Of a DNA stretch of 57,975 nucleotides, positions 1-57,975 are shown in pieces. The position numbers were made by a program, and so were the translations under genes. Location: IMG/VR virus record IMGVR_UViG_3300030392_001553, positions 1 through 57,975 of that record; one strand, 5' to 3'. The notes beneath the pieces are model-generated. The model saw only the letters and a program-made list of their open reading frames with translations. It made no database searches and was not told the DNA's origin. Numbering within the stretch: the stretch's first letter is position 1; each line of letters starts with the position of its first letter. The stretch comes from a virus. Taxonomy: Duplodnaviria > Caudoviricetes.

Positions 1-344
1 ATTGCTGTTATAAAATTTATCCTTGGCATTTTTTATAATAACATTGACGGCTGTGTTGTTGATTGATTGTTGTCCATTTGTATAAAATTCGTTAGCCTTT
101 TTCCAAGAACCTAGTCCTTGGCGTAAAGACTCTTTTTCTGCTGGTCCTACTGGAACACGGAAAAATTGAGGGCCGATTGCGCCGCTAAGTTTACCTGACG
201 CATCAATAGATCCGGTAGGACGGTGAACTATTTTATACCCCCTAGCGACATCTAGGGAAAGCTGGGTAAAAGTAGAATCTATAACTTCATCAACAGATTT
301 TATAATCTGTCCCACACCTGCTTGAGCAGCAGGTGCAATCAGTT
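1..344. repeat. Terminal overlap copy A (circular assembly; allele A of a bubble)
   Basis: First 77 bp and last 77 bp identical to 57641-57975; central part divergent and 9 bp longer. Confidence 0.95.
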
Positions 345-1755
345 CTTCGCTTTGAGAGGACAGGCGAAGAGCCTGTTTTAATGCTTTAAGGTCAGACAAA
401 GAAAAATCACTTGCTTGATCTATTTGATTAAACAAAGTTCCTTTGTAATCAACAAACCTGTTTTCACTTTTAAGCCTCTTAATAGTATCTTTAATAGGTT
501 GCAAATCAAACGTAACACCTTTTCCCATCTGGGCTTCGGCTAAGTCATAAGCAGCTTTTGATTCGGCTCTAAAAAGATTAGCAGCTAACTGGGCACCTTC
601 CACATATTGGTCGGGAACACCTTTAGCGGGAATAAAAGCTTGCTCAAAGGCTTTAAGTTCCGTTTTTACAATATCGTCAAGGTTACTTTGTATAACATTA
701 AAAATTTTCTCTGGATCAGCCATTTTTATGTTGAACATCGCGGCGATAGAATCATATTCACTTTTTAATAACTGTTGTGCTTCCTTCTGAGTAATAGAGC
801 CGCCTTGTAGATCCCTTAATACCTTTTCCATAAATTGAACATTACTTCTTGCCACTGTTTGATTGGGCATTATTTTTTCGTTCATGCCGAGTATTCTACC
901 CGTTAATGCCTTACCCGTGACAGCAAACACTGTTGGACGAGCACCTGCCTTCACCATCTGCCCGTAATCAAGTCTAGCTTGTTCTTTGGCTATTCTAGTT
1001 GACTGTTTTGTGGTTTTACCCGTGGTTGCTTTTATTTCTGCTATTCTTTGGGATGAAACCTGTGGACCGGGTCCTTTGAATACTCTTCCCAGCCCCCAAG
1101 AAAATACACGTCCTGTTCCCTCAAAAAAAGCGGTAAGGGGGCCTTCTATGGCTATCTGCGCGGCCACTTCTCCAGCGGATTGTCTATTTAAACCCTGTAA
1201 CCATTCAATCCCTTCATCTACTGCTTTGACAGCCATAGCTGTGGTTCCCACAACGGCCATAGCTGGCCACCAACCTAAACTCGATGCCGCAATACTTGCT
1301 CCAATTGCTCCAGCAACAACAGGTCCTTCTTCTCCTCCAAAATCAGCTAGATCGAGTGCAGAAAACCCAGGCTTGTCAAAGTAAATCTTACCCGTATCAC
1401 CAAGACCGTATTTACGGCGAATTTCAGGAGCAACTTTAGCTTGGTCAATAATAAAAGTATCCGGACCTACACGCTCAACGGTGTCTTCTCCAAACTTTAT
1501 GGATAAGAGATTTTCCTTTTCATTATCGTCGTCCATGCGTCCAACTTCATAACGCAAAAAAGCATCTTTTATCTCACCCGTAATAGTTTCTGGTTCGACC
1601 TTTGCTTTTTCTTCAACAACGGTGTAATTAAAAGTTTCTCCCGGAGGGGGCGGAGCAAGTTTGCGAAGACGTTCCAGTTCTTCATCCGTTATGGTATCCC
1701 CCTCAATATCAACGGTAGCGAGTCCTTGGGGTGTATTTATAGTTATTTGTCCCAT
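1..1755 (-). CDS. N-terminal part of a large (~1120 aa) putative internal virion/ejection protein; continues across the circular junction into 57640..56027
   Basis: Not in ORF track (no stop inside window). ATG at 1755 overlaps upstream stop; reads MGQITINTPQGLATVDIEG... and is in frame with ORF 56027..57946 through the terminal overlap. Translated by hand in parts, not every codon. Confidence 0.8.
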   Translation of the reverse strand, partial: MGQITINTPQGLATVDIEGDTITDEELERLRKLAPPPPGETFNYTVVEEKAKVEPETITGEIKDAFLRYEVGRMDDDNEKENLLSIKFGEDTVERVGPDTFIIDQAKVAPEIRRKYGLGDTGKIYFDKPGFSALDLADFGGEEGPVVAGAIGASIAASSLGWWPAMAVVGTTAMAVKAVDEGIEWLQGLNRQSAGEVAAQIAIEGPLTAFFEGTGRVFSWGLGRVFKGPGPQVSSQRIAEIKATTGKTTKQSTRIAKEQARLDYGQMVKAGARPTVFAVTGKALTGRILGMNEKIMPNQTVARSNVQFMEKVLRDLQGGSITQKEAQQLLKSEYDSIAAMFNIKMADPEKIFNVIQSNLDDIVKTELKAFEQAFIPAKGVPDQYVEGAQLAANLFRAESKAAYDLAEAQMGKGVTFDLQPIKDTIKRLKSENRFVDYKGTLFNQIDQASDFSLSDLKALKQALRLSSQSEELIAPAAQAGVGQIIKSVDEVIDSTFTQLSLDVARGYKIVHRPTGSIDASGKLSGAIGPQFFRVPVGPAEKESLRQGLGSWKKANEFYTNGQQSINNTAVNVIIKNAKDKFYNSN

Positions 1756-4685
1756 TATATGTTCTGCTTATCTTTTGTTAGGTCCCAATGAAGTTTTAGT
1801 TTTTTTGGTTTTTTATATTCCGGTACGTTACTTCTTAAAGCCCTAAGTCCAGAAACATTGAAATTGACCTTGGCCGTTTCTCCTCGGTATATGGAGTGAA
1901 TATCGTCTAATGATTCAACTATTATACGTGATGTTTCTTCAAGAGCACGCGTAATTGCTGCGGGGTTTGCCAGCACTCTTTGATCGAACCCAGTAATCCC
2001 TCTCCACACCACTTTTCCGTCTTCTATTGGTGCATCTACAGTAAAACCTAACGCACGAGCGACACGAACACGGTCAGCATCTGAAATAGTTCTGCCGCTT
2101 TCTCCAAGAAGGATTGGTGTTAATTTGGCCAAAAGCAAGCGGCCCTTTGTTGAAAATGCGTCAACAGCACCTATGTCTTTGCCATCAAGAAGCCATTTTT
2201 TAAAGTCATCTAGTCCTGACCCTTCACCGAAGGCACCCGCAATACCCGCCACCATGGTTCCAAAACGATCTTTAAAAGTACCTGTACCGACTAATTTTTT
2301 AGGATCTATTCGATGTAGCTCATCTAGTTTATTGTAAAGATCCCGGTAATTTCTTGACACTCTTCCATATTCATAAGTAAGAGCTTTGAATTCGCCTCCG
2401 GACATTAAATATTTAACTTCAGGGATTAGGAGTTTGCCTTTGGTATCCCTCTTAAAAAAAGCCCCTGCCTTCGGATAACCATAAACAGGCCGATAGTTAC
2501 TTTTGTAATTTTCCCACGGGGCGTAAGGGGCGGCGGTGGCCGGACTAAAAAGTTTATTTAGATCTTCGAGGGGGAGATCCCAAACGCCTTCCCCTCCCTT
2601 CTGTTTAAGTAAATCTTTAAATTTAGGGGTAGGCTTACCTATCTCAATCACTGGGACATTAAGGTTGTTCATAGATTGTTTTTGATAATAATCCAAGGAT
2701 ATTGTCATTCCCTCTGGAATAATGACAAATCCCTTTGCGTCTTTTCTGCCAGGAAACACATTTTGTGGAACCTTTGTTGCTTTTGTGGTCATATAATTTG
2801 TTGGTCTTAAACGCTTTCTCTCTTCTTCTCTTTGTTCTGTCCGGATTGTTCTTCTTTCTGCCCTGTTTTCCGCATCCAAAGAAAGTTTTTGTTGGATAGC
2901 TATTTTAGCGACAGTCATTTGTCGGGCACGTTTATCCGAAGTTTGTTTTTGTTTCCAATTCATAATAGCGGGGAGGGACTTCACAGCACCGCCAGCTATG
3001 TTTTGCATAGCATCGGGTGACGTACCCGCTGCTATATTAGCCCCTAGATAAGCTATCAAGAAACCCATCATTTGGTCATCGTCTTTTTCGTCTAAAGCTG
3101 GAAGAGCTTTTTCTATATCGCTTTTCAAGTCTTCTATGGTTCTGTCTGTGCCCTCTCCGCTTGCAGTACCCACTATTCTTGAAACGAGGTTATCAACAGC
3201 GGCCACTTTTGCATCTGCTGATGTATTTTTCTTTTTCTTATTCAGTAAAGAAAAAAGATCAGCTTGGGAAACTACAACGCCACCTTCTTCTGGATTTACA
3301 ATATTTTTTACCGTGACAGGGGCAAATCCAAGTCCTTCACCTGCCACACCCCATCCTTCAGGGATATCTTCTGATTTCTTTGTTACAGATAAGGGATCCT
3401 CTTCATATTGTTCAGGATCCAGTAGATCATCTGGCGTCCTCGTGCCAAAAGGACCTGTTAAACCGTAAGATGCAAGATTTTTGTCTCGCCATTCCTTCTC
3501 ACGTTTCTCTGCCAAGATTTTGAGTTCGTCTGATGTATTAGGACTTTGGACATCAGCGGATTGAAGAACTTCATTAACGAATTCCGGTGATTTTGTTTTT
3601 TGCAGGTCTATTATAAATTGTTGTGCCTGTGTAACGGGTTGTATACCCATTGTCCCAAGAACATTTATTTCTGTTTCAGTGGGAGTTATCGAAGAACCTA
3701 AGTTAAGACCGCCAATCCAATCTGCCGTCAGATATCGACCGTAGTCAAGTGTAGCCTTTTCTAAATCTTCCTGATAAAGTTCTACTTCAGGGTCGTAACC
3801 TTCTCCACTTATGTCACTTCCCCCCACAGATAAAGATCCTAATTCACTGGGGGGTAGTTTAGTTTCGCTCGTATAACCCTGTTCTTCTGACATCTCCGGT
3901 ACTCCTGCCGTTTGAGAAACAGGACCGGACTCAAATTTTATTGAGAGAGTTTTGGCAATCTCCTTGGCGAAATCATTAGCTGAATTTGTCTGGCCTATTA
4001 TACCTGCTCCAGCCGAAAGAATTTCTTTTTCAAGATCAGGGCGAATAGATATAAGCTCTGTTAAAGCTCTCCGTTCACTAAAACTACGTCCGGAAGCTTC
4101 TTCCTTGTCGCTGAATAAATATCCAAGAAGGTCTTTTTGACCCCTGAATCTCTGGGCAAGAAAAGAATCAACCCTGTTTCCTACTACTTCTGCTCCAGCT
4201 ATAGTCTTTTCAAGAAGTGTTCCGACACGACCCGGAATGGATCCTACAATTTTTCGTGCCATGCTTGGCTCTTCAGTATATTTTTTACCGCCGGGTTTGG
4301 TGATTGATTCCGCGAATTCTGCGGGAAACATGGTCATTAATCTTTCGGCATCCGTTTCTGTTCGTGCTTGGAAAAGGGTTAACTGTCTGCTAGGCCGCAA
4401 GAAACTGGGGATTGATTTATCCTGGAAATCTCGACCTCGTCCATATATGGGGAAAGAATACATACCGCCGTTATCAAATCTTGCAATCCCTCCTTTGGCC
4501 ATGGACAGGGAAGCACCGCCAACGGGACTTGTTGCATCCTGTGAAACGGCTTCTATAAGAGGTTGAGAGGAGGCCAGAATACCGGAAGCCTGATTGATGT
4601 TCTGCATCGGGTTTCCCACAGGAATCATTCCCCCGCCACGAAACATGTGGCGTCTAGCAAGAACAGAACGAATAGGACGGGCCAT
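1755..4685 (-). CDS. Large putative internal virion/ejection protein (976 aa)
   Basis: Position after tail genes; helical; MFRGG/MAKGG/FDNGG motifs. Confidence 0.55.
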   Translation of the reverse strand: MARPIRSVLARRHMFRGGGMIPVGNPMQNINQASGILASSQPLIEAVSQDATSPVGGASLSMAKGGIARFDNGGMYSFPIYGRGRDFQDKSIPSFLRPSRQLTLFQARTETDAERLMTMFPAEFAESITKPGGKKYTEEPSMARKIVGSIPGRVGTLLEKTIAGAEVVGNRVDSFLAQRFRGQKDLLGYLFSDKEEASGRSFSERRALTELISIRPDLEKEILSAGAGIIGQTNSANDFAKEIAKTLSIKFESGPVSQTAGVPEMSEEQGYTSETKLPPSELGSLSVGGSDISGEGYDPEVELYQEDLEKATLDYGRYLTADWIGGLNLGSSITPTETEINVLGTMGIQPVTQAQQFIIDLQKTKSPEFVNEVLQSADVQSPNTSDELKILAEKREKEWRDKNLASYGLTGPFGTRTPDDLLDPEQYEEDPLSVTKKSEDIPEGWGVAGEGLGFAPVTVKNIVNPEEGGVVVSQADLFSLLNKKKKNTSADAKVAAVDNLVSRIVGTASGEGTDRTIEDLKSDIEKALPALDEKDDDQMMGFLIAYLGANIAAGTSPDAMQNIAGGAVKSLPAIMNWKQKQTSDKRARQMTVAKIAIQQKLSLDAENRAERRTIRTEQREEERKRLRPTNYMTTKATKVPQNVFPGRKDAKGFVIIPEGMTISLDYYQKQSMNNLNVPVIEIGKPTPKFKDLLKQKGGEGVWDLPLEDLNKLFSPATAAPYAPWENYKSNYRPVYGYPKAGAFFKRDTKGKLLIPEVKYLMSGGEFKALTYEYGRVSRNYRDLYNKLDELHRIDPKKLVGTGTFKDRFGTMVAGIAGAFGEGSGLDDFKKWLLDGKDIGAVDAFSTKGRLLLAKLTPILLGESGRTISDADRVRVARALGFTVDAPIEDGKVVWRGITGFDQRVLANPAAITRALEETSRIIVESLDDIHSIYRGETAKVNFNVSGLRALRSNVPEYKKPKKLKLHWDLTKDKQNI

Positions 4686-4699
4686 TTAATTATCCCTAC

Positions 4700-5836
4700 T
4701 TATGGTTTTCCGGAGCTTCTAAATAAATCTGCGAAAGGATTACCTAAACCCTTGTTGATTCCAAAGCCAGCAATCCCCGCACCTATGGCCTGTGACCATG
4801 GGCTAGGAGAGGGTGCCGTTGCAGTTTGGAAAGAAGACTGACCGGAACCAATCGAGGGTTTGAAGATATCGCTGATAAACCCGATTCTCTGGAACGGCTC
4901 GTAAGCCTGTTGGAGATAGCTTTGCCGTTCAGCATCCAGCATACGCTGTTGCTGGGCTTGGCCAAGGGCGCCTAACTGTGACTGCAGCTGGGCTTGCTGA
5001 CCCACGAGTCCCTGACCTTGTGCCGCGAGATTCGCTTGCTGGGTTCCGAAGGCGCCGATAGCGGCTCCCCGCCTTGCGGCTTCCTGTGACTGTGACTGAC
5101 CGATACCCGCCAGGAGACGACCGATACCCTGTTGTCTTTGTTGTTGCTGTTCGAAAGCCTGTTGCTGTAGTTGTCGTTCCAGACCCGTTCCCTGTAACCG
5201 TCGGCCCTGGGCCTGTTCGAAAGCCTGTTGGGCCTGACCCATGGATTGCTGGTAACCTGCTGATCGTAAACCAGCCGCTGTACGGCCTTGCTGTTCGAAA
5301 ATGTTTCTGGCGAGTTCCGTACCCGCTATTCCTTCACGGGAACCTCCGAAAGCACCAGCGCCCACGGCCCGTGCACCAACTCCCTGTTGGGCGATATCCC
5401 CTTCCCGGCGTATATCGGATAAAGCTTGCTGGACAACGGCATCTTCATAGGGGTCCATGTACTGGGAAACAGCTGTCGGGTCGAACTGCGCTTGTCCTCC
5501 TATTTGAGGCCCACCGCCAAATCTCTGTCCGGAACCACGGGCGGCATCTGCTGCACTTCCGAATAAACCCGGTACCCCCGCGTACCCCTGCTGTAAAGCT
5601 TGCAGTCCCTGACCCAATGTACCCGCACCTTGGGTCAGGTAATGCATGTAATCACCAATACCTTGGCCTGTCTGCATGGCTTGCTGCGTTAAAGGATCAA
5701 GAGCAGCAACGTGCATGTCCGGAATATCCACGGGCGTTTCGCCACGGGCAAAGGCGTAATCCAAAAGGCGTCTTTGAAAATCCTCAAGATAGGGGGCTTG
5801 TCGGACGACTGTTTCTGTGGTGGTGGTTTCAGCCAT
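4700..5836 (-). CDS. Gln/Gly/Ala-rich internal virion (DNA ejection/pilot-like) protein
   Basis: Q/G/A-rich helical sequence, YMDPY..VVQQ and GAFGGSR motifs typical of podovirus-like core proteins. Confidence 0.65.
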   Translation of the reverse strand: MAETTTTETVVRQAPYLEDFQRRLLDYAFARGETPVDIPDMHVAALDPLTQQAMQTGQGIGDYMHYLTQGAGTLGQGLQALQQGYAGVPGLFGSAADAARGSGQRFGGGPQIGGQAQFDPTAVSQYMDPYEDAVVQQALSDIRREGDIAQQGVGARAVGAGAFGGSREGIAGTELARNIFEQQGRTAAGLRSAGYQQSMGQAQQAFEQAQGRRLQGTGLERQLQQQAFEQQQQRQQGIGRLLAGIGQSQSQEAARRGAAIGAFGTQQANLAAQGQGLVGQQAQLQSQLGALGQAQQQRMLDAERQSYLQQAYEPFQRIGFISDIFKPSIGSGQSSFQTATAPSPSPWSQAIGAGIAGFGINKGLGNPFADLFRSSGKP

Positions 5837-7527
5837 TATGCTACTGCCCCTTCAAAACGGGACATAAGATCGTACATTCTTGCGGCCCCCATATCCCTGT
5901 TTCCGCCCCCCGCTCCTCTGACGGCGGCTTCTGTCATTACAAATTCACCATTCGATAACCGGGCAGGAATACTATCGGATTTCGCTGTGCCGGGGCCTAT
6001 TACTTCTCCGCCCCCCTGTAGAAAGCTGGCTAAACCTCCTTCTGCCGCGGTGCGATATTTACTTTTGAGATAATCAGAGGCTTGTGTCCCTGTGATTCCA
6101 GCTGTTCTCGCAATCTGTTCGCGGCTGGCTCCCGGTACTATGCCAGATTCAATAAGAAGCTCCCGTCCTCTAGGACTTCTTTTCTGGTCATCCGGAAGAG
6201 CAAGGAACTTGGCGTAAGCGGCTTGTTGTTTCGAAGTGGCTGATTCTGGTAAACCTTTGTCTCCTCTTTGATCTTTCCAAGCTCGCCAATAGGAATAAGC
6301 AGTAGGACCTAAAGTCGCAGCCGCTTTCCCGTAAAGTCCGGCACCTTTGCCAGTGGGATCGGTAATTTTCTGTACAAAAGTAGGTTCAAGAGGCTTCCAT
6401 TGATTAGACTTAACGCCAGTATTTTTATTGACACTTACAGTCGCTTCATAGGTTATATCGTTAAGAGTTTTTTGGTAGCCTGGAGAGTAGTCATTGGGGT
6501 TACCTAATCCTTCTTTCGAACTAAGTGTTGAAACCGAAGGCGAGAAGGGTGCATCAGTTGATTCTCTTATAAAGCCCACCCCTTCAGGACTCTGGCTTAT
6601 AGCCTGTTCCAAGCTTCTTTCTGTATCTATTCCCGCGCCTCTAAGTTGTCTCTCCGTTAATAAAGTCTCACCGGAGCGTGGAACCAGTGGAGGCGTTCTT
6701 TGAGACGGTACATCCCCATAATCAACGGATGGTGGCTGGACCCCTGCAGCTATGGGAGGTTCATCCATCCAACTTGCAAGAGTAGATGGCTCTGTCTGGA
6801 CCCCTGTATTTAAAATTGCCGCCGCATCTGTGGGAGGTTTAAAATCCGGTTTATACTCCATACCACCCAAAGCAGACCAATTTTTCAATTCTCCGCTACC
6901 TAATATACCCTGCTCCCAAGGACTAGAAGGAGCACCGCTTAATAAATCAGCACCCGCTTGTAAGGGGTTCGTCATACCTTTGGAAAATTCACCAAAAGCT
7001 TTATCCCAACCCCCGTTACCTCCCAGACCACCAATGCCCTTCATAAGGGATCCACCTACCCAAGCCGTACCTACACTTTTCAGAACATCTCCCCATGATC
7101 CTCCCTGAAGTTTTGTGGCCAGACCAGAAGCGATCAACCCGCCAATGCCCGGTAAAAGGATATTACCAAGAATAGGGGCTATGAAAGGAAGAGCTTTCTT
7201 GAAAACCTTTTTTACAGCCCTGAAAATCTTCTTGAAGAAAAATTCCGGTTGCCCGGTAATCGGGTTAATGGAGTTAAAACCGCTTCCCACGACATACCGA
7301 TTGGGATTCCGGATTCCCATCATACGCATCTGGCGAAACAGGTCTTCTTTTAATCCCGGATTGGCTTCCAGTATTTCCCTTGGGATAATGGCTTCGCCTT
7401 CTGCGGCATGAACCATGTAGGAGTCACCGTACCGCCCCAACGTAGCCAGACCATTGGCCAAGGCATGAGGAGTAGGTTCTCCATTATACTTAGGTCCTGT
7501 ATTCAACATCTCAATACCCTTCGCCAA
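5836..7527 (-). CDS. Putative internal virion protein
   Basis: N-terminal GRYGDSYMVH..NPITGQPEFF and C-terminal GPGTAKSDSIPARLSNGEFV domains common in this phage group. Confidence 0.65.
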   Translation of the reverse strand: MAKGIEMLNTGPKYNGEPTPHALANGLATLGRYGDSYMVHAAEGEAIIPREILEANPGLKEDLFRQMRMMGIRNPNRYVVGSGFNSINPITGQPEFFFKKIFRAVKKVFKKALPFIAPILGNILLPGIGGLIASGLATKLQGGSWGDVLKSVGTAWVGGSLMKGIGGLGGNGGWDKAFGEFSKGMTNPLQAGADLLSGAPSSPWEQGILGSGELKNWSALGGMEYKPDFKPPTDAAAILNTGVQTEPSTLASWMDEPPIAAGVQPPSVDYGDVPSQRTPPLVPRSGETLLTERQLRGAGIDTERSLEQAISQSPEGVGFIRESTDAPFSPSVSTLSSKEGLGNPNDYSPGYQKTLNDITYEATVSVNKNTGVKSNQWKPLEPTFVQKITDPTGKGAGLYGKAAATLGPTAYSYWRAWKDQRGDKGLPESATSKQQAAYAKFLALPDDQKRSPRGRELLIESGIVPGASREQIARTAGITGTQASDYLKSKYRTAAEGGLASFLQGGGEVIGPGTAKSDSIPARLSNGEFVMTEAAVRGAGGGNRDMGAARMYDLMSRFEGAVA

Positions 7528-7612
7528 GGGCGTATGGCGGCGAAATCATTATATAATAATATTTCATCAGCAAAAGACCCATGGCACCTGAACACCTGTA
7601 AATTGTGGTATC

Positions 7613-7936
7613 CTAAGAAATTTCTACAAAACTGCCTACCACATGAAGACGATTTGCATTTGCGGCGGTCACTTTTAATACTTCGGACTCCTCTACTACC
7701 AGAGGTTGCGATAAAAGTTCTACCGTTCCGTTGGCTACTGTGGCTTTTACATTGTAAATAACAAAAACCGCGGATGCCGAATCCGTTAATGTTAAAGTAA
7801 TAGTGGAAGTGCTTCCACTATCATCGGCTACTAATATAGACTTGAAAACAGCTGTCGTTGCCGAAGGCGCCGTGTACAAAGTCGTAACACTTGTGGAAGT
7901 AAGATCCACCTTCGCGTTTTTATAATAAGAAGCCAT
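7613..7936 (-). CDS. Small beta-rich virion protein
   Basis: 107 aa, T/S/V-rich, in tail operon. Confidence 0.6.
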   Translation of the reverse strand: MASYYKNAKVDLTSTSVTTLYTAPSATTAVFKSILVADDSGSTSTITLTLTDSASAVFVIYNVKATVANGTVELLSQPLVVEESEVLKVTAANANRLHVVGSFVEIS

Positions 7937-7937
7937 C

Positions 7938-8102
7938 TCAAGACATAAACCAGCTAAGAGCTATGGATTCATCTCTTCCTTCTACAACAGCGGGAAATTC
8001 TACCTTAGATAACGACATCTCGAGATCCCTTAAAATCCGTTGCCACTCATCCGCATTATATTGTTCGGAAGCATCGGGGAAACTGTGATCAAGAAGCTTC
8101 AT
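7938..8102 (-). CDS. Small hypothetical protein (54 aa)
   Basis: Hand-translated MKLLDHSFPDASEQYNADEWQRILRDLE...WFMS; exactly fills gap between neighbours. Confidence 0.7.
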   Translation of the reverse strand: MKLLDHSFPDASEQYNADEWQRILRDLEMSLSKVEFPAVVEGRDESIALSWFMS

Positions 8103-10372
8103 TATCTTCTCCCGTCAGGTCTTAAATCTATACGTAAATCTCCCATTGTCCAAGCTATGTCCGTGGAAGAACTTTCGAGACGTAAAACAGCCTGTCGCGA
8201 CCTTGCTCTCAAAAAAGATTGTTGCGTAGTGCTGCTTACCGAATTAGTGGAGTTAGTTGTCAGGGAATCGCCCGGATAATTCCTTGTTTTAATGATATAA
8301 TCAACGGAATTGGATCCCGTGATGCTTACATCGGGAATAAGGCGATCCATGAACATGAACTGTTCGCCATCGCCCAGATCAAAATCAGCTGACTCTATAA
8401 AGGAAGTCATCGCGGCACCATCGGCATTGTTTCCAGCCTCGTGACGATAAATGTAGTTTACATCGCTTACTGTACCCGCGGCACGGGGATTATCGTGTAT
8501 GCCGTAATCCACCCAAGCTGTTCGGCTAAGTGTTCCTATATCCCAGGTATTTTCCGTAAAGTTGTATTTTACATAACGATCTATTTCTGTTGAATCAGCC
8601 GATACATAGAACCAGAAAACCTCGTCAAACATCTTGTTGGGCGCCGCAAAGAATTTTTTGGCCTGGGCGAGATTAATATCATCAAAAACGTATCTGAGGA
8701 CTGTACAGGGAAGGAGTTGAACACGTCCTGTGTAAACATAGAAATTTTCACGATCCATCCAGAAAACCTTGTCGGCTATCGTCGCTGTTGTGTTTGGTCC
8801 TACTATGGATACGTTACTCGCCAATAAAGAAAATCCGAATATGAAAGGAGGACCGATAAACCGCATGGCGTGAAGATTGCTGTCTGTCCAGATCAGGATT
8901 TCCTGACGTGTTTTCTGGGCCGATATTATTTCTGAACCGGAAGATATTCTCTGGCTTCCTGCTGTATTTGTTGCTGTCGGTGTCCAATCCACAGGATTCT
9001 CCTGATCTGACCAGCGAACCATCAGGTAATCTTGCCCGGTTTGACCCGGCGGGTTACATCCAAAACAAACAACATGACGGTCAGCACCGGAAACCATGAT
9101 ACGCCGGGCAACTATAGGGGCACCCGCCGCTCCTGTCTGGCTGGCCAAGGTAGAGGCCCTGGCTCCAAGTCCCAAAGTCGCATCCCAGTAATAGGGCGCA
9201 CCGTCAAATACATTCAGAAGAAGATCTTCGCCCCAATTATCCTGGGACCATAGACGTATTTCTCCGGATATGGCGTCTATGTCTGCGGTTTTCCCCCATC
9301 CTATAAAGGTATTAGCCTCTTTTATAGTAGCATCATCCGCATGGGACGCTGCTGTTGTGCCTCGTGCGGCTCTTACAACACCCGCATCCAAGGTATTACT
9401 GCTTTTCCCTGTATACTGTATAAGTTCATCATCTATCAGAATAAGACCCACAAAAGTAGCCGTCGTTCCGTCTGAATGAGCCGCGGCTGTTGTGCCGTCA
9501 GCCCCTCGCGTCAAATCCCCCAAGATATTGCTTGTGTTCGTGCCGTAAATTATTTTTTCACTGTCGATAAGAACCGTTCCCTTGGAAGGGAAACTTGAAG
9601 AATCCGCCAAGGTTATTGATGAATCGTTAATGATTATAGCGCCATCATTTGTGGAAGCCGCCGTTTCAAAATTGGAAGCCGAAGTCAAGGCAATAGAAGT
9701 AGCCGAATCGTTTATGCCTCCGTCAAGAGTTGTTTGCGAATAAGTAACAGCCAAGCCACCAAAAGTTCCAGCCCCCCATCCGGGACCTTCCACAACAGTC
9801 TCAAGACCTATGCTGATTTGATACTGGGCCAGTACAGAAGAACCGCCCCCCGCTGTAGAACCGGAAGAAACACTTCCCCCTGTGTCAACTTTATAACTCC
9901 AGGCATCAATAATCTGTGTGATAACTTGCTCTTGATTAAGATCAGATGTTGTCAAACCATCTGTTGCCGTTGCGCCGCTAAAAGTAACATAATCGCCCTC
10001 GGAAGCACCGTGATCAGCATCTGTCACGGTGATAATACCGCTTCCCGCACTTCCTGTTGTAAAAGGATTGGCCCCAAGCGTGGCACTACGACGAAGGGGG
10101 GTTATGTCATTATATCCATCCCCCTCTTCTATATAAAACTTGGACGTTGTACCAACGCCCATTAATTTTAAATTACCAAGCGTAGACCAGACATGCAAAG
10201 ACCGCGGTGTTCCCGTGAGAGAACTACCACTTACTTTATCCCACCCTCTCATTTTTTCAGGGCGCCCCTTGCGAAAACGTACAAAATCAGAGTTATACCA
10301 CCCGTTTTCTGTGCCATACGAGGTAGTTTCTCGATTAACGCCAGGGACAAAATTTACTTTTTTAAGAGGCAT
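8102..10372 (-). CDS. Tail/head-closure (P22 gp10-like DNA stabilisation/nozzle) protein with inserted beta domains
   Basis: VRWSDQEN motif, beta-propeller-like C-terminal half, ends DLRPDGRR; tail operon. Confidence 0.7.
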   Translation of the reverse strand: MPLKKVNFVPGVNRETTSYGTENGWYNSDFVRFRKGRPEKMRGWDKVSGSSLTGTPRSLHVWSTLGNLKLMGVGTTSKFYIEEGDGYNDITPLRRSATLGANPFTTGSAGSGIITVTDADHGASEGDYVTFSGATATDGLTTSDLNQEQVITQIIDAWSYKVDTGGSVSSGSTAGGGSSVLAQYQISIGLETVVEGPGWGAGTFGGLAVTYSQTTLDGGINDSATSIALTSASNFETAASTNDGAIIINDSSITLADSSSFPSKGTVLIDSEKIIYGTNTSNILGDLTRGADGTTAAAHSDGTTATFVGLILIDDELIQYTGKSSNTLDAGVVRAARGTTAASHADDATIKEANTFIGWGKTADIDAISGEIRLWSQDNWGEDLLLNVFDGAPYYWDATLGLGARASTLASQTGAAGAPIVARRIMVSGADRHVVCFGCNPPGQTGQDYLMVRWSDQENPVDWTPTATNTAGSQRISSGSEIISAQKTRQEILIWTDSNLHAMRFIGPPFIFGFSLLASNVSIVGPNTTATIADKVFWMDRENFYVYTGRVQLLPCTVLRYVFDDINLAQAKKFFAAPNKMFDEVFWFYVSADSTEIDRYVKYNFTENTWDIGTLSRTAWVDYGIHDNPRAAGTVSDVNYIYRHEAGNNADGAAMTSFIESADFDLGDGEQFMFMDRLIPDVSITGSNSVDYIIKTRNYPGDSLTTNSTNSVSSTTQQSFLRARSRQAVLRLESSSTDIAWTMGDLRIDLRPDGRR

Positions 10373-10382
10373 TTTCTACCTC

Positions 10383-10649
10383 TTAACTATTAATATAGGC
10401 TTTTCCTGCCGTAATCGCAGCTTCGTAAGACGACTTGTTACGCCCGTCATCCTTCGCCCAATCTTTGGCAAGCTGGATTTCAAGATGGTCCGTGTTGCGT
10501 TTAACCATCTCTTTTGCCCCGGCTTCTCCGCCATTCATCTTTTTGGCTTCGGTGTCGTCGGCAATGGTAGCATCAATAAGATCAACACTATGTCCCATAG
10601 CCGTAAAATGTTGATTGATTTCATCAGCGGTTAAAGATTCATCAGCCAT
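10383..10649 (-). CDS. Hypothetical protein, possible tail fibre assembly factor
   Basis: Directly downstream of fibre gene, coupled ORFs. Confidence 0.5.
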   Translation of the reverse strand: MADESLTADEINQHFTAMGHSVDLIDATIADDTEAKKMNGGEAGAKEMVKRNTDHLEIQLAKDWAKDDGRNKSSYEAAITAGKAYINS

Positions 10650-10875
10650 TTAATTTCTCCTTTGGCTTTTCGGTTTTATCAGAAAGGCTCTGGATTAGTA
10701 AATTTGTAAAATAATCTAAAGACCCACTAATCTGGTCTGACTGGAATTGTGCGCCTTGACGCTTCTGTTGAAGGTCTCGTATCTGCATGATCCAGTATTG
10801 CTCTTGATCTGTCATTTTTGACGGGTCATATTCCTTGCCATCAATGCTGATGACGTTAGTTTCCTCAGTGGCCAC
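10642..10875 (-). CDS. Small coiled-coil protein, possible tail fibre chaperone
   Basis: IDGKEY then coiled coil; overlaps fibre stop. Confidence 0.55.
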   Translation of the reverse strand: MATEETNVISIDGKEYDPSKMTDQEQYWIMQIRDLQQKRQGAQFQSDQISGSLDYFTNLLIQSLSDKTEKPKEKLNG

Positions 10876-13800
10876 AGGTATGGTTCTCCTTCCATTCTTG
10901 AAGTTCTTTGACTTGGGCGGATAACTCTTTTACAGCATTAACCAGAATCCATTTAATATCACTACCATCCACACTTAAACAGCCTGTCGTTTCTTGGTTA
11001 ACAATTTGTGGTAGAAATCCCTGTACCTCTTGAGCAATAACACCAAGTTGAGTGCCTTCCTGATCTATAGCTGCATGTTTGGGCAACTCATCAATTTCAT
11101 CAGGTGTCCTATATTCAAAGTTACGAACTTGAATCTGGTTTATTTTCTCAAGACCTATGTTGTTATCAATAATATTCTTTTTAATTCTTCGATCAGAAGT
11201 CGTTGACCAATCTGCTGAGTTATTACCAGCATAGTTGGCACCACTGTTGGAAGACATAAATCCAGTATTATCTCCCTTACCTACAGCACCGTATCCTATG
11301 GCAAGCTGTTGGTTTCCGTTATTAGCACTTGGATCAGTATTAATTCCTATACTAATATTGTTGGCTCCTGTAGTGACAACATCACCAGCCACATTTCCAA
11401 TAGCCACATTGGAATTTCCTGTGGTCGTAGCTACTCCTGTTCCTTGGCCTACATATACATTGCTGTCTCCTTCTGTAATAGCCTTACCAGCATCATGCCC
11501 GATACAGACACTATTTACAGGATCGGTTGCAACTAGAAGAGCATTAGTACCTATAGCAACACTTTGTGCTCCCGTTGTTATACCTCCACCAGCACCAACA
11601 CCCAAATAAGTATTATTAGCCCCTGTCGTGATAGCATCTCCTGCCTGATATCCTACAGCAGTATTGTTAGAAGCCGTAGTATTGGCCTGTAATGCACTAC
11701 TTCCGACTGCTGTGTTATAAGCACCTGTAGTATTGCCATACAAAGCTAATCTACCTACAGCCGTATTTTGATCTGCTGTTTGATTAGCTGCTAATGCATT
11801 TCGACCTATTGCTGTATTGTAGGCTCCAGTAGTATTTAGTTGCAATGCTGCATCTCCTACAGCAGTATTCTCAGCAGCAGTATTAGTAGCACCCCCAGAA
11901 TGATAACCAACAAAAACATTATTACTTCCTGTTGTTAGGGCATCTCCAGAATAAGCTCCTACAACAACATTACTTGTCGCTGTCGTTGTTGCCTTGCCTG
12001 CACCATGTCCCAAAGCAGTATTGTTAGATGATGTAGTCTGGTAATATAAAGTCTCTGCACCGAGTGCTACATTATTAGCTCCTGAAGTAGCCGTTGTAAA
12101 AGCTCCTTGTCCTATAGCAACATTGTTATTACCACTTGTTACTGCATCACCGGTAGCATGACCTATAAGGATATTATGAGAACCTGTTATTGCACCACCG
12201 CCTGCTGAATTTCCTATACAAACCGAATAAGTACCCGTTGTAATTCCACCACCAGAATTAGTTCCTAAACAAGTATTATAAGTTCCTGTTGTGATAGCAT
12301 CTCCTGAATGATAACCTATTACTGTATTTCCATCACCTGTTGATATAAGCAAACCAGCATCTTTACCAATCCCGATATTAAATTGTGCTGATGTAACAGC
12401 ACTAAGAGCTTGGTATCCAATACCAACTAAATGATTTCCTGTAGTACAAGCATCTACAGCAGCAGTACCGACTGCTACATTGTTAGCTCCCGTAATATTT
12501 GCGGTTAAAGCATTTTTGCCAACGGCAACAAGATCAGAAGCAGTTTCGTTAGCAGCCAGAGCACCAGCACCAATACCTGTGTTGGATGCTCCAGTCGTAT
12601 TGACTCCTAAAGCAGCATGACCAAGTGCAGTATTACTTGCTGCTGTCGTAGTAGCTGTTCCAGAATTATAACCAACAAAAGTATTTGAACCTCCTGTTGT
12701 GACAGCATCACCAGAGGCATAACCTATAAAGACATTACTTGCACCACTGGTTGTTGCATAACCAGCATTATTCCCAATCCAGACATTATTATCAGCAGTA
12801 TTAGTAGCCCCTCCTCCTGCATTATCACCTATAGCTACGTTACCACTGGCACTTGTAGCATTTGCCATAGCTGCATTACCAACAGCAGTATTTTCAGATA
12901 GCTCTGTAAGAGCACTTAAAGCACTGGTCCCAATCGCAACATTGCTTGCTCCAGTAGTTATGGCATCTCCTGCATTAGAACCAATGATTACATTACTATC
13001 TCCTGTCGTAATAGCCTGACCAGCATTATAACCTACACATACTGTATGATTAGCTCCATCTGCTACTTTCATAGCATAACTGCCCACAGCAGTATTGTAG
13101 CCTTCAGTATCTTCGGTCAGCAGAGCTTCATATCCAACAGCTACGGTATGAACACCTGTTGTAAGTGCTCCACCAGCACCATAACCTAAAGCTGTTATCT
13201 GTGATCCAGTAGTTATAGCATCACCAGCCGTTGCTCCCATAATTACATTAGAGGCTCCAGAAGTAATGGCTGAACCAGCATTATAGCCAACAGCAGTATT
13301 ATTAGAAGCTGCATAAGAGCCTCCACCTAAAGCATTAGAGCCAATGCCTACGTTATTACTCTCTGCATCAAAACCATCTCCAGCCCCATATCCAATCAGG
13401 ACATTGTTATCTCCTGTCGTAAGAGCCGTTCCAGCTTCATCACCAACTGCTACGTTGTAATTACCGCCTGATGCAATGGAGTCTCCGGCGTGTTCTCCTG
13501 CAACAAAGTTGCTTGTGCCAGCCGTTTGCGTCATTAGCGAGGTAAAAACAGCATCAGCTAAAGCGTTTACTACTGCCGCACCACTTCCTGCACCGTCACA
13601 ATACACGGCGGCATTATGTCCGTTTGGAATAGTGACATTTGCTCCAGAGCCTTGAGAAAGAATAACATCGTCCCCAGCGGCATTTTCAATAATAAACCAA
13701 GCAGGGGCTGTGTTAGGAGCTATTGTGACCGTACAATCCTGACTTAACGACCCCGTAAACTTAATTGCACGATACATGCCGTCTTGAAGATTTTCAGTGC

Positions 13801-13987
13801 CAGCACCTGGAGACGCCTCTCGAACAGTCAGAGTAGCAGTAGAGGCATCACTTAAAGCCACCGCCTTGTAGGAAGCCAGCCGATCCACAATATCCCAGTT
13901 ATGGTTTGAGGTTGTTCCCCATGTACCGGATTGCTCACCCGTTGCAATTTTTTCTATGCTAAAACCTGTTGTAAATGTTGAAGCCAT
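10865..13987 (-). CDS. Tail fibre/spike with ~14-aa N-x-A-[VI]-G repeats and C-terminal S74 intramolecular chaperone
   Basis: Dozens of NTAVG/NVAIG repeats; TSDRRIKKNI, GVIAQEV and terminal coiled coil (peptidase S74 signature). Confidence 0.9.
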   Translation of the reverse strand: MASTFTTGFSIEKIATGEQSGTWGTTSNHNWDIVDRLASYKAVALSDASTATLTVREASPGAGTENLQDGMYRAIKFTGSLSQDCTVTIAPNTAPAWFIIENAAGDDVILSQGSGANVTIPNGHNAAVYCDGAGSGAAVVNALADAVFTSLMTQTAGTSNFVAGEHAGDSIASGGNYNVAVGDEAGTALTTGDNNVLIGYGAGDGFDAESNNVGIGSNALGGGSYAASNNTAVGYNAGSAITSGASNVIMGATAGDAITTGSQITALGYGAGGALTTGVHTVAVGYEALLTEDTEGYNTAVGSYAMKVADGANHTVCVGYNAGQAITTGDSNVIIGSNAGDAITTGASNVAIGTSALSALTELSENTAVGNAAMANATSASGNVAIGDNAGGGATNTADNNVWIGNNAGYATTSGASNVFIGYASGDAVTTGGSNTFVGYNSGTATTTAASNTALGHAALGVNTTGASNTGIGAGALAANETASDLVAVGKNALTANITGANNVAVGTAAVDACTTGNHLVGIGYQALSAVTSAQFNIGIGKDAGLLISTGDGNTVIGYHSGDAITTGTYNTCLGTNSGGGITTGTYSVCIGNSAGGGAITGSHNILIGHATGDAVTSGNNNVAIGQGAFTTATSGANNVALGAETLYYQTTSSNNTALGHGAGKATTTATSNVVVGAYSGDALTTGSNNVFVGYHSGGATNTAAENTAVGDAALQLNTTGAYNTAIGRNALAANQTADQNTAVGRLALYGNTTGAYNTAVGSSALQANTTASNNTAVGYQAGDAITTGANNTYLGVGAGGGITTGAQSVAIGTNALLVATDPVNSVCIGHDAGKAITEGDSNVYVGQGTGVATTTGNSNVAIGNVAGDVVTTGANNISIGINTDPSANNGNQQLAIGYGAVGKGDNTGFMSSNSGANYAGNNSADWSTTSDRRIKKNIIDNNIGLEKINQIQVRNFEYRTPDEIDELPKHAAIDQEGTQLGVIAQEVQGFLPQIVNQETTGCLSVDGSDIKWILVNAVKELSAQVKELQEWKENHTCGH

Positions 13988-13997
13988 GTTCTTCTTC

Positions 13998-14762
13998 CTA
14001 TGCTGCTATATCTGTCCAATCCGGAGTCTGTGAAGCATCAACCTCAGACCATTCCGGAGTTTGTGAATCACCGACTGCTGACCAATCCGGAGTCTGTGAA
14101 GCATCAATAATCCCCCAAATATTCGGGGCACCAATCTTGCCTGTTCCTGCAACACCTGTTGGGGTGACGTTAGCCGTTCCTGTAATCGTAACAGTGCCAA
14201 TTCCACCCGTTCCTGCAACACCTGTTGGGGTGACGTTAGCCGTTCCTGTTGGCGTAACGGCCCCAAGACTTCCTGTACCCGCGACGCCTGTTGGGGTGAC
14301 GTTAGCCGTTCCTGTAATCGTAACAGTGCCAACCGATCCCGTGGCCGCGACGCCTGTCGGAGATGCCTTGGCTCCCGCCGTAATCGTGACGGATCCAACT
14401 GCACCCGTTCCTGCGACACCCGTAACTGTAACTGTACTTGTGCCCGTAATCGTGACGGTGCCAATCGCGCCCGTTCCTGCGACGCCTGTTGGGGTAACAG
14501 ACACTCCGCCCGTAATCGTGACGGATCCAACTGCACCCGTTCCTGCGACGCCTGTTGGGGTAACACCAGCACCTGCCGTAGGAGTGACCGTACCAACTGC
14601 ACCCGTTCCTGCGACGCCTGTTGGGGTGACTGTGCCAGTACCTGTAATCGTGACGGTGCCAATCGCGCCCGTCCCTGCAACGCCCGTGACATCAACTGCA
14701 ATGGGAGAACCCCACGTGCCCGAACCCCACGTGCTGCGTCCCCAACCATTGATGTTTGCCAA
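13998..14762 (-). CDS. Repeat-rich virion fibre-like protein
   Basis: ~21-aa VTPTGVAGTG repeats, N-terminal WG repeats, C-terminal SQTPDW x3. Confidence 0.75.
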   Translation of the reverse strand: MANINGWGRSTWGSGTWGSPIAVDVTGVAGTGAIGTVTITGTGTVTPTGVAGTGAVGTVTPTAGAGVTPTGVAGTGAVGSVTITGGVSVTPTGVAGTGAIGTVTITGTSTVTVTGVAGTGAVGSVTITAGAKASPTGVAATGSVGTVTITGTANVTPTGVAGTGSLGAVTPTGTANVTPTGVAGTGGIGTVTITGTANVTPTGVAGTGKIGAPNIWGIIDASQTPDWSAVGDSQTPEWSEVDASQTPDWTDIAA

Positions 14763-14774
14763 AGCATTTGTTCC

Positions 14775-15230
14775 TTACGCTATCCTGATTATCGCTGTAC
14801 TTGCTGCCGCTGCCGGAAAAGCTATTGTAAAAGTTCCCGCTGTGCTGGTTTTATTACCGCCAAAATCCAGAGCACACACAGCTTTATCACTGTTTGTGTC
14901 ATTATAAATCAAGGCACCTCGTGCTGTAATAGTAGCAGTTGTAAAGCTAAGATCAGCAAAGTCTGTGTACCCTGTTGTTCCTGAAGTAGCGGGGTTTACA
15001 TTAGTTAAAGCACTTCCTCCAGCAGAATAACTACCACTGTTAGCAACTTCGCCCGTAGTGGTGTAGGCTGTTGTAGCCGCACCTAATGTGGCCGTAGTAG
15101 ACGATTTTCCTCCTCCGCCTATGGCGTATAAAGCCAATTTAAAACTATTTCCACCAGAGGCATCAAAATCATGGGTAGCAGACAATAGCTCACCCTTAAA
15201 TGATGTACACATCGCTGTTGTAATCGCCAT
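14775..15230 (-). CDS. Conserved virion structural protein
   Basis: MAITTAMCTSFKGELL...ITARGALIYN...LDFG pattern. Confidence 0.7.
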   Translation of the reverse strand: MAITTAMCTSFKGELLSATHDFDASGGNSFKLALYAIGGGGKSSTTATLGAATTAYTTTGEVANSGSYSAGGSALTNVNPATSGTTGYTDFADLSFTTATITARGALIYNDTNSDKAVCALDFGGNKTSTAGTFTIAFPAAAASTAIIRIA

Positions 15231-15231
15231 A

Positions 15232-15522
15232 TCAAAGTTTCCTTATATGTTCCGCAAGTTCAGAATAACCAGCCTCTCTTATTTTAGCACAAATTGTAGC
15301 TCTGTCTTGCTGAACCGCCATTTTCAAGTAATAAATCAGAACATCCTCTAAATTATTCTTGAAAGCGTGAGCTTGATCACGAATAGGTTGGGGTGCGTCT
15401 TCTGATATATGCACCACTTTATCAAGAGCCATTTTCGCTATTTCTTCCACAGTCAATCCTCTTTTATGTGTTGTATGTACATTTACCGCTCCTACGATGA
15501 CAGGGGCCATTGAATCAAACAC
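15232..15522 (-). CDS. Hypothetical protein
   Basis: Coupled ORF in operon. Confidence 0.65.
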   Translation of the reverse strand: MFDSMAPVIVGAVNVHTTHKRGLTVEEIAKMALDKVVHISEDAPQPIRDQAHAFKNNLEDVLIYYLKMAVQQDRATICAKIREAGYSELAEHIRKL

Positions 15523-16247
15523 TACGCTGTCTCCTTCAAAGAAACGATGTTATCATTTCTATCATATATGCCCTTGAGAATATCTTCTGGTTCTGGAGGT
15601 GGTATTTTGGACTGCTTAGTAATTAACAGATCATCACCCTCAAAAGTCATCACCAGAGGATCTTTTAAACGATGATATCCATATAACCGTTGTTCCGGGG
15701 GTATGTTTGTATCAAGCAAGGAGGAAGAGGCAGCAACTTCCAGCTTAATTCCGCGGGTAACACAAAAAGCTAACCAGAATTCCGTACAGGCACGTCCAGC
15801 TTCTGCAAAATAAATATTTTTCTTGTAGGAAAAATCAATGCCATAAAGAAATATTTTACCTACTTCGAGATAAGCGGCATAAGCTAAAGCATAAGCCACC
15901 GTATTATTAAAATAACATAAACCTGTTTCTTGAACTATTTTTTCCAGAGGATATAAAACGGCTCCGGGAACACGTTTATCCAGTTCACAAGTGTAAATAG
16001 GTCCCGGATGTAGAGGAAGGGCTTCTCTTAAAGCTTCTGTTTGACGCCCTGCCAGTTCTGTGTCCAGAAATCTCGAGGGAGGATCCATCATAAAAACACG
16101 ATCATGTTTCAAGGGAACCATCATGGAATTAATGACCCAAACCTCATCATACTTTTTCCCATTCGCAACAGACGAGGTATAAGCTCCTTGGGAATCTCCA
16201 AGTCCTACAAGAGCTATAGAGGCGCCTTTTAAAAGTTTATCCTTCAC
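15522..16247 (-). CDS. Putative glycosyltransferase-like (Rossmann, Maf/GT29-like) protein
   Basis: IALVGLG, NTVAYALAYA, IFLYGIDF motifs. Confidence 0.4.
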   Translation of the reverse strand: MKDKLLKGASIALVGLGDSQGAYTSSVANGKKYDEVWVINSMMVPLKHDRVFMMDPPSRFLDTELAGRQTEALREALPLHPGPIYTCELDKRVPGAVLYPLEKIVQETGLCYFNNTVAYALAYAAYLEVGKIFLYGIDFSYKKNIYFAEAGRACTEFWLAFCVTRGIKLEVAASSSLLDTNIPPEQRLYGYHRLKDPLVMTFEGDDLLITKQSKIPPPEPEDILKGIYDRNDNIVSLKETA

Positions 16248-16888
16248 TGTAGATCTCTCCGCAAACGATCATATCTGAATTCATCTCTTGTTTGTTTGCC
16301 TTCCCCAAGGTTTTTCAGCCATTGGAGAGATTCCTGGAATCTTGAATTATAAAGACCCAAAAGATCCGTTTCCCCTTTCATAAAGGTATAGGCTTCTACC
16401 AAACTTCCATATAAAAGAGCGAGTTCAGCATTTGTTCCCAGCCAGCTCGTTCCGTCTGAAGAAGCCGTTATGGATTGCGGTCTGTAAAAATAATGCAGTT
16501 CTGCTGTGTACCCGGAATCAGGCGTAGGAGCCAATAAGAAAGTAGATTCGTCCCAATCCCCATAATACTTGGGTGTTCCGGTTGTAGCTGGGTCGGGCGT
16601 ATAATCCTGCAAGAAAGTAACATGCTTGTAGAGTAGGAATTCATTACTTGAACTGTTGACAATGCTTAACGAAAAAGGGGCCAGAAAATCTGTCGGTTTG
16701 GTAAGAAATTTAGTTGACTGCGTTACAGTCCCGGCAACATTTTTACGAAAATCATCCAGTTGGCATTCTTTTAGAATACGTTCTTCAGCGTTGATAATAA
16801 AACGGCTTAACTGGCCAACAAAAGTAGATTCAGTATTTTGCGTATACTCCTGTATCGCTGTTTTTAAAGTTGTAAACGTAAAAGCCAT
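16244..16888 (-). CDS. Head-tail adaptor/tail tubular protein
   Basis: FIINAEERI, GTPKYY, LAPTPD, LLYGSLVEAY motifs. Confidence 0.7.
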   Translation of the reverse strand: MAFTFTTLKTAIQEYTQNTESTFVGQLSRFIINAEERILKECQLDDFRKNVAGTVTQSTKFLTKPTDFLAPFSLSIVNSSSNEFLLYKHVTFLQDYTPDPATTGTPKYYGDWDESTFLLAPTPDSGYTAELHYFYRPQSITASSDGTSWLGTNAELALLYGSLVEAYTFMKGETDLLGLYNSRFQESLQWLKNLGEGKQTRDEFRYDRLRRDLQ

Positions 16889-16889
16889 A

Positions 16890-17393
16890 TCATGCGCTCA
16901 CTGTTACAGGTCCTGCGGATGCAAAACCTCCTCCGCCCCGTGTATCACCAACTGTAGCCGTTCCACTTCCAGCAGTAAAAGTATATTTGTCAGAATCCAC
17001 TTTAGTTATTGAAAAACCACTACTGCTCTCAATTGCGGCTTCTGTAAATCCATCAAAATCTTCTACTTCTCGGAACCTGACCGTGTCTCCTGTTGATCTT
17101 CCATGCCCCGGTTCGGTAACCGTTATAACGGCTGATCCCTGACTTCCCGTTATAAAGGGATCGAAAATAAGTAAAACAGTTACGGGAGGTTCCGTCCTGG
17201 CGGGTCGGCTTATTTTTAAAGTTTGAGGGTCAACAATATGATGGCGGGGATTGAGTTGAGGCTGTTTGGTCTCAAATTCATCTCTTCCGACTAGAAGACC
17301 GTTCCATTCACGGATCATATTCGTTAATTTATAGGCACGCCCAGATCGATCTGAAATTCCCAGAGCATATTTACCACTTGCATATCGTGACAT
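16890..17393 (-). CDS. Virion protein with C-terminal beta domain
   Basis: ISDRSG..EWNG..KQPQL N-terminus; VTEPGHG..GDTVRF domain. Confidence 0.6.
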   Translation of the reverse strand: MSRYASGKYALGISDRSGRAYKLTNMIREWNGLLVGRDEFETKQPQLNPRHHIVDPQTLKISRPARTEPPVTVLLIFDPFITGSQGSAVITVTEPGHGRSTGDTVRFREVEDFDGFTEAAIESSSGFSITKVDSDKYTFTAGSGTATVGDTRGGGGFASAGPVTVSA

Positions 17394-17394
17394 T

Positions 17395-18297
17395 TTACAC
17401 CCTTAGAGATTGATAAGTCGGGACAAGGCGTAAAGGAATACCATGATCTATGTCCTGAGAAGAAGCTCTTTCAAATTCTTCCTCGTACAGAGCTTTAAGA
17501 ACCTGAAGTCTTTGGGGGGATCTTTTCAAGGCAATGTAATAAGACAGCCCAGCTACAAGACATGGAAGGAACCTAAAGGGGATTTCTGCATTATTTACAG
17601 CAGAATCTGCGTCTTCCATTCGTTTGATACGGTAATAAATAACAGAATCGGTAGAATTCTCAGGTGTCGGCCAGATAGTAACAGTAGGGGTTATTTGTCT
17701 ATTAACATATATCTGTGTGGGTCTCCCCTGCGTCGTTTTTTTAGGTATGCTGAGATATTCCTGTCTACTTATCCTTGTGATGGATACATCTTCACTATCT
17801 CTCTGTACAACAACTTCGAGAACGTCCACGGAAGCCTGGACATCCGCCAAACTCGGCACCGAAGATACTGTGGTCGTCGCACTACTTGAAGAACCTGTGA
17901 TAGTTTCCGATGCTGTAAAAGTTCCACTTGGAACCGTAATTGTCATCGTTGTGCTGGAAGGTTTTGTGATAATATCAGCAGTGACACTACTCGTACCCCC
18001 TGTGATTGTCTCACCGACACTAAAAGACCCGGAAGCACCAACCGTAAGAGTTATTGTGCCTATAGGGTAGGTAGCAATTGAAGAAGTAGTAGAAAGCTGC
18101 GCCAAGGACTGTGTAATCTTCTCCACAGTCCATAAATTTAAACCACGGTTAGACCAATCAGCAAAAAGCAGATTAAGGGAACGACGAGACGTAACAGAAT
18201 CATACCCTGTGCGAAGCTCAAGACCACATCGTTCAAAAGCTTCCTCTGTAATTTCGGCAATGTTTAAGTTAAAATCTACCGATCCAGAAGTAGCCAT
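17395..18297 (-). CDS. Head completion/adaptor protein with T/S-rich insertion
   Basis: EEAFERCG, RRSLNLLFADW, GRPTQ, WPTP motifs. Confidence 0.65.
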   Translation of the reverse strand: MATSGSVDFNLNIAEITEEAFERCGLELRTGYDSVTSRRSLNLLFADWSNRGLNLWTVEKITQSLAQLSTTSSIATYPIGTITLTVGASGSFSVGETITGGTSSVTADIITKPSSTTMTITVPSGTFTASETITGSSSSATTTVSSVPSLADVQASVDVLEVVVQRDSEDVSITRISRQEYLSIPKKTTQGRPTQIYVNRQITPTVTIWPTPENSTDSVIYYRIKRMEDADSAVNNAEIPFRFLPCLVAGLSYYIALKRSPQRLQVLKALYEEEFERASSQDIDHGIPLRLVPTYQSLRV

Positions 18298-18306
18298 TTT
18301 TAATTC

Positions 18307-18519
18307 CTATCCGGAAAGGGACAATCTTAAAGCGATAGCCACCTGTCCTGTTACTAATATACCTACACCCCACAATATCTTAGTTATAACATCCAGAGAT
18401 TTTTGAAGGTGATGTAGATCATTGTTTTTTATAACGTCTATTCTCTCAGAAAGAAGCCTTATTTCCCCTTGAATTTTAATCAAATCAAGTTCGTTCTTTC
18501 TTTGAAGATCTTCAGCCAT
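18307..18519 (-). CDS. Small coiled-coil membrane-anchored protein
   Basis: IKNNDLHHL followed by C-terminal hydrophobic helix. Confidence 0.6.
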   Translation of the reverse strand: MAEDLQRKNELDLIKIQGEIRLLSERIDVIKNNDLHHLQKSLDVITKILWGVGILVTGQVAIALRLSLSG

Positions 18520-18520
18520 T

Positions 18521-18925
18521 TTAATAGTTCTTCAAACAATAAAGAACTATTGAATAAGTATCTCCGCTACTGTGCCCCACCGTTGTGAACTTTATGTCTC
18601 CGGTGTTGCCCCCTGAAGCAGCAACATTTGGAAGACCGCTGATATCAGAGTACTCTAAGGTATCGGAATAATCTGCAGGAAGTTGCGCCGCAATAACATT
18701 GGTAGAAGCGTTCCAAAGAATCTTGACGCCCATGCCAACATTGGTAAACACAATCTTTTCAATACGAACACCCGCACAGGCTGTTCCGTCCTGTAGAGAC
18801 GAAAGTCCAGACACATCCACCTTGGTAACGGCAGACTCACCTGTTCCATCGCTCGTATTTGTGCAATAAAAAACAGCTTTTTTAGGACCGTCTTCTACTG
18901 TAGTAGCAGTTACAGCATCAGCCAT
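18521..18925 (-). CDS. Virion structural protein
   Basis: MADAVT..SDGTGESAVTKVDVS conserved in marine phages. Confidence 0.65.
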   Translation of the reverse strand: MADAVTATTVEDGPKKAVFYCTNTSDGTGESAVTKVDVSGLSSLQDGTACAGVRIEKIVFTNVGMGVKILWNASTNVIAAQLPADYSDTLEYSDISGLPNVAASGGNTGDIKFTTVGHSSGDTYSIVLYCLKNY

Positions 18926-18942
18926 GTCTTTCTCCTTAATTC

Positions 18943-19500
18943 TTATTCAAATGGCGTTGCTAAAGTACCATCACCATGAAGAAAAGCTTCACAATGCCAT
19001 ACCGCCGCTGTAGTAGCTTTCAGTCGAATAATTCCACCAACAAGCCAGCCCTGTGCTGCTGCACCAAGATCGATAGTATCATCATCACTGGCATCTGGGA
19101 TAAAAGTATTCATGTCGGTAGCCGTTGCGGGATCAAAAAGATGAGCAAAACCAGAGTAAAGATCACTGGCGTTGTCCGTATTGATCTGACCCGCACCAGT
19201 AAAGGTGGTTCCCACAATAAAAGTATAGTGAAGTCCTGCCACTGCCGTTGGTAACGTAACAACAATACCCGCTGCACGGTTAAGGGTAAAAACTGCACCC
19301 GATTGAGTTGATTCTACACTGTAAGTAGAATCTGTAATTGAAACTACGTTATCGTATGCAGAAACATAACCTGTAGTGACCAAATTGCCACTGGTATCTA
19401 CATCGAGATTAGTGGTGACGGTTCCAGTTGTAGAATCAACGGAAATTTGCTCAAAACCGTTTTCAGATCTAACCGGACCATTGAAAGTAGTATTGGCCAT
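18943..19500 (-). CDS. Virion (head decoration/fibre-like) protein
   Basis: MANTTFNGPVRSENGF N-terminus, follows capsid gene. Confidence 0.65.
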   Translation of the reverse strand: MANTTFNGPVRSENGFEQISVDSTTGTVTTNLDVDTSGNLVTTGYVSAYDNVVSITDSTYSVESTQSGAVFTLNRAAGIVVTLPTAVAGLHYTFIVGTTFTGAGQINTDNASDLYSGFAHLFDPATATDMNTFIPDASDDDTIDLGAAAQGWLVGGIIRLKATTAAVWHCEAFLHGDGTLATPFE

Positions 19501-19510
19501 AATTAATAGC

Positions 19511-19590
19511 CCTCCTTCTTATAAAGGTTTTGCTCTAGAGTCTTATAAGCGTCTGCTGGGTCAGTCGCTAGAGCTAATTATTCCCAGATT
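19511..19590 (-). ncRNA. Structured RNA element downstream of capsid gene (Mu-gpT-DE-like candidate)
   Basis: Interleaved pairings CTGGG/CCCAG, GCTCTAG/CTAGAGC, CTTATAA/TTATAAG ending at the RBS; located downstream of a Mu-gpT-like capsid gene. Confidence 0.5.
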
Positions 19591-19592
19591 AG

Positions 19593-19616
19593 CGGGAGAA
19601 GGTTTCCCTTCTCCCG
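19593..19616 (-). terminator. GC-rich hairpin after capsid gene (weak terminator or mRNA stabiliser)
   Basis: CGGGAGAAGG-GAAA-CCTTCTCCCG, no U-tract. Confidence 0.45.
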
Positions 19617-19625
19617 GTACTCTTT

Positions 19626-20534
19626 TTACGCTCCAGGTGAACCGAACACGCAACGTGGGTCAGACCAACCGTAGCTATAACGCTCACGGGCTTTAAACCG
19701 TACATTGCCTGTATCGAAATCGCCTTCCATCTTCGTTGACATTGGCATCCGTTCAAAGTGAATGAAACCGCGAGGTGCATCCGTTTTGATGAACCAAGCA
19801 TCAGTATCCGTCAGGTAATGGTTAACGACATAGCCTTGCGGAAGCATACCCATGTTCCGTGTGGCATTAACGTCATTATCCGCTGTTCCTGGACGAAGAG
19901 TAGTTTCAAGCAGACGATCCGACACGAACTGTAACGCTGGCGGAACAATCAACTTCATACCACGAACTGAAACCTTCAGGCCGCGTTCATCGACAAAAGC
20001 TGCTATATCGATAAGAGCGTTCTCAAGGCTGGTTTCGTTCAAATCAGCCGCTGTGCTTGGCTCATTGCGAAGATCATTATTATTCACAAGAGGATGATCC
20101 GTTGCACAAAGCTCCTTTGAATCCCCACCCGTAAACGAACTATCAAAAGCATTGTTTAACGTAGCGGCGCCTTTCACCTGTTTGGTGTTAGCCATGCTAC
20201 GTGCCAAAGCTTTTGTATAACGCGAAGCTAGACGATCATAGAGATTATCCTCGATTGCTTCTTCCGTAATGGAGAAAGCAAGCGCGATAGTCTCATGCGT
20301 GTATCTCGCGGTGTACGCTTCCTGGGCGTCGTCAAACGAAACTGCTGAACCTTCAGCTTTTACTGGGGCCGAACCAAAGCCTGAAAGCATGACTTCTTCT
20401 TCAAAGGCACGCTCTGAAGATTCAGTATCATAGATTTCAGATGATTCGTCATCATATCTGGCATACTCAAGTCCAAAAAGGGCGTTGAGGCCAGGCTCTA
20501 GCTCTTTTGCTAGTTGTGCTCTACTAATAGCCAT
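19626..20534 (-). CDS. Major capsid protein (Mu gpT-like)
   Basis: MAISRAQLAKELEPGLNALFGLEY...KARERYSYGWSDPR. Confidence 0.93.
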   Translation of the reverse strand: MAISRAQLAKELEPGLNALFGLEYARYDDESSEIYDTESSERAFEEEVMLSGFGSAPVKAEGSAVSFDDAQEAYTARYTHETIALAFSITEEAIEDNLYDRLASRYTKALARSMANTKQVKGAATLNNAFDSSFTGGDSKELCATDHPLVNNNDLRNEPSTAADLNETSLENALIDIAAFVDERGLKVSVRGMKLIVPPALQFVSDRLLETTLRPGTADNDVNATRNMGMLPQGYVVNHYLTDTDAWFIKTDAPRGFIHFERMPMSTKMEGDFDTGNVRFKARERYSYGWSDPRCVFGSPGA

Positions 20535-20547
20535 TTCTCAAACCCTC

Positions 20548-21192
20548 CTATACGCCAGTGGTTGAAGGTGTACCAGCTGCAATAGCACCGTTATTACTAT
20601 TGAAGTGGTTATTCAACCTGACAATTGCGCCGATACCAGCCGCTGAAAAATCAGCATTCTCTGGATCGTCAACCCAACCTACAATACGCATTTGCAGAGC
20701 AGCCGTGGTAGCAATCGTACTGATCGCAAGGCGACCTAACGATACACCAGTAGCGTCTGTTCCTGTGATAGTGGTTGAGAAGTTAGCGTTAGCAAAAACT
20801 GCGGCACGAGCCGTCGCTTTGCTGGTCCACGTAGCATCCGTTGCGATTACATAAAGTTGCATCGGGTCATCGTTGACAAACGCTTTTACAGGGTGATTGG
20901 AATCTGCCCCGGAACCGGGCCAGTAATTCTTCCAAACTGTTTTTCCAGTGGTGGAATCCACATACTCACAGCCCTGAAACACACCTAGAAAACCAACGGT
21001 TCCACCAGCCGCCGCGCCAGGCACGTCAATATAGCCGGTAGAAAGAGGTATCACGGGTTCGCCGTGATAAAACTTGCTGGAATTGCCGTTTGCAATTTCA
21101 TACGCTGAGTATTGGGTCATACCAGTGGAATTAGAGGCCCCGCCCTGTTTACTCAAGGGACGAAGGCCAAAGCTTCCATTAGAATTAGCCAT
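20548..21192 (-). CDS. Minor capsid/decoration protein
   Basis: FGLRP, GVFQGCEY, DDP motifs; immediately upstream of capsid gene. Confidence 0.65.
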   Translation of the reverse strand: MANSNGSFGLRPLSKQGGASNSTGMTQYSAYEIANGNSSKFYHGEPVIPLSTGYIDVPGAAAGGTVGFLGVFQGCEYVDSTTGKTVWKNYWPGSGADSNHPVKAFVNDDPMQLYVIATDATWTSKATARAAVFANANFSTTITGTDATGVSLGRLAISTIATTAALQMRIVGWVDDPENADFSAAGIGAIVRLNNHFNSNNGAIAAGTPSTTGV

Positions 21193-21195
21193 TTA

Positions 21196-21699
21196 TTATT
21201 TCTCCTGGCCCTCTTCTCGAGGACCTCCAAAAGTTACACGAGATTGCCTGTCAGGTTTGCTGATAGGCATGGCCGGATGTTGTTCGCGAGCTAAATCATT
21301 ATCAACAGCAGCCATTTGATTGCGAGTCATATCTTGAAAGTAATCTCTACGTTCCTCAACAATCTCAATTGGAATTCTTGCAAGTAAAAGACCACCTACG
21401 CCTATAACACCAGCATGTTTACCATCTTCGATAGTCGGGATGTCGAAATCGGGGAATTCATCACCACGTACCAGTTCATATCCCTCGCGGGAGCGTGCTG
21501 CTACGTTTTTACGATCATCAAAACCCATAACTTCGGCCCGTATCCAACGATGTCTGTAACCATCCGGAGCGGGTGGTGCGTCCAACATGGACGGTGGCTT
21601 CCAAGGTTCCCGGCGTGCTTGCCCTGCACGAGTTTGATTGGCTCTTGGCGTTCTCGTAGACTTCTGGCGAGTTGTGTTCTCTGTCGTATCCATGGTCAA
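21196..21699 (-). CDS. Conserved head-module hypothetical protein
   Basis: WKPPSMLDAPPAPDGYRHRWIR motif. Confidence 0.7.
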   Translation of the reverse strand: MTMDTTENTTRQKSTRTPRANQTRAGQARREPWKPPSMLDAPPAPDGYRHRWIRAEVMGFDDRKNVAARSREGYELVRGDEFPDFDIPTIEDGKHAGVIGVGGLLLARIPIEIVEERRDYFQDMTRNQMAAVDNDLAREQHPAMPISKPDRQSRVTFGGPREEGQEK

Positions 21700-22565
21700 T
21701 CCCTCACATATTTTGCATATTCTTCAAGCGGCACATTCAGCCTTTTCGCAATTGCAACCTGTGAAGCGGTTAACCGCACACTTTTTTTCCGTCCACTTCT
21801 ATTGCGGGATGCGGAAGCTTCGGCTGACGCAACCTTCTTGCTTCCCCCGTTTGACTGAGAAGATTGACCGAGTTTCTGAGGAAACTCAGACAACATCCTT
21901 TTGTCCAATTCAGAATAATAAGCTTCTGATTGAGCGTCAAACCCTTCATCTTCAATAAGTCGTCTGTGCACTCCAAAAGCCGCATATGTCATAACTTCAT
22001 CTTTGCCGAACCATTCATTTTTTGATGCCCACGCTTCGGCTCTGGGGTCGGGAGGGGGCGCTGAAGGTTGGGCTTGAGGTTGGGGTGCTTTTTCCTGTGT
22101 TCTTCGAGGTTTTTTTTGTGCTCTGTTCAATTTATCCTTTTCAACGGATAGCGTTGCCAGAGCTTCCTGGGCCTCTACAAGCTTATCAACGTCTCCTGTT
22201 TCATGGGCATCTTTAAGAATGCGTTTAGCCGTATCAATCTGAGAAGTGACACGATTGCCGAATTCCTCCTGATATCCCTTGTCAAGATTATTTAAACGAC
22301 TTTTAAGGGTTTCGTTTTCCTGCCTAACATTTTCCGCAAAATCGATTGCACTCTGTTTCTGGCGTTCCTCTTCACGAAAGCGTTTGGTGAGTTGGTCAAT
22401 ACGGCCTTTTACACCTTGGCTGTACTGTTCAAGTTCTTCTTCTTTTTCGGAACTTTCTTCAACGATCTCTGGTTGAGATGCTTCTTCCTTGCTCTCTCCT
22501 GGGAGGTCAACTTCTACAGCTGATTCCTCTTCGTCTCCTACATCAATAGGTTTCTCTTCGGGCAT
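21696..22565 (-). CDS. Putative scaffolding protein
   Basis: Acidic N-terminus, coiled coil, C-terminal AKRLNVPLEEYAKY; upstream of capsid. Confidence 0.7.
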   Translation of the reverse strand: MPEEKPIDVGDEEESAVEVDLPGESKEEASQPEIVEESSEKEEELEQYSQGVKGRIDQLTKRFREEERQKQSAIDFAENVRQENETLKSRLNNLDKGYQEEFGNRVTSQIDTAKRILKDAHETGDVDKLVEAQEALATLSVEKDKLNRAQKKPRRTQEKAPQPQAQPSAPPPDPRAEAWASKNEWFGKDEVMTYAAFGVHRRLIEDEGFDAQSEAYYSELDKRMLSEFPQKLGQSSQSNGGSKKVASAEASASRNRSGRKKSVRLTASQVAIAKRLNVPLEEYAKYVRD

Positions 22566-22594
22566 GGGTTTTCTCCATGGTTTCCTTCTTCTTT

Positions 22595-23050
22595 CTAGAC
22601 ATGTTTAATATCGTCAGGTTCGACGATAGTCGCAATAACCTCATCATCATTTATAATACGAACTTCGCCACCGTCAATCTTAAATCGAGCACCGGCATAA
22701 CGGCCAATACAAACCCACTGGCTTTCCTTGCACCAGGGTTCGCTGTTTTCTCCAAACTTTACAGGATCCTGATAAGCCAAAGGGCCGATCTTTAAAACAT
22801 AAGCAACAACTGTAGCCAGAGCTTCGCGGTCTACAACGGCATCTGGGATAAGAACACCGCCATCGGTCATTTTCTTACCCATATAGGGCATTACAAGTAT
22901 GCGCCAACCCGTAGGTTGCGGTAATCTTTCACTAAGGGAAATATCTAAACGGTTGGGATCAAGAATTTTCTCGTCTTTATTAACATAAGCCTGGGCAGCA
23001 GCTTTATTAGTTTCAGAAATATGATCGGGAACATAAAGGGTTTTAGTCAT
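22595..23050 (-). CDS. groES: Co-chaperonin GroES-like
   Basis: PTGWRILV, TDGGVLIP, RYAG, RIINDDEVIA. Confidence 0.85.
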   Translation of the reverse strand: MTKTLYVPDHISETNKAAAQAYVNKDEKILDPNRLDISLSERLPQPTGWRILVMPYMGKKMTDGGVLIPDAVVDREALATVVAYVLKIGPLAYQDPVKFGENSEPWCKESQWVCIGRYAGARFKIDGGEVRIINDDEVIATIVEPDDIKHV

Positions 23051-23241
23051 TCATCCTCCGGGGATTGAAGAATTTCTTTTATTTCCTGTTCAGCGAACTC
23101 AAGTCCTCTAAGTTCTCCTACCAGAAGTTTATAGGACTCCATGTCTTTTGGAGACCCATGGAGTATAGCATCCTGTGTCAAAGACACACGGTTCTGTATC
23201 GCTTTTAACACTTTGTAACCAAAAGTGGTAGGGTCAGCCAT
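23047..23241 (-). CDS. Hypothetical protein
   Basis: YKLLVGELRGL motif typical between portal and GroES. Confidence 0.7.
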   Translation of the reverse strand: MADPTTFGYKVLKAIQNRVSLTQDAILHGSPKDMESYKLLVGELRGLEFAEQEIKEILQSPEDE

Positions 23242-23531
23242 TAATAACTACCGCGGAAAGTCTTTCCTCTGATAGCGCCGCCCTTGGAATACTTTATACT
23301 CTTTTTAGGTCGTTTAGGCCACTCGTGACTAAAACGCATCCCCTTATTTTCATCTATTATAACATCGCTAAATTGAGGATCTTGAGACATTTCCAGTTCA
23401 CTTTTCCACGCTTCATCTCTTTCAACACCTACTACTTGCCAGCCATCTTCAACACGCCTGACTCTGCCGCCGTATTCTTCTGCATATCTATATGCAGCTT
23501 CAGGAGTAGAATAAATAGTTCCTTCGGGCAT
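23241..23531 (-). CDS. Hypothetical protein with C-terminal KGG tag
   Basis: Ends YSKGGAIRGKTFRGSY. Confidence 0.65.
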   Translation of the reverse strand: MPEGTIYSTPEAAYRYAEEYGGRVRRVEDGWQVVGVERDEAWKSELEMSQDPQFSDVIIDENKGMRFSHEWPKRPKKSIKYSKGGAIRGKTFRGSY

Positions 23532-23875
23532 CAGAATATCCTCGCTTTCTGCTTGTTTCTAGTGCTCATAGCCATACCGCCGTCGTTGCGTGTCATCCAA
23601 TCATTTTGCGCTTTTAGTTCTCTTTCTCGTTTAGCCAGCCATTCTCTAGCTTTTACCTCATCTCTCTTACGTTCTCCCCACGTTCCGGGTCTAACTCCAT
23701 GAATAGATCCTTTAGGTAGCATAGCATCTTTAAGCATTTTCTTTATAGCACTAGCAGATCCTACCCCGTAAGGCTGCGGTTCGCCATCAACCACTGGACG
23801 TTTTCGACCTTTTTGACCTCTCATCTTAGCCTTTGCCCTATCGGCCCTTGACATACGTCTTCCATATTTAGCCAT
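23531..23875 (-). CDS. Small basic protein
   Basis: K/R-rich; ends RNDGGMA...ARIF. Confidence 0.65.
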   Translation of the reverse strand: MAKYGRRMSRADRAKAKMRGQKGRKRPVVDGEPQPYGVGSASAIKKMLKDAMLPKGSIHGVRPGTWGERKRDEVKAREWLAKRERELKAQNDWMTRNDGGMAMSTRNKQKARIF

Positions 23876-24156
23876 CAGAAGGTTCCTTTTCCATCGTTAT
23901 CGTTAAATGTTCCGCCCTTTTTTTGAGCAAAAGGACGACCCTTGATAATGCCGCCGCCCGACATTCTCATTCCTTCGAAATCTCCCATTCCGGGATAACG
24001 ACGAACCGGAGACATCGGAAGAGAAGCTACGCCACCCCCCTGATATCCTTCCATGTTGTTTATTTTCTTTGCTTTAGACATAAGACCACCCGCTTCCTTT
24101 GTAGAAATATTCATCTGGTCAGCCATTTGACCGATTAAACCTTTTTTTCTAGCCAT
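23875..24156 (-). CDS. Small basic protein
   Basis: YQGGG/MSGGG/KKGG motifs. Confidence 0.65.
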   Translation of the reverse strand: MARKKGLIGQMADQMNISTKEAGGLMSKAKKINNMEGYQGGGVASLPMSPVRRYPGMGDFEGMRMSGGGIIKGRPFAQKKGGTFNDNDGKGTF

Positions 24157-24158
24157 AT

Positions 24159-24174
24159 TGTTTCACGTGAAACA
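24159..24174. promoter_or_regulatory. parS: parS centromere-like site (perfect consensus)
   Basis: TGTTTCACGTGAAACA, perfect 16-bp palindrome identical to the bacterial parS consensus, intergenic. Confidence 0.8.
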
Positions 24175-24348
24175 TCACGCCCTCTTTCTCTTTTGTTTTC
24201 TAGCCTCTGACAAGGCTATAGCCACAGCTTGCTTTTTACTCTTTACTTTAGGACCCTTTTTACTACCGCTTCTCAGTTTTCCTTTTTTATATTCGCGCAG
24301 AACCTTCGAAATCTTACTTTTACGAGTCTGGGCACGGGAAATGGCCAT
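24175..24348 (-). CDS. DUF6496-like small basic protein (57 aa)
   Basis: Hand-translated MAISRAQTRKSKISKVLREYKKGKLRSGSKKGPKVKSKKQAVAIALSEARKQKRKRA. Confidence 0.8.
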   Translation of the reverse strand: MAISRAQTRKSKISKVLREYKKGKLRSGSKKGPKVKSKKQAVAIALSEARKQKRKRA

Positions 24349-24824
24349 TAAAACACTCTGGTTTCTCTAGCTATACCGCCTTTTTTCATTTTTATACGCG
24401 GCGTTTTTTGCGTACCCCATATATTAGAACCAGATCTTAAAGAAGGTGATTGTGATGCTGCGGCCCCTCCTCTACGTGCGATATTAGGAGATTGTCCTTC
24501 AGATAAAGCTGCCTTTTTACGAGCAGCATGACGTAATCGCCCTGATTCAGCCTTTTTACTTTCATAATGAACTTTTACTTTACCTGCTGGACCTGATGAT
24601 ATTCTATCAACAGAAACACGGGGAGTATTTCCAGAAACTGCGTCACGAACTTTTTTATAAGAATGTAACTCTGTTTTTTTACTATTAAATTTCTTTCTAG
24701 CTTCTTCAGGACTATCTGCTGTAACTTTTGTTTGACCCTTATCGACATTTTTAATTCTTCTGTTTTCTCCAGCATATCCAATGTCAGAACCAGTTACTTT
24801 ATATCTAATTGTGTAGTCAGTCAT
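24348..24824 (-). CDS. Basic hypothetical protein
   Basis: Ends MKKGGIARETRVF. Confidence 0.65.
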   Translation of the reverse strand: MTDYTIRYKVTGSDIGYAGENRRIKNVDKGQTKVTADSPEEARKKFNSKKTELHSYKKVRDAVSGNTPRVSVDRISSGPAGKVKVHYESKKAESGRLRHAARKKAALSEGQSPNIARRGGAAASQSPSLRSGSNIWGTQKTPRIKMKKGGIARETRVF

Positions 24825-24835
24825 AACTACTCCCC

Positions 24836-25054
24836 TTAAAACACTCTGGTTTTTCTAGCTATACCGCCGTCGTTGCGTTTTAAAGTATCCGCGTCAGATA
24901 TGGTTTTAGCAGCTTCCTCTAATAACTCATCAACACGAGCACGATCAGCGTCAGATATAGTTCTAGACCCTTCATTCAGTACTTTTTTTGAATATTTCCT
25001 TCCCATCCGTTCTGCCTTCTTTCTATCTTGATTAGAAATTGTTCGTCCCTTCAT
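24836..25054 (-). CDS. Small basic protein with (R)TISD repeats
   Basis: RTISN/RTISD/KTISD; ends RNDGGIARKTRVF. Confidence 0.65.
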   Translation of the reverse strand: MKGRTISNQDRKKAERMGRKYSKKVLNEGSRTISDADRARVDELLEEAAKTISDADTLKRNDGGIARKTRVF

Positions 25055-25056
25055 AA

Positions 25057-27450
25057 CTATTCTCCTCTTCCTGCGGTTCCTTGTTGAATACGCTCACGAT
25101 TGACCTCTGCACGTAACAGGGCAATGTCTTCCTGTGAATCTATCTTTTCCCTGACCAGATCTTCCTTGGTATTTTCTTTTTCTACATCAAACAGCAACCT
25201 GTCAGAAAATTCCTGTGACTTACGTTCCACATCCAAGGCTTTGATATCAAGTTCCTTGGAACGAAGTTCAACAAGAGGATCAACTTCCCCTTCGGGGGGT
25301 GGCATCAATGCCGCCATAACTTCATCCGTGATCTGGGCAATCAGCTGGGCTACCCGTGCTTCTGGATCTATGGGCGGTGGCATTTGACCCGTCATCTGTG
25401 CTTCCTGCTGCATCTGTTGGGTTTCCTGCATAACCGTCATTCTGGCCTTGAAAGCCACATGTTCACAAAGATGAGCTTGAAGAATGGCAAAAATAGGAGG
25501 CGTGGACGCTGGAATAGGTGTTTTCATAAATAATATGTGCGCCGCCATGTGAGCATCGTGATCCTGGTCCGGAAAAGCTTGAAGAGGTGTAGCTTTTATA
25601 GCTTCAGCGTTTTCGGTTGCCGGGTCTTTCGGCTGGGGAGGTTCCGGAGTGGGTAACAAAGCCTCAATGTTATTCACACCTATCGCCTCGTATATCCTGC
25701 GGTAAGCTTCATGCATGTTGTGCATTTCAGGATTCGACTGCGCCAGTTGCAACTGGGTCTGCGCCAAGGCAAGTCTTTGCGCCATGGAAAAAATATTAGG
25801 ATCCGAAACAGGAACGACATCGACACGCTCATCGAAGTCCATCTGTTTGATCATGTTCTGCCCACCAATGATATTATAAGGATAGACAGGGGGAAGAGAT
25901 TCGGCAAACACCTTCGACAACATTTTGAATTCTTGTTTCTGGGCATAGTGAAGACGTTTATGAATGGCTGACATCACCTTGGAACCGCGTTCCAAAAGAG
26001 CTACCGTTGTTCCCACAGCCGCTTGCTGGTTGCCGTCCCCCACCTGCATATCGGTAATGGCCGCAAAACGTCGCCCGGCGTCTACAACAAAACCAAGAAG
26101 AGCCATCAGGGTTTGGCTTGGTTCCTTGTAAGGTAACGGGAGAATACTTTCTCGAAGAGCACCCCCAGGCACGTCAATATCACGAAACTCGCCAGGAGAC
26201 AAAGGTTCATCAGAATCACGAATACGAATACCACGGGCTTTAAAACCAGCAGGTAAATTAGCCAAGGTGCCAGCATCAATCAGTTGCCTTAATATAGATG
26301 TTGCAGAACGTCCCAACCCGCCAATCATATGCAGAAGGCCGAAACCATAAAACCCCAGACCGGGGAGAAATTTGTAATGGGAGAAATACTGGAGTTTTCT
26401 GTAAAACTCGTCACCTTCCTTCCAGTTACGGCGAATGGACAAAACTTTCGAACTTCCCTCGTCTATAGTTATAATGTAGGGAAGCTTGATACCTGTATCT
26501 TCTCCGTCAATAGGACTGCGGTGTTCAAATCCGGGTAAATCCAGATCCGTGTGAAATTCCAGAAGGGTGCAGTCCATGTTATCCGTGGTTTTCTCGATAC
26601 CGGAAATCTCGCGTTCCCTTTCACGTAGCTCGTTTTCATCTTCATAGGGAATGAGGTCCACGTCCCTGTAAAAACCAGCCGCCTGAAACTTCTTGACATC
26701 ATTATTGTTCACCCGCGTTACATGTATAATACGGGAAGCCGATGCCAGGTCGGATGCGTTATAGGGAACAATCAAATCATCCGCGGGAACAAATCTGGAA
26801 ACCGCACGGTCGAGAATATCGTCAAAATAAACTTTCTTGAAGGCACTTCCAGCAAGAGGAAGGTAGAACAGCAACCGATCCATTTCAGGGTCGTACTCTT
26901 CCATGACATGCGTGATCTGGTAATTCATAAATTCCTGAACCCGCTGTGCTTGCATTTCCATCTCAGAGGTAGCGTCTCCGATGACCTGTGTTCTTACAGG
27001 ACCGGAACTCGGAAGAAGTTCCTTGTAAGCTTGCGCCTGAAACTGGGTAACGGCTTCCGCAATAAGGGGATGGGTAACGCCGCTCGAACCCCGGAAGGGT
27101 TCTTCCCGTTCCTCGTATTTAATGCCGAGAAGACCAAGACCATCCGAATAAGTATCTTCCCAATCCTGCCGTCCACTTTTATCCTCCTCATAATAACCGA
27201 GAAGTTCACTGGACAAATCCATAAGAACACGTTCATCAAGAATTTCGGAAAGATTGGCATCCGGTTCCGCCTGAAGTTCCTCTTTCATGGCGTCTTCGAA
27301 ATTCAGAACAACAGAACCATCCTCCTGCTCGAGCATTTCTGAAGGATCTTCAATTTGTTCGACCTCGATCTCTTCATCCGTAAGTCCACCCAAAGGCATC
27401 CCCTGCGAAGGAATCGCCGTATCCACTAAAGAAGTTGGTCCATTAGCCAT
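25057..27450 (-). CDS. Portal protein
   Basis: HPLIAEAVTQFQAQAYKELLP, LPLAGSAFKKVYFD, LIDAGTLANLPAGFK. Confidence 0.9.
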   Translation of the reverse strand: MANGPTSLVDTAIPSQGMPLGGLTDEEIEVEQIEDPSEMLEQEDGSVVLNFEDAMKEELQAEPDANLSEILDERVLMDLSSELLGYYEEDKSGRQDWEDTYSDGLGLLGIKYEEREEPFRGSSGVTHPLIAEAVTQFQAQAYKELLPSSGPVRTQVIGDATSEMEMQAQRVQEFMNYQITHVMEEYDPEMDRLLFYLPLAGSAFKKVYFDDILDRAVSRFVPADDLIVPYNASDLASASRIIHVTRVNNNDVKKFQAAGFYRDVDLIPYEDENELREREREISGIEKTTDNMDCTLLEFHTDLDLPGFEHRSPIDGEDTGIKLPYIITIDEGSSKVLSIRRNWKEGDEFYRKLQYFSHYKFLPGLGFYGFGLLHMIGGLGRSATSILRQLIDAGTLANLPAGFKARGIRIRDSDEPLSPGEFRDIDVPGGALRESILPLPYKEPSQTLMALLGFVVDAGRRFAAITDMQVGDGNQQAAVGTTVALLERGSKVMSAIHKRLHYAQKQEFKMLSKVFAESLPPVYPYNIIGGQNMIKQMDFDERVDVVPVSDPNIFSMAQRLALAQTQLQLAQSNPEMHNMHEAYRRIYEAIGVNNIEALLPTPEPPQPKDPATENAEAIKATPLQAFPDQDHDAHMAAHILFMKTPIPASTPPIFAILQAHLCEHVAFKARMTVMQETQQMQQEAQMTGQMPPPIDPEARVAQLIAQITDEVMAALMPPPEGEVDPLVELRSKELDIKALDVERKSQEFSDRLLFDVEKENTKEDLVREKIDSQEDIALLRAEVNRERIQQGTAGRGE

Positions 27451-27857
27451 TATTTAGTAAACCCTTTATATTTTTCGTAGGTTCTAAGCCCACCCAAACC
27501 GAGCATTCCCATTAAAACAGGCATCATTTCGCCAAGATTCATGGTCGGCAGAGTCACTAATGTACCTGTCTGGGCCATTATAAAAACTAAAATCGGTTGT
27601 AGCACATATGAGTAGGCCAAGGCAATCCCGCATGACCATCCGGTAAAGGGGCGCCAACCCGCCACCCACACGGATCTGTGAAGTGCTTCCGCACGATTTA
27701 TTTCAAGTTGAGCAACATCGATACTCGAAAGATGCTTCATCAACTGCGCTTCTATTTCACGCTCCGCTCTTGCTCTTTCCTCTTTGTCCTCTGGTAAAAA
27801 CCGTTTTACAACATCCCCTACGAGGGGAAGTACACTGGAAATAAGACCGGGAATCAT
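27450..27857 (-). CDS. Holin (GTA 3TM-holin-like)
   Basis: VAGWRPFTGW...GMLGLGGLRTYEK. Confidence 0.8.
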   Translation of the reverse strand: MIPGLISSVLPLVGDVVKRFLPEDKEERARAEREIEAQLMKHLSSIDVAQLEINRAEALHRSVWVAGWRPFTGWSCGIALAYSYVLQPILVFIMAQTGTLVTLPTMNLGEMMPVLMGMLGLGGLRTYEKYKGFTK

Positions 27858-28060
27858 TTTTTGAGCATCCTTTTGAGAGACTTTCTGCCTATATACAAAG
27901 CCGCCGCCGCAACAACCACAAGAACAATGATAACGACCATGTTATCATGGGCCACGGTTATGGGGCCTACGGAAACAGAAGGCGGTTCCTTGTTGACTTC
28001 AGTATGTATGATAGTCTGTTCAACCTTGCCGCCTGAATTTACCGTAATTTCTTTTTTCAT
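27854..28060 (-). CDS. Small membrane protein
   Basis: C-terminal TM helix plus basic tail. Confidence 0.6.
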   Translation of the reverse strand: MKKEITVNSGGKVEQTIIHTEVNKEPPSVSVGPITVAHDNMVVIIVLVVVAAAALYIGRKSLKRMLKK

Positions 28061-28926
28061 TTTTTATCTCCAAGAATAAATCCGAATTTATTTTCCCTCA
28101 AGAATTTCCTTATTTCAGAAACAGGTCGGCTCCAGGCAATATGGGGAACAATAGTGCCCCATCCAATAGCCGATACCATACTCGGAACACCAATCATTTC
28201 ATATTTTTTACGCAAATCAGAATAAGCATACAAAGAACCGCCGCTATTGCCAAAAACAATCGGGGCTGTCGCCAGGTACAAACGTCCACCGTCACCGTCC
28301 CTCGCACTTATTCCTGACAAAAGACCTTCCGTAGGATAAGGCGGGTTTCCAAGACCGCTGCCAATAGCCCAGACTTGCTGGAACAAATAAGGCCCCCCGG
28401 CTTTTTCCGGCCATAAAGTAGCCACAAAATGTATCCTGCGTTCCGCATCCTCTATGCGAAGAAGAGCAAGATCCTTGCCTTTGTCCCAAGCTACGATATG
28501 AGCCACGCGGCCTGTCGTACCTACCGCCGTACTGTAATCATTATAGTCCCAGAACCTTACATGAACCGGGCGCCGATGTTCTTTCTTGACTTCCTTGCCT
28601 TTTTGTGGATCAAACTCTTCCTTGATCGATATGGCTTCGGAAATAACATGGTAATTGGTCAGAATTAAAGACCAGATGTCCTCTTTTCTCTTTTGACTGT
28701 AAATAACCGTGCCGCTGCCCTGTCCTCTCTGGTCAACATCCACCATGACAGTAGGATAGAGCATTTCCTTGATGTGCTTGACAGGAGCATCCGTTGTCTC
28801 CTGTGCATAAGGACCGGAAATAAAAATAAACAGGGCAGCAAGAAATGCTGCCAATTTTAAGGAAATGCCCATCCGGTTTAGCAGACGCCTTTCTCCTTGA
28901 GAACAAACCCAGGAATAGCAACCCAT
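28057..28926 (-). CDS. Trypsin-like serine protease with signal/TM segment (true start probably at MGISLKL)
   Basis: Triad motifs TNYHV, DLALL, GNSGG. Confidence 0.85.
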   Translation of the reverse strand: MGCYSWVCSQGERRLLNRMGISLKLAAFLAALFIFISGPYAQETTDAPVKHIKEMLYPTVMVDVDQRGQGSGTVIYSQKRKEDIWSLILTNYHVISEAISIKEEFDPQKGKEVKKEHRRPVHVRFWDYNDYSTAVGTTGRVAHIVAWDKGKDLALLRIEDAERRIHFVATLWPEKAGGPYLFQQVWAIGSGLGNPPYPTEGLLSGISARDGDGGRLYLATAPIVFGNSGGSLYAYSDLRKKYEMIGVPSMVSAIGWGTIVPHIAWSRPVSEIRKFLRENKFGFILGDKK

Positions 28927-28948
28927 GTTGAAGGTTCAGAAAATGGAA

Positions 28949-29245
28949 TCATTTCCCCCCCAAACGTCGTGTGATAATTTCTTCAGCCATCGGCAACAGG
29001 CGGATTCCCATATAGCCAATCAAAAAAGCAATTGCTGGCCCCCAAATCATATCTAAAGCCCAATGTTTCATTACGGGCGGTATAAAAAATTCAGCGGCAA
29101 TCCAGCCAACGATCAGCGCAAGACCAACATCCTTTAGCGCAAACAGATTAAACTTTTTTTGCGTCAAACAATTGGTTGCTCCTCCAATTCCGGAGGATAA
29201 AATGCAACAAGTCTTTGCGCCAATTGTCGTTATTAACCACTCCAT
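28949..29245 (-). CDS. Membrane protein (holin-like)
   Basis: Two to three hydrophobic segments. Confidence 0.55.
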   Translation of the reverse strand: MEWLITTIGAKTCCILSSGIGGATNCLTQKKFNLFALKDVGLALIVGWIAAEFFIPPVMKHWALDMIWGPAIAFLIGYMGIRLLPMAEEIITRRLGGK

Positions 29246-29404
29246 CTAGATGTACTTTTCTTTGAGAAGAATGGCCCCTACTGCTGCGGCCATGGCTACG
29301 AATCCAATCCACCCTATACCTGTCATCATGCTGATGACAATGCAGCCGACCGCAACGCCAGCCCAAGTCGAAGGTTCCCTTATTCTGTCGGTAATCCAAT
29401 CCAT
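29246..29404 (-). CDS. Small membrane protein (52 aa)
   Basis: Hand-translated MDWITDRIREPSTWAGVAVG...LLKEKYI, GGAG RBS. Confidence 0.7.
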   Translation of the reverse strand: MDWITDRIREPSTWAGVAVGCIVISMMTGIGWIGFVAMAAAVGAILLKEKYI

Positions 29405-29413
29405 AATGTTCTC

Positions 29414-30874
29414 CTAATAATATTGACGGGATTGTGGCGTGTATACAGGTTCGTCATCTTCCTCGTCACTGTCAAGATGAACAAATCCCCCTTTACGGTA
29501 TCTGATTAACGCCATGGACATACTATCACAATAATCGTCATAATCACCATGGGGAAATGCGGCACATTCATCAATAACTTCTTCCGAAAATCTTTTTTCG
29601 GGTGCCCATACCTTTCCGGACTCGAATATCGGTGCCACCATGTGCATACGGGTATGCTTGTCCTTGCCCTTGGACGGCGTATAATTAACCACGGGTATCC
29701 CCATCGTCCTCAATTCATCCGTGAGCGGCGTCCCTGTGGCCTTGGCCTCAATCAGAACCATGTCGGGTTCCCAGTATTTGTATTCCTCAAGTGCCTTGGA
29801 TTTGAGTTCCGGAAAATCCCAGCGGCCACGCTTGGCATCCATCAGGATGATGTTGTCGGTGCCCCCTTCCTTCGGCTGGAATACCCCCCACGTCGTAATG
29901 GCCGAGTAATCCGCCGTCTCCTTTTTCGAAAACGCCGTATCATAGGACTGCATGATGTAACTGACAGGAGGTATTTCCTTTTTCTCCCACGTGTTCCACC
30001 ACTCCTTCTTGATAATCGCTCCTTCTTCGGCTACAGGATTCTGCTGCCATTGTGCATTCCATTTGCCCAAGGACAACGAAGCCTTGACCCGGAGCAGTTC
30101 ATCCTTGCTCCAGAACTCCGGCCACAACAAATTCCCACTCGGCAAGATAGCGGGAAACTCGATAATCTCCCACTGGTCAGACATGACATCGGACGCCTGT
30201 GACTTGATTAATTTACCCGTGAGGTCCTTCAGGGACCACCGCGTCATCACTATTACAATAGACCCGCCCGGTTGAAGACGCTGACGGGGTCCTGACGTGT
30301 ACCATTCGTAAGCGTTGTCGAGTGCCGATTCCGAAAGGGCATCCTGTTCAGAATGCGGGTCGTCGATGATAAGAAGATCAGCACCGCGACCTGTAATCGC
30401 ACCACCAACACCCGCCGCATAATACTCACCGCCCTGGCCCGTTTCCCAGCGACCCGCCGCCTTGGAATCAGCACGTAAATCCACATCCGGAAAGACATCC
30501 CTGTAACACTCCATTTCCATAAGGTTCCTGACCTTGCGGCCAAACCGTACCGCCAGTTCCGCCGTATGCGTCGTCTGGATAATCTTTAAGGCGGGATTCC
30601 TCCCAATCAGCCACGCCGGTAGCATATAAGACGCAAATTCCGACTTGGTGTGACGCGGGGGCATGTTGATAATGATCCGGGAATGGGGGTTGGTGGCCAG
30701 CTTCTCGAATTTCTCCGCAACCTTGAGATGATGGGCACCCTCTATAAATCCCTCGTATACATGCTTGACAAAAGGTATAAAATTATTGTGCGCTTCCTTC
30801 CGCACGGATAACCGCTTCTGGGCCTGTTCAAGAGCCAGAATTTCCCTTACCACTTCGTCAGGAGCGTTTAGCAC
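29414..30874 (-). CDS. terL: Terminase large subunit
   Basis: INMPPRHTKS Walker A, LLIIDDP Walker B, SYDTA and DDYCD nuclease motifs. Confidence 0.95.
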   Translation of the reverse strand: MLNAPDEVVREILALEQAQKRLSVRKEAHNNFIPFVKHVYEGFIEGAHHLKVAEKFEKLATNPHSRIIINMPPRHTKSEFASYMLPAWLIGRNPALKIIQTTHTAELAVRFGRKVRNLMEMECYRDVFPDVDLRADSKAAGRWETGQGGEYYAAGVGGAITGRGADLLIIDDPHSEQDALSESALDNAYEWYTSGPRQRLQPGGSIVIVMTRWSLKDLTGKLIKSQASDVMSDQWEIIEFPAILPSGNLLWPEFWSKDELLRVKASLSLGKWNAQWQQNPVAEEGAIIKKEWWNTWEKKEIPPVSYIMQSYDTAFSKKETADYSAITTWGVFQPKEGGTDNIILMDAKRGRWDFPELKSKALEEYKYWEPDMVLIEAKATGTPLTDELRTMGIPVVNYTPSKGKDKHTRMHMVAPIFESGKVWAPEKRFSEEVIDECAAFPHGDYDDYCDSMSMALIRYRKGGFVHLDSDEEDDEPVYTPQSRQYY

Positions 30875-31940
30875 GTTTCCATCTTAAATATTCCGAGGCT
30901 TCCTGCATATCCGAAAAACATATCATAAATCCTGTCTGCGTCGGGGACTCCGGGTCGAATACCGCCGTGATTGCCTCGCCATGCTGCTGTTCCCCATGGC
31001 CCAGGCGATCCGCATAGTCATCCGATGTTTTATACCCTTTTGCCCTGGCCATCCAGTAAATCCTGTTGGTCCACTCATCTTCCTGCTGGGCCAAAGCCCA
31101 GTAATGCCTGTGTCCTGAAATATATAAATCCGCTTCCTGCGTAAACCGTGCCCGTTTCTGCTGGGCATGAAGAGGGTTCCACTGGCTGTGCCCCGGCATG
31201 TCATGCGCCGCCCAGATTTTTGCCGACCTCCCCTTGGGAAAGAATACCTCTATACGGGCCTGCCAATCCTGTGCCAGTGTACCGGGAACCTTGAGCCACT
31301 CTATGGGATCCACCTCGTTCTCCAACCATAAATCATGGTTGCCCTTAACCAGTAAACACCAATCCGTCGCTTCCAGAAGCCATCGTACCAGTTGCCAGGA
31401 TTGCTTGGCCGAGGTTTCCTGCGAAGCCCATAACCGCGATAAACGGCCTACCCAGTTGTTACTCGCATCACCAAGAGAAGCCGCATACATGCCCTCCGTC
31501 CGGTTGATCGTCTCCAGATCCTCGCGGAGCTTGGGCCAGTTGCACCCGTTATCGTCAACATGGGGATCCCCCAGAAAACTGATCGCCAAGGGACCCGGTA
31601 AATGAAACCGGAGGGGAATCCATTGTCGCTGGACCGCGGCCCTGCGGCGCTTCTCATAACGCCGCGTTACATGGTCCACCAGATCAGTAGATGACATGTC
31701 AGGGGATTCAAGAGAAGGAACCGTGAATTCAAGCCTGTCTTCCCAGGGAGGAATATAACCCTCCCGTAAAGCCTTGTTAAAACGTCGGTAATAAGTACGG
31801 GGGCTGATTCCCAGTTCTTCCTGTACCCCTTTAACAACCGAGGACTCTGTCGAATGACCCCGTTCCTTGGGCGCCGGAAGTCCTTCTTTATATAAACGAT
31901 TCAAGGCTTCCGTGAATTCTGAAATTTTATTGTCAGTCAC
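30858..31940 (-). CDS. Calcineurin-like metallophosphoesterase with N-terminal HTH-like region
   Basis: GDPH, GD..NN, GNHD, GHRH motifs. Confidence 0.8.
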   Translation of the reverse strand: MTDNKISEFTEALNRLYKEGLPAPKERGHSTESSVVKGVQEELGISPRTYYRRFNKALREGYIPPWEDRLEFTVPSLESPDMSSTDLVDHVTRRYEKRRRAAVQRQWIPLRFHLPGPLAISFLGDPHVDDNGCNWPKLREDLETINRTEGMYAASLGDASNNWVGRLSRLWASQETSAKQSWQLVRWLLEATDWCLLVKGNHDLWLENEVDPIEWLKVPGTLAQDWQARIEVFFPKGRSAKIWAAHDMPGHSQWNPLHAQQKRARFTQEADLYISGHRHYWALAQQEDEWTNRIYWMARAKGYKTSDDYADRLGHGEQQHGEAITAVFDPESPTQTGFMICFSDMQEASEYLRWKRAKRS

Positions 31941-32003
31941 ATATCCCTCGCCAATAGACCCCCCTATATGTATAATCTTTATTAATTACAGGCAATTAGC
32001 ACA

Positions 32004-32180
32004 ATGGCAGATGTCATAAGTTTTACAGGATCCTCAAAGGGACCCACCCCCCTGGAATGTACAAAGTGCCGCGGATCACGGTTCTTTGTCTTTCCAAACG
32101 GAGAAGTGGAATGCGTAGAGTGCAGCACGGTCAACGAAATAAAGATCTTTGGCACCCTCTACCTGTCCAATGACAAATAG
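32004..32180 (+). CDS. Small zinc-ribbon protein (58 aa)
   Basis: Hand-translated; CTKC...CVEC. Confidence 0.55.
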   Translation: MADVISFTGSSKGPTPLECTKCRGSRFFVFPNGEVECVECSTVNEIKIFGTLYLSNDK

Positions 32181-32309
32181 ACACAATTATATTTTCAAAA
32201 CTCTGCTTTCACCTGCCTCTGACAGCAGACGGGCCGCGCCCGACGGTCACGCGGGTTGCTGTCGTGCGCTGTAGTCAATCGACAATTGACCTAAGTACCT
32301 AGCCCCGAT

Positions 32310-32340
32310 AAAAAAGAGACGCCTTAGCAAGGCGTCTCTT
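32310..32340 (-). terminator. Rho-independent terminator
   Basis: 12-bp stem AAGAGACGCCTT/AAGGCGTCTCTT with A-run on plus strand, after ORF 32363. Confidence 0.8.
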
Positions 32341-32343
32341 CCC

Positions 32344-32372
32344 CGAATTTTCAGCTCAGTTTTTAACTGTTG
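32344..32372 (+). repeat. Inverted repeat, left copy
   Basis: 27/29 identity to reverse complement of 33221-33249. Confidence 0.85.
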
Positions 32373-32578
32373 CTAGTCTGATACTTACCAACTCTATACA
32401 TGTTTTCATATTCCCAAAGTCTACGTTTTAACTCCGCGTTTTCTTCGCACAACTCGCGAATGCTTTCCTTATGTTTGCAAGCTTCGTTTTCAATAAGCTT
32501 ATCCTGTTTGTCATGGTCTCTTGTGTTTGCTAAATCATCAAAAAATTGTTGCAACCCAATCTCCATTTCATTGGTCAT
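32363..32578 (-). CDS. Hypothetical coiled-coil protein
   Basis: RBS GAGGA, coupled to upstream ORF. Confidence 0.6.
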   Translation of the reverse strand: MTNEMEIGLQQFFDDLANTRDHDKQDKLIENEACKHKESIRELCEENAELKRRLWEYENMYRVGKYQTSNS

Positions 32579-32826
32579 TTTGTATCCTCTTTATAAAGAT
32601 TGTCTATCAGCACAATCACATCCTTGATGGCCTTATTATAAGAACACTTTGAACAATCACAATAATGAGGAGGCGCCGGAAAATTCGCTTTTCCAGACGA
32701 AACGTATCCACCTAATCGTGTGACTTCAACGTGCAATTTATCTAACAAGTAATTATTGGATTGAGTTTGAGTTATCATTTTATATCCTTTCTTATTGAAT
32801 TGGGCGAGGCATAATGCCTCGCCCAT
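32575..32826 (-). CDS. Hypothetical protein (CDCSKC); start probably at internal MITQ
   Basis: AAAGGA RBS before MITQ. Confidence 0.55.
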   Translation of the reverse strand: MGEALCLAQFNKKGYKMITQTQSNNYLLDKLHVEVTRLGGYVSSGKANFPAPPHYCDCSKCSYNKAIKDVIVLIDNLYKEDTK

Positions 32827-32836
32827 GTTTGGTTGA

Positions 32837-33100
32837 TTAGAGCGAAATAACTTTATCTACGCCATATCTTTTCCATTTAGGCGTGTAATAATCTCCGCCG
32901 TTACGATTTATAAAACTAACAACAAACTCGCCATTCTTTAATGTATCCTTGTTGTTTTTGGCAAGGCTCTCTAGTTCTTGCGTGAGTGCTTCACACTCTT
33001 TTTTGAGAGCACGACACTGCTTCTCCAGCTTACGCTTCTTTTCTGCCTTCTTAGCTAAAACACTTAATTGGTTAGCCTGATTGTTGGTTAACTTTTTCAT
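32837..33100 (-). CDS. Hypothetical basic protein
   Basis: AAAGGA RBS, promoter-like sequence upstream. Confidence 0.65.
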   Translation of the reverse strand: MKKLTNNQANQLSVLAKKAEKKRKLEKQCRALKKECEALTQELESLAKNNKDTLKNGEFVVSFINRNGGDYYTPKWKRYGVDKVISL

Positions 33101-33220
33101 CTCTTATCCTTTCCATGTTGTTGTTTCTTGGTAACGTAAACACGTTACCATGATTTCCCATTATAAGTAAAGGTACTTATCCACATTTATTTAAATTAAT
33201 TTTGGAGCCAATCGACAGTT

Positions 33221-33249
33221 CAACAGTTAAGAGCTGAGCTGAAAATTCG
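33221..33249 (-). repeat. Inverted repeat, right copy
   Basis: CAACAGTTAAGAGCTGAGCTGAAAATTCG. Confidence 0.85.
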
Positions 33250-33342
33250 CCAGCGGAGACAGGTCTTGGCGGCAGCGCATCTCCAGGTCATACTTATTAA
33301 CTACCTTTACACACCTGGAGGCCAGCGGCTCTAGAACAATTA

Positions 33343-33374
<32 letters not shown>

Positions 33375-33382
33375 AGCCGGGC

Positions 33383-33410
33383 AAAAAAAGAGGCGGCCCG
33401 AAGGCCGCCT
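33383..33410 (-). terminator. Rho-independent terminator with UUCG loop
   Basis: Minus strand AGGCGGCC-TTCG-GGCCGCCT-C-T7. Confidence 0.85.
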
Positions 33411-33556
33411 TGAAGTTTTAAAAGTTCCCGCTTCTACGCCGAAGCTCCACGGTCCCCGTTATAATTGGGTAGTTTATGCGGGTGCTAACCCGCTTCCATC
33501 GTCGGGTTACCCGCCCGACTAGCCGCTAGCGGCGGCACGCAAATATGTTGTTGACG
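33383..33556 (-). ncRNA. Candidate ~170-nt structured non-coding RNA
   Basis: Between sigma70-like promoter and UUCG terminator, four GC-rich hairpins, no ORF with RBS. Confidence 0.5.
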
Positions 33557-33595
33557 TGGTCTATTATACATGGGACACTCTACAGGTCAACAACA
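33546..33595. promoter_or_regulatory. Overlapping divergent sigma70-like promoters
   Basis: Minus: TTGACC-N16-TATAAT; plus: TTGACG with weak -10; flanked by TGTTGTTGAC/GTCAACAACA inverted repeat. Confidence 0.6.
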
Positions 33596-33609
33596 AAAGG
33601 ATAGGATAA

Positions 33610-34005
33610 ATGTTAAAGAAAATTGGTGAATGTTCTGTGGATAGTGGACAAATTTTAATTGCTGATCCTTGTTATGTTCTACGAGAAGACGATAGAGTTT
33701 TCCCTAGTTTTGGTGATTTCTGCTCTACCTTGAAAAAAGAAAATTTTCCTAGTTTTAGATCCTTTGATGGTTTGGGCGTTGTCGTCTCTTCGGGTTATGG
33801 AGACGGGGGCTACCCCGTCGAAGCGGATATTGTGGAAGGTGTCGTTCATTCTGTGAAAATTACTTTTGTTAATAAAAAAGAGGATCAGGAAATTATCAAA
33901 ATGATGAAAACCTTTTTTGCTAACGAGGTGTCCAAAGAACCACAAGTCCGTGAGTTTAGTATAAAAGATATACAAACCGAAATAGATCGGTTGGAAAATA
34001 GCTAA
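33610..34005 (+). CDS. Hypothetical protein (DUF4241-like motifs)
   Basis: VDSGQILIADPCY, SGYGDGGYPV. Confidence 0.7.
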   Translation: MLKKIGECSVDSGQILIADPCYVLREDDRVFPSFGDFCSTLKKENFPSFRSFDGLGVVVSSGYGDGGYPVEADIVEGVVHSVKITFVNKKEDQEIIKMMKTFFANEVSKEPQVREFSIKDIQTEIDRLENS

Positions 34006-34025
34006 CACAACAACCCATAACATCC

Positions 34026-34054
34026 AACGGAGGGCAATTGCCCTCCGTTTTTTT
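34026..34054 (+). terminator. Rho-independent terminator
   Basis: Palindrome AACGGAGGGCAATTGCCCTCCGTT followed by T-run. Confidence 0.8.
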
Positions 34055-34288
34055 ATGGTGGAGAATACTGGCATGTATGATTTCACGCTCGATGACCACG
34101 GCTCAATAGTTCTGCTGCGCCCTGAAAACCAGGAAGCCACGGCCTGGATCCAAATTAACCTGGGTTCCGGGATAACCTGGTCCAATGGTGCCGTGGCCAT
34201 TGAAAGACAATATGTCACTCCAATACTATATAGCATCAACGCAGATAATCTTACTTGGTCGCCCGACCCGACCCCGACAATTCACTGA
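34055..34288 (+). CDS. Hypothetical protein
   Basis: DHGSIVLLRP...A..W pattern seen in phage early genes. Confidence 0.6.
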   Translation: MVENTGMYDFTLDDHGSIVLLRPENQEATAWIQINLGSGITWSNGAVAIERQYVTPILYSINADNLTWSPDPTPTIH

Positions 34289-34383
34289 TCCCGACCCGAC
34301 CCCGAAAAAAACGTGCCCATAGCTCAACGCTGAGTGCCCATCTCGAACCTTTCGGGTAGTAAACCACCCCGAATAAATAGCTA

Positions 34384-34412
34384 TTGACCCATATTCTCCC
34401 ATGGTTTAAAAT
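34384..34412 (+). promoter_or_regulatory. sigma70-like early promoter
   Basis: TTGACC-N17-TAAAAT upstream of GGAGG RBS. Confidence 0.7.
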
Positions 34413-34440
34413 GGTCTTGTTTCAACTAATGGAGGATTAA

Positions 34441-34752
34441 ATGAAACTATTAACCAAAGATATCAAAAAGAAACTTTCAAAAACACCTATTGGATCGACG
34501 GCGGAAAAAAACGCCGAGGATATCCCCATCATAGTCAAGTTTTTTGGAGGGGGTTCTTATAGTGCCTATGTTTATGAAGGTGACGAACTGGACGGGGATT
34601 GGCGTTTCATGGCCTATGTGACCTACATGGAAAAAGAGATTGGAACGGTGCTATTAAGTGAACTAGAAAATGCAAAATGGGGGCCATATGGTTTCCCAAC
34701 CGAACGTGACCTTTACCTTGGCAAAAGAACACTATCCGAGGTCATGCAATGA
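34441..34752 (+). CDS. DUF2958-like protein
   Basis: MKLLTK..., IVKFF, E.G...LSELE, ERDLY. Confidence 0.7.
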   Translation: MKLLTKDIKKKLSKTPIGSTAEKNAEDIPIIVKFFGGGSYSAYVYEGDELDGDWRFMAYVTYMEKEIGTVLLSELENAKWGPYGFPTERDLYLGKRTLSEVMQ

Positions 34753-34946
34753 GCGAAAACCAAAAAGTACATTGTGGCAATTGCGGGGATCCTTTTGATC
34801 CCCGCAACGAACTATACGATAATTTTACTTTTGAAGGTACGGAGCATTGGATATGCCACGGCTGCAATATTTATTATGGTGCCGATGAAATCCAAGAGCG
34901 GTTCGAGAATGGGCACGCCAACGCAACGTGCGGAACGGAGGATTAA
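34749..34946 (+). CDS. Small Cys-rich protein
   Basis: CGNC...CHGC. Confidence 0.6.
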   Translation: MSENQKVHCGNCGDPFDPRNELYDNFTFEGTEHWICHGCNIYYGADEIQERFENGHANATCGTED

Positions 34947-35147
34947 ATGGAACACAACGAACAATTTCCAACCCCGTTATTTATGGCCATCAACCGCCTA
35001 TGCGCGGTTACCAATTTATTAAAACAAAGACCCCGACCCGACCCCGACCCGACCGGATGGTGCCTGGATTACTGGCGCCTGGTACATTCCCGACTGCAAA
35101 GAGATTACGCCAGGCTTGACATCGAGCGGAAGAAATTCGTACTATAA
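34947..35147 (+). CDS. Hypothetical protein
   Basis: GGAGG RBS; contains CCCGAC repeats. Confidence 0.5.
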   Translation: MEHNEQFPTPLFMAINRLCAVTNLLKQRPRPDPDPTGWCLDYWRLVHSRLQRDYARLDIERKKFVL

Positions 35148-35170
35148 CTACGCAAATACTCCCTAAACTT

Positions 35171-35196
35171 GGCACCCCAATCGGGGTGCTTTTTTT
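35171..35196 (+). terminator. Rho-independent terminator
   Basis: GGCACCCC-AATC-GGGGTGCT + T-run. Confidence 0.75.
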
Positions 35197-35198
35197 GT

Positions 35199-35227
35199 TT
35201 GCAATCCATGGTAAAATTTGGTAGATT
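35199..35227 (+). promoter_or_regulatory. sigma70-like promoter
   Basis: TTGCAA-N17-TAGATT. Confidence 0.55.
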
Positions 35228-35254
35228 TATAAGGCCAACAAAACGGAGGATATC

Positions 35255-36064
35255 ATGGCAAAACGATTTTCAAAATTCTTTTCAATCGATAGCCCGAAAG
35301 CTATCAAGGCCGACAAATTCGGACACATAAACGCCATCAATTATATGGCGCCCCATTCCACGGGATCCACGGATATTTACCAACGAAAGTTTAACTTGTG
35401 CCCACATTCGAGCGCGGGTTGTCGTGATTTATGTCTTGGAATGTATAGCGGCCAAGCTGCAATCGTTTCTGATTTAGAAAATGGAACGAATGCAACACGC
35501 GAAAGCCGAAAGGCAAAAGCGCAATGGTTTATGTCGGATCGACGGGCGTTTATGGCTGAGATGACGGACCACGTTCGAGCCTTGGCACGCAAGGCCGAGA
35601 AAGAAAATAAAAAGCTGGCCATACGACCCAACGGTTCAACGGATATTGCCTTCGAATATATACCAACGGATAACGGGCAACCATTACCGCATCGTTTTCC
35701 AGAAATTCAATTCGTAGATTACACCAAAAACTTGAAACGTGTTTTAAATCCAGATAGGCCGAAAAACTATCACCTTACTTTTAGTCGATCCGAGGATAAT
35801 CTACACGAAGTTTGGCAAGTTTTGATGAATGGTTTTAATGTTGCTGTTGTATTTGGAAAAGGTATTCCGAAAGAATACGATATATTCCACGACATAAAAG
35901 GTATGAATGCACCGCCATTCCCGGTTATCGACGGAACGGAACACGACTTGCGCCACTTGGATCCGCAGCCGGTAATTGTCGGGTTGGATCCAAAAGGTAA
36001 AAAAGCCAAAAACGATACAAGCGGTTTTGTGGTTCGTAATTATATTGGTCCAGTGGGCGCATAG
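35255..36064 (+). CDS. GP88-family protein (radical-SAM-like Cys cluster)
   Basis: CPHSSAGCRDLC, RPNGSTD, DYTK, NYHLTFS, IDG..HDLR. Confidence 0.75.
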   Translation: MAKRFSKFFSIDSPKAIKADKFGHINAINYMAPHSTGSTDIYQRKFNLCPHSSAGCRDLCLGMYSGQAAIVSDLENGTNATRESRKAKAQWFMSDRRAFMAEMTDHVRALARKAEKENKKLAIRPNGSTDIAFEYIPTDNGQPLPHRFPEIQFVDYTKNLKRVLNPDRPKNYHLTFSRSEDNLHEVWQVLMNGFNVAVVFGKGIPKEYDIFHDIKGMNAPPFPVIDGTEHDLRHLDPQPVIVGLDPKGKKAKNDTSGFVVRNYIGPVGA

Positions 36065-36181
36065 TTGTTGGCATGATATATGCGCCGCTGCAAGCCGGGG
36101 ATTTTTTATCCTTTCTGACCCGGCTTCCCTCCGCCCCTTGCATCCAACAATCCTCCATTTAAGATCAAGGGGCGGAGGTTC

Positions 36182-36682
36182 TTATGCATCGGAAATTTCA
36201 ACCCCGACCCCGACCCGGCGAGGGAGCCAATCTATCGGAAAACTTTTGTTCCCCGACCCGACCCCGACCCGACCTCGAACTATCTCGAGAATCCTGGCGA
36301 TAAGCCCCGACCAATCATCCCCCGACCACAGGCATGGGACCACGGTTCCCGACCCATTGCTCTTCAAACCATGGTTCAATAACTCCCGACCCCGACTACC
36401 GTCAAACAAATATAGGTTGGGGGAGGAGAGGGGGTGGACTAAGAAAAAACTTACGCCCCCCGACTGAGAATAAGCAAAATTCCACGCAACTTGATGAGAA
36501 GAGATATTTATGCGGTTAGTTTTCGTAATTTTAAGTTCTATCCAGAACGGGCATCCCTCCGCGCATATATGAACATCTGGAATACCGCCTCCGAAGCGGT
36601 TTTCAATCCTTGTTGTGTTCCAGTGAGAGGGTATCTTTTCCTTGAGTTTGTTCCACAGTAATGTCTCTGGTTTTTGAGTCAT
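36182..36682 (-). CDS. PD-(D/E)XK nuclease (VRR-NUC/Holliday junction resolvase-like)
   Basis: RIEN..GGGIPDV...WIELK...HQVAW; start reassigned to MTQK after GAGGA. Confidence 0.8.
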   Translation of the reverse strand: MTQKPETLLWNKLKEKIPSHWNTTRIENRFGGGIPDVHICAEGCPFWIELKITKTNRINISSHQVAWNFAYSQSGGVSFFLVHPLSSPNLYLFDGSRGRELLNHGLKSNGSGTVVPCLWSGDDWSGLIARILEIVRGRVGVGSGNKSFPIDWLPRRVGVGVEISDA

Positions 36683-37184
36683 TAACTTCCTCATAATCAG
36701 CTTCGATGAAAGCACTAGGATGGCTTTTTCTCAATTCAACAAGACGGCCTTCTATTTCTTCACGGCTCATATTTTCAATCGCGTGAAAATGATTTGTTTC
36801 TCGCCTGTCGGTGGTAAGACCACCTAATGCGGATCTTGTTTTCTCAGCATTGATGGCCGCAGAAAATTGGCCAGCTTCTTCAGCCCCCATAGAAAGCTCA
36901 CGCAATCTTTTTAACTGACCTAGCAGAGTGACCCCGTATTTTCTTTCCCGGTCCTCCCGGAGTTCCAAAACATATTCAGCAACATGCGGAAAATATTTAG
37001 GGTTTAAAAGTTTATTGGCTTGGATTTTAGCAATTCCATTTTTATCGGAATATCCAGCCTTCCTCGCACACTCCGCATTCGAGTGAGTGCCGTCCACAAA
37101 ATGCCGGGCAAATTCTTTTTGACGGTTGGTCAACTTGCGGCCATGCGTTTCTTCGATCTCTAAAGCTTTAGCAGATAAACTCAT
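36603..37184 (-). CDS. terS: Terminase small subunit
   Basis: LTNRQKEFA...ECARKAGYS...ANKLL HTH; SAAINAE. Confidence 0.8.
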   Translation of the reverse strand: MSLSAKALEIEETHGRKLTNRQKEFARHFVDGTHSNAECARKAGYSDKNGIAKIQANKLLNPKYFPHVAEYVLELREDRERKYGVTLLGQLKRLRELSMGAEEAGQFSAAINAEKTRSALGGLTTDRRETNHFHAIENMSREEIEGRLVELRKSHPSAFIEADYEEVNDSKTRDITVEQTQGKDTLSLEHNKD

Positions 37185-37269
37185 TTCTCCTTTATATAGG
37201 AGCGTTTTTTAATTTACAATTCAGATTTTCGAATTTTGATTTGTCTAAAGGCTGCACTTTTGAAAAGTA

Positions 37270-37435
37270 AAGTGTTCCAAAACAGGGGGTATATGTTCCA
37301 AGTGTTCCCAAAGTGTTCCCAGATATTTTTCTTAAACCATTGTTTTAGAACCGTTTTTTTTTAAATTTCCCTCCGGGAACACTTGGAACACTTTTTTCGG
37401 CTGAAAAAACTTTTTTAAAAACTTTTTTTAAAAAT
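37270..37435. repeat. Iteron-like AAGTGTTCC repeats around an AT-rich core (origin or pac candidate)
   Basis: Direct copies at 37270, 37291 (imperfect), 37300, 37311; inverted copies at 37376, 37385; A/T tracts. Confidence 0.7.
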
Positions 37436-37455
37436 CTCAGCTATATAGGTCACCG

Positions 37456-37485
37456 TTGACAGTGTACCATGTTTCATGCTAATTT
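37456..37485 (+). promoter_or_regulatory. sigma70-like promoter of the operon containing Tas/TIGR
   Basis: TTGACA-N18-TAATTT with TGn extension. Confidence 0.6.
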
Positions 37486-37524
37486 TACCTTGCTTTTGTT
37501 ATTTAATTAGAAAGGAGAAAGACG

Positions 37525-37974
37525 ATGCCGAATTGGACAAAGAACGAATTAGAGGTTTCGGGGAAGGCGAAAGAAGTTCGTCGTTTTCTCAAACACATGG
37601 GCGAGGGATTTTCTTTCGAGAGGATTATTCCGATGCCTGAAAACTGTTTTCGGGGACTCTTGGGGACTAAGGAAAAGGAAGAGTGCCTTAAAAAAGGTAT
37701 CCCCAACTGGTACGATTGGTGTTCTGAGAATTGGGGAACCAAGTGGGACTGCTCCGAAGTTGAGGTTGAGAAGGTTGGCTGCTTGGAGACAAATGCGGAA
37801 GAGCTTGATGCCGTACTGGACACGAGCAAAAACTATTCTTGGGTAATATACAAATTTCAAACAGCGTGGGATGCCCCCCACCCTATCATTGCAAAATTAA
37901 AATCTGATTGGCCTGATCTTGATTTCGGTGGCGGATACGTCCATGAGGGTTACGAAGGCTGTGGGAGTTTCTGA
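37525..37974 (+). CDS. DUF1281/YubB ferredoxin-like domain protein
   Basis: MPNW..N, WYDW...NWGTKWD, FQTAW.AP. Confidence 0.8.
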   Translation: MPNWTKNELEVSGKAKEVRRFLKHMGEGFSFERIIPMPENCFRGLLGTKEKEECLKKGIPNWYDWCSENWGTKWDCSEVEVEKVGCLETNAEELDAVLDTSKNYSWVIYKFQTAWDAPHPIIAKLKSDWPDLDFGGGYVHEGYEGCGSF

Positions 37975-37975
37975 T

Positions 37976-38374
37976 ATGGCACAAGAACATTTAACTTATT
38001 TTGACAAGGCCAACCTCGATGAAATCCGCAAGGGTTTGATTTCGGCTTTCAAGGATGTTTCGGAACAGTTTGGCATCAAGTTGAAGCTTGGCAACATTCG
38101 TTTTGACAAAAATTCTTTTAGTTCCAAGATTGAGGCTTCTTTGCATGGTTTCGACCAAGCGGCGGAAGACTACAAAAACCACGCCGAAACCGTACACAGT
38201 TTGCCGACTGAGTGGCTTGGCCAAAGTTTCAACACGGGACAGAAGACTTTTATAGTTGCGGGTCTTAAACCCCGTAGGAAAAACAACCCTGTTGTTTTGA
38301 AAGATCTGAATGGCAAACGCTATGGCGGAACGGTTGAGTTTGTGATGAGACACATGGGAAAGGAGACCCAATGA
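37976..38374 (+). CDS. Hypothetical protein
   Basis: Start reassigned to MAQEH after GGGAG. Confidence 0.7.
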   Translation: MAQEHLTYFDKANLDEIRKGLISAFKDVSEQFGIKLKLGNIRFDKNSFSSKIEASLHGFDQAAEDYKNHAETVHSLPTEWLGQSFNTGQKTFIVAGLKPRRKNNPVVLKDLNGKRYGGTVEFVMRHMGKETQ

Positions 38375-39087
38375 AAAACCAAGTCATAAGTTTATACGAC
38401 TACACGGGCGAAGCTCTTCGCCCGTGGTCCGAGGCCGGATATGAATGTTACGCTTATGACATTCAGCACGAAGATGACACGGGCGGCTCGATTTACTATT
38501 TTCACGCCGATCTTCACGACCCGCAAACCCTCAAGGACATTTTTGCACGGCACAGTAACCGTGTTGCTTTTGTTTCGGCTTTTCCGCCGTGTACTGATTT
38601 GAGTGGGGCGGGGGCGGTCTGGTGGAAGAAAAAAGCCAAGGCCAACAAGGATTTTCAACTGGAGGCGACCGACCATGCCCTGGACTGTTCGATTATGGCG
38701 AGGGAATGGGACGCTCCTTTTTATGTGGAAAATCCGGTGGGGGCTTTAAGCCGTTTATGGCGCAAGCCCGACCATATTTTTAACCCTTGTGATTACGGCG
38801 GTTATTTACCCGAAGGGGATGTCCATCCACGGTATCCCGAAATCATTCCGCCAAGGGATGCGTATCGTAAAAAGACATGTCTATGGACGGGGTGCGGTTT
38901 CAAAATGCCTGTGCCCAAGCCTGTGGATTACGTCAACGTAACTTGTAATCGTAAAGACCCCAAGAAGGGGAGTAACTATTCGCCTATTCATAAAGGGACG
39001 GGCGGAAAATCCTTGAAAACAAAAAACATCCGCAGTGCAACGCCGAGAGGTTTTGCAAGGGCGGTTTATGAGGAGAATGCAAAATGA
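38371..39087 (+). CDS. Compact DNA cytosine-C5 methyltransferase-like protein
   Basis: VISLYD motif I-like, FPPCTDL catalytic PC, VENPV motif VI, RSATPRGFA. Confidence 0.75.
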   Translation: MKNQVISLYDYTGEALRPWSEAGYECYAYDIQHEDDTGGSIYYFHADLHDPQTLKDIFARHSNRVAFVSAFPPCTDLSGAGAVWWKKKAKANKDFQLEATDHALDCSIMAREWDAPFYVENPVGALSRLWRKPDHIFNPCDYGGYLPEGDVHPRYPEIIPPRDAYRKKTCLWTGCGFKMPVPKPVDYVNVTCNRKDPKKGSNYSPIHKGTGGKSLKTKNIRSATPRGFARAVYEENAK

Positions 39088-39902
39088 ATACTTCTTTAAA
39101 CGAAAGTGAACTGATCACTTCGGTCGATAAGCTTTCCCGTGATCTACGGGTAGCTTCCCGAACCTTGAGTGATGCTGAAGCGCGGTTTCTTGTGGACGCT
39201 TATTACCAGATGCAGGAAAACCGCATTCGCTCGAACAACCAAGTTCGTCAAATGGACCGGGAACCCCATGAAGTTTTGGGGTGGCTGGCGCAACAGTCTG
39301 CGTTGCTGGAGAAAAGCGTTCAAGCGGCCTTGGATATTTATTCGGATACGCACCCTATTGGTGAGCGCATCCGGAGTGTTGTCGGGGTTGGTCCTGTTAT
39401 TGCAGCGGGACTTCTCGCGCACATCGATATCAACATGTGTTCGACAGCGGGGGCCATATGGCGTTATGCGGGACTTGACCCGACCTTGGAGTGGAAAAAG
39501 GGCCAGAAGCGTCCCTTTAATGCTTCCCTCAAAACGCTCTGCTGGAAGCTGGGGGAATCGTTTGTCAAGTTCCAGAACCACAAAAACGATGTTTACGGCA
39601 AGATGTATCTTGAGCGCAAGAACGAGGAAATTCTGCGTAACGAAGCGGGAGACCTTGCCGACCAGGCCAAGGCCAAGCTGGAAAGATTTAATATCGGCAA
39701 AACCACCGATGCCTACAAGGCTTATTCGCAGGGCAAATTACCCCCCGCCCATATTCATGCACGGGCAAAGCGTTATGCTGTTAAGATGTTTCTCAGCCAT
39801 TTGCATGAAGTGTGGTATGAGCATGAGTTTGGTTCGCCGCCTCCTGCACCTTATGCCATGGCTCATGCGGGTCACGCTCATAAAATCGAACCGTCGTTTT
39901 AG
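39084..39902 (+). CDS. TasA-like Nop-domain RNA-binding protein (IS110/Nop family, no nuclease domain)
   Basis: Coiled coil then GVGPVIAAGLL...IWRYAGLDP (Transposase_20/Nop-like); no N-terminal RuvC DEDD domain, no HNH, no IS110 SG catalytic loop; abuts dual-repeat array. Confidence 0.8.
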   Translation: MNTSLNESELITSVDKLSRDLRVASRTLSDAEARFLVDAYYQMQENRIRSNNQVRQMDREPHEVLGWLAQQSALLEKSVQAALDIYSDTHPIGERIRSVVGVGPVIAAGLLAHIDINMCSTAGAIWRYAGLDPTLEWKKGQKRPFNASLKTLCWKLGESFVKFQNHKNDVYGKMYLERKNEEILRNEAGDLADQAKAKLERFNIGKTTDAYKAYSQGKLPPAHIHARAKRYAVKMFLSHLHEVWYEHEFGSPPPAPYAMAHAGHAHKIEPSF

Positions 39903-40386
39903 CCACACGACCAGAGGGAACCACAGCTAATGAGCGAGCCAAGAGTCAAGAGAGAACCAAATCACATGAGCGAGCCATCGAAGGGAAGAGAACCACTTCC
40001 ACGGAGCGAGCCACTCGGGTTGAGGGAACCACAGCCGTGGAGCGAGCCAAACGACAAGAGAGAACCACACGCTGGGAGCGAGCCACGTCCCGAGAGAGAA
40101 CCACGTCCACCGAGCGAGCCACATCTAGGGAGCGAGCCACAAATCGAGAGAGAACCACAAGCTATGAACGAGCCATTGGTGTCGAGAGAACCAATTTACA
40201 TGAGCGAGCCAAACCTTTTGAGAGAACCAAAAACGCGGAGCGAGTCAAAGAGTCTGAAAGAACCACATCGAGAGAGCGAGTCAGAAGCCCTGAGAGAACC
40301 ATATCATAAGAGCGAGCCACAACTGGTGAGAGAACCACATGGAAGGAGCGAGTCAAGTAGCCAGAGAGAACCAAAACGTATGAGCG
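39901..40386 (+). ncRNA. TIGR-like tandem interspaced guide RNA array: 13 full 36-nt units plus one 18-nt half unit
   Basis: Unit = AGCCA-N9-AGAGAACCA-N9-AGCG; 27 distinct 9-nt spacers at strict 18-nt period. Confidence 0.88.
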
Positions 40387-40534
40387 AATTCAAATAACAG
40401 GGAAGACATAGATAGCCCTGTGCGTTATAAACGAACTTGGGTAAAGGAGGCCCGGAAAAAATGGGGTTAGATTGGTACATACTGATTTTAGTGGGATCGA
40501 TAGTTGCGGGAGCCTTGATAAGGTATCCATGGCC

Positions 40535-40729
40535 ATGAGCAAATACAGACATCCCATTCTGAGGGCTGGCGGCGTCCCGGTGATCGTCGTCATTCCCTTG
40601 GGGGAACGTGGTGAAGTGACCCATGACACGGAACCGCAAACCCTTGAGGAGCAAATATGGCTCAAGGACCATAAGCAACTCCAAGAGGCTTATGAAATTT
40701 CTTTAGAGGAGACAGAGCATGAGGGTTGA
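40535..40729 (+). CDS. Hypothetical protein
   Basis: MSKYRHPILRAGG...; start uncertain. Confidence 0.45.
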   Translation: MSKYRHPILRAGGVPVIVVIPLGERGEVTHDTEPQTLEEQIWLKDHKQLQEAYEISLEETEHEG

Positions 40730-40886
40730 ATGTCCGGTTTGCAGGGGCAAAGGAGATCTGGTCGTGGCCGACCCCGATATTGAGAGTAAGTATTTACAGG
40801 TGTCCCTGGATACTTGTCATCATTGCGGCGGCGACGGAAAGGTTCCCCCCGAAATGGCAACCTATGAAGCTGTACGGATGAAGTGA
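40719..40886 (+). CDS. DnaJ-type zinc-finger mini-protein (55 aa)
   Basis: Hand-translated CPVCRGKG...CHHCGGDG; GAGGAG RBS. Confidence 0.7.
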   Translation: MRVECPVCRGKGDLVVADPDIESKYLQVSLDTCHHCGGDGKVPPEMATYEAVRMK

Positions 40887-41935
40887 TAAAAACCCTGGAT
40901 TTATTTTCGGGCATTGGCGGTTTTTCCTTGGGGCTGGAAGCGACCGGGTTTTTTGAAACGACATGTTTCGTGGAGAATGACCCGTACTGCCAGGCTGTAT
41001 TGCGCCACCATTGGCCCGAAGTCCCGATACTAGGAGATATAAAAGATGTCAAAGGATCCGATCTCCCCACCCGACCCGACCTTGTCTGTGGAGGTTTCCC
41101 TTGCCAACCGTTCTCACATGCGGGAAAGCAGCAAGCCCAAGACGACCCCCGACATCTCTGGCCGGAAATGTTTAGAATTATCAGGGAACTCAGGCCCACT
41201 TGGGTATGTGGAGAAAATGTTACTGGACTCGTGCGATTGGGCCTGGACGAAGTACTCACTGACCTGGAAGGCGAAGGCTACGCCACAAGGACGTTTAATA
41301 TTCCAGCTTGCGCGGTCGGCGCCCCGCACCTCAGACAGAGATTGTGGATTGTTGCACACTCCGACAGCGAAAGCGAACCAGATGGCGCCTTCGATGGCAA
41401 CGCGAGACAGCGGCAGTTGGGGTTTGAGTTTGGGGGGAGCGAAGCCACATCATATGATTCCGACCCCGACGACCATGGATCACATCGAGCGAAAAAACAC
41501 AAACAAAACACCAAGCACAGGCAAACTGAATTACGAGACAAACAAGTCTGTGAGTTTGGACAGGTGGGTGAAGATGTGGCCGACACCAACAGCAATGACG
41601 GGGGGAGAGAGTGTGGCTCCAAGCCACCTAACGGGGAAACACGGCTGGAACACAGCGGCAGCGGTGAACGCAGCAGACCCGAAGACCACTGGTCATTTGA
41701 GCCCGAAGTGGGTCGCCTGGTTAATGGGCTACCCAACCGAGTACCTCAGTTGCGTGCCTTGGGAAACTCGATCATCCCGCAAATCGCAAAAGAAATAGGC
41801 TATGCTATAGGAAAGGCACATTATGACAGAAAATCCCGACCCGACCACCCAATGGAAAAACCGCCGTCGAATGGCATGGGTTGCTCTCCTGGCGATAGTA
41901 GCTGCGGGTTTATATATCGTGACAATGGTTCCTGA
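40883..41935 (+). CDS. dcm: DNA cytosine-C5 methyltransferase, large (alpha) polypeptide
   Basis: LDLFSGIGG, GGFPCQPFS, ENV, RQRLWIV, LRALGNSI. Confidence 0.92.
   Translation: MIKTLDLFSGIGGFSLGLEATGFFETTCFVENDPYCQAVLRHHWPEVPILGDIKDVKGSDLPTRPDLVCGGFPCQPFSHAGKQQAQDDPRHLWPEMFRIIRELRPTWVCGENVTGLVRLGLDEVLTDLEGEGYATRTFNIPACAVGAPHLRQRLWIVAHSDSESEPDGAFDGNARQRQLGFEFGGSEATSYDSDPDDHGSHRAKKHKQNTKHRQTELRDKQVCEFGQVGEDVADTNSNDGGRECGSKPPNGETRLEHSGSGERSRPEDHWSFEPEVGRLVNGLPNRVPQLRALGNSIIPQIAKEIGYAIGKAHYDRKSRPDHPMEKPPSNGMGCSPGDSSCGFIYRDNGS
41046..41798 (+). CDS. Alternative-frame methyltransferase beta polypeptide (motif IX plus TPT repeats); start uncertain
   Basis: LHTPTA, IPTPTT, WPTPTA, LSPKWVAWLMGYP. Confidence 0.7.
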   Translation: MSKDPISPPDPTLSVEVSLANRSHMRESSKPKTTPDISGRKCLELSGNSGPLGYVEKMLLDSCDWAWTKYSLTWKAKATPQGRLIFQLARSAPRTSDRDCGLLHTPTAKANQMAPSMATRDSGSWGLSLGGAKPHHMIPTPTTMDHIERKNTNKTPSTGKLNYETNKSVSLDRWVKMWPTPTAMTGGESVAPSHLTGKHGWNTAAAVNAADPKTTGHLSPKWVAWLMGYPTEYLSCVPWETRSSRKSQKK

Positions 41936-42041
41936 AAACAGGTTAACGAAATTATCGTCGTTGCTGGATCTCTGGTTTATTTCGTTGGGCGGCATCGTTG
42001 GCGCCTACATGGGCTTTGCAACGTGGGCTTCTAAGAGATGA
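41823..42041 (+). CDS. Small two-TM membrane protein
   Basis: RRRMAW...IVGAYMGFATW. Confidence 0.7.
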   Translation: MTENPDPTTQWKNRRRMAWVALLAIVAAGLYIVTMVPENRLTKLSSLLDLWFISLGGIVGAYMGFATWASKR

Positions 42042-42892
42042 AACAGTGGTTCAAGCCCGTTGAAAAGGCGTCTTTTCGCGTTATAAGTTTGGGGGCTGGG
42101 GTGCAATCAAGCGTTATGTCCTTGAAAGCCGCCAAAGGTGAATTGAAACCGTCTGTGGATTGCGCGGTATTTGCAGATACGGGATGGGAACCAAAAGCCG
42201 TGTACGATCATTTGAACTGGCTTGAGAAGCAACTTCCTTTTCCCGTTTACCGAGTTAATTCTGGAAACTTAAAAAAAGACCTTGAGACAAACCTCAATAC
42301 CACAGGCCATAGTTTTGCCTCGATACCGTTCTTTTTAGTTAACAAGGACGGTAGTAAAGGTATGGCCCGTAGGCAGTGTACAAGTGAGTATAAACTTAAA
42401 CCCATAAGGAAAAAGATCCGTGAACTGGTGGGCTTGCGTCCACGCCAGAGAACGCCGAAAGATTTGATGGTGGAGATGTGGATTGGCATCTCTAAAGATG
42501 AAATCATGCGAGTAAAGGAGAACACGGATTCATGGGTTACCAACCGCTGGCCTCTCATTGAGGAAAATATGACAAGACAAGATTGTTTAAACTGGTTTAA
42601 TGAAAACTACCCTGATAAAAACTTGGTTAAATCGGCTTGTGTGGGATGCCCTTTTCATAACGACGATGAATGGAGACATTTAAAATATAATTCTCCCGAA
42701 GAATTTGCTGAAGCGTGCCATATAGATGAAATCTTGCGGGACGGCGAAGGCCGTTTTAAAGGTAAAAGATTTTTGCACTCTCAACGCATACCCTTAAAAG
42801 AAGTTGATTTGAGTACGGCGGAAGAGCTAGGGCAACAGGACTTGTTTAAAGATTTAATGCAAAATGAGTGCGAAGGAATGTGTGGCGTTTGA
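42038..42892 (+). CDS. PAPS-reductase-like (adenine nucleotide alpha hydrolase) protein
   Basis: SLGAGVQS, FADTGWE, RQCT, SACVGCPFH, ECEGMC. Confidence 0.8.
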   Translation: MKQWFKPVEKASFRVISLGAGVQSSVMSLKAAKGELKPSVDCAVFADTGWEPKAVYDHLNWLEKQLPFPVYRVNSGNLKKDLETNLNTTGHSFASIPFFLVNKDGSKGMARRQCTSEYKLKPIRKKIRELVGLRPRQRTPKDLMVEMWIGISKDEIMRVKENTDSWVTNRWPLIEENMTRQDCLNWFNENYPDKNLVKSACVGCPFHNDDEWRHLKYNSPEEFAEACHIDEILRDGEGRFKGKRFLHSQRIPLKEVDLSTAEELGQQDLFKDLMQNECEGMCGV

Positions 42893-43044
42893 TGGAAAAT
42901 AAATCCAAGAGACCGGAACCGGAAAGAGTTTACGAGGTCAAGGATCGAAAGTGCCTGAAATGCCAGCAGGTTTTCAAGAGCAGCTGGCCCGGAGAACGGG
43001 TTTGTAAGAAATGTAAATTAAGAATGAGGTGGCGTGGTGGTTAA
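42892..43044 (+). CDS. Small zinc-finger protein (50 aa)
   Basis: Hand-translated RKCLKCQQVFKS..GERVCKKC. Confidence 0.65.
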   Translation: MENKSKRPEPERVYEVKDRKCLKCQQVFKSSWPGERVCKKCKLRMRWRGG

Positions 43045-43130
43045 GAAAGTAATGCAGGGGTATGAACCCCCCGACAAGAAACGGCGCCGTAATCGATTAA
43101 GGCCGCTTAATGGCTGTAAGAAACTTGGTC

Positions 43131-43382
43131 CTAGATCTTGTTTCCGCGGTATGAAAAAGAAGAAACGGGGTCAGTGATCCGTATGGCATCAAGGTCGTAC
43201 CCCATAGACTGAAGCATTTTTTCCACTTTATAGATCGAGGGTTCGGAAATCTTTCTCCGCTCGTAATTTTCTATTGTGCTTGCCCCGATACCCGACCTCA
43301 ACGAAAGTTCTGTTCTTGTAAGGCCCGTCTCCTTCCGTATGGATAAAAGTATCGTTGACCAGTGATCTGGTAACTTGTCCAT
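43131..43382 (-). CDS. XRE-family HTH regulator
   Basis: LTRTELSLRSGIGASTIENYER..EP. Confidence 0.85.
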   Translation of the reverse strand: MDKLPDHWSTILLSIRKETGLTRTELSLRSGIGASTIENYERRKISEPSIYKVEKMLQSMGYDLDAIRITDPVSSFSYRGNKI

Positions 43383-43386
43383 GTAT

Positions 43387-43587
43387 TTACAACGATTTTT
43401 TAATCTCCTCTATCCTCTGGTTTAGAACATTTATCGTTGTATGTAAATGACCTGTACCACCGGGTTGAAGTCGTCTCTCAAGTTCTTCGACTTCAGCGAT
43501 CAAGACATTCAGATAGATTTCCCTAGTGTTTGGTTTTTTCATCTGTACCGAAATCTTCAAGGATTTCTTCAAAGCTGGATTCTTCAT
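43387..43587 (-). CDS. Hypothetical protein (start probably internal MKKP)
   Basis: TGHLHTTINVL..RI motif. Confidence 0.6.
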   Translation of the reverse strand: MKNPALKKSLKISVQMKKPNTREIYLNVLIAEVEELERRLQPGGTGHLHTTINVLNQRIEEIKKSL

Positions 43588-43789
43588 CCCCAGCGGTAAT
43601 CCCCAAGGTGACGGTCAAGAGACGTGACATCAAATAGGTCAGTCTGGAAAAGCCCATATGCGCCCCCCCGAATTCCACAGCCACTCTAAAAAGAGCTATC
43701 GTTTTAGCACTCGGGGAAAGGGATTTTTCCTTTGAAGTTACCTCTTTAAGGGTTGCATAAAAGTCATCCAGTTCTGTCATCGTAGTCAT
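43523..43789 (-). CDS. Hypothetical protein
   Basis: Coupled ORF. Confidence 0.55.
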   Translation of the reverse strand: MTTMTELDDFYATLKEVTSKEKSLSPSAKTIALFRVAVEFGGAHMGFSRLTYLMSRLLTVTLGITAGDEESSFEEILEDFGTDEKTKH

Positions 43790-43967
43790 CCTTGAGGGTG
43801 TTATACATTCTCAAAACATGTTCATCACTTGGGGAGTTATTAGCCACATCCACCAGGAAAGCAATTTGCTGGGCGGGTGACCTGTGGTTTTTCTCAGCCA
43901 TTTCTCCTAGAATTTTCCATGTCGGGATTGGCACGGCTACGCTTTTGTATTTTTTAATATCAGGCAT
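43764..43967 (-). CDS. Ribbon-helix-helix-like small DNA-binding protein
   Basis: YKSVAV...RSPAQQIAFLV. Confidence 0.65.
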   Translation of the reverse strand: MPDIKKYKSVAVPIPTWKILGEMAEKNHRSPAQQIAFLVDVANNSPSDEHVLRMYNTLKDDYDDRTG

Positions 43968-43970
43968 TTT

Positions 43971-44315
43971 TCAGTCACTCCTTTTATTATCATTAAGGTG
44001 GTTTAGTTGACGTTTAGTTTCTTCGTAAGCTTCCAAGGAATCTATATCGCATCTTTCGATAACGGCCTCGATTATCTGTTCGTGGTTGAATCCCAAGGAC
44101 ATCATTTCTCCAATAAAGATATTGAGAACATATTCAGATCCTTTTAGAAATGTCTTATCAGCCTTTAGGTTCATCTCAACCACTCCCCTTGGTTTCGGTA
44201 AGAGTATATTTGTAAGCCTCGCGTCCACTTCGATTGCGGTGTTTCTCGTCAGTACGACGAACAGATCCGTTACGTCGGAGTTCGCACATTCGTTTGCCAA
44301 CGGCAACGTAATCAA
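43971..44315 (-). CDS. Hypothetical protein (true start probably internal, near MNLKAD)
   Basis: 5' part overlaps upstream gene. Confidence 0.45.
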   Translation of the reverse strand: MITLPLANECANSDVTDLFVVLTRNTAIEVDARLTNILLPKPRGVVEMNLKADKTFLKGSEYVLNIFIGEMMSLGFNHEQIIEAVIERCDIDSLEAYEETKRQLNHLNDNKRSD

Positions 44316-44511
44316 TCGAGGTGGCGTCAGCTATCTCCTGCGCTGACCACAAGCCACCAATACGCATCACGTTCAGGATCAGTCGATGATGCCGTTGCGC
44401 GGCACCAATCATTGACTCAGCCGCCGCGTGACTTGTGTTAACATCGTCTCGACGGGCGGCTAACCGCGGATCGAACAAGTCGTCTGGTATTTTGTCCTTC
44501 ATCTCAACCAC
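44176..44511 (-). CDS. Winged-helix DNA-binding protein
   Basis: AR..D..TSHAAA, SAQEIA, KRMCEL. Confidence 0.7.
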   Translation of the reverse strand: MVEMKDKIPDDLFDPRLAARRDDVNTSHAAAESMIGAAQRHHRLILNVMRIGGLWSAQEIADATSIDYVAVGKRMCELRRNGSVRRTDEKHRNRSGREAYKYTLTETKGSG

Positions 44512-45959
44512 TCCTTGAGTTCCTCTCCCATTACCACACTGGCAATGTCCATTTTGTTTCGTAAAGCTTTGACAATACGGTCGTCAATTGTTCCCGTGGC
44601 TATCAGATCAATATAGGTTACATGATTAGTTTGCCCGATCCGGTGTGCCCGGTCCTCTGACTGCATTCGGACAGCCAAGTCAAAACTGTTAGCAAAATAA
44701 ACCACTGTCTGGGCTGCTGTTAAGGTGATCCCGTAACCGCCCGTCTGTGGATTCCCAATAAAGAACCGGGCATTGCCGTTTTGAAAATGTTCAATGGCCG
44801 CGGTTCGTTCCTCATCGGTAGTGTCTCCGAAATAAGAGACAGCGGAGGAAGGTCCGTATTTTTGAAGTAAAGCAGCCGTGATCCGTTTAACATCATAACG
44901 GAACCGTGACCAGATAATAACCTTGCCTTCGACTTCTTCCAGACAGGTCATCAGTTCATCGAGACGATTATCTTTTATCTCTATGATTTTATCCGAGCCA
45001 TCGGGCCGCGTATGGCCTGACAGAACCTGTTGCATCCGCAAAAGCTGTGTCATCACATTGGGCGTCGTCATAAAGTTTTCGTCTTCAATGTGGGCCAGTG
45101 CGTATGTCTTTAAATCGGAATAAATCCTCGCTTGGTCTTCGGATAAAAGGACTTCCCGCTGCGTATAAATCTTTGAAGGCAGATCCAAGCAATCTTCTTT
45201 CATTACCCGGCTTGAGAAATTTTTAAGTTGTTGTGAGAGTGTGTCCAAGTTTCTGTACCCCACAACCATGTTAAAAGAATGTGTACCGACAGAGCGTTTT
45301 TTCATTACCGCGTATCGATACTGGAATTGAAAAAAATTATCGCCGCAATCGCCCAGTAAGTGTTTGTCCAAAAAGCGGCATTGTGCCCATAGATCCATGG
45401 GCGACTGCGTTACAGGAAATCCTGTTAGAATTCGACGATACTTTGCTAAAGACGCTATTTTAATAACGGCCTTGGTCCGACGTGCCTTGGGGGATTTGAT
45501 GGAAGTGGATTCATCAACAGCTAACAACGTATTGGATCCTTTTAAAACAGCTTCCAGGTAGCGTTGTCCTTTGGCCGTGGACAGGGCCTCGACATTCATC
45601 ACCAGGATTTTAAGAACTTCTGAAGGATTGTTAAAAGAGGTAAGAGCCGCTTTTTCATTCTTGGTCGGGTTTGGACGCCAGATGGCCATCTGGTATCCAA
45701 CGCGATCTGGCATGTGCGCGGGAATCTCGAGGTAGGCCCAGTTCCGATAAACCCCTTTCGGGGCTACTATTATAAAGGTGTCGATTTCTCCATGCTCAAA
45801 AAGAAGAGCGGCGTTATCGATGCAGACTTTGGACTTGCCTGTTCCCATTTCCATGAAGTAAGCCCAATTAATTTTGTCCCATGAAATTTCTAAAGCATCC
45901 GCTTGATGCTGGTAAGGAACGGTCTTATAGTGGTAATTTAACATTAAATCATTATACAC
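44499..45959 (-). CDS. SNF2-family helicase
   Basis: MEMGTGKS, VDEST, LTGFP, GYGITL, QSEDRAHRIGQ. Confidence 0.92.
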   Translation of the reverse strand: MYNDLMLNYHYKTVPYQHQADALEISWDKINWAYFMEMGTGKSKVCIDNAALLFEHGEIDTFIIVAPKGVYRNWAYLEIPAHMPDRVGYQMAIWRPNPTKNEKAALTSFNNPSEVLKILVMNVEALSTAKGQRYLEAVLKGSNTLLAVDESTSIKSPKARRTKAVIKIASLAKYRRILTGFPVTQSPMDLWAQCRFLDKHLLGDCGDNFFQFQYRYAVMKKRSVGTHSFNMVVGYRNLDTLSQQLKNFSSRVMKEDCLDLPSKIYTQREVLLSEDQARIYSDLKTYALAHIEDENFMTTPNVMTQLLRMQQVLSGHTRPDGSDKIIEIKDNRLDELMTCLEEVEGKVIIWSRFRYDVKRITAALLQKYGPSSAVSYFGDTTDEERTAAIEHFQNGNARFFIGNPQTGGYGITLTAAQTVVYFANSFDLAVRMQSEDRAHRIGQTNHVTYIDLIATGTIDDRIVKALRNKMDIASVVMGEELKEWLR

Positions 45960-45972
45960 GTCGCTTTTTGTA

Positions 45973-46001
45973 TTGCAATACCCAAAAAGTTGGAATAAAC
46001 T
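45973..46001 (+). promoter_or_regulatory. sigma70-like promoter of replication operon
   Basis: TTGCAA-N17-TAAACT. Confidence 0.6.
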
Positions 46002-46024
46002 CGCTTAATTAGAAAGGAGAAAGT

Positions 46025-46360
46025 ATGTCTGGAACAGTGTTTGTCACTCAAGAAAATCCCAAGGTCGATACTGTATCGGCTCGAAGTTGGGGTACTCTTG
46101 ATCCCCTAACATCTCCATTCGATCAAATTCATTTGAACCCCGGACGTTTGGTTTCTCAAATCAAACGTAAGCTTCGGGGTTATTCGGATGACGATTGGTT
46201 GTTGTGTATGGGGGATCCAGCCATTATCGGCGTTGCTTTTGCTGTCGCCGCAGATGCCAACCGTGGACGTGTCAACTTATTGAAATGGGATAAAATGGAG
46301 AAAATATATTATCCGGTTAAGATAAGGGTTCGCGGTGGTATTGAAGAACTCAATCCCTGA
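46025..46360 (+). CDS. Conserved hypothetical protein
   Basis: VFVTQE, LCMGDPA, LLKWD. Confidence 0.75.
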   Translation: MSGTVFVTQENPKVDTVSARSWGTLDPLTSPFDQIHLNPGRLVSQIKRKLRGYSDDDWLLCMGDPAIIGVAFAVAADANRGRVNLLKWDKMEKIYYPVKIRVRGGIEELNP

Positions 46361-46374
46361 AGAGGAGATACTTT

Positions 46375-46941
46375 ATGAAAGACGATGTTTGGAGTACCGT
46401 TACCGCGGATGCTGATGCTTTTAAAGATTTAAAAACGGAAGCAGGTGGTGAATTGTCGGAACTGATTAGACAGGTCAATTCCGAAATAAAAAAGGTTAGC
46501 GCAGCCGAAGAAAATCTAAAAGTTTTGAAACAAAAGCGCGATCAATATCTTTACGATCTCATTCCGGCAAAGATGGCTGAAGTGGGGATGGACAAGGTAG
46601 AGGTTGATGGTAACGCCGTGAGCTTACAGACTTTTGTTTCTGCGACAATGCCGAAAGACCCGATGCAAAAAGATGTTGCTTTGGCGCACTTGCGGCAAAT
46701 TGGTTGCTCTGATTTTATCAAAAATCAAATTCAAGTTTCTTTTGGCGTCACAGAGGATAATCGGGCCAAGGCTTTGCAGGATGATCTGGAGAACCAAGGC
46801 CATGATACTACGTCTCGTACTTGGGTCGAACCGATGACGTTGAAGAAACTTGTCCGTGAGCGTATTGAGAATTCTCAAGAAATCGATATGGAGATTTTTA
46901 ATGCGAAAATTGGCACCATTGCAAAAATTAAGGGAGCTTAA
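46375..46941 (+). CDS. Conserved replication-module protein
   Basis: LIPAKM, VEPMTLKKLVRE; upstream of SSB. Confidence 0.7.
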   Translation: MKDDVWSTVTADADAFKDLKTEAGGELSELIRQVNSEIKKVSAAEENLKVLKQKRDQYLYDLIPAKMAEVGMDKVEVDGNAVSLQTFVSATMPKDPMQKDVALAHLRQIGCSDFIKNQIQVSFGVTEDNRAKALQDDLENQGHDTTSRTWVEPMTLKKLVRERIENSQEIDMEIFNAKIGTIAKIKGA

Positions 46942-46943
46942 TA

Positions 46944-47702
46944 ATGAATACCAAGTTGAAAAAATCAAATGGCAAAAATGAATTAGCTGAAGCTTTTGCC
47001 GCGGATACCGGAATCGGTTTCGAAGAAGTTACGGTGACGGATGTCCAGATACCTTTTATCCGAATCATTCAGGCTTTATCGCCGCAATTGAAAAAGAATG
47101 ATCCAGCGTTTATCAAGGGTGCCGGGCAAGGTGATATTTTTAATACTGTTACCCAGCAATTCTGGGACGGTGAAGAAGGCTTGCTGGTTTTGCCTGTGTA
47201 CTTTCAGTTGAAATTTCTGGAGTTTGTTCCGCGTTCCCAAGGCGGTGGTTTTGTCGGGGAATTAAGTGCTGATTCCGAAATGGTTCGGACAGCCACCCGT
47301 AATGAAGGTATTGAATGGCTGACCTCGGGCAATGAGTTGGTTCGGTCGGCCCAGCATTATGTCAAGATTGTCCACGAAAACGGATCCTTGGAAAATGCGA
47401 TCATTGACATGAAAAAAACGCAGCTTAAAAAGTCAAGGTTGTGGAATGCTTTAATGTTGATGCAGACACATAACGGCGCCACTTTACCTTCCTTTGCGAA
47501 TTCATATCGGTTAAAAACGGTTGAGGACGGCAATGACAAGGGAAGCTGGTCTTCGTGGAGTGTCGCTCTTAAAGGTCAGATCAAATCCATTGAGAATTAT
47601 AATGAGGCCAAGAATTTCTATGCCTCCATTGCTCGTGGAGAATTCGACCGTGCATTGCCCCCGCCTGACGATGCGGTAGTTGTTGACGAAGTACCCTTTT
47701 AG
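46944..47702 (+). CDS. Putative single-stranded DNA-binding protein
   Basis: IPFIRIIQALSPQ, MKKTQLKKSRLWN, acidic DEVPF tail. Confidence 0.7.
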   Translation: MNTKLKKSNGKNELAEAFAADTGIGFEEVTVTDVQIPFIRIIQALSPQLKKNDPAFIKGAGQGDIFNTVTQQFWDGEEGLLVLPVYFQLKFLEFVPRSQGGGFVGELSADSEMVRTATRNEGIEWLTSGNELVRSAQHYVKIVHENGSLENAIIDMKKTQLKKSRLWNALMLMQTHNGATLPSFANSYRLKTVEDGNDKGSWSSWSVALKGQIKSIENYNEAKNFYASIARGEFDRALPPPDDAVVVDEVPF

Positions 47703-47745
47703 TCCAGCGTAAGGAAAGGCCCCCTTTACCGGGGGCCATTCTACT

Positions 47746-49293
47746 ATGGAAAGTAGTGTCAAACGATTTTTTAACCTCTTTAAAGGCTTTGAAGGCGCAT
47801 ACGGGCGTTCAAATTTAAAAGATGGTTCTAAACGGTCTGATCGTCACGGTAAGAAAGAAACCGTGTCTTGGGTTGTCCATGAACAACTAACGGAAGATCT
47901 TATCCAAGAGCACCTTGAGGGCAAGACAGGGATAGGATCTTTTTTAATTGATGAGACTAATAAGTGCCGTTTTGGAGCACTTGATGTTGACGATTATACT
48001 TTAGATTTGGTCGCCTTTAAGAAGAAAATTAAAAAACTTAAACTTCCCTTGGTGGTTTGTCGTTCAAAATCCGGGGGTGCCCACGCTTTTCTTTTTTGCC
48101 ATGAAACAATATTTGCGGCTGAGATCAAAGACAAGCTCAGTGAATTCGCTTCATCGCTGGGTTATGGAAATTGTGAGATATTTCCCAAGCAGGAAGAAGT
48201 GAATTTTGAAAAAGGGGATCGTGGAAATTTTATAAATCTTCCTTATTTCAAGGCTGATCTCACTATGCGATACGCCCTTGATGATAAAGGAGAGGCCCTT
48301 AGTCTGGAAGATTTTCTGACTTTAGCTGAAAACTCAAGGGTAACGGAAGAAGAACTCCATAACTTAACCTTGGGCGTTTCTAAAGATATTTTACCCGCTG
48401 GCCCACCGTGTCTTCAGCAATTGACAAATGACGGCTTGCCAGAGGGGGGCCGTAACACCTCTCTCTTTAACATAGGTCTTTATTATAAATTATCTTCTCC
48501 TGAAAATTGGCGCGAACTTCTGGAAGAGCATAACAGGGAGTATTGTTCGCCGCCCTTACCCGCCAAGGAAATAGTTATGATCCAGGAACAGCTGGTAAAG
48601 AAAGAATATTTTTACCAGTGCAAGCAGGAACCCTTGCTTAGTTATTGCAATAAAAGTGTGTGTCGAACCCGTAAGTTCGGCATCGGGCAAGATAACTCTT
48701 TCCCTGTTATCGGAGGTTTAACGGTCGTGGAATCGGAACCGCCTGTCTGGTTTATGGATGTGGATGGAACGAGGCTGGAGCTTACCACAAAACAGCTTCA
48801 AATGCAGATTGATTTTCAAAGAGCTTGCATGGAACAGATGTACAAAATGCCTCCTAAAATGAAAGAGAGGGATTGGCGTATTTTAATCGATCAAACATTG
48901 GAAAATGCGACACGCATTCCAGTGCCGGAAGAACTGACCCAGAAGGGTCTCTTTACAGAATTACTGGAAATTTTCTGTACATCTCGCATTCAGGCGCATA
49001 GCCCGGAAGAGCTATTGACAGGCAAGCCATGGACGGAAGGCGGCTTTACCTATTTCAAACTCAGTTCCTTACAGGATTTTCTGAAACGGAATAACTTTCT
49101 CAACTATACCCGTGGGCAAACAACCCAACGCCTGAAAGAACTGAACCAAGGTAAAGAGGCAACTAAAAATTACAGGTTCTCGGATACCGAGGGTAAACGT
49201 AAACGGGTCAGGGTCTGGTTTGTTCCTGAAATGGATCGAGGGGAAGTGGAGCTTCCCGAAGTTGTTTTTGAGGAAGAGGAGGTTCCCTTTTGA
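47746..49293 (+). CDS. Primase (AEP-type with PriCT-like domain)
   Basis: LDVDDY, RSKSGGAH, INLPY, PPCL..EGGRN. Confidence 0.8.
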   Translation: MESSVKRFFNLFKGFEGAYGRSNLKDGSKRSDRHGKKETVSWVVHEQLTEDLIQEHLEGKTGIGSFLIDETNKCRFGALDVDDYTLDLVAFKKKIKKLKLPLVVCRSKSGGAHAFLFCHETIFAAEIKDKLSEFASSLGYGNCEIFPKQEEVNFEKGDRGNFINLPYFKADLTMRYALDDKGEALSLEDFLTLAENSRVTEEELHNLTLGVSKDILPAGPPCLQQLTNDGLPEGGRNTSLFNIGLYYKLSSPENWRELLEEHNREYCSPPLPAKEIVMIQEQLVKKEYFYQCKQEPLLSYCNKSVCRTRKFGIGQDNSFPVIGGLTVVESEPPVWFMDVDGTRLELTTKQLQMQIDFQRACMEQMYKMPPKMKERDWRILIDQTLENATRIPVPEELTQKGLFTELLEIFCTSRIQAHSPEELLTGKPWTEGGFTYFKLSSLQDFLKRNNFLNYTRGQTTQRLKELNQGKEATKNYRFSDTEGKRKRVRVWFVPEMDRGEVELPEVVFEEEEVPF

Positions 49294-50834
49294 TAAAAGA
49301 CCGTGAACCAATAACCTTTCTGGGGCCTCCCGGTACGGGTAAAACACAAAATATTTCCAAGCTGGTACTGGAATGTATCGAAGAGGGGATACCCCCTGAA
49401 CGAATTGCGTGTGTGTCGTTTACGAGAAAAGCGGCTCAAGAAAGCCGTGATCGTGTGTGCAGGGAAGGCGGCTTACAAGAAGATGCGTTGCCCTACTTCC
49501 AAACGCTCCACTCCATGGCTTATCGCGCTGGAGGGTTTTCTGATTTTGAAGTTATCAATAACTCGGATTTAAAAATAATTGGAGAGGCCGTAGGTGTTTA
49601 TTTTGAAACTGGAAGCAGCAATTCAGAAAATGATTTTGATCTTTTAGGTTCTTCTCCAGGAGAGGGACAAGCTTATCTGTCTCTTTACCAAATGTCCCGT
49701 AGCAAGAAAGTTTCCTTAGAGGAAATTCACAGGAAAACAGGAAACTATAATCTTAGATGGGCCGTGTTGAAAAGATTGGTGGACACTTACGAAAGTTACA
49801 AAAAGGCCAAGCATAAAATTGATTACACGGATATGATTGAGAACTTTATCTGTGAAGGCCATCCCCTCGATATCGATGCCTTGTTTGTTGATGAAGCCCA
49901 GGATCTTTCTACCTTGCAATGGCAGATGGTGGATATTCTCCGCCAGGTTCCGCAAATACAAGTATTCACGGGAGATGATGATCAGGCCATTATGACTTTC
50001 CAAGGGGCCGATGTGGATGCTTTCCTGGCGGCTACTTCCCGTAAAGAAGTTTTACAGCACTCTTACCGTTTGCCTCGAAAAATATGGTCCGAAGCTCAAA
50101 ACATTTCATCCAGAATTATGGGCCGTGCTCCCAAAGTCTGGCAACCTAGAGACGCTGAAGGAACAGTTCATTGGCACCAAGATATACAGGACGTTCCCTT
50201 AAACGAAGGAAGCTGGAGTATTCTCACACGAACCAATCGTATGGGAAGCATCTATGCAAACCATCTTATCCGAGAGGGGTGGGTTTTTTCACGAAAGGGT
50301 AACCTCAGTATTCCGGAGAAAATGTATGAAGCTATCCTGAACTGGGAAGAATTGTCCAAGGGCCAAAGTATTATGCCCCCCCAACTTCGTAATATGTACA
50401 GATACATAAAATCGAAGGAGGGGGTCACCCGTGGTTACGGGCCGAAGTCTAAAAAACTTATGAATCTTGATCCTGAGATTCCGATAAATATGGAGGATGC
50501 CCACGAAAAGCTGGGGCTACTGGTTGATGGATCCAAACGCTGGCACCAAGCCTTGGATAATATTGACTTAGATACAAAGAACTATATTCTGAATGCTTTG
50601 AAGAGAGGCGACAATGTCAAGAAACCGCGTATCAAGTTAAGCACTATTCATGGCATGAAAGGGGGCGAAGATGAAAACGTACTCATTGTGCCGAACCTTC
50701 CTTACAGTGCTTATAAGGAAATGAGGCGAAACCCCAACACGGAGCACCGGGTATTTTATGTTGCTGTTACCAGAGCAAAAGAAAACCTGCATATTATTCT
50801 TCCTGAAAAATCAAAAATGGTTTACGAAATATGA
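49290..50834 (+). CDS. UvrD/Rep-like SF1 helicase
   Basis: GPPGTGKT, VDEAQD, GDDDQAI, STIHGMKG, YVAVTRA. Confidence 0.92.
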   Translation: MIKDREPITFLGPPGTGKTQNISKLVLECIEEGIPPERIACVSFTRKAAQESRDRVCREGGLQEDALPYFQTLHSMAYRAGGFSDFEVINNSDLKIIGEAVGVYFETGSSNSENDFDLLGSSPGEGQAYLSLYQMSRSKKVSLEEIHRKTGNYNLRWAVLKRLVDTYESYKKAKHKIDYTDMIENFICEGHPLDIDALFVDEAQDLSTLQWQMVDILRQVPQIQVFTGDDDQAIMTFQGADVDAFLAATSRKEVLQHSYRLPRKIWSEAQNISSRIMGRAPKVWQPRDAEGTVHWHQDIQDVPLNEGSWSILTRTNRMGSIYANHLIREGWVFSRKGNLSIPEKMYEAILNWEELSKGQSIMPPQLRNMYRYIKSKEGVTRGYGPKSKKLMNLDPEIPINMEDAHEKLGLLVDGSKRWHQALDNIDLDTKNYILNALKRGDNVKKPRIKLSTIHGMKGGEDENVLIVPNLPYSAYKEMRRNPNTEHRVFYVAVTRAKENLHIILPEKSKMVYEI

Positions 50835-51094
50835 CACCTGAAGAAATACTTGAGAGAGGAGCGTCCTTGGTCAGTGGTGCAAGAGCCGCGCAACATGGTG
50901 ATTATACTGCCTTGCATAAAAGGGTTGCAGAACTGTGGAGTGTTTATCTCAAAACGCCCATCTCGGCTTCTCAAGTTGCTTTTTGCATGGTCCTGTTGAA
51001 AATATCCAGGGATGAAACGGGAAAGTTTAACGAGGATGACAAGGTTGATGCCGCGGCCTACACAGCTTTGTGGGGCGCTTTAAAAAATGACTGA
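50831..51094 (+). CDS. DUF6378-like protein
   Basis: R...HGD, AELWS.YL, LKISR, D..VDAAAY. Confidence 0.75.
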   Translation: MTPEEILERGASLVSGARAAQHGDYTALHKRVAELWSVYLKTPISASQVAFCMVLLKISRDETGKFNEDDKVDAAAYTALWGALKND

Positions 51095-53015
51095 GGACCT
51101 GTTCGATGAAACAGTCTGGGTCCCCCCTACAGATTTTCCTGACCTTTCCTCTGAGAAAATAATCGCTGTCGATGTAGAGACACGCGATCCCAACCTGTTG
51201 ACTTATGGTCCGGGGTGGCCTCGAAACGATGGCGAACTTATCGGGATTGCTGTAGCTGCCGATGGTTGGCAGGACTATTTTCCGATTGCCCATAAAGGAG
51301 GGGGCAACCTTGCCAAGAACATGGTTGTTAAATGGTTGAAATCCCAACTTAACCACGGCATGTCCGTGGTTTTTCATAACGCCCAATACGATCTTGGATG
51401 GTTGTTAAGCGAAGGCATAGAGGTCAAGGGCGAAGTTCTCGATACCATGATTGCGGCTCCTTTGCTGGATGAAAACAGGTTTAGTTATTCCTTGAGTGCC
51501 CTTGGGTCCACTTACCTTGGAGAGCGCAAGCAGGAAGAGGATCTGAGACGGGCGGCGGGTCAGCACGGCGTGGATGCGAAAAAGGAAATGTGGAAACTAC
51601 CCGCGGCACGGGTTGCCCTGTATGCAGAGACCGACGCACGTCTTACCTTGGAACTTTGGAACATCCTCCATCCCAAGTTGATTGAGGATAACTGCGAGGA
51701 TATTCTCAAACTGGAACTTTCCCTTCTTCCCATTGTGTTCGAAATGAGGCGCCGCGGGGTACGTGTAGATGTAGAACAGGCCCAAGCGGCCAAGACAATT
51801 CTGGAGGGTAAGGAAAAAAAGCTGCTTCAGGAAGTGGAGAAAGAGACGGGCGTTTTGATAGAACCCTGGAATGCCACCAGTTTATCCAAAGCTTTCGACA
51901 GCCTTGATCTTTCGTACAATAAGACAGAAAAAACAAAAGCCCCCAGTTTTACTAAACATTTTTTGCAGACGCACACCCATCCCATAGCCAAGAAGATTTT
52001 GGAAATAAGGGAATATAACAAGGCTAATACAACCTTTGTTGATACGATTCTTAACCACCAGTACAAGGGACGTATCCACTGTGAATTCAACCAGCTACGG
52101 TCAGATGGGGGAGGAACCGTATCCGGGCGTTTTTCGTCAAGCCACCCCAACCTCCAGCAGGTTCCTTCCAGGCATCCGGAAATAAAACAGATGATTCGTG
52201 GCCTGTTCATTCCTGAAGAAGGTTGCCAGTGGGGAAGTTTTGACTACAGCGCCCAAGAACCTCGATGGTTTATGCACTATGCCTCGTTAGCTCCGACAAC
52301 CAAGAACAATGAAAAAGTTATTGAGATCGTAGAGCAATATCAGAAAGATGATCTTGATTTTCACCAAATGGTCGCAGATTTGGCTGGCATAGACAGGCCC
52401 AGTGCGAAGACCATGAACTTGGGAATTATGTATGGAATGGGCATTGGAAGGATGGCTTCTTTTCTCGGAGATATTCCCTTTGAGGAAGCACGTGAAATAC
52501 GTCAGGAATACGATGATAAAGTTCCCTTTCTCCGTGACCTGGCTCAAGCGGTTATGATGACGGCGTCCCAGAAGTCGGAAATAAGAACCATGATGGGACG
52601 AAAATGCCGCTTTCCGATGCGGGAAACAAAACGCTTTTCAAGAGAATATAAAAAACTTCTGCATATAGATACGCTTGAGAAACAATGGGAAGATATTTTG
52701 GAAATACCTGTCAAGGAACGTGAGAAAGATTGGCAGTCTCATAACCCCAACCTGTATCAGGTCGCGTTCACCTACAAGGCCCTCAATAGGTTGATACAAG
52801 CCTCCAGTGCCGATCAGACGAAGAAAGCCATGAAAGACTGCGTGGACCATGGTCATTGGCCCATGCTTACTGTGCATGATGAACTTTGTTTTTCAATAAG
52901 GGACGATGGTCAGGTGGCAGAAATCAAGGACCTCATGGAAACGGCCATGCCCGATATGCGTGTGCCTTCCCGGATTGATGTAGGGGTGGGTAAAAACTGG
53001 GGGTTGGCTAAATAG
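51087..53015 (+). CDS. polA: DNA polymerase family A with 3'-5' exonuclease
   Basis: DVET, HNAQYD, YAETD exo motifs; DYSAQEPR, AKTMNLGIMYG, TVHDE. Confidence 0.95.
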   Translation: MTEDLFDETVWVPPTDFPDLSSEKIIAVDVETRDPNLLTYGPGWPRNDGELIGIAVAADGWQDYFPIAHKGGGNLAKNMVVKWLKSQLNHGMSVVFHNAQYDLGWLLSEGIEVKGEVLDTMIAAPLLDENRFSYSLSALGSTYLGERKQEEDLRRAAGQHGVDAKKEMWKLPAARVALYAETDARLTLELWNILHPKLIEDNCEDILKLELSLLPIVFEMRRRGVRVDVEQAQAAKTILEGKEKKLLQEVEKETGVLIEPWNATSLSKAFDSLDLSYNKTEKTKAPSFTKHFLQTHTHPIAKKILEIREYNKANTTFVDTILNHQYKGRIHCEFNQLRSDGGGTVSGRFSSSHPNLQQVPSRHPEIKQMIRGLFIPEEGCQWGSFDYSAQEPRWFMHYASLAPTTKNNEKVIEIVEQYQKDDLDFHQMVADLAGIDRPSAKTMNLGIMYGMGIGRMASFLGDIPFEEAREIRQEYDDKVPFLRDLAQAVMMTASQKSEIRTMMGRKCRFPMRETKRFSREYKKLLHIDTLEKQWEDILEIPVKEREKDWQSHNPNLYQVAFTYKALNRLIQASSADQTKKAMKDCVDHGHWPMLTVHDELCFSIRDDGQVAEIKDLMETAMPDMRVPSRIDVGVGKNWGLAK

Positions 53016-55568
53016 TTATTCTTTCCATTGAAGAGGAATATTTAATCGGGCGCCGATGTCCCATTGATTTGTTCCCGGAGTTACTTTCCCTTGAATCCCC
53101 ACCGTGCCCGGCCCAACCCTAGTGTTAATCCCACCTCCGACGGTTAGAGGTGACTTTGTAACTGTTCCTTGTCCGAAGGGGTTTATTTGTGTTTGTCGTC
53201 CTCCCCCCATAAAGGCATTGACTCCCTCGACATGTTCAAGGAATTTGGACACCCAATCGCCTGCTTTTGGATTATTTGTAGAATTGAAAATTTTCGAAAT
53301 CCCTACGTTCCAGTTGAATCCTTGTGTTTCAGGGTTTTCAAAAGAAGTTTTGTTTTCGTTAAGCCAATCAACGTATCCGGGTGAAAGGGACTGAGTTTGT
53401 TTTGATAGACCTAATCTTGCGGAAATGTCAACAGGAAGAAAATTTGTCAAGTTGACGTTGGCTTGACCACCATAATCCTCATATCCGCCTCCCCCCTTTG
53501 CTCCAATTGAGAGAAATTTGGCAAGTTTCTTGGCCGAATCACTGAGTTCAGCAACGCGTTCCTTTTCTTTTTTAGCCTCTTCCTCCGCCTGAATAATTTG
53601 TGCCAATCCTGGTCTGTTCTCTCCAGGTCCATGATACCCGCCATGTTCCCAACCTGAAATATAACCGCCTTCTTTCAATTCGTCGTCATCAGCCCCGTAG
53701 TCATCGTCATCGTCATCGTTACCATTACCGCCACCGCCACCGCCACCATTACCATTACCATTACCGTCATCATCATCGTCCATCTCAAATTCATCGGAAC
53801 TGTAATCAACGCCTTCGACACCTTCGGCTTCAGCGGGGCCAGCAAAGTCAGTTTCATCAGGCGTCGGGGCTTCAGTTTCATCTCCACTGCCTATGTAATC
53901 CGGAACATCCCACGGGTCCTCCGTTATTACGTCCCCCGTATGTTCGCCTAAATAAGCACCTTCCGTATCAAATAAATCAAGCTCTTCAGCTTCAGTAATT
54001 CCCGGCACGACTTGGTCACCCAATCCCAAATCTTGCAATTGCGGATTTACACCTGACCCCGTAAAGCCTTCGCCTACCCCACCTATAAGACCTCCAAAGT
54101 CCTCTTCCTCCTGCGCTTCCTGAACGGCTTGGGACAATTCTTCGGGGGTGTATTCGATTGGATCAATTCCAAAAGCTACGGCACGATTTACAAGGTCTTC
54201 CGGAATCTGACTTCTCGGATCTTGAGGGAGACCAGATAGATGTTCAGCTATATTTCGCTGAATAGTTTGTACTATGGATCCTGCTGTGGGAATTTCCGTT
54301 CCAAACGCCGTGTTTAAAGTTCCAATCCCTGTGTTAATAAGGCCCGCGGGACCTGCCCCAAGTCCAAACCCTAAATCCACCAAGGTGGCTACAGGATTAT
54401 CAAACTTTGACTGTATAATCTCTCCCACTTTATCGCTGACAGATCCGCCTTCGTTATAGGTAGGAATTATTTCCTCGTAATCTTCTCCCGCTGTAAACTT
54501 AGGCGCCCACCAGCTGCTAATCTCTTGATCATCTTCGTCGTATTCAGTTTCGCGATCAATTGTATATCCCGTCGGCAGGTCTATTTCCTGAATCGGATTG
54601 TGATATTCTGGGTAGTTCCGGTATTCTTCAGGAAGTGTCAGTTTCCACTGGTCGCCCTCTTTCCCCCACTCAAGATTCTCGTGGGGCCTTGTCGGGTCTA
54701 CATGTTGGCCTTGCACAAATCCCACTTTATAGGGGTTAAAGACATTCTCACCTGAGACTTCGTCTTCGGCCCATAGATAATCCTCATCAAAGGGATAGGA
54801 AACTGTTTCCTCTACAGGCGGTGTTACGGGAGGCAATACAGGCGGTGTTACGGGAGGCAATACAGGCGGTACTACAGGCGTCTCAGGACCCGTGGAGGGT
54901 GGGCCAGGAATAGTAGGAGCAACAGAGGGGGATGTTCCAATCACCTCTTCAGAAACCGTTTCTGTTGTAGGGAGTGTTACTGGAGAAGAGACGGATCCAA
55001 TCACCTCTTCAGAAGCTGTATCGGGGAAATTTGGATCCGTCTCTTCTGGATATCCAACCCCCTCTTCTGGATATCCAACCCCAGCGGCTGTCCCGTCGTC
55101 CTCACCTAGAGGCACATAATCGATATCTCTGGAAGTGGCTAAACTTCTTCGTGCGTTTTCGAGGGGGATATTAAAAGCTTTTGATATCCTTAATGCGTCG
55201 GCTTCATAACTACTCCCATAGCCGTCTCCATCACCATCTCCATTACCGCCACCACCGCCACCACCAGTGTATCCGGGGGTGATCGGGTCGTGTCCTTCAC
55301 CGGGGGTATAGCTAATACGCCATTCTTCGTTTATATCGCCGCCACCCTCTGGGTCCTCTTCTGAATACCATGAAAGAGAATAACCGGGGGGAAGATCAAG
55401 CTCCTGCGCCCAATCCCAAGAATCGTGTCGTCTACGATATTCTTGACTTGGCCTTAAATACCATTTCTGGTCTTCCCTCGCCCATACAAGATCATCATGG
55501 GGTCTTGGTGGCGTTATAAGATTGCCATCATCATCCCATTCCACATCATAGCCTGTTCCATAAGCCAT
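53016..55568 (-). CDS. Large acidic low-complexity protein with duplicated domain (putative virion protein)
   Basis: D/E/G/P-rich; two copies of RPH..L.W...QE.DLP.GY domain. Confidence 0.7.
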   Translation of the reverse strand: MAYGTGYDVEWDDDGNLITPPRPHDDLVWAREDQKWYLRPSQEYRRRHDSWDWAQELDLPPGYSLSWYSEEDPEGGGDINEEWRISYTPGEGHDPITPGYTGGGGGGGNGDGDGDGYGSSYEADALRISKAFNIPLENARRSLATSRDIDYVPLGEDDGTAAGVGYPEEGVGYPEETDPNFPDTASEEVIGSVSSPVTLPTTETVSEEVIGTSPSVAPTIPGPPSTGPETPVVPPVLPPVTPPVLPPVTPPVEETVSYPFDEDYLWAEDEVSGENVFNPYKVGFVQGQHVDPTRPHENLEWGKEGDQWKLTLPEEYRNYPEYHNPIQEIDLPTGYTIDRETEYDEDDQEISSWWAPKFTAGEDYEEIIPTYNEGGSVSDKVGEIIQSKFDNPVATLVDLGFGLGAGPAGLINTGIGTLNTAFGTEIPTAGSIVQTIQRNIAEHLSGLPQDPRSQIPEDLVNRAVAFGIDPIEYTPEELSQAVQEAQEEEDFGGLIGGVGEGFTGSGVNPQLQDLGLGDQVVPGITEAEELDLFDTEGAYLGEHTGDVITEDPWDVPDYIGSGDETEAPTPDETDFAGPAEAEGVEGVDYSSDEFEMDDDDDGNGNGNGGGGGGGNGNDDDDDDYGADDDELKEGGYISGWEHGGYHGPGENRPGLAQIIQAEEEAKKEKERVAELSDSAKKLAKFLSIGAKGGGGYEDYGGQANVNLTNFLPVDISARLGLSKQTQSLSPGYVDWLNENKTSFENPETQGFNWNVGISKIFNSTNNPKAGDWVSKFLEHVEGVNAFMGGGRQTQINPFGQGTVTKSPLTVGGGINTRVGPGTVGIQGKVTPGTNQWDIGARLNIPLQWKE

Positions 55569-55580
55569 TCTTCCTATCTC

Positions 55581-56027
55581 CTATTCCAAAGAACGCCAGG
55601 TATGGCCATCAAACTGAAGAGCTTTTTTTCTATTCTCACTTTTAACATAACTGCAATGTATCCAACCGGAATTTGCCTCTTCCTCTTTAAAAAATTCAAG
55701 TATCAATTGATCGTAATCCAGTTCCTCTTTCATCCAGCAAGCCACCTCCATGTTAGAGATACCGGAAATTACAAAATCAACAGCTTCTCCTTTTACGTGT
55801 TGCGATTTATCTGACGATCCAATCGCACGGTTTAATTCCAAACATCTAAAACCACTCGAGGGTGTGATGGGTCTGTTATATTCCTTTCGCACAGGTTCCA
55901 GTATATTCTCACATAAAGCTTTAAGTCTTAGTATATCGTCACTGTCCGGGTCGTTTTTTATGCCTTTCCTCAAAGCGGTTTGGGATTTGGACAATTCCCC
56001 CAATGTAAAATGTTCGGATAAATGCAT
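55581..56027 (-). CDS. Peptidase M15 endolysin
   Basis: LSEHFTLGEL, SGFRC..LN.AIG, SQH..GEAVD, WIHCS. Confidence 0.9.
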   Translation of the reverse strand: MHLSEHFTLGELSKSQTALRKGIKNDPDSDDILRLKALCENILEPVRKEYNRPITPSSGFRCLELNRAIGSSDKSQHVKGEAVDFVISGISNMEVACWMKEELDYDQLILEFFKEEEANSGWIHCSYVKSENRKKALQFDGHTWRSLE

Positions 56028-57975
56028 TATCTAATGCCCAAAAGTTTATCTCGCTCAACATTTCTAAGAAGATCTTGACCTGTTTGAGAACCAAGAACAC
56101 GGCGCCCGGCAGGAACAAAAGACCGTGATAGTTCATCTATAGAAGGTGCTGCGGGAAGCGGAGGAAGTCCTCTTCTACGAGGAGGTCTTCCCCTTATTGG
56201 TTGCCCTCTTTGTTGTTGTTCTGCTACAGCTTTTCCTGATTCTTCCAATTCATTTACTGCCATCCTTATTCCGCTTCCTGAAATTATAGCTAATTCAGAA
56301 TTGAACATACCGGCAAGTCGATTTAACGAATAAACCAATGGTCCACCAGCTTTTAAAGAGTCAAGTGAGGGTAACTCTACCCCAGCTTTGATAGCAGCCT
56401 CGTATTCTCTGGCTCTCATTCGGGGTGATGTCATTAAGTTTAATACGGTCTTGTTTCTTAGCAGACGGGCCATGGCCAGAATGGGAACCATTGCTGCACC
56501 AGCCGCTATCATAGCTGGAAGACTCAAAGTAGAAAAAGCAGCCCCTATGGAAAGAGCAGTGGTTGCTGCTACCAATCCGCCAAACCCTTTAATAGGAATG
56601 TCAGATATTTTTTCACCAGCTTGGGCAATTTTAGTCAATTGAGAAACAACATCTTCGCCTAAAATAGTATCCAAAGCCTTGTTTTGGTTTTGTTTTAAAA
56701 TATTTTTTTGCAATGCTATACCCCAAGAACCAGATTGCATGGTTGCTTCATCAAGACTATTCATCGAATTTCGTATTAGGTTATGCATAACCATATCTTT
56801 TACGCCGCCAATTCTGTTCAACTGGTCCTCTCCAACAGCACTGCGAAGTTTGGTGTAATTTTTAGGATTCTTCAGCAAACTGGTCACAAGAGAAGCGGAA
56901 TCATATATAGATCCTTCCGTTACTGATCCTAATGTTCCTTTTCTTATAGCTTCTGCAAAAGCGTTGTCGCTTTCAGCTACTGTAGCGTTCACAGCCTGTT
57001 TCAGCGATTGTATTTGTCCTTGTAAACTACCAGCGGGATATGCTCCAAAACCTTCGGGCAATGGACGAAAAGCTTTTATAACATTTTCTTTGTTTGCACC
57101 AACTAAGTAAAAGTCATCCGTTACACTTTTCATACGGGAAGCAGCTTGGGTTCCAAACAAAAGATTCTGGGTTTCTTTACCTAACTTATCGAACTGGCTG
57201 GCAAACCTGGCAGGGGAAAACCTGCCCAAGGCATCATTTGATTGGTTGTAAGCACCCTTTATCCAAGTTCTAGCGAGGCCGTTTCTAATAGACTCGCGAA
57301 CAAGTTGAGGATTTGCTCCAGCTTGGGCCAATAAGGACAAACTATCCATCTGTTCTAAATATTTTTTCGTGTGCATGGTCCTAAAGATATCGTCACTTGG
57401 TAATTTGCCAACCCAGGGGTTTAGCGTTGGAAGAATATCCCTGAGTCCGGACAACTGTATTACTTTTGCGGCTTCATCAAGTTGATTGTTGGATACAAGA
57501 GATTTAATCTGGTCTATGGTTTCCTTTGCTCCAGGTTTAGAAATTTTAGCTGCTGCCGTTGGGTTGGGTGTTACGGCTTCCAGATACATTCTTAATTTAG
57601 CCGGGTTCCCCCCTTCAACAATTTGTTTAACAACATCAACATTGCTGTTATAAAATTTATCCTTGGCATTTTTTATAATAACATTGACGGCTGTGTTGTT
57701 GATTGATTGTTGTCCATCTGTATAAAATTCGTTAGCCTTTTTCCAAGAACCTAGTCCTTGACGTAAAGACTCTTTTTCTGCTGGTCCTATCGGGTCCTTG
57801 TAAAATGTTCCGCCAATCTTTTTGCCTGTTTCATCAACAGCACCTGCTGGATGTCGAAGAAGCCCGTAACCTCTTGCTAGATTAAGAGAAAGGGTAGAAA
57901 AAGTAGAATCTATAACTTCATCAACAGATTTTATAATCTGTCCCACACCTGCTTGAGCAGCAGGTGCAATCAGTT
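56027..57975 (-). CDS. C-terminal part of the large virion protein starting at 1755
   Basis: ORF-track 639 aa frame is open to the window end and in frame with 1..1755. Confidence 0.8.
   Translation of the reverse strand, partial: LIAPAAQAGVGQIIKSVDEVIDSTFSTLSLNLARGYGLLRHPAGAVDETGKKIGGTFYKDPIGPAEKESLRQGLGSWKKANEFYTDGQQSINNTAVNVIIKNAKDKFYNSNVDVVKQIVEGGNPAKLRMYLEAVTPNPTAAAKISKPGAKETIDQIKSLVSNNQLDEAAKVIQLSGLRDILPTLNPWVGKLPSDDIFRTMHTKKYLEQMDSLSLLAQAGANPQLVRESIRNGLARTWIKGAYNQSNDALGRFSPARFASQFDKLGKETQNLLFGTQAASRMKSVTDDFYLVGANKENVIKAFRPLPEGFGAYPAGSLQGQIQSLKQAVNATVAESDNAFAEAIRKGTLGSVTEGSIYDSASLVTSLLKNPKNYTKLRSAVGEDQLNRIGGVKDMVMHNLIRNSMNSLDEATMQSGSWGIALQKNILKQNQNKALDTILGEDVVSQLTKIAQAGEKISDIPIKGFGGLVAATTALSIGAAFSTLSLPAMIAAGAAMVPILAMARLLRNKTVLNLMTSPRMRAREYEAAIKAGVELPSLDSLKAGGPLVYSLNRLAGMFNSELAIISGSGIRMAVNELEESGKAVAEQQQRGQPIRGRPPRRRGLPPLPAAPSIDELSRSFVPAGRRVLGSQTGQDLLRNVERDKLLGIR
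57641..57975. repeat. Terminal overlap copy B (allele B)
   Basis: Matches 1-344 except for two SNPs and a divergent core. Confidence 0.95.

Follow-up and report, generated by a model that had tools for sequence, protein, structure and literature searches.

A very probable dual-repeat TIGR-Tas locus of the nuclease-free TasA type in a complete marine tailed phage

What is the nature of a 486-nt array of short alternating repeats that begins within the stop codon of a gene for a 272-residue protein in a viral genome, and are gene and array to be read together as an RNA-guided system, as one continuous coding sequence, or as the residue of a mobile element? The question is raised by a 57,975-nt stretch of viral DNA (IMG/VR record IMGVR_UViG_3300030392_001553, positions 1 to 57,975), referred to here as the window. 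TIGR-Tas systems, described in 2025 and under development as compact, PAM-free DNA-targeting tools, form a family for which 20,096 loci have been reported. We conclude that the locus is very probably a dual-repeat TIGR-Tas system of the TasA (nuclease-free) type, whose function, by analogy with tested relatives, is probably RNA-guided DNA binding and repression. It adds nothing new in kind, being a clear new example of a known system, and the contig may already figure in Table S1 of Faure et al. or in the TIGRSafari catalogue. It is, even so, a clean case for work in the native context, with an intact TasA bearing a putative self-processing dyad, 13 regular guides and a complete phage genome, and together with its relatives it could be used to study guide turnover and, once the host is known, to search for targets.

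The carrier is a complete 58-kb marine tailed phage (a podophage) of a widespread marine group. Its portal protein shares about 50% identity with the portal proteins of pelagiphages HTVC023P and HTVC027P, and IMG/VR contains at least 600 relatives of it. The genes around the locus include methyltransferases, a PAPS-reductase-like gene, a helicase and a primase (Table 1). The ATG of tasA shares bases with the TGA stop of the methyltransferase gene upstream (ATGA), the same methyltransferase gene stands upstream of tas in two relatives (L005, L006), and the order terS, methyltransferase, tas, array is syntenic in related phages. Window positions 39043-41774 recur without a difference in an independent assembly (L219, 2732 nt), contigs with zero differences over parts of the array are present in runs of four studies, and the locus is unchanged across seawater data sets of several studies; none of the listed sequencing runs that hold it is of RNA.

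Table 1. Coordinates of the features at and around the locus, in window positions.
Feature	Position	Strand	Remarks
DNA methyltransferase gene	38371..39087	+	phrog_757, E 1.6e-67; translationally coupled to tasA
tasA, 272-aa Tas protein, coiled coil and Nop domain, no nuclease domain	39084..39902	+	
TIGR array units 1-6 (36 nt each)	39901..40116	+	AGCCA-8-nt spacer A-GAGAGAACCA (loop repeat)-8-nt spacer B-GAGCG
Half unit	40117..40134	+	edge repeat-spacer CATCTAGG-edge repeat, without loop repeat
TIGR array units 7-13	40135..40386	+	closes in an edge repeat cut short on its 3' side
C-5 cytosine DNA methylase	40883..41935	+	PF00145, E 1.1e-44; 497 nt past the array

The initial annotation had placed the start of the array inside the TAG stop of tasA and counted 486 bp, 13 full units, one half unit and 27 distinct spacers, all of which was confirmed on the sequence: the first repeat, AGCCA from 39901, overlaps the stop at 39900-39902, 13 units of 36 nt and an 18-nt half unit occupy 39901-40386, and a shortened edge repeat, GAGCGA (40382-40387), forms the 3' end, with unrelated sequence beyond. 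Two repeats alternate throughout, (G)AGCGAGCCA and (G)AGAGAACCA, flanking the 27 spacers. The unit layout first proposed stood as to the alternating repeats and the 36-nt unit but not as to spacers of 9 nt, since 25 of 26 half units carry G as their ninth base, which makes 10-nt repeats (GAGCGAGCCA and GAGAGAACCA) with 8-nt spacers between them the better description, as in the Salicola phage array. Repeat columns 1, 4, 5, 8 and 9 are invariant in all 26 internal 18-nt half units, and the spacer columns of the same half units hold at most 0.59 bit. In 34 related loci, which contribute 419 non-redundant half units, base usage at spacer positions 1-8 is close to even (0.11 bit or less), with G at position 9 in 94% of cases. 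Tandem Repeats Finder picks out the same region, with periods of 18, 36, 72 and 108, and an Rfam scan of 38000-41500 gave no match at E up to 1. The two longer periods suggested a higher-order duplication in the array, which was rejected, as no lag stands out (maximum, p 0.81) and near-identical spacer pairs occur at chance level: the closest pairs, four in number, agree at 6 of 8 positions, and a column-preserving shuffle matches or exceeds this in 42% of 3000 trials.

These dimensions are those of known arrays of the dual-repeat kind, in which, according to the available text of PMC12045711, repeats of 8-12 nt alternate with spacers of 8-9 (up to 12) nt in a 36-nt unit, and a box C (CCA) at the 3' end and a box D (G) at the 5' end are expected in edge and loop repeats alike. 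In the window array box C reads CA in all 26 half units and CCA in 23, and the box D G precedes the repeat in 25 of 26, the base before it being variable (T in 10 of 26), unlike TaTasR, which has UG at this position. Seven of the 26 internal repeats depart from consensus. Within units 1-6, two loop repeats read AGGGAACCA; within units 7-13, TCA replaces CCA in three edge repeats, and a single loop repeat and a single edge repeat read AAAGAACCA and AACGAGCCA, respectively. Judging by their sequence, units with TCA in place of the CCA of box C may be impaired, and the half unit is predicted to yield no working guide.

Interspaced repeats, unique spacers and an adjoining effector gene are also what CRISPR arrays have. 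CRISPR-Cas systems, however, combine one repeat of some 23-50 nt with spacers of comparable length and neighbouring cas genes, whereas the window has two alternating 10-nt repeats, 8-nt spacers laid out in pairs for opposite strands, no cas neighbours and no leader, and the view that this is not CRISPR thus holds.

The TasA protein was compared with known families by sequence and by predicted fold. Pfam returned a 41-residue piece of Transposase_20 (residues 94-134, E 1.1e-4), a weak match to Arc_C (E 0.038, 14.3 bits where the cutoff is 31.9) and, up to E 10, no family of nucleases, in line with the absence of a nuclease claimed at the outset. In phmmer searches of the PDB it matched TasR (9mty_A, E 4.5e-12; query 41-179 on chain residues 122-260 and 209-270 on 257-318) and TasH (21kl_A, E 5.5e-11; query 85-239 on chain residues 132-272), both alignments being confined to the coiled-coil/Nop part behind the nuclease domains of those proteins. 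An AlphaFold2 model (pLDDT 84.9, pTM 0.82) places two long helices, 30-56 and 62-89, before the Nop part, where they align with Tas chains. Comparison of the predicted fold, by which the initial annotation had wished its Nop assignment to be judged, came out in favour of Tas: the ten best PDB matches in Foldseek are all TasR or TasH chains (TasR 9mty; TasH 9w02, 9vzx, 9w04, 21kl and 9w03; E 2.5e-7 to 7.6e-7, query TM 0.53-0.63, probability 1.00), 11 PDB matches lying at E <= 0.001, and IS110-family recombinases rank next, at E 4e-3 and above. Taken with repeats close to those of SpTIGR (see below) and the lack of a nuclease domain, the sequence and fold matches bear out the assignment to TIGR-Tas systems of the TasA type.

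The same searches bear on the reading of the gene as a remnant or relative of an IS110-family transposase, the repeats being then unrelated to it or part of a mobile element, to which we give next to no credence. It draws on the Transposase_20 match, on phrog_4285 ('transposase', E 5.8e-52), on the transposase label that PHROGs and NCBI attach to relatives (P0114 from NCBI, for instance), and on IS621 and ISCro4 as the next structural neighbours of the TasA model (Foldseek E 4e-3 to 2e-2), with which it has an RNA-binding Nop-like domain and a coiled coil in common. Yet the Pfam match is restricted to residues 94-134, with no other IS110 family listed at E up to 10, and Tas chains surpass IS110-family chains by about four orders of magnitude in fold E and about ten by sequence (IS621, phmmer E 0.34). 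IS110 proteins are recognised by a DEDD/RuvC-like catalytic domain at the N-terminus together with a full C-terminal transposase domain bearing a catalytic serine; this combination is lacking, and a protein that opens with its coiled coil leaves no space for an N-terminal catalytic domain. IS621 and ISCro4, moreover, have catalytic domains, use a single bridge RNA and are mobile, whereas the window protein has no catalytic domain and is joined by a guide array that accompanies the tas gene in related loci as well, at a position that is syntenic in related phages rather than at varied insertion sites. The earlier statement that this is no mobile insertion sequence is accordingly upheld.

Among characterised systems the nearest to the TIGR-TasA locus described here is SpTIGR-TasH of Salicola phage CGphi29 (NC_020844; PDB 9w03, 21kl), also phage-borne and dual-repeat, with 36-nt units and 8-nt spacers, whose array has been shown by experiment to be processed (available text of Faure et al. 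2025, PMC12045711). Its repeats are AAGCGAGCCA and AAGACAACCA; the edge repeat AGCGAGCCA is identical to that of the window (9/9), and the loop repeat, AGACAACCA as against AGAGAACCA, agrees at 8 of 9 positions. The Nop domain of SpTasH is homologous to that of window TasA (E 5.5e-11), although overall identity is only about 25%, and SpTasH cuts DNA and carries an HNH nuclease at its N-terminus whereas window TasA is without nuclease: about 45 extra N-terminal residues of SpTasH correspond to gaps in the window protein, and the HNH insert likewise aligns to a gap. The Salicola array, further, starts about 40 nt past a TGA stop and is followed by a strong terminator, whereas the window array begins within the stop codon itself and scans revealed no terminator after it.

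The two proteins share a C-terminal Tyr/His dyad, Y257 and H264 of window TasA aligning with Y289 and H296 of SpTasH, residues given as catalytic for pre-tigRNA cutting in the available text of PMC13421893; such a processing dyad is described as conserved in dual-repeat systems in the accessible part of 10.64898/2026.09.09.750476. All 34 aligned homologues keep H264, but Tyr257 is not universal in the clade, being Phe in P0032 and L009, and these substitutions suggest that the dyad may not be strictly needed or that processing may differ.

Window TasA resembles the TasA proteins studied so far in architecture. FpTasA, likewise dual-repeat, binds 36-nt RNAs (PMC12045711, available text), MbTasA is a repressor (10.64898/2026.09.09.750476, available text), and PlTasA uses stem-loop guides, according to the accessible part of 10.64898/2026.08.11.744272, whereas the window locus is dual-repeat. 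Because the window protein consists, like tested TasA proteins, of a solo coiled coil and Nop domain without nuclease, RNA-guided DNA binding and repression would be expected of it. The closest relative in a cultured phage, annotated as hypothetical, is the TasA-like gene plus array of Microcystis phage Mvi-JY20 (PP438412; 28.6% identity, E 3e-16), which like the window locus lacks a nuclease domain and has 8-nt spacers and an array that opens with a truncated edge repeat at the TAG stop of tas, but differs in its repeats (ATGCGAGCCA and ACGAAACCCA), in its strong terminator and in belonging to a 108-kb cyanophage.

Comparison with relatives in other viral contigs separates what is conserved at the locus from what is replaced. 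In nine of the ten closest among 26 viral loci an array starts within about 60 nt of the tas stop; repeats are conserved among relatives, none of which shares a spacer with the window array, no spacer occurs in more than one of ten parsed loci, and in close relatives the cassette occupies the same position but has different repeats and guides. Variant arrays are also seen in two sequencing runs (X6, X7). It had been held against the TIGR reading in advance that spacers might prove conserved at the level of amino acids and not of repeats, and the reverse was observed.

This matters because the tasA frame stays open through the array, without a stop in 164 codons past the TAG (39903-40394) as against 2-12 stops in the other five frames, so that the region might instead encode protein, either as a 155-aa ORF of the form (SEPxxxREPxxx)n at 39930-40397 or as a C-terminal extension of TasA reached by read-through of the TAG. 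Shuffling bases within spacers keeps that frame open in 0.9% of 20,000 trials, its first codon positions through the array are poor in T, and TIGR units can lie inside tas coding sequence, by the account available from Xu et al. A column-preserving shuffle, on the other hand, leaves the frame open in 5.1% of trials, for one frame of three chosen post hoc, and among the 26 viral relatives the reading frame beyond the tas stop is open for anything from 0 to 113 codons, shutting inside long arrays (after 113 codons in L006, 29 in L007, 49 in L010 and 56 in L009) and reaching the array end only in short ones (L004, L023). Relatives end tas with TAA, TAG and TGA alike; the best 120 homologues are 262-303 aa long and hence end where the window protein ends, which argues against an extension; and with no spacer common to loci there is no amino-acid conservation in the array frame. 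The ORF at 39930-40397 matches no Pfam family, the window holds no tRNA gene and thus no suppressor, and TAG, which closes 19 of 77 greedy ORF calls, is therefore an ordinary stop in this phage. The open frame looks like chance, and a coding function for the repeats is exceedingly improbable.

If the locus is a TIGR-TasA system, its mechanism can be sketched from solved and tested relatives. The tasA gene and the array, part of a run of genes all on the + strand, would be co-transcribed. Dimeric TasA would contact box C (CCA) and box D (G) in one edge and one loop repeat, and the C-terminal Tyr257/His264 loop would cleave the precursor in each edge repeat, most likely at GAGCG|AGCCA, to give 13 tigRNAs of 36 nt, each of the form AGCCA-N8-GAGAGAACCA-N8-GAGCG. 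Both 8-nt spacers of one tigRNA would then pair with opposite strands of a single DNA site of about 16 bp, one strand of which would carry the sequence of spacer A and, directly after it, the reverse complement of spacer B. Since TasA has no nuclease domain, the complex would be expected to bind and bend DNA rather than cut it, blocking transcription or replication at up to 13 sites. In the available text of 10.64898/2026.09.09.750476, another TasA, MbTasA, is reported to bind DNA at its target and, in Escherichia coli, to repress a reporter as well as a gene on the chromosome. From such relatives we infer expression, processing, dimerisation and DNA binding at this locus, and a biological role that may lie in silencing host genes or competing elements.

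Signals for expression were sparse. No intrinsic terminator was found by a consensus scan 3' of the array after 40386, and a hairpin at 40380-40450 folds no better than shuffles (z -0.01); a Rho-independent terminator after the array is typical but not obligatory (available text of Faure et al. 2025, PMC12045711). No promoter-like site was found between tasA and array or directly upstream of tasA, so that it is solely the gene overlap that points to their co-transcription. These negative scans, together with the half unit, the seven repeats off consensus and a lack of recovered targets for any of the 13 guides, could signify a true TIGR-TasA locus that in this phage has decayed or fallen silent, the cassette being carried along with guides that have ceased to act. 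We consider this very improbable, as the tasA ORF is intact with its invariant residues kept, the array is identical in the independent assembly and in the contigs from several studies, and irregular units are frequent in the arrays of relatives too.

Targets were sought in the arrangement that had been recommended for the purpose, spacer A and then spacer B as its reverse complement, with gaps of 0-2 nt, the opposite arrangement serving as control and the site geometry (3' overhangs of 8 nt and cleavage 5' of the base that pairs with spacer base 5) being derived from the available text of PMC12045711. None was recovered from the phage's own genome, from DNA of related phages or, for guide 6, from the viral collection. 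The phage's own genome, with the array masked, held no real match at up to 2 mismatches (control 2) and 17 at 3 mismatches (control 18); 80 loci of related phages, taken from the surroundings of the portal gene (679,154 nt), held none at up to 1 mismatch (control 1) and 17 at 2 (control 20). Extending the search to 88 correctly phased guides from the window and nine relatives, against 737,129 nt, gave no exact match in either geometry and, at 1 mismatch, 6 real matches as against 7 in the control; wrong-phase rows were left out of this comparison, one guide having been shortened to an 8-mer by a contig end and having swamped the counts. An excess for guide 6 over all viral contigs (75 stretches in the real geometry, 31 in the control) is read as composition noise, the stretches lying in contexts that are unrelated and mostly rich in G+C, in several cases on duplicate contigs, and without a gene in common. 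Nor did we find natural targets of TIGR guides in the literature, including the available discussions of PMC12045711 and 10.64898/2026.09.09.750476.

The spacers themselves do show a bias. In the window array 16 of 27 start with CA or AA, compared with 20% in the 419 half units of relatives (binomial 7.6e-6), and the bias is present in A and B spacers alike. It might reflect the targets and not the RNA, the sites of TasA sharing outer bases (CA/AA ... TT/TG around a 16-bp core), which we regard as unlikely; were it so, a target-side or spacer-acquisition motif would lie hidden in a system reported to be motif-free, and the bias would offer a first handle on the origin of TIGR spacers.

The 272-aa product of tasA, the Tas gene directly preceding the TIGR guide array, was proposed by the initial annotation to be a Tas-like protein without a nuclease, and structure prediction bears this out. 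Modelled with AlphaFold2 from 34 homologues (pLDDT 84.9, pTM 0.82), the protein is almost wholly helical, with a hairpin at the C-terminus, and its ten best PDB matches in Foldseek are TasR or TasH chains only (E 2.5e-7 to 7.6e-7, query TM 0.53-0.63), the IS110-family recombinases following behind at E values of at least 4e-3. Sequence matches in PDB agree, with TasR (9mty_A, E 4.5e-12) and TasH (21kl_A, E 5.5e-11, plus seven other entries) both aligning only in the region behind their nuclease domains, and with IS621 at E 0.34. Pfam detects no nuclease family in the protein; it matches 41 residues of Transposase_20 (E 1.1e-4) and, weakly and below threshold, Arc_C (E 0.038). Its PHROGs family is phrog_4285, labelled 'transposase' (E 5.8e-52). 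SpTasH, the Tas protein of Salicola phage CGphi29, contains an HNH part, whereas the window's TasA has a gap at that place in the alignment; Y257 and H264 of the latter align with SpTasH Y289 and H296, residues described as cutting pre-tigRNA (PMC13421893). H264 is invariant in 34/34 homologues, and the Tyr of the pair is replaced by Phe in some relatives. The family is large: 5274 of 6587 candidate proteins reach E ≤0.001, and the best 120 are 262-303 aa long.

Coordinates of tasA, the gene preceding it and the parts of the guide array
Feature	Position	Strand	Remarks
DNA methyltransferase gene	38371-39087	+	phrog_757, E 1.6e-67; TGA overlaps the ATG of tasA
tasA ORF, 272 aa	39084-39902	+	TAG stop at 39900-39902 overlaps the first bases of the array
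Array units 1-6	39901-40116	+	36-nt register and 18-nt half-unit layout
Half unit, single spacer between two edge repeats	40117-40134	+	18-nt half-unit layout
Array units 7-13 (seven more)	40135-40386	+	36-nt register

In the array, the repeats (G)AGCGAGCCA and (G)AGAGAACCA alternate, and the initial annotation described it correctly except for spacer length, the variable part being 8 nt rather than 9. The array opens with AGCCA at 39901 and closes in a 3'-truncated edge repeat (GAGCGA, 40382-40387), as Faure et al. (PMC12045711) describe for TIGR arrays. Five repeat columns never vary across the 26 internal half units, 25 of which have G just ahead of the repeat, and the eight spacer columns carry at most 0.59 bit; all 27 spacers are distinct, and a search for higher-order duplication within the array found none. 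The CGphi29 array, which is processed into 36-nt guides or tigRNAs (Faure et al., PMC12045711), has the pattern AAGCGAGCCA-N8-AAGACAACCA-N8, its edge repeat being identical to the window's across 9 bases and its loop repeat differing by one base. The closest cultured-phage relative, Microcystis phage Mvi-JY20 (28.6% identity), has units ATGCGAGCCA / ACGAAACCCA that likewise begin at the gene's TAG stop. Within 39906-40381, 10 of the 27 spacers start with CA and six more with AA, the A and B positions being alike; in relatives each dinucleotide starts 10% of 419 half units (binomial 1.7e-4 for CA, 7.6e-6 for CA or AA), and this bias is specific to the window's array.

The tasA frame runs without a stop for 164 codons past the TAG (39903-40394), through the whole array, and the array could thus be read as coding. 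So open a frame arises by chance in 0.9% of free shuffles and in 5.1% when column composition is kept. The openness is not conserved: in 26 relatives, which use all three stop codons for tas, a stop ends the frame after 0-113 codons, and only in two short arrays does it stay open to the array end. The coding reading was rejected because of this closure, because TasA homologues end where the window's TasA ends, because no tRNA genes were found in the window, and because TAG is an ordinary stop there. The open frame is thus attributed to chance, to which the scarcity of T in the spacers may have contributed.

Comparison across relatives separates repeats from spacers. An IMG/VR scan yielded 26 loci with proteins 39-76% identical to TasA; among the ten closest, nine carry an array whose start is no more than about 60 nt from the tas stop, the repeat pairs are related yet clade-specific (AGCGAGCCA with ATAGAACCA, ATAGAAACA or ACTGAAACA; AGAGATCCA with AGAGAACCA), and the spacers are unrelated. 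Of 94 relatives from a metagenome scan, 80 were retained; one relative (L219) is identical to the window over 2732 nt (39043-41774). In 419 non-redundant half units, drawn from 34 related loci, the first eight spacer positions are close to uniform and the ninth is G in 94%. No spacer is common to more than one of ten parsed loci. Judged from these sequences, kept repeats with near-uniform, unshared spacers mark a guide array rather than a coding repeat.

Closely related arrays have whole edge-to-edge units in common, in the same order, with other units interposed. Two relatives (L006:3741-4326 and L297:364-1000) share three identical units, and all eight of their shared single spacers sit in shared or near-shared units; the L222 and L224 arrays hold unit families 1-2 bases apart, including two copies inside one array. 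These shared units and near-identical families suggest that 36-nt units are gained and lost whole, with duplication followed by point change. In another relative (L010:3234-3819) a single array uses GGGCCCTT as spacer A in three units, with differing B partners, and L016, with a TasA 60% identical and the window's repeat pair AGCGAGCCA / AGAGAACCA, carries two chains of repeats, lying apart from each other, downstream of tas (3886-4582 and 6327-6587).

Every defining feature of dual-repeat TIGR-TasA testable in sequence appears to be present, except the terminator, which was not found after the array and is described as typical, not obligatory (PMC12045711). The locus is a further example of TIGR-Tas, not a new system, and it is useful because it is clean and comes with the complete genome of a phage from an abundant marine group. 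By analogy with SpTasH, TaTasR and the repressor MbTasA, a TasA dimer with its Y/H loop would process the array into 13 tigRNAs of 36 nt, each of them reading both strands over about 16 bp; the complex would bind DNA without cutting and block transcription or replication.

With target geometry derived from Faure et al. (PMC12045711) and the opposite arrangement as control, the guides had no match in the phage itself or in 679 kb of related phages, nor did 88 guides pooled with relatives in 737 kb. Guide 6 gave 75 matches across the whole viral collection against 31 in the control, in unrelated contexts. Natural TIGR targets cannot yet be determined (Faure et al., PMC12045711; Xu et al., 10.64898/2026.09.09.750476), a picture that these searches leave unchanged. 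Both spacers of unit 6 (40086-40111) begin with CGTCC, so its predicted target is a partial palindrome, CGTCC-N6-GGACG.

Sequencing runs with the locus come from marine or seawater metagenomes; seven run entries contain at least half of the sampled words, none of them RNA, and contig pieces with zero differences over parts of the array come from four runs in four studies. In two of these, the seawater runs X6 and X7, contigs identical to the window's array occur at lower depth than others that are about 95% similar to it in tasA and in the flank downstream; the latter are joined differently across the array region (39898-40391), as in a junction of 39975 to 40391 (depth 273 and 181). Because these contigs join the array flanks differently, close strains carry other arrays, which points to array polymorphism between them.

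The record is a virus contig rated complete by CheckV. Its portal protein shares 47-52% identity with its counterparts in Pelagibacter phages HTVC027P and HTVC023P, Roseobacter phages CRP-901 and CRP-902 and phage DSL-LC04, and has at least 600 relatives in IMG/VR. The + strand block that includes tasA (37525-43044) also carries two DNA methyltransferases and a PAPS-reductase-like gene, the small terminase subunit gene (terS) lying upstream on the opposite strand and helicase and primase downstream; four relatives (L005, L006, L009, L010) share parts of this gene order. The intergenic stretch 37185-37524, between the divergent terS and this block, holds at least three direct copies of AAGTGTTCC and its reverse complement GGAACACTT twice in tandem, followed by A/T-rich repeats and, at 37457, the hexamer TTGACA, and may be an operator or promoter region. 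A 66-nt tandem repeat in the late-gene region (14143-14684; 8.2 copies, 73% matches) is probably a coding repeat, and within 3 kb, three sites (33343-33374, 35029-35054, 36201-36278) carry recurring short C-rich repeats (ACCCCG, GACCCCGACCC, CCCCGACCCGA).
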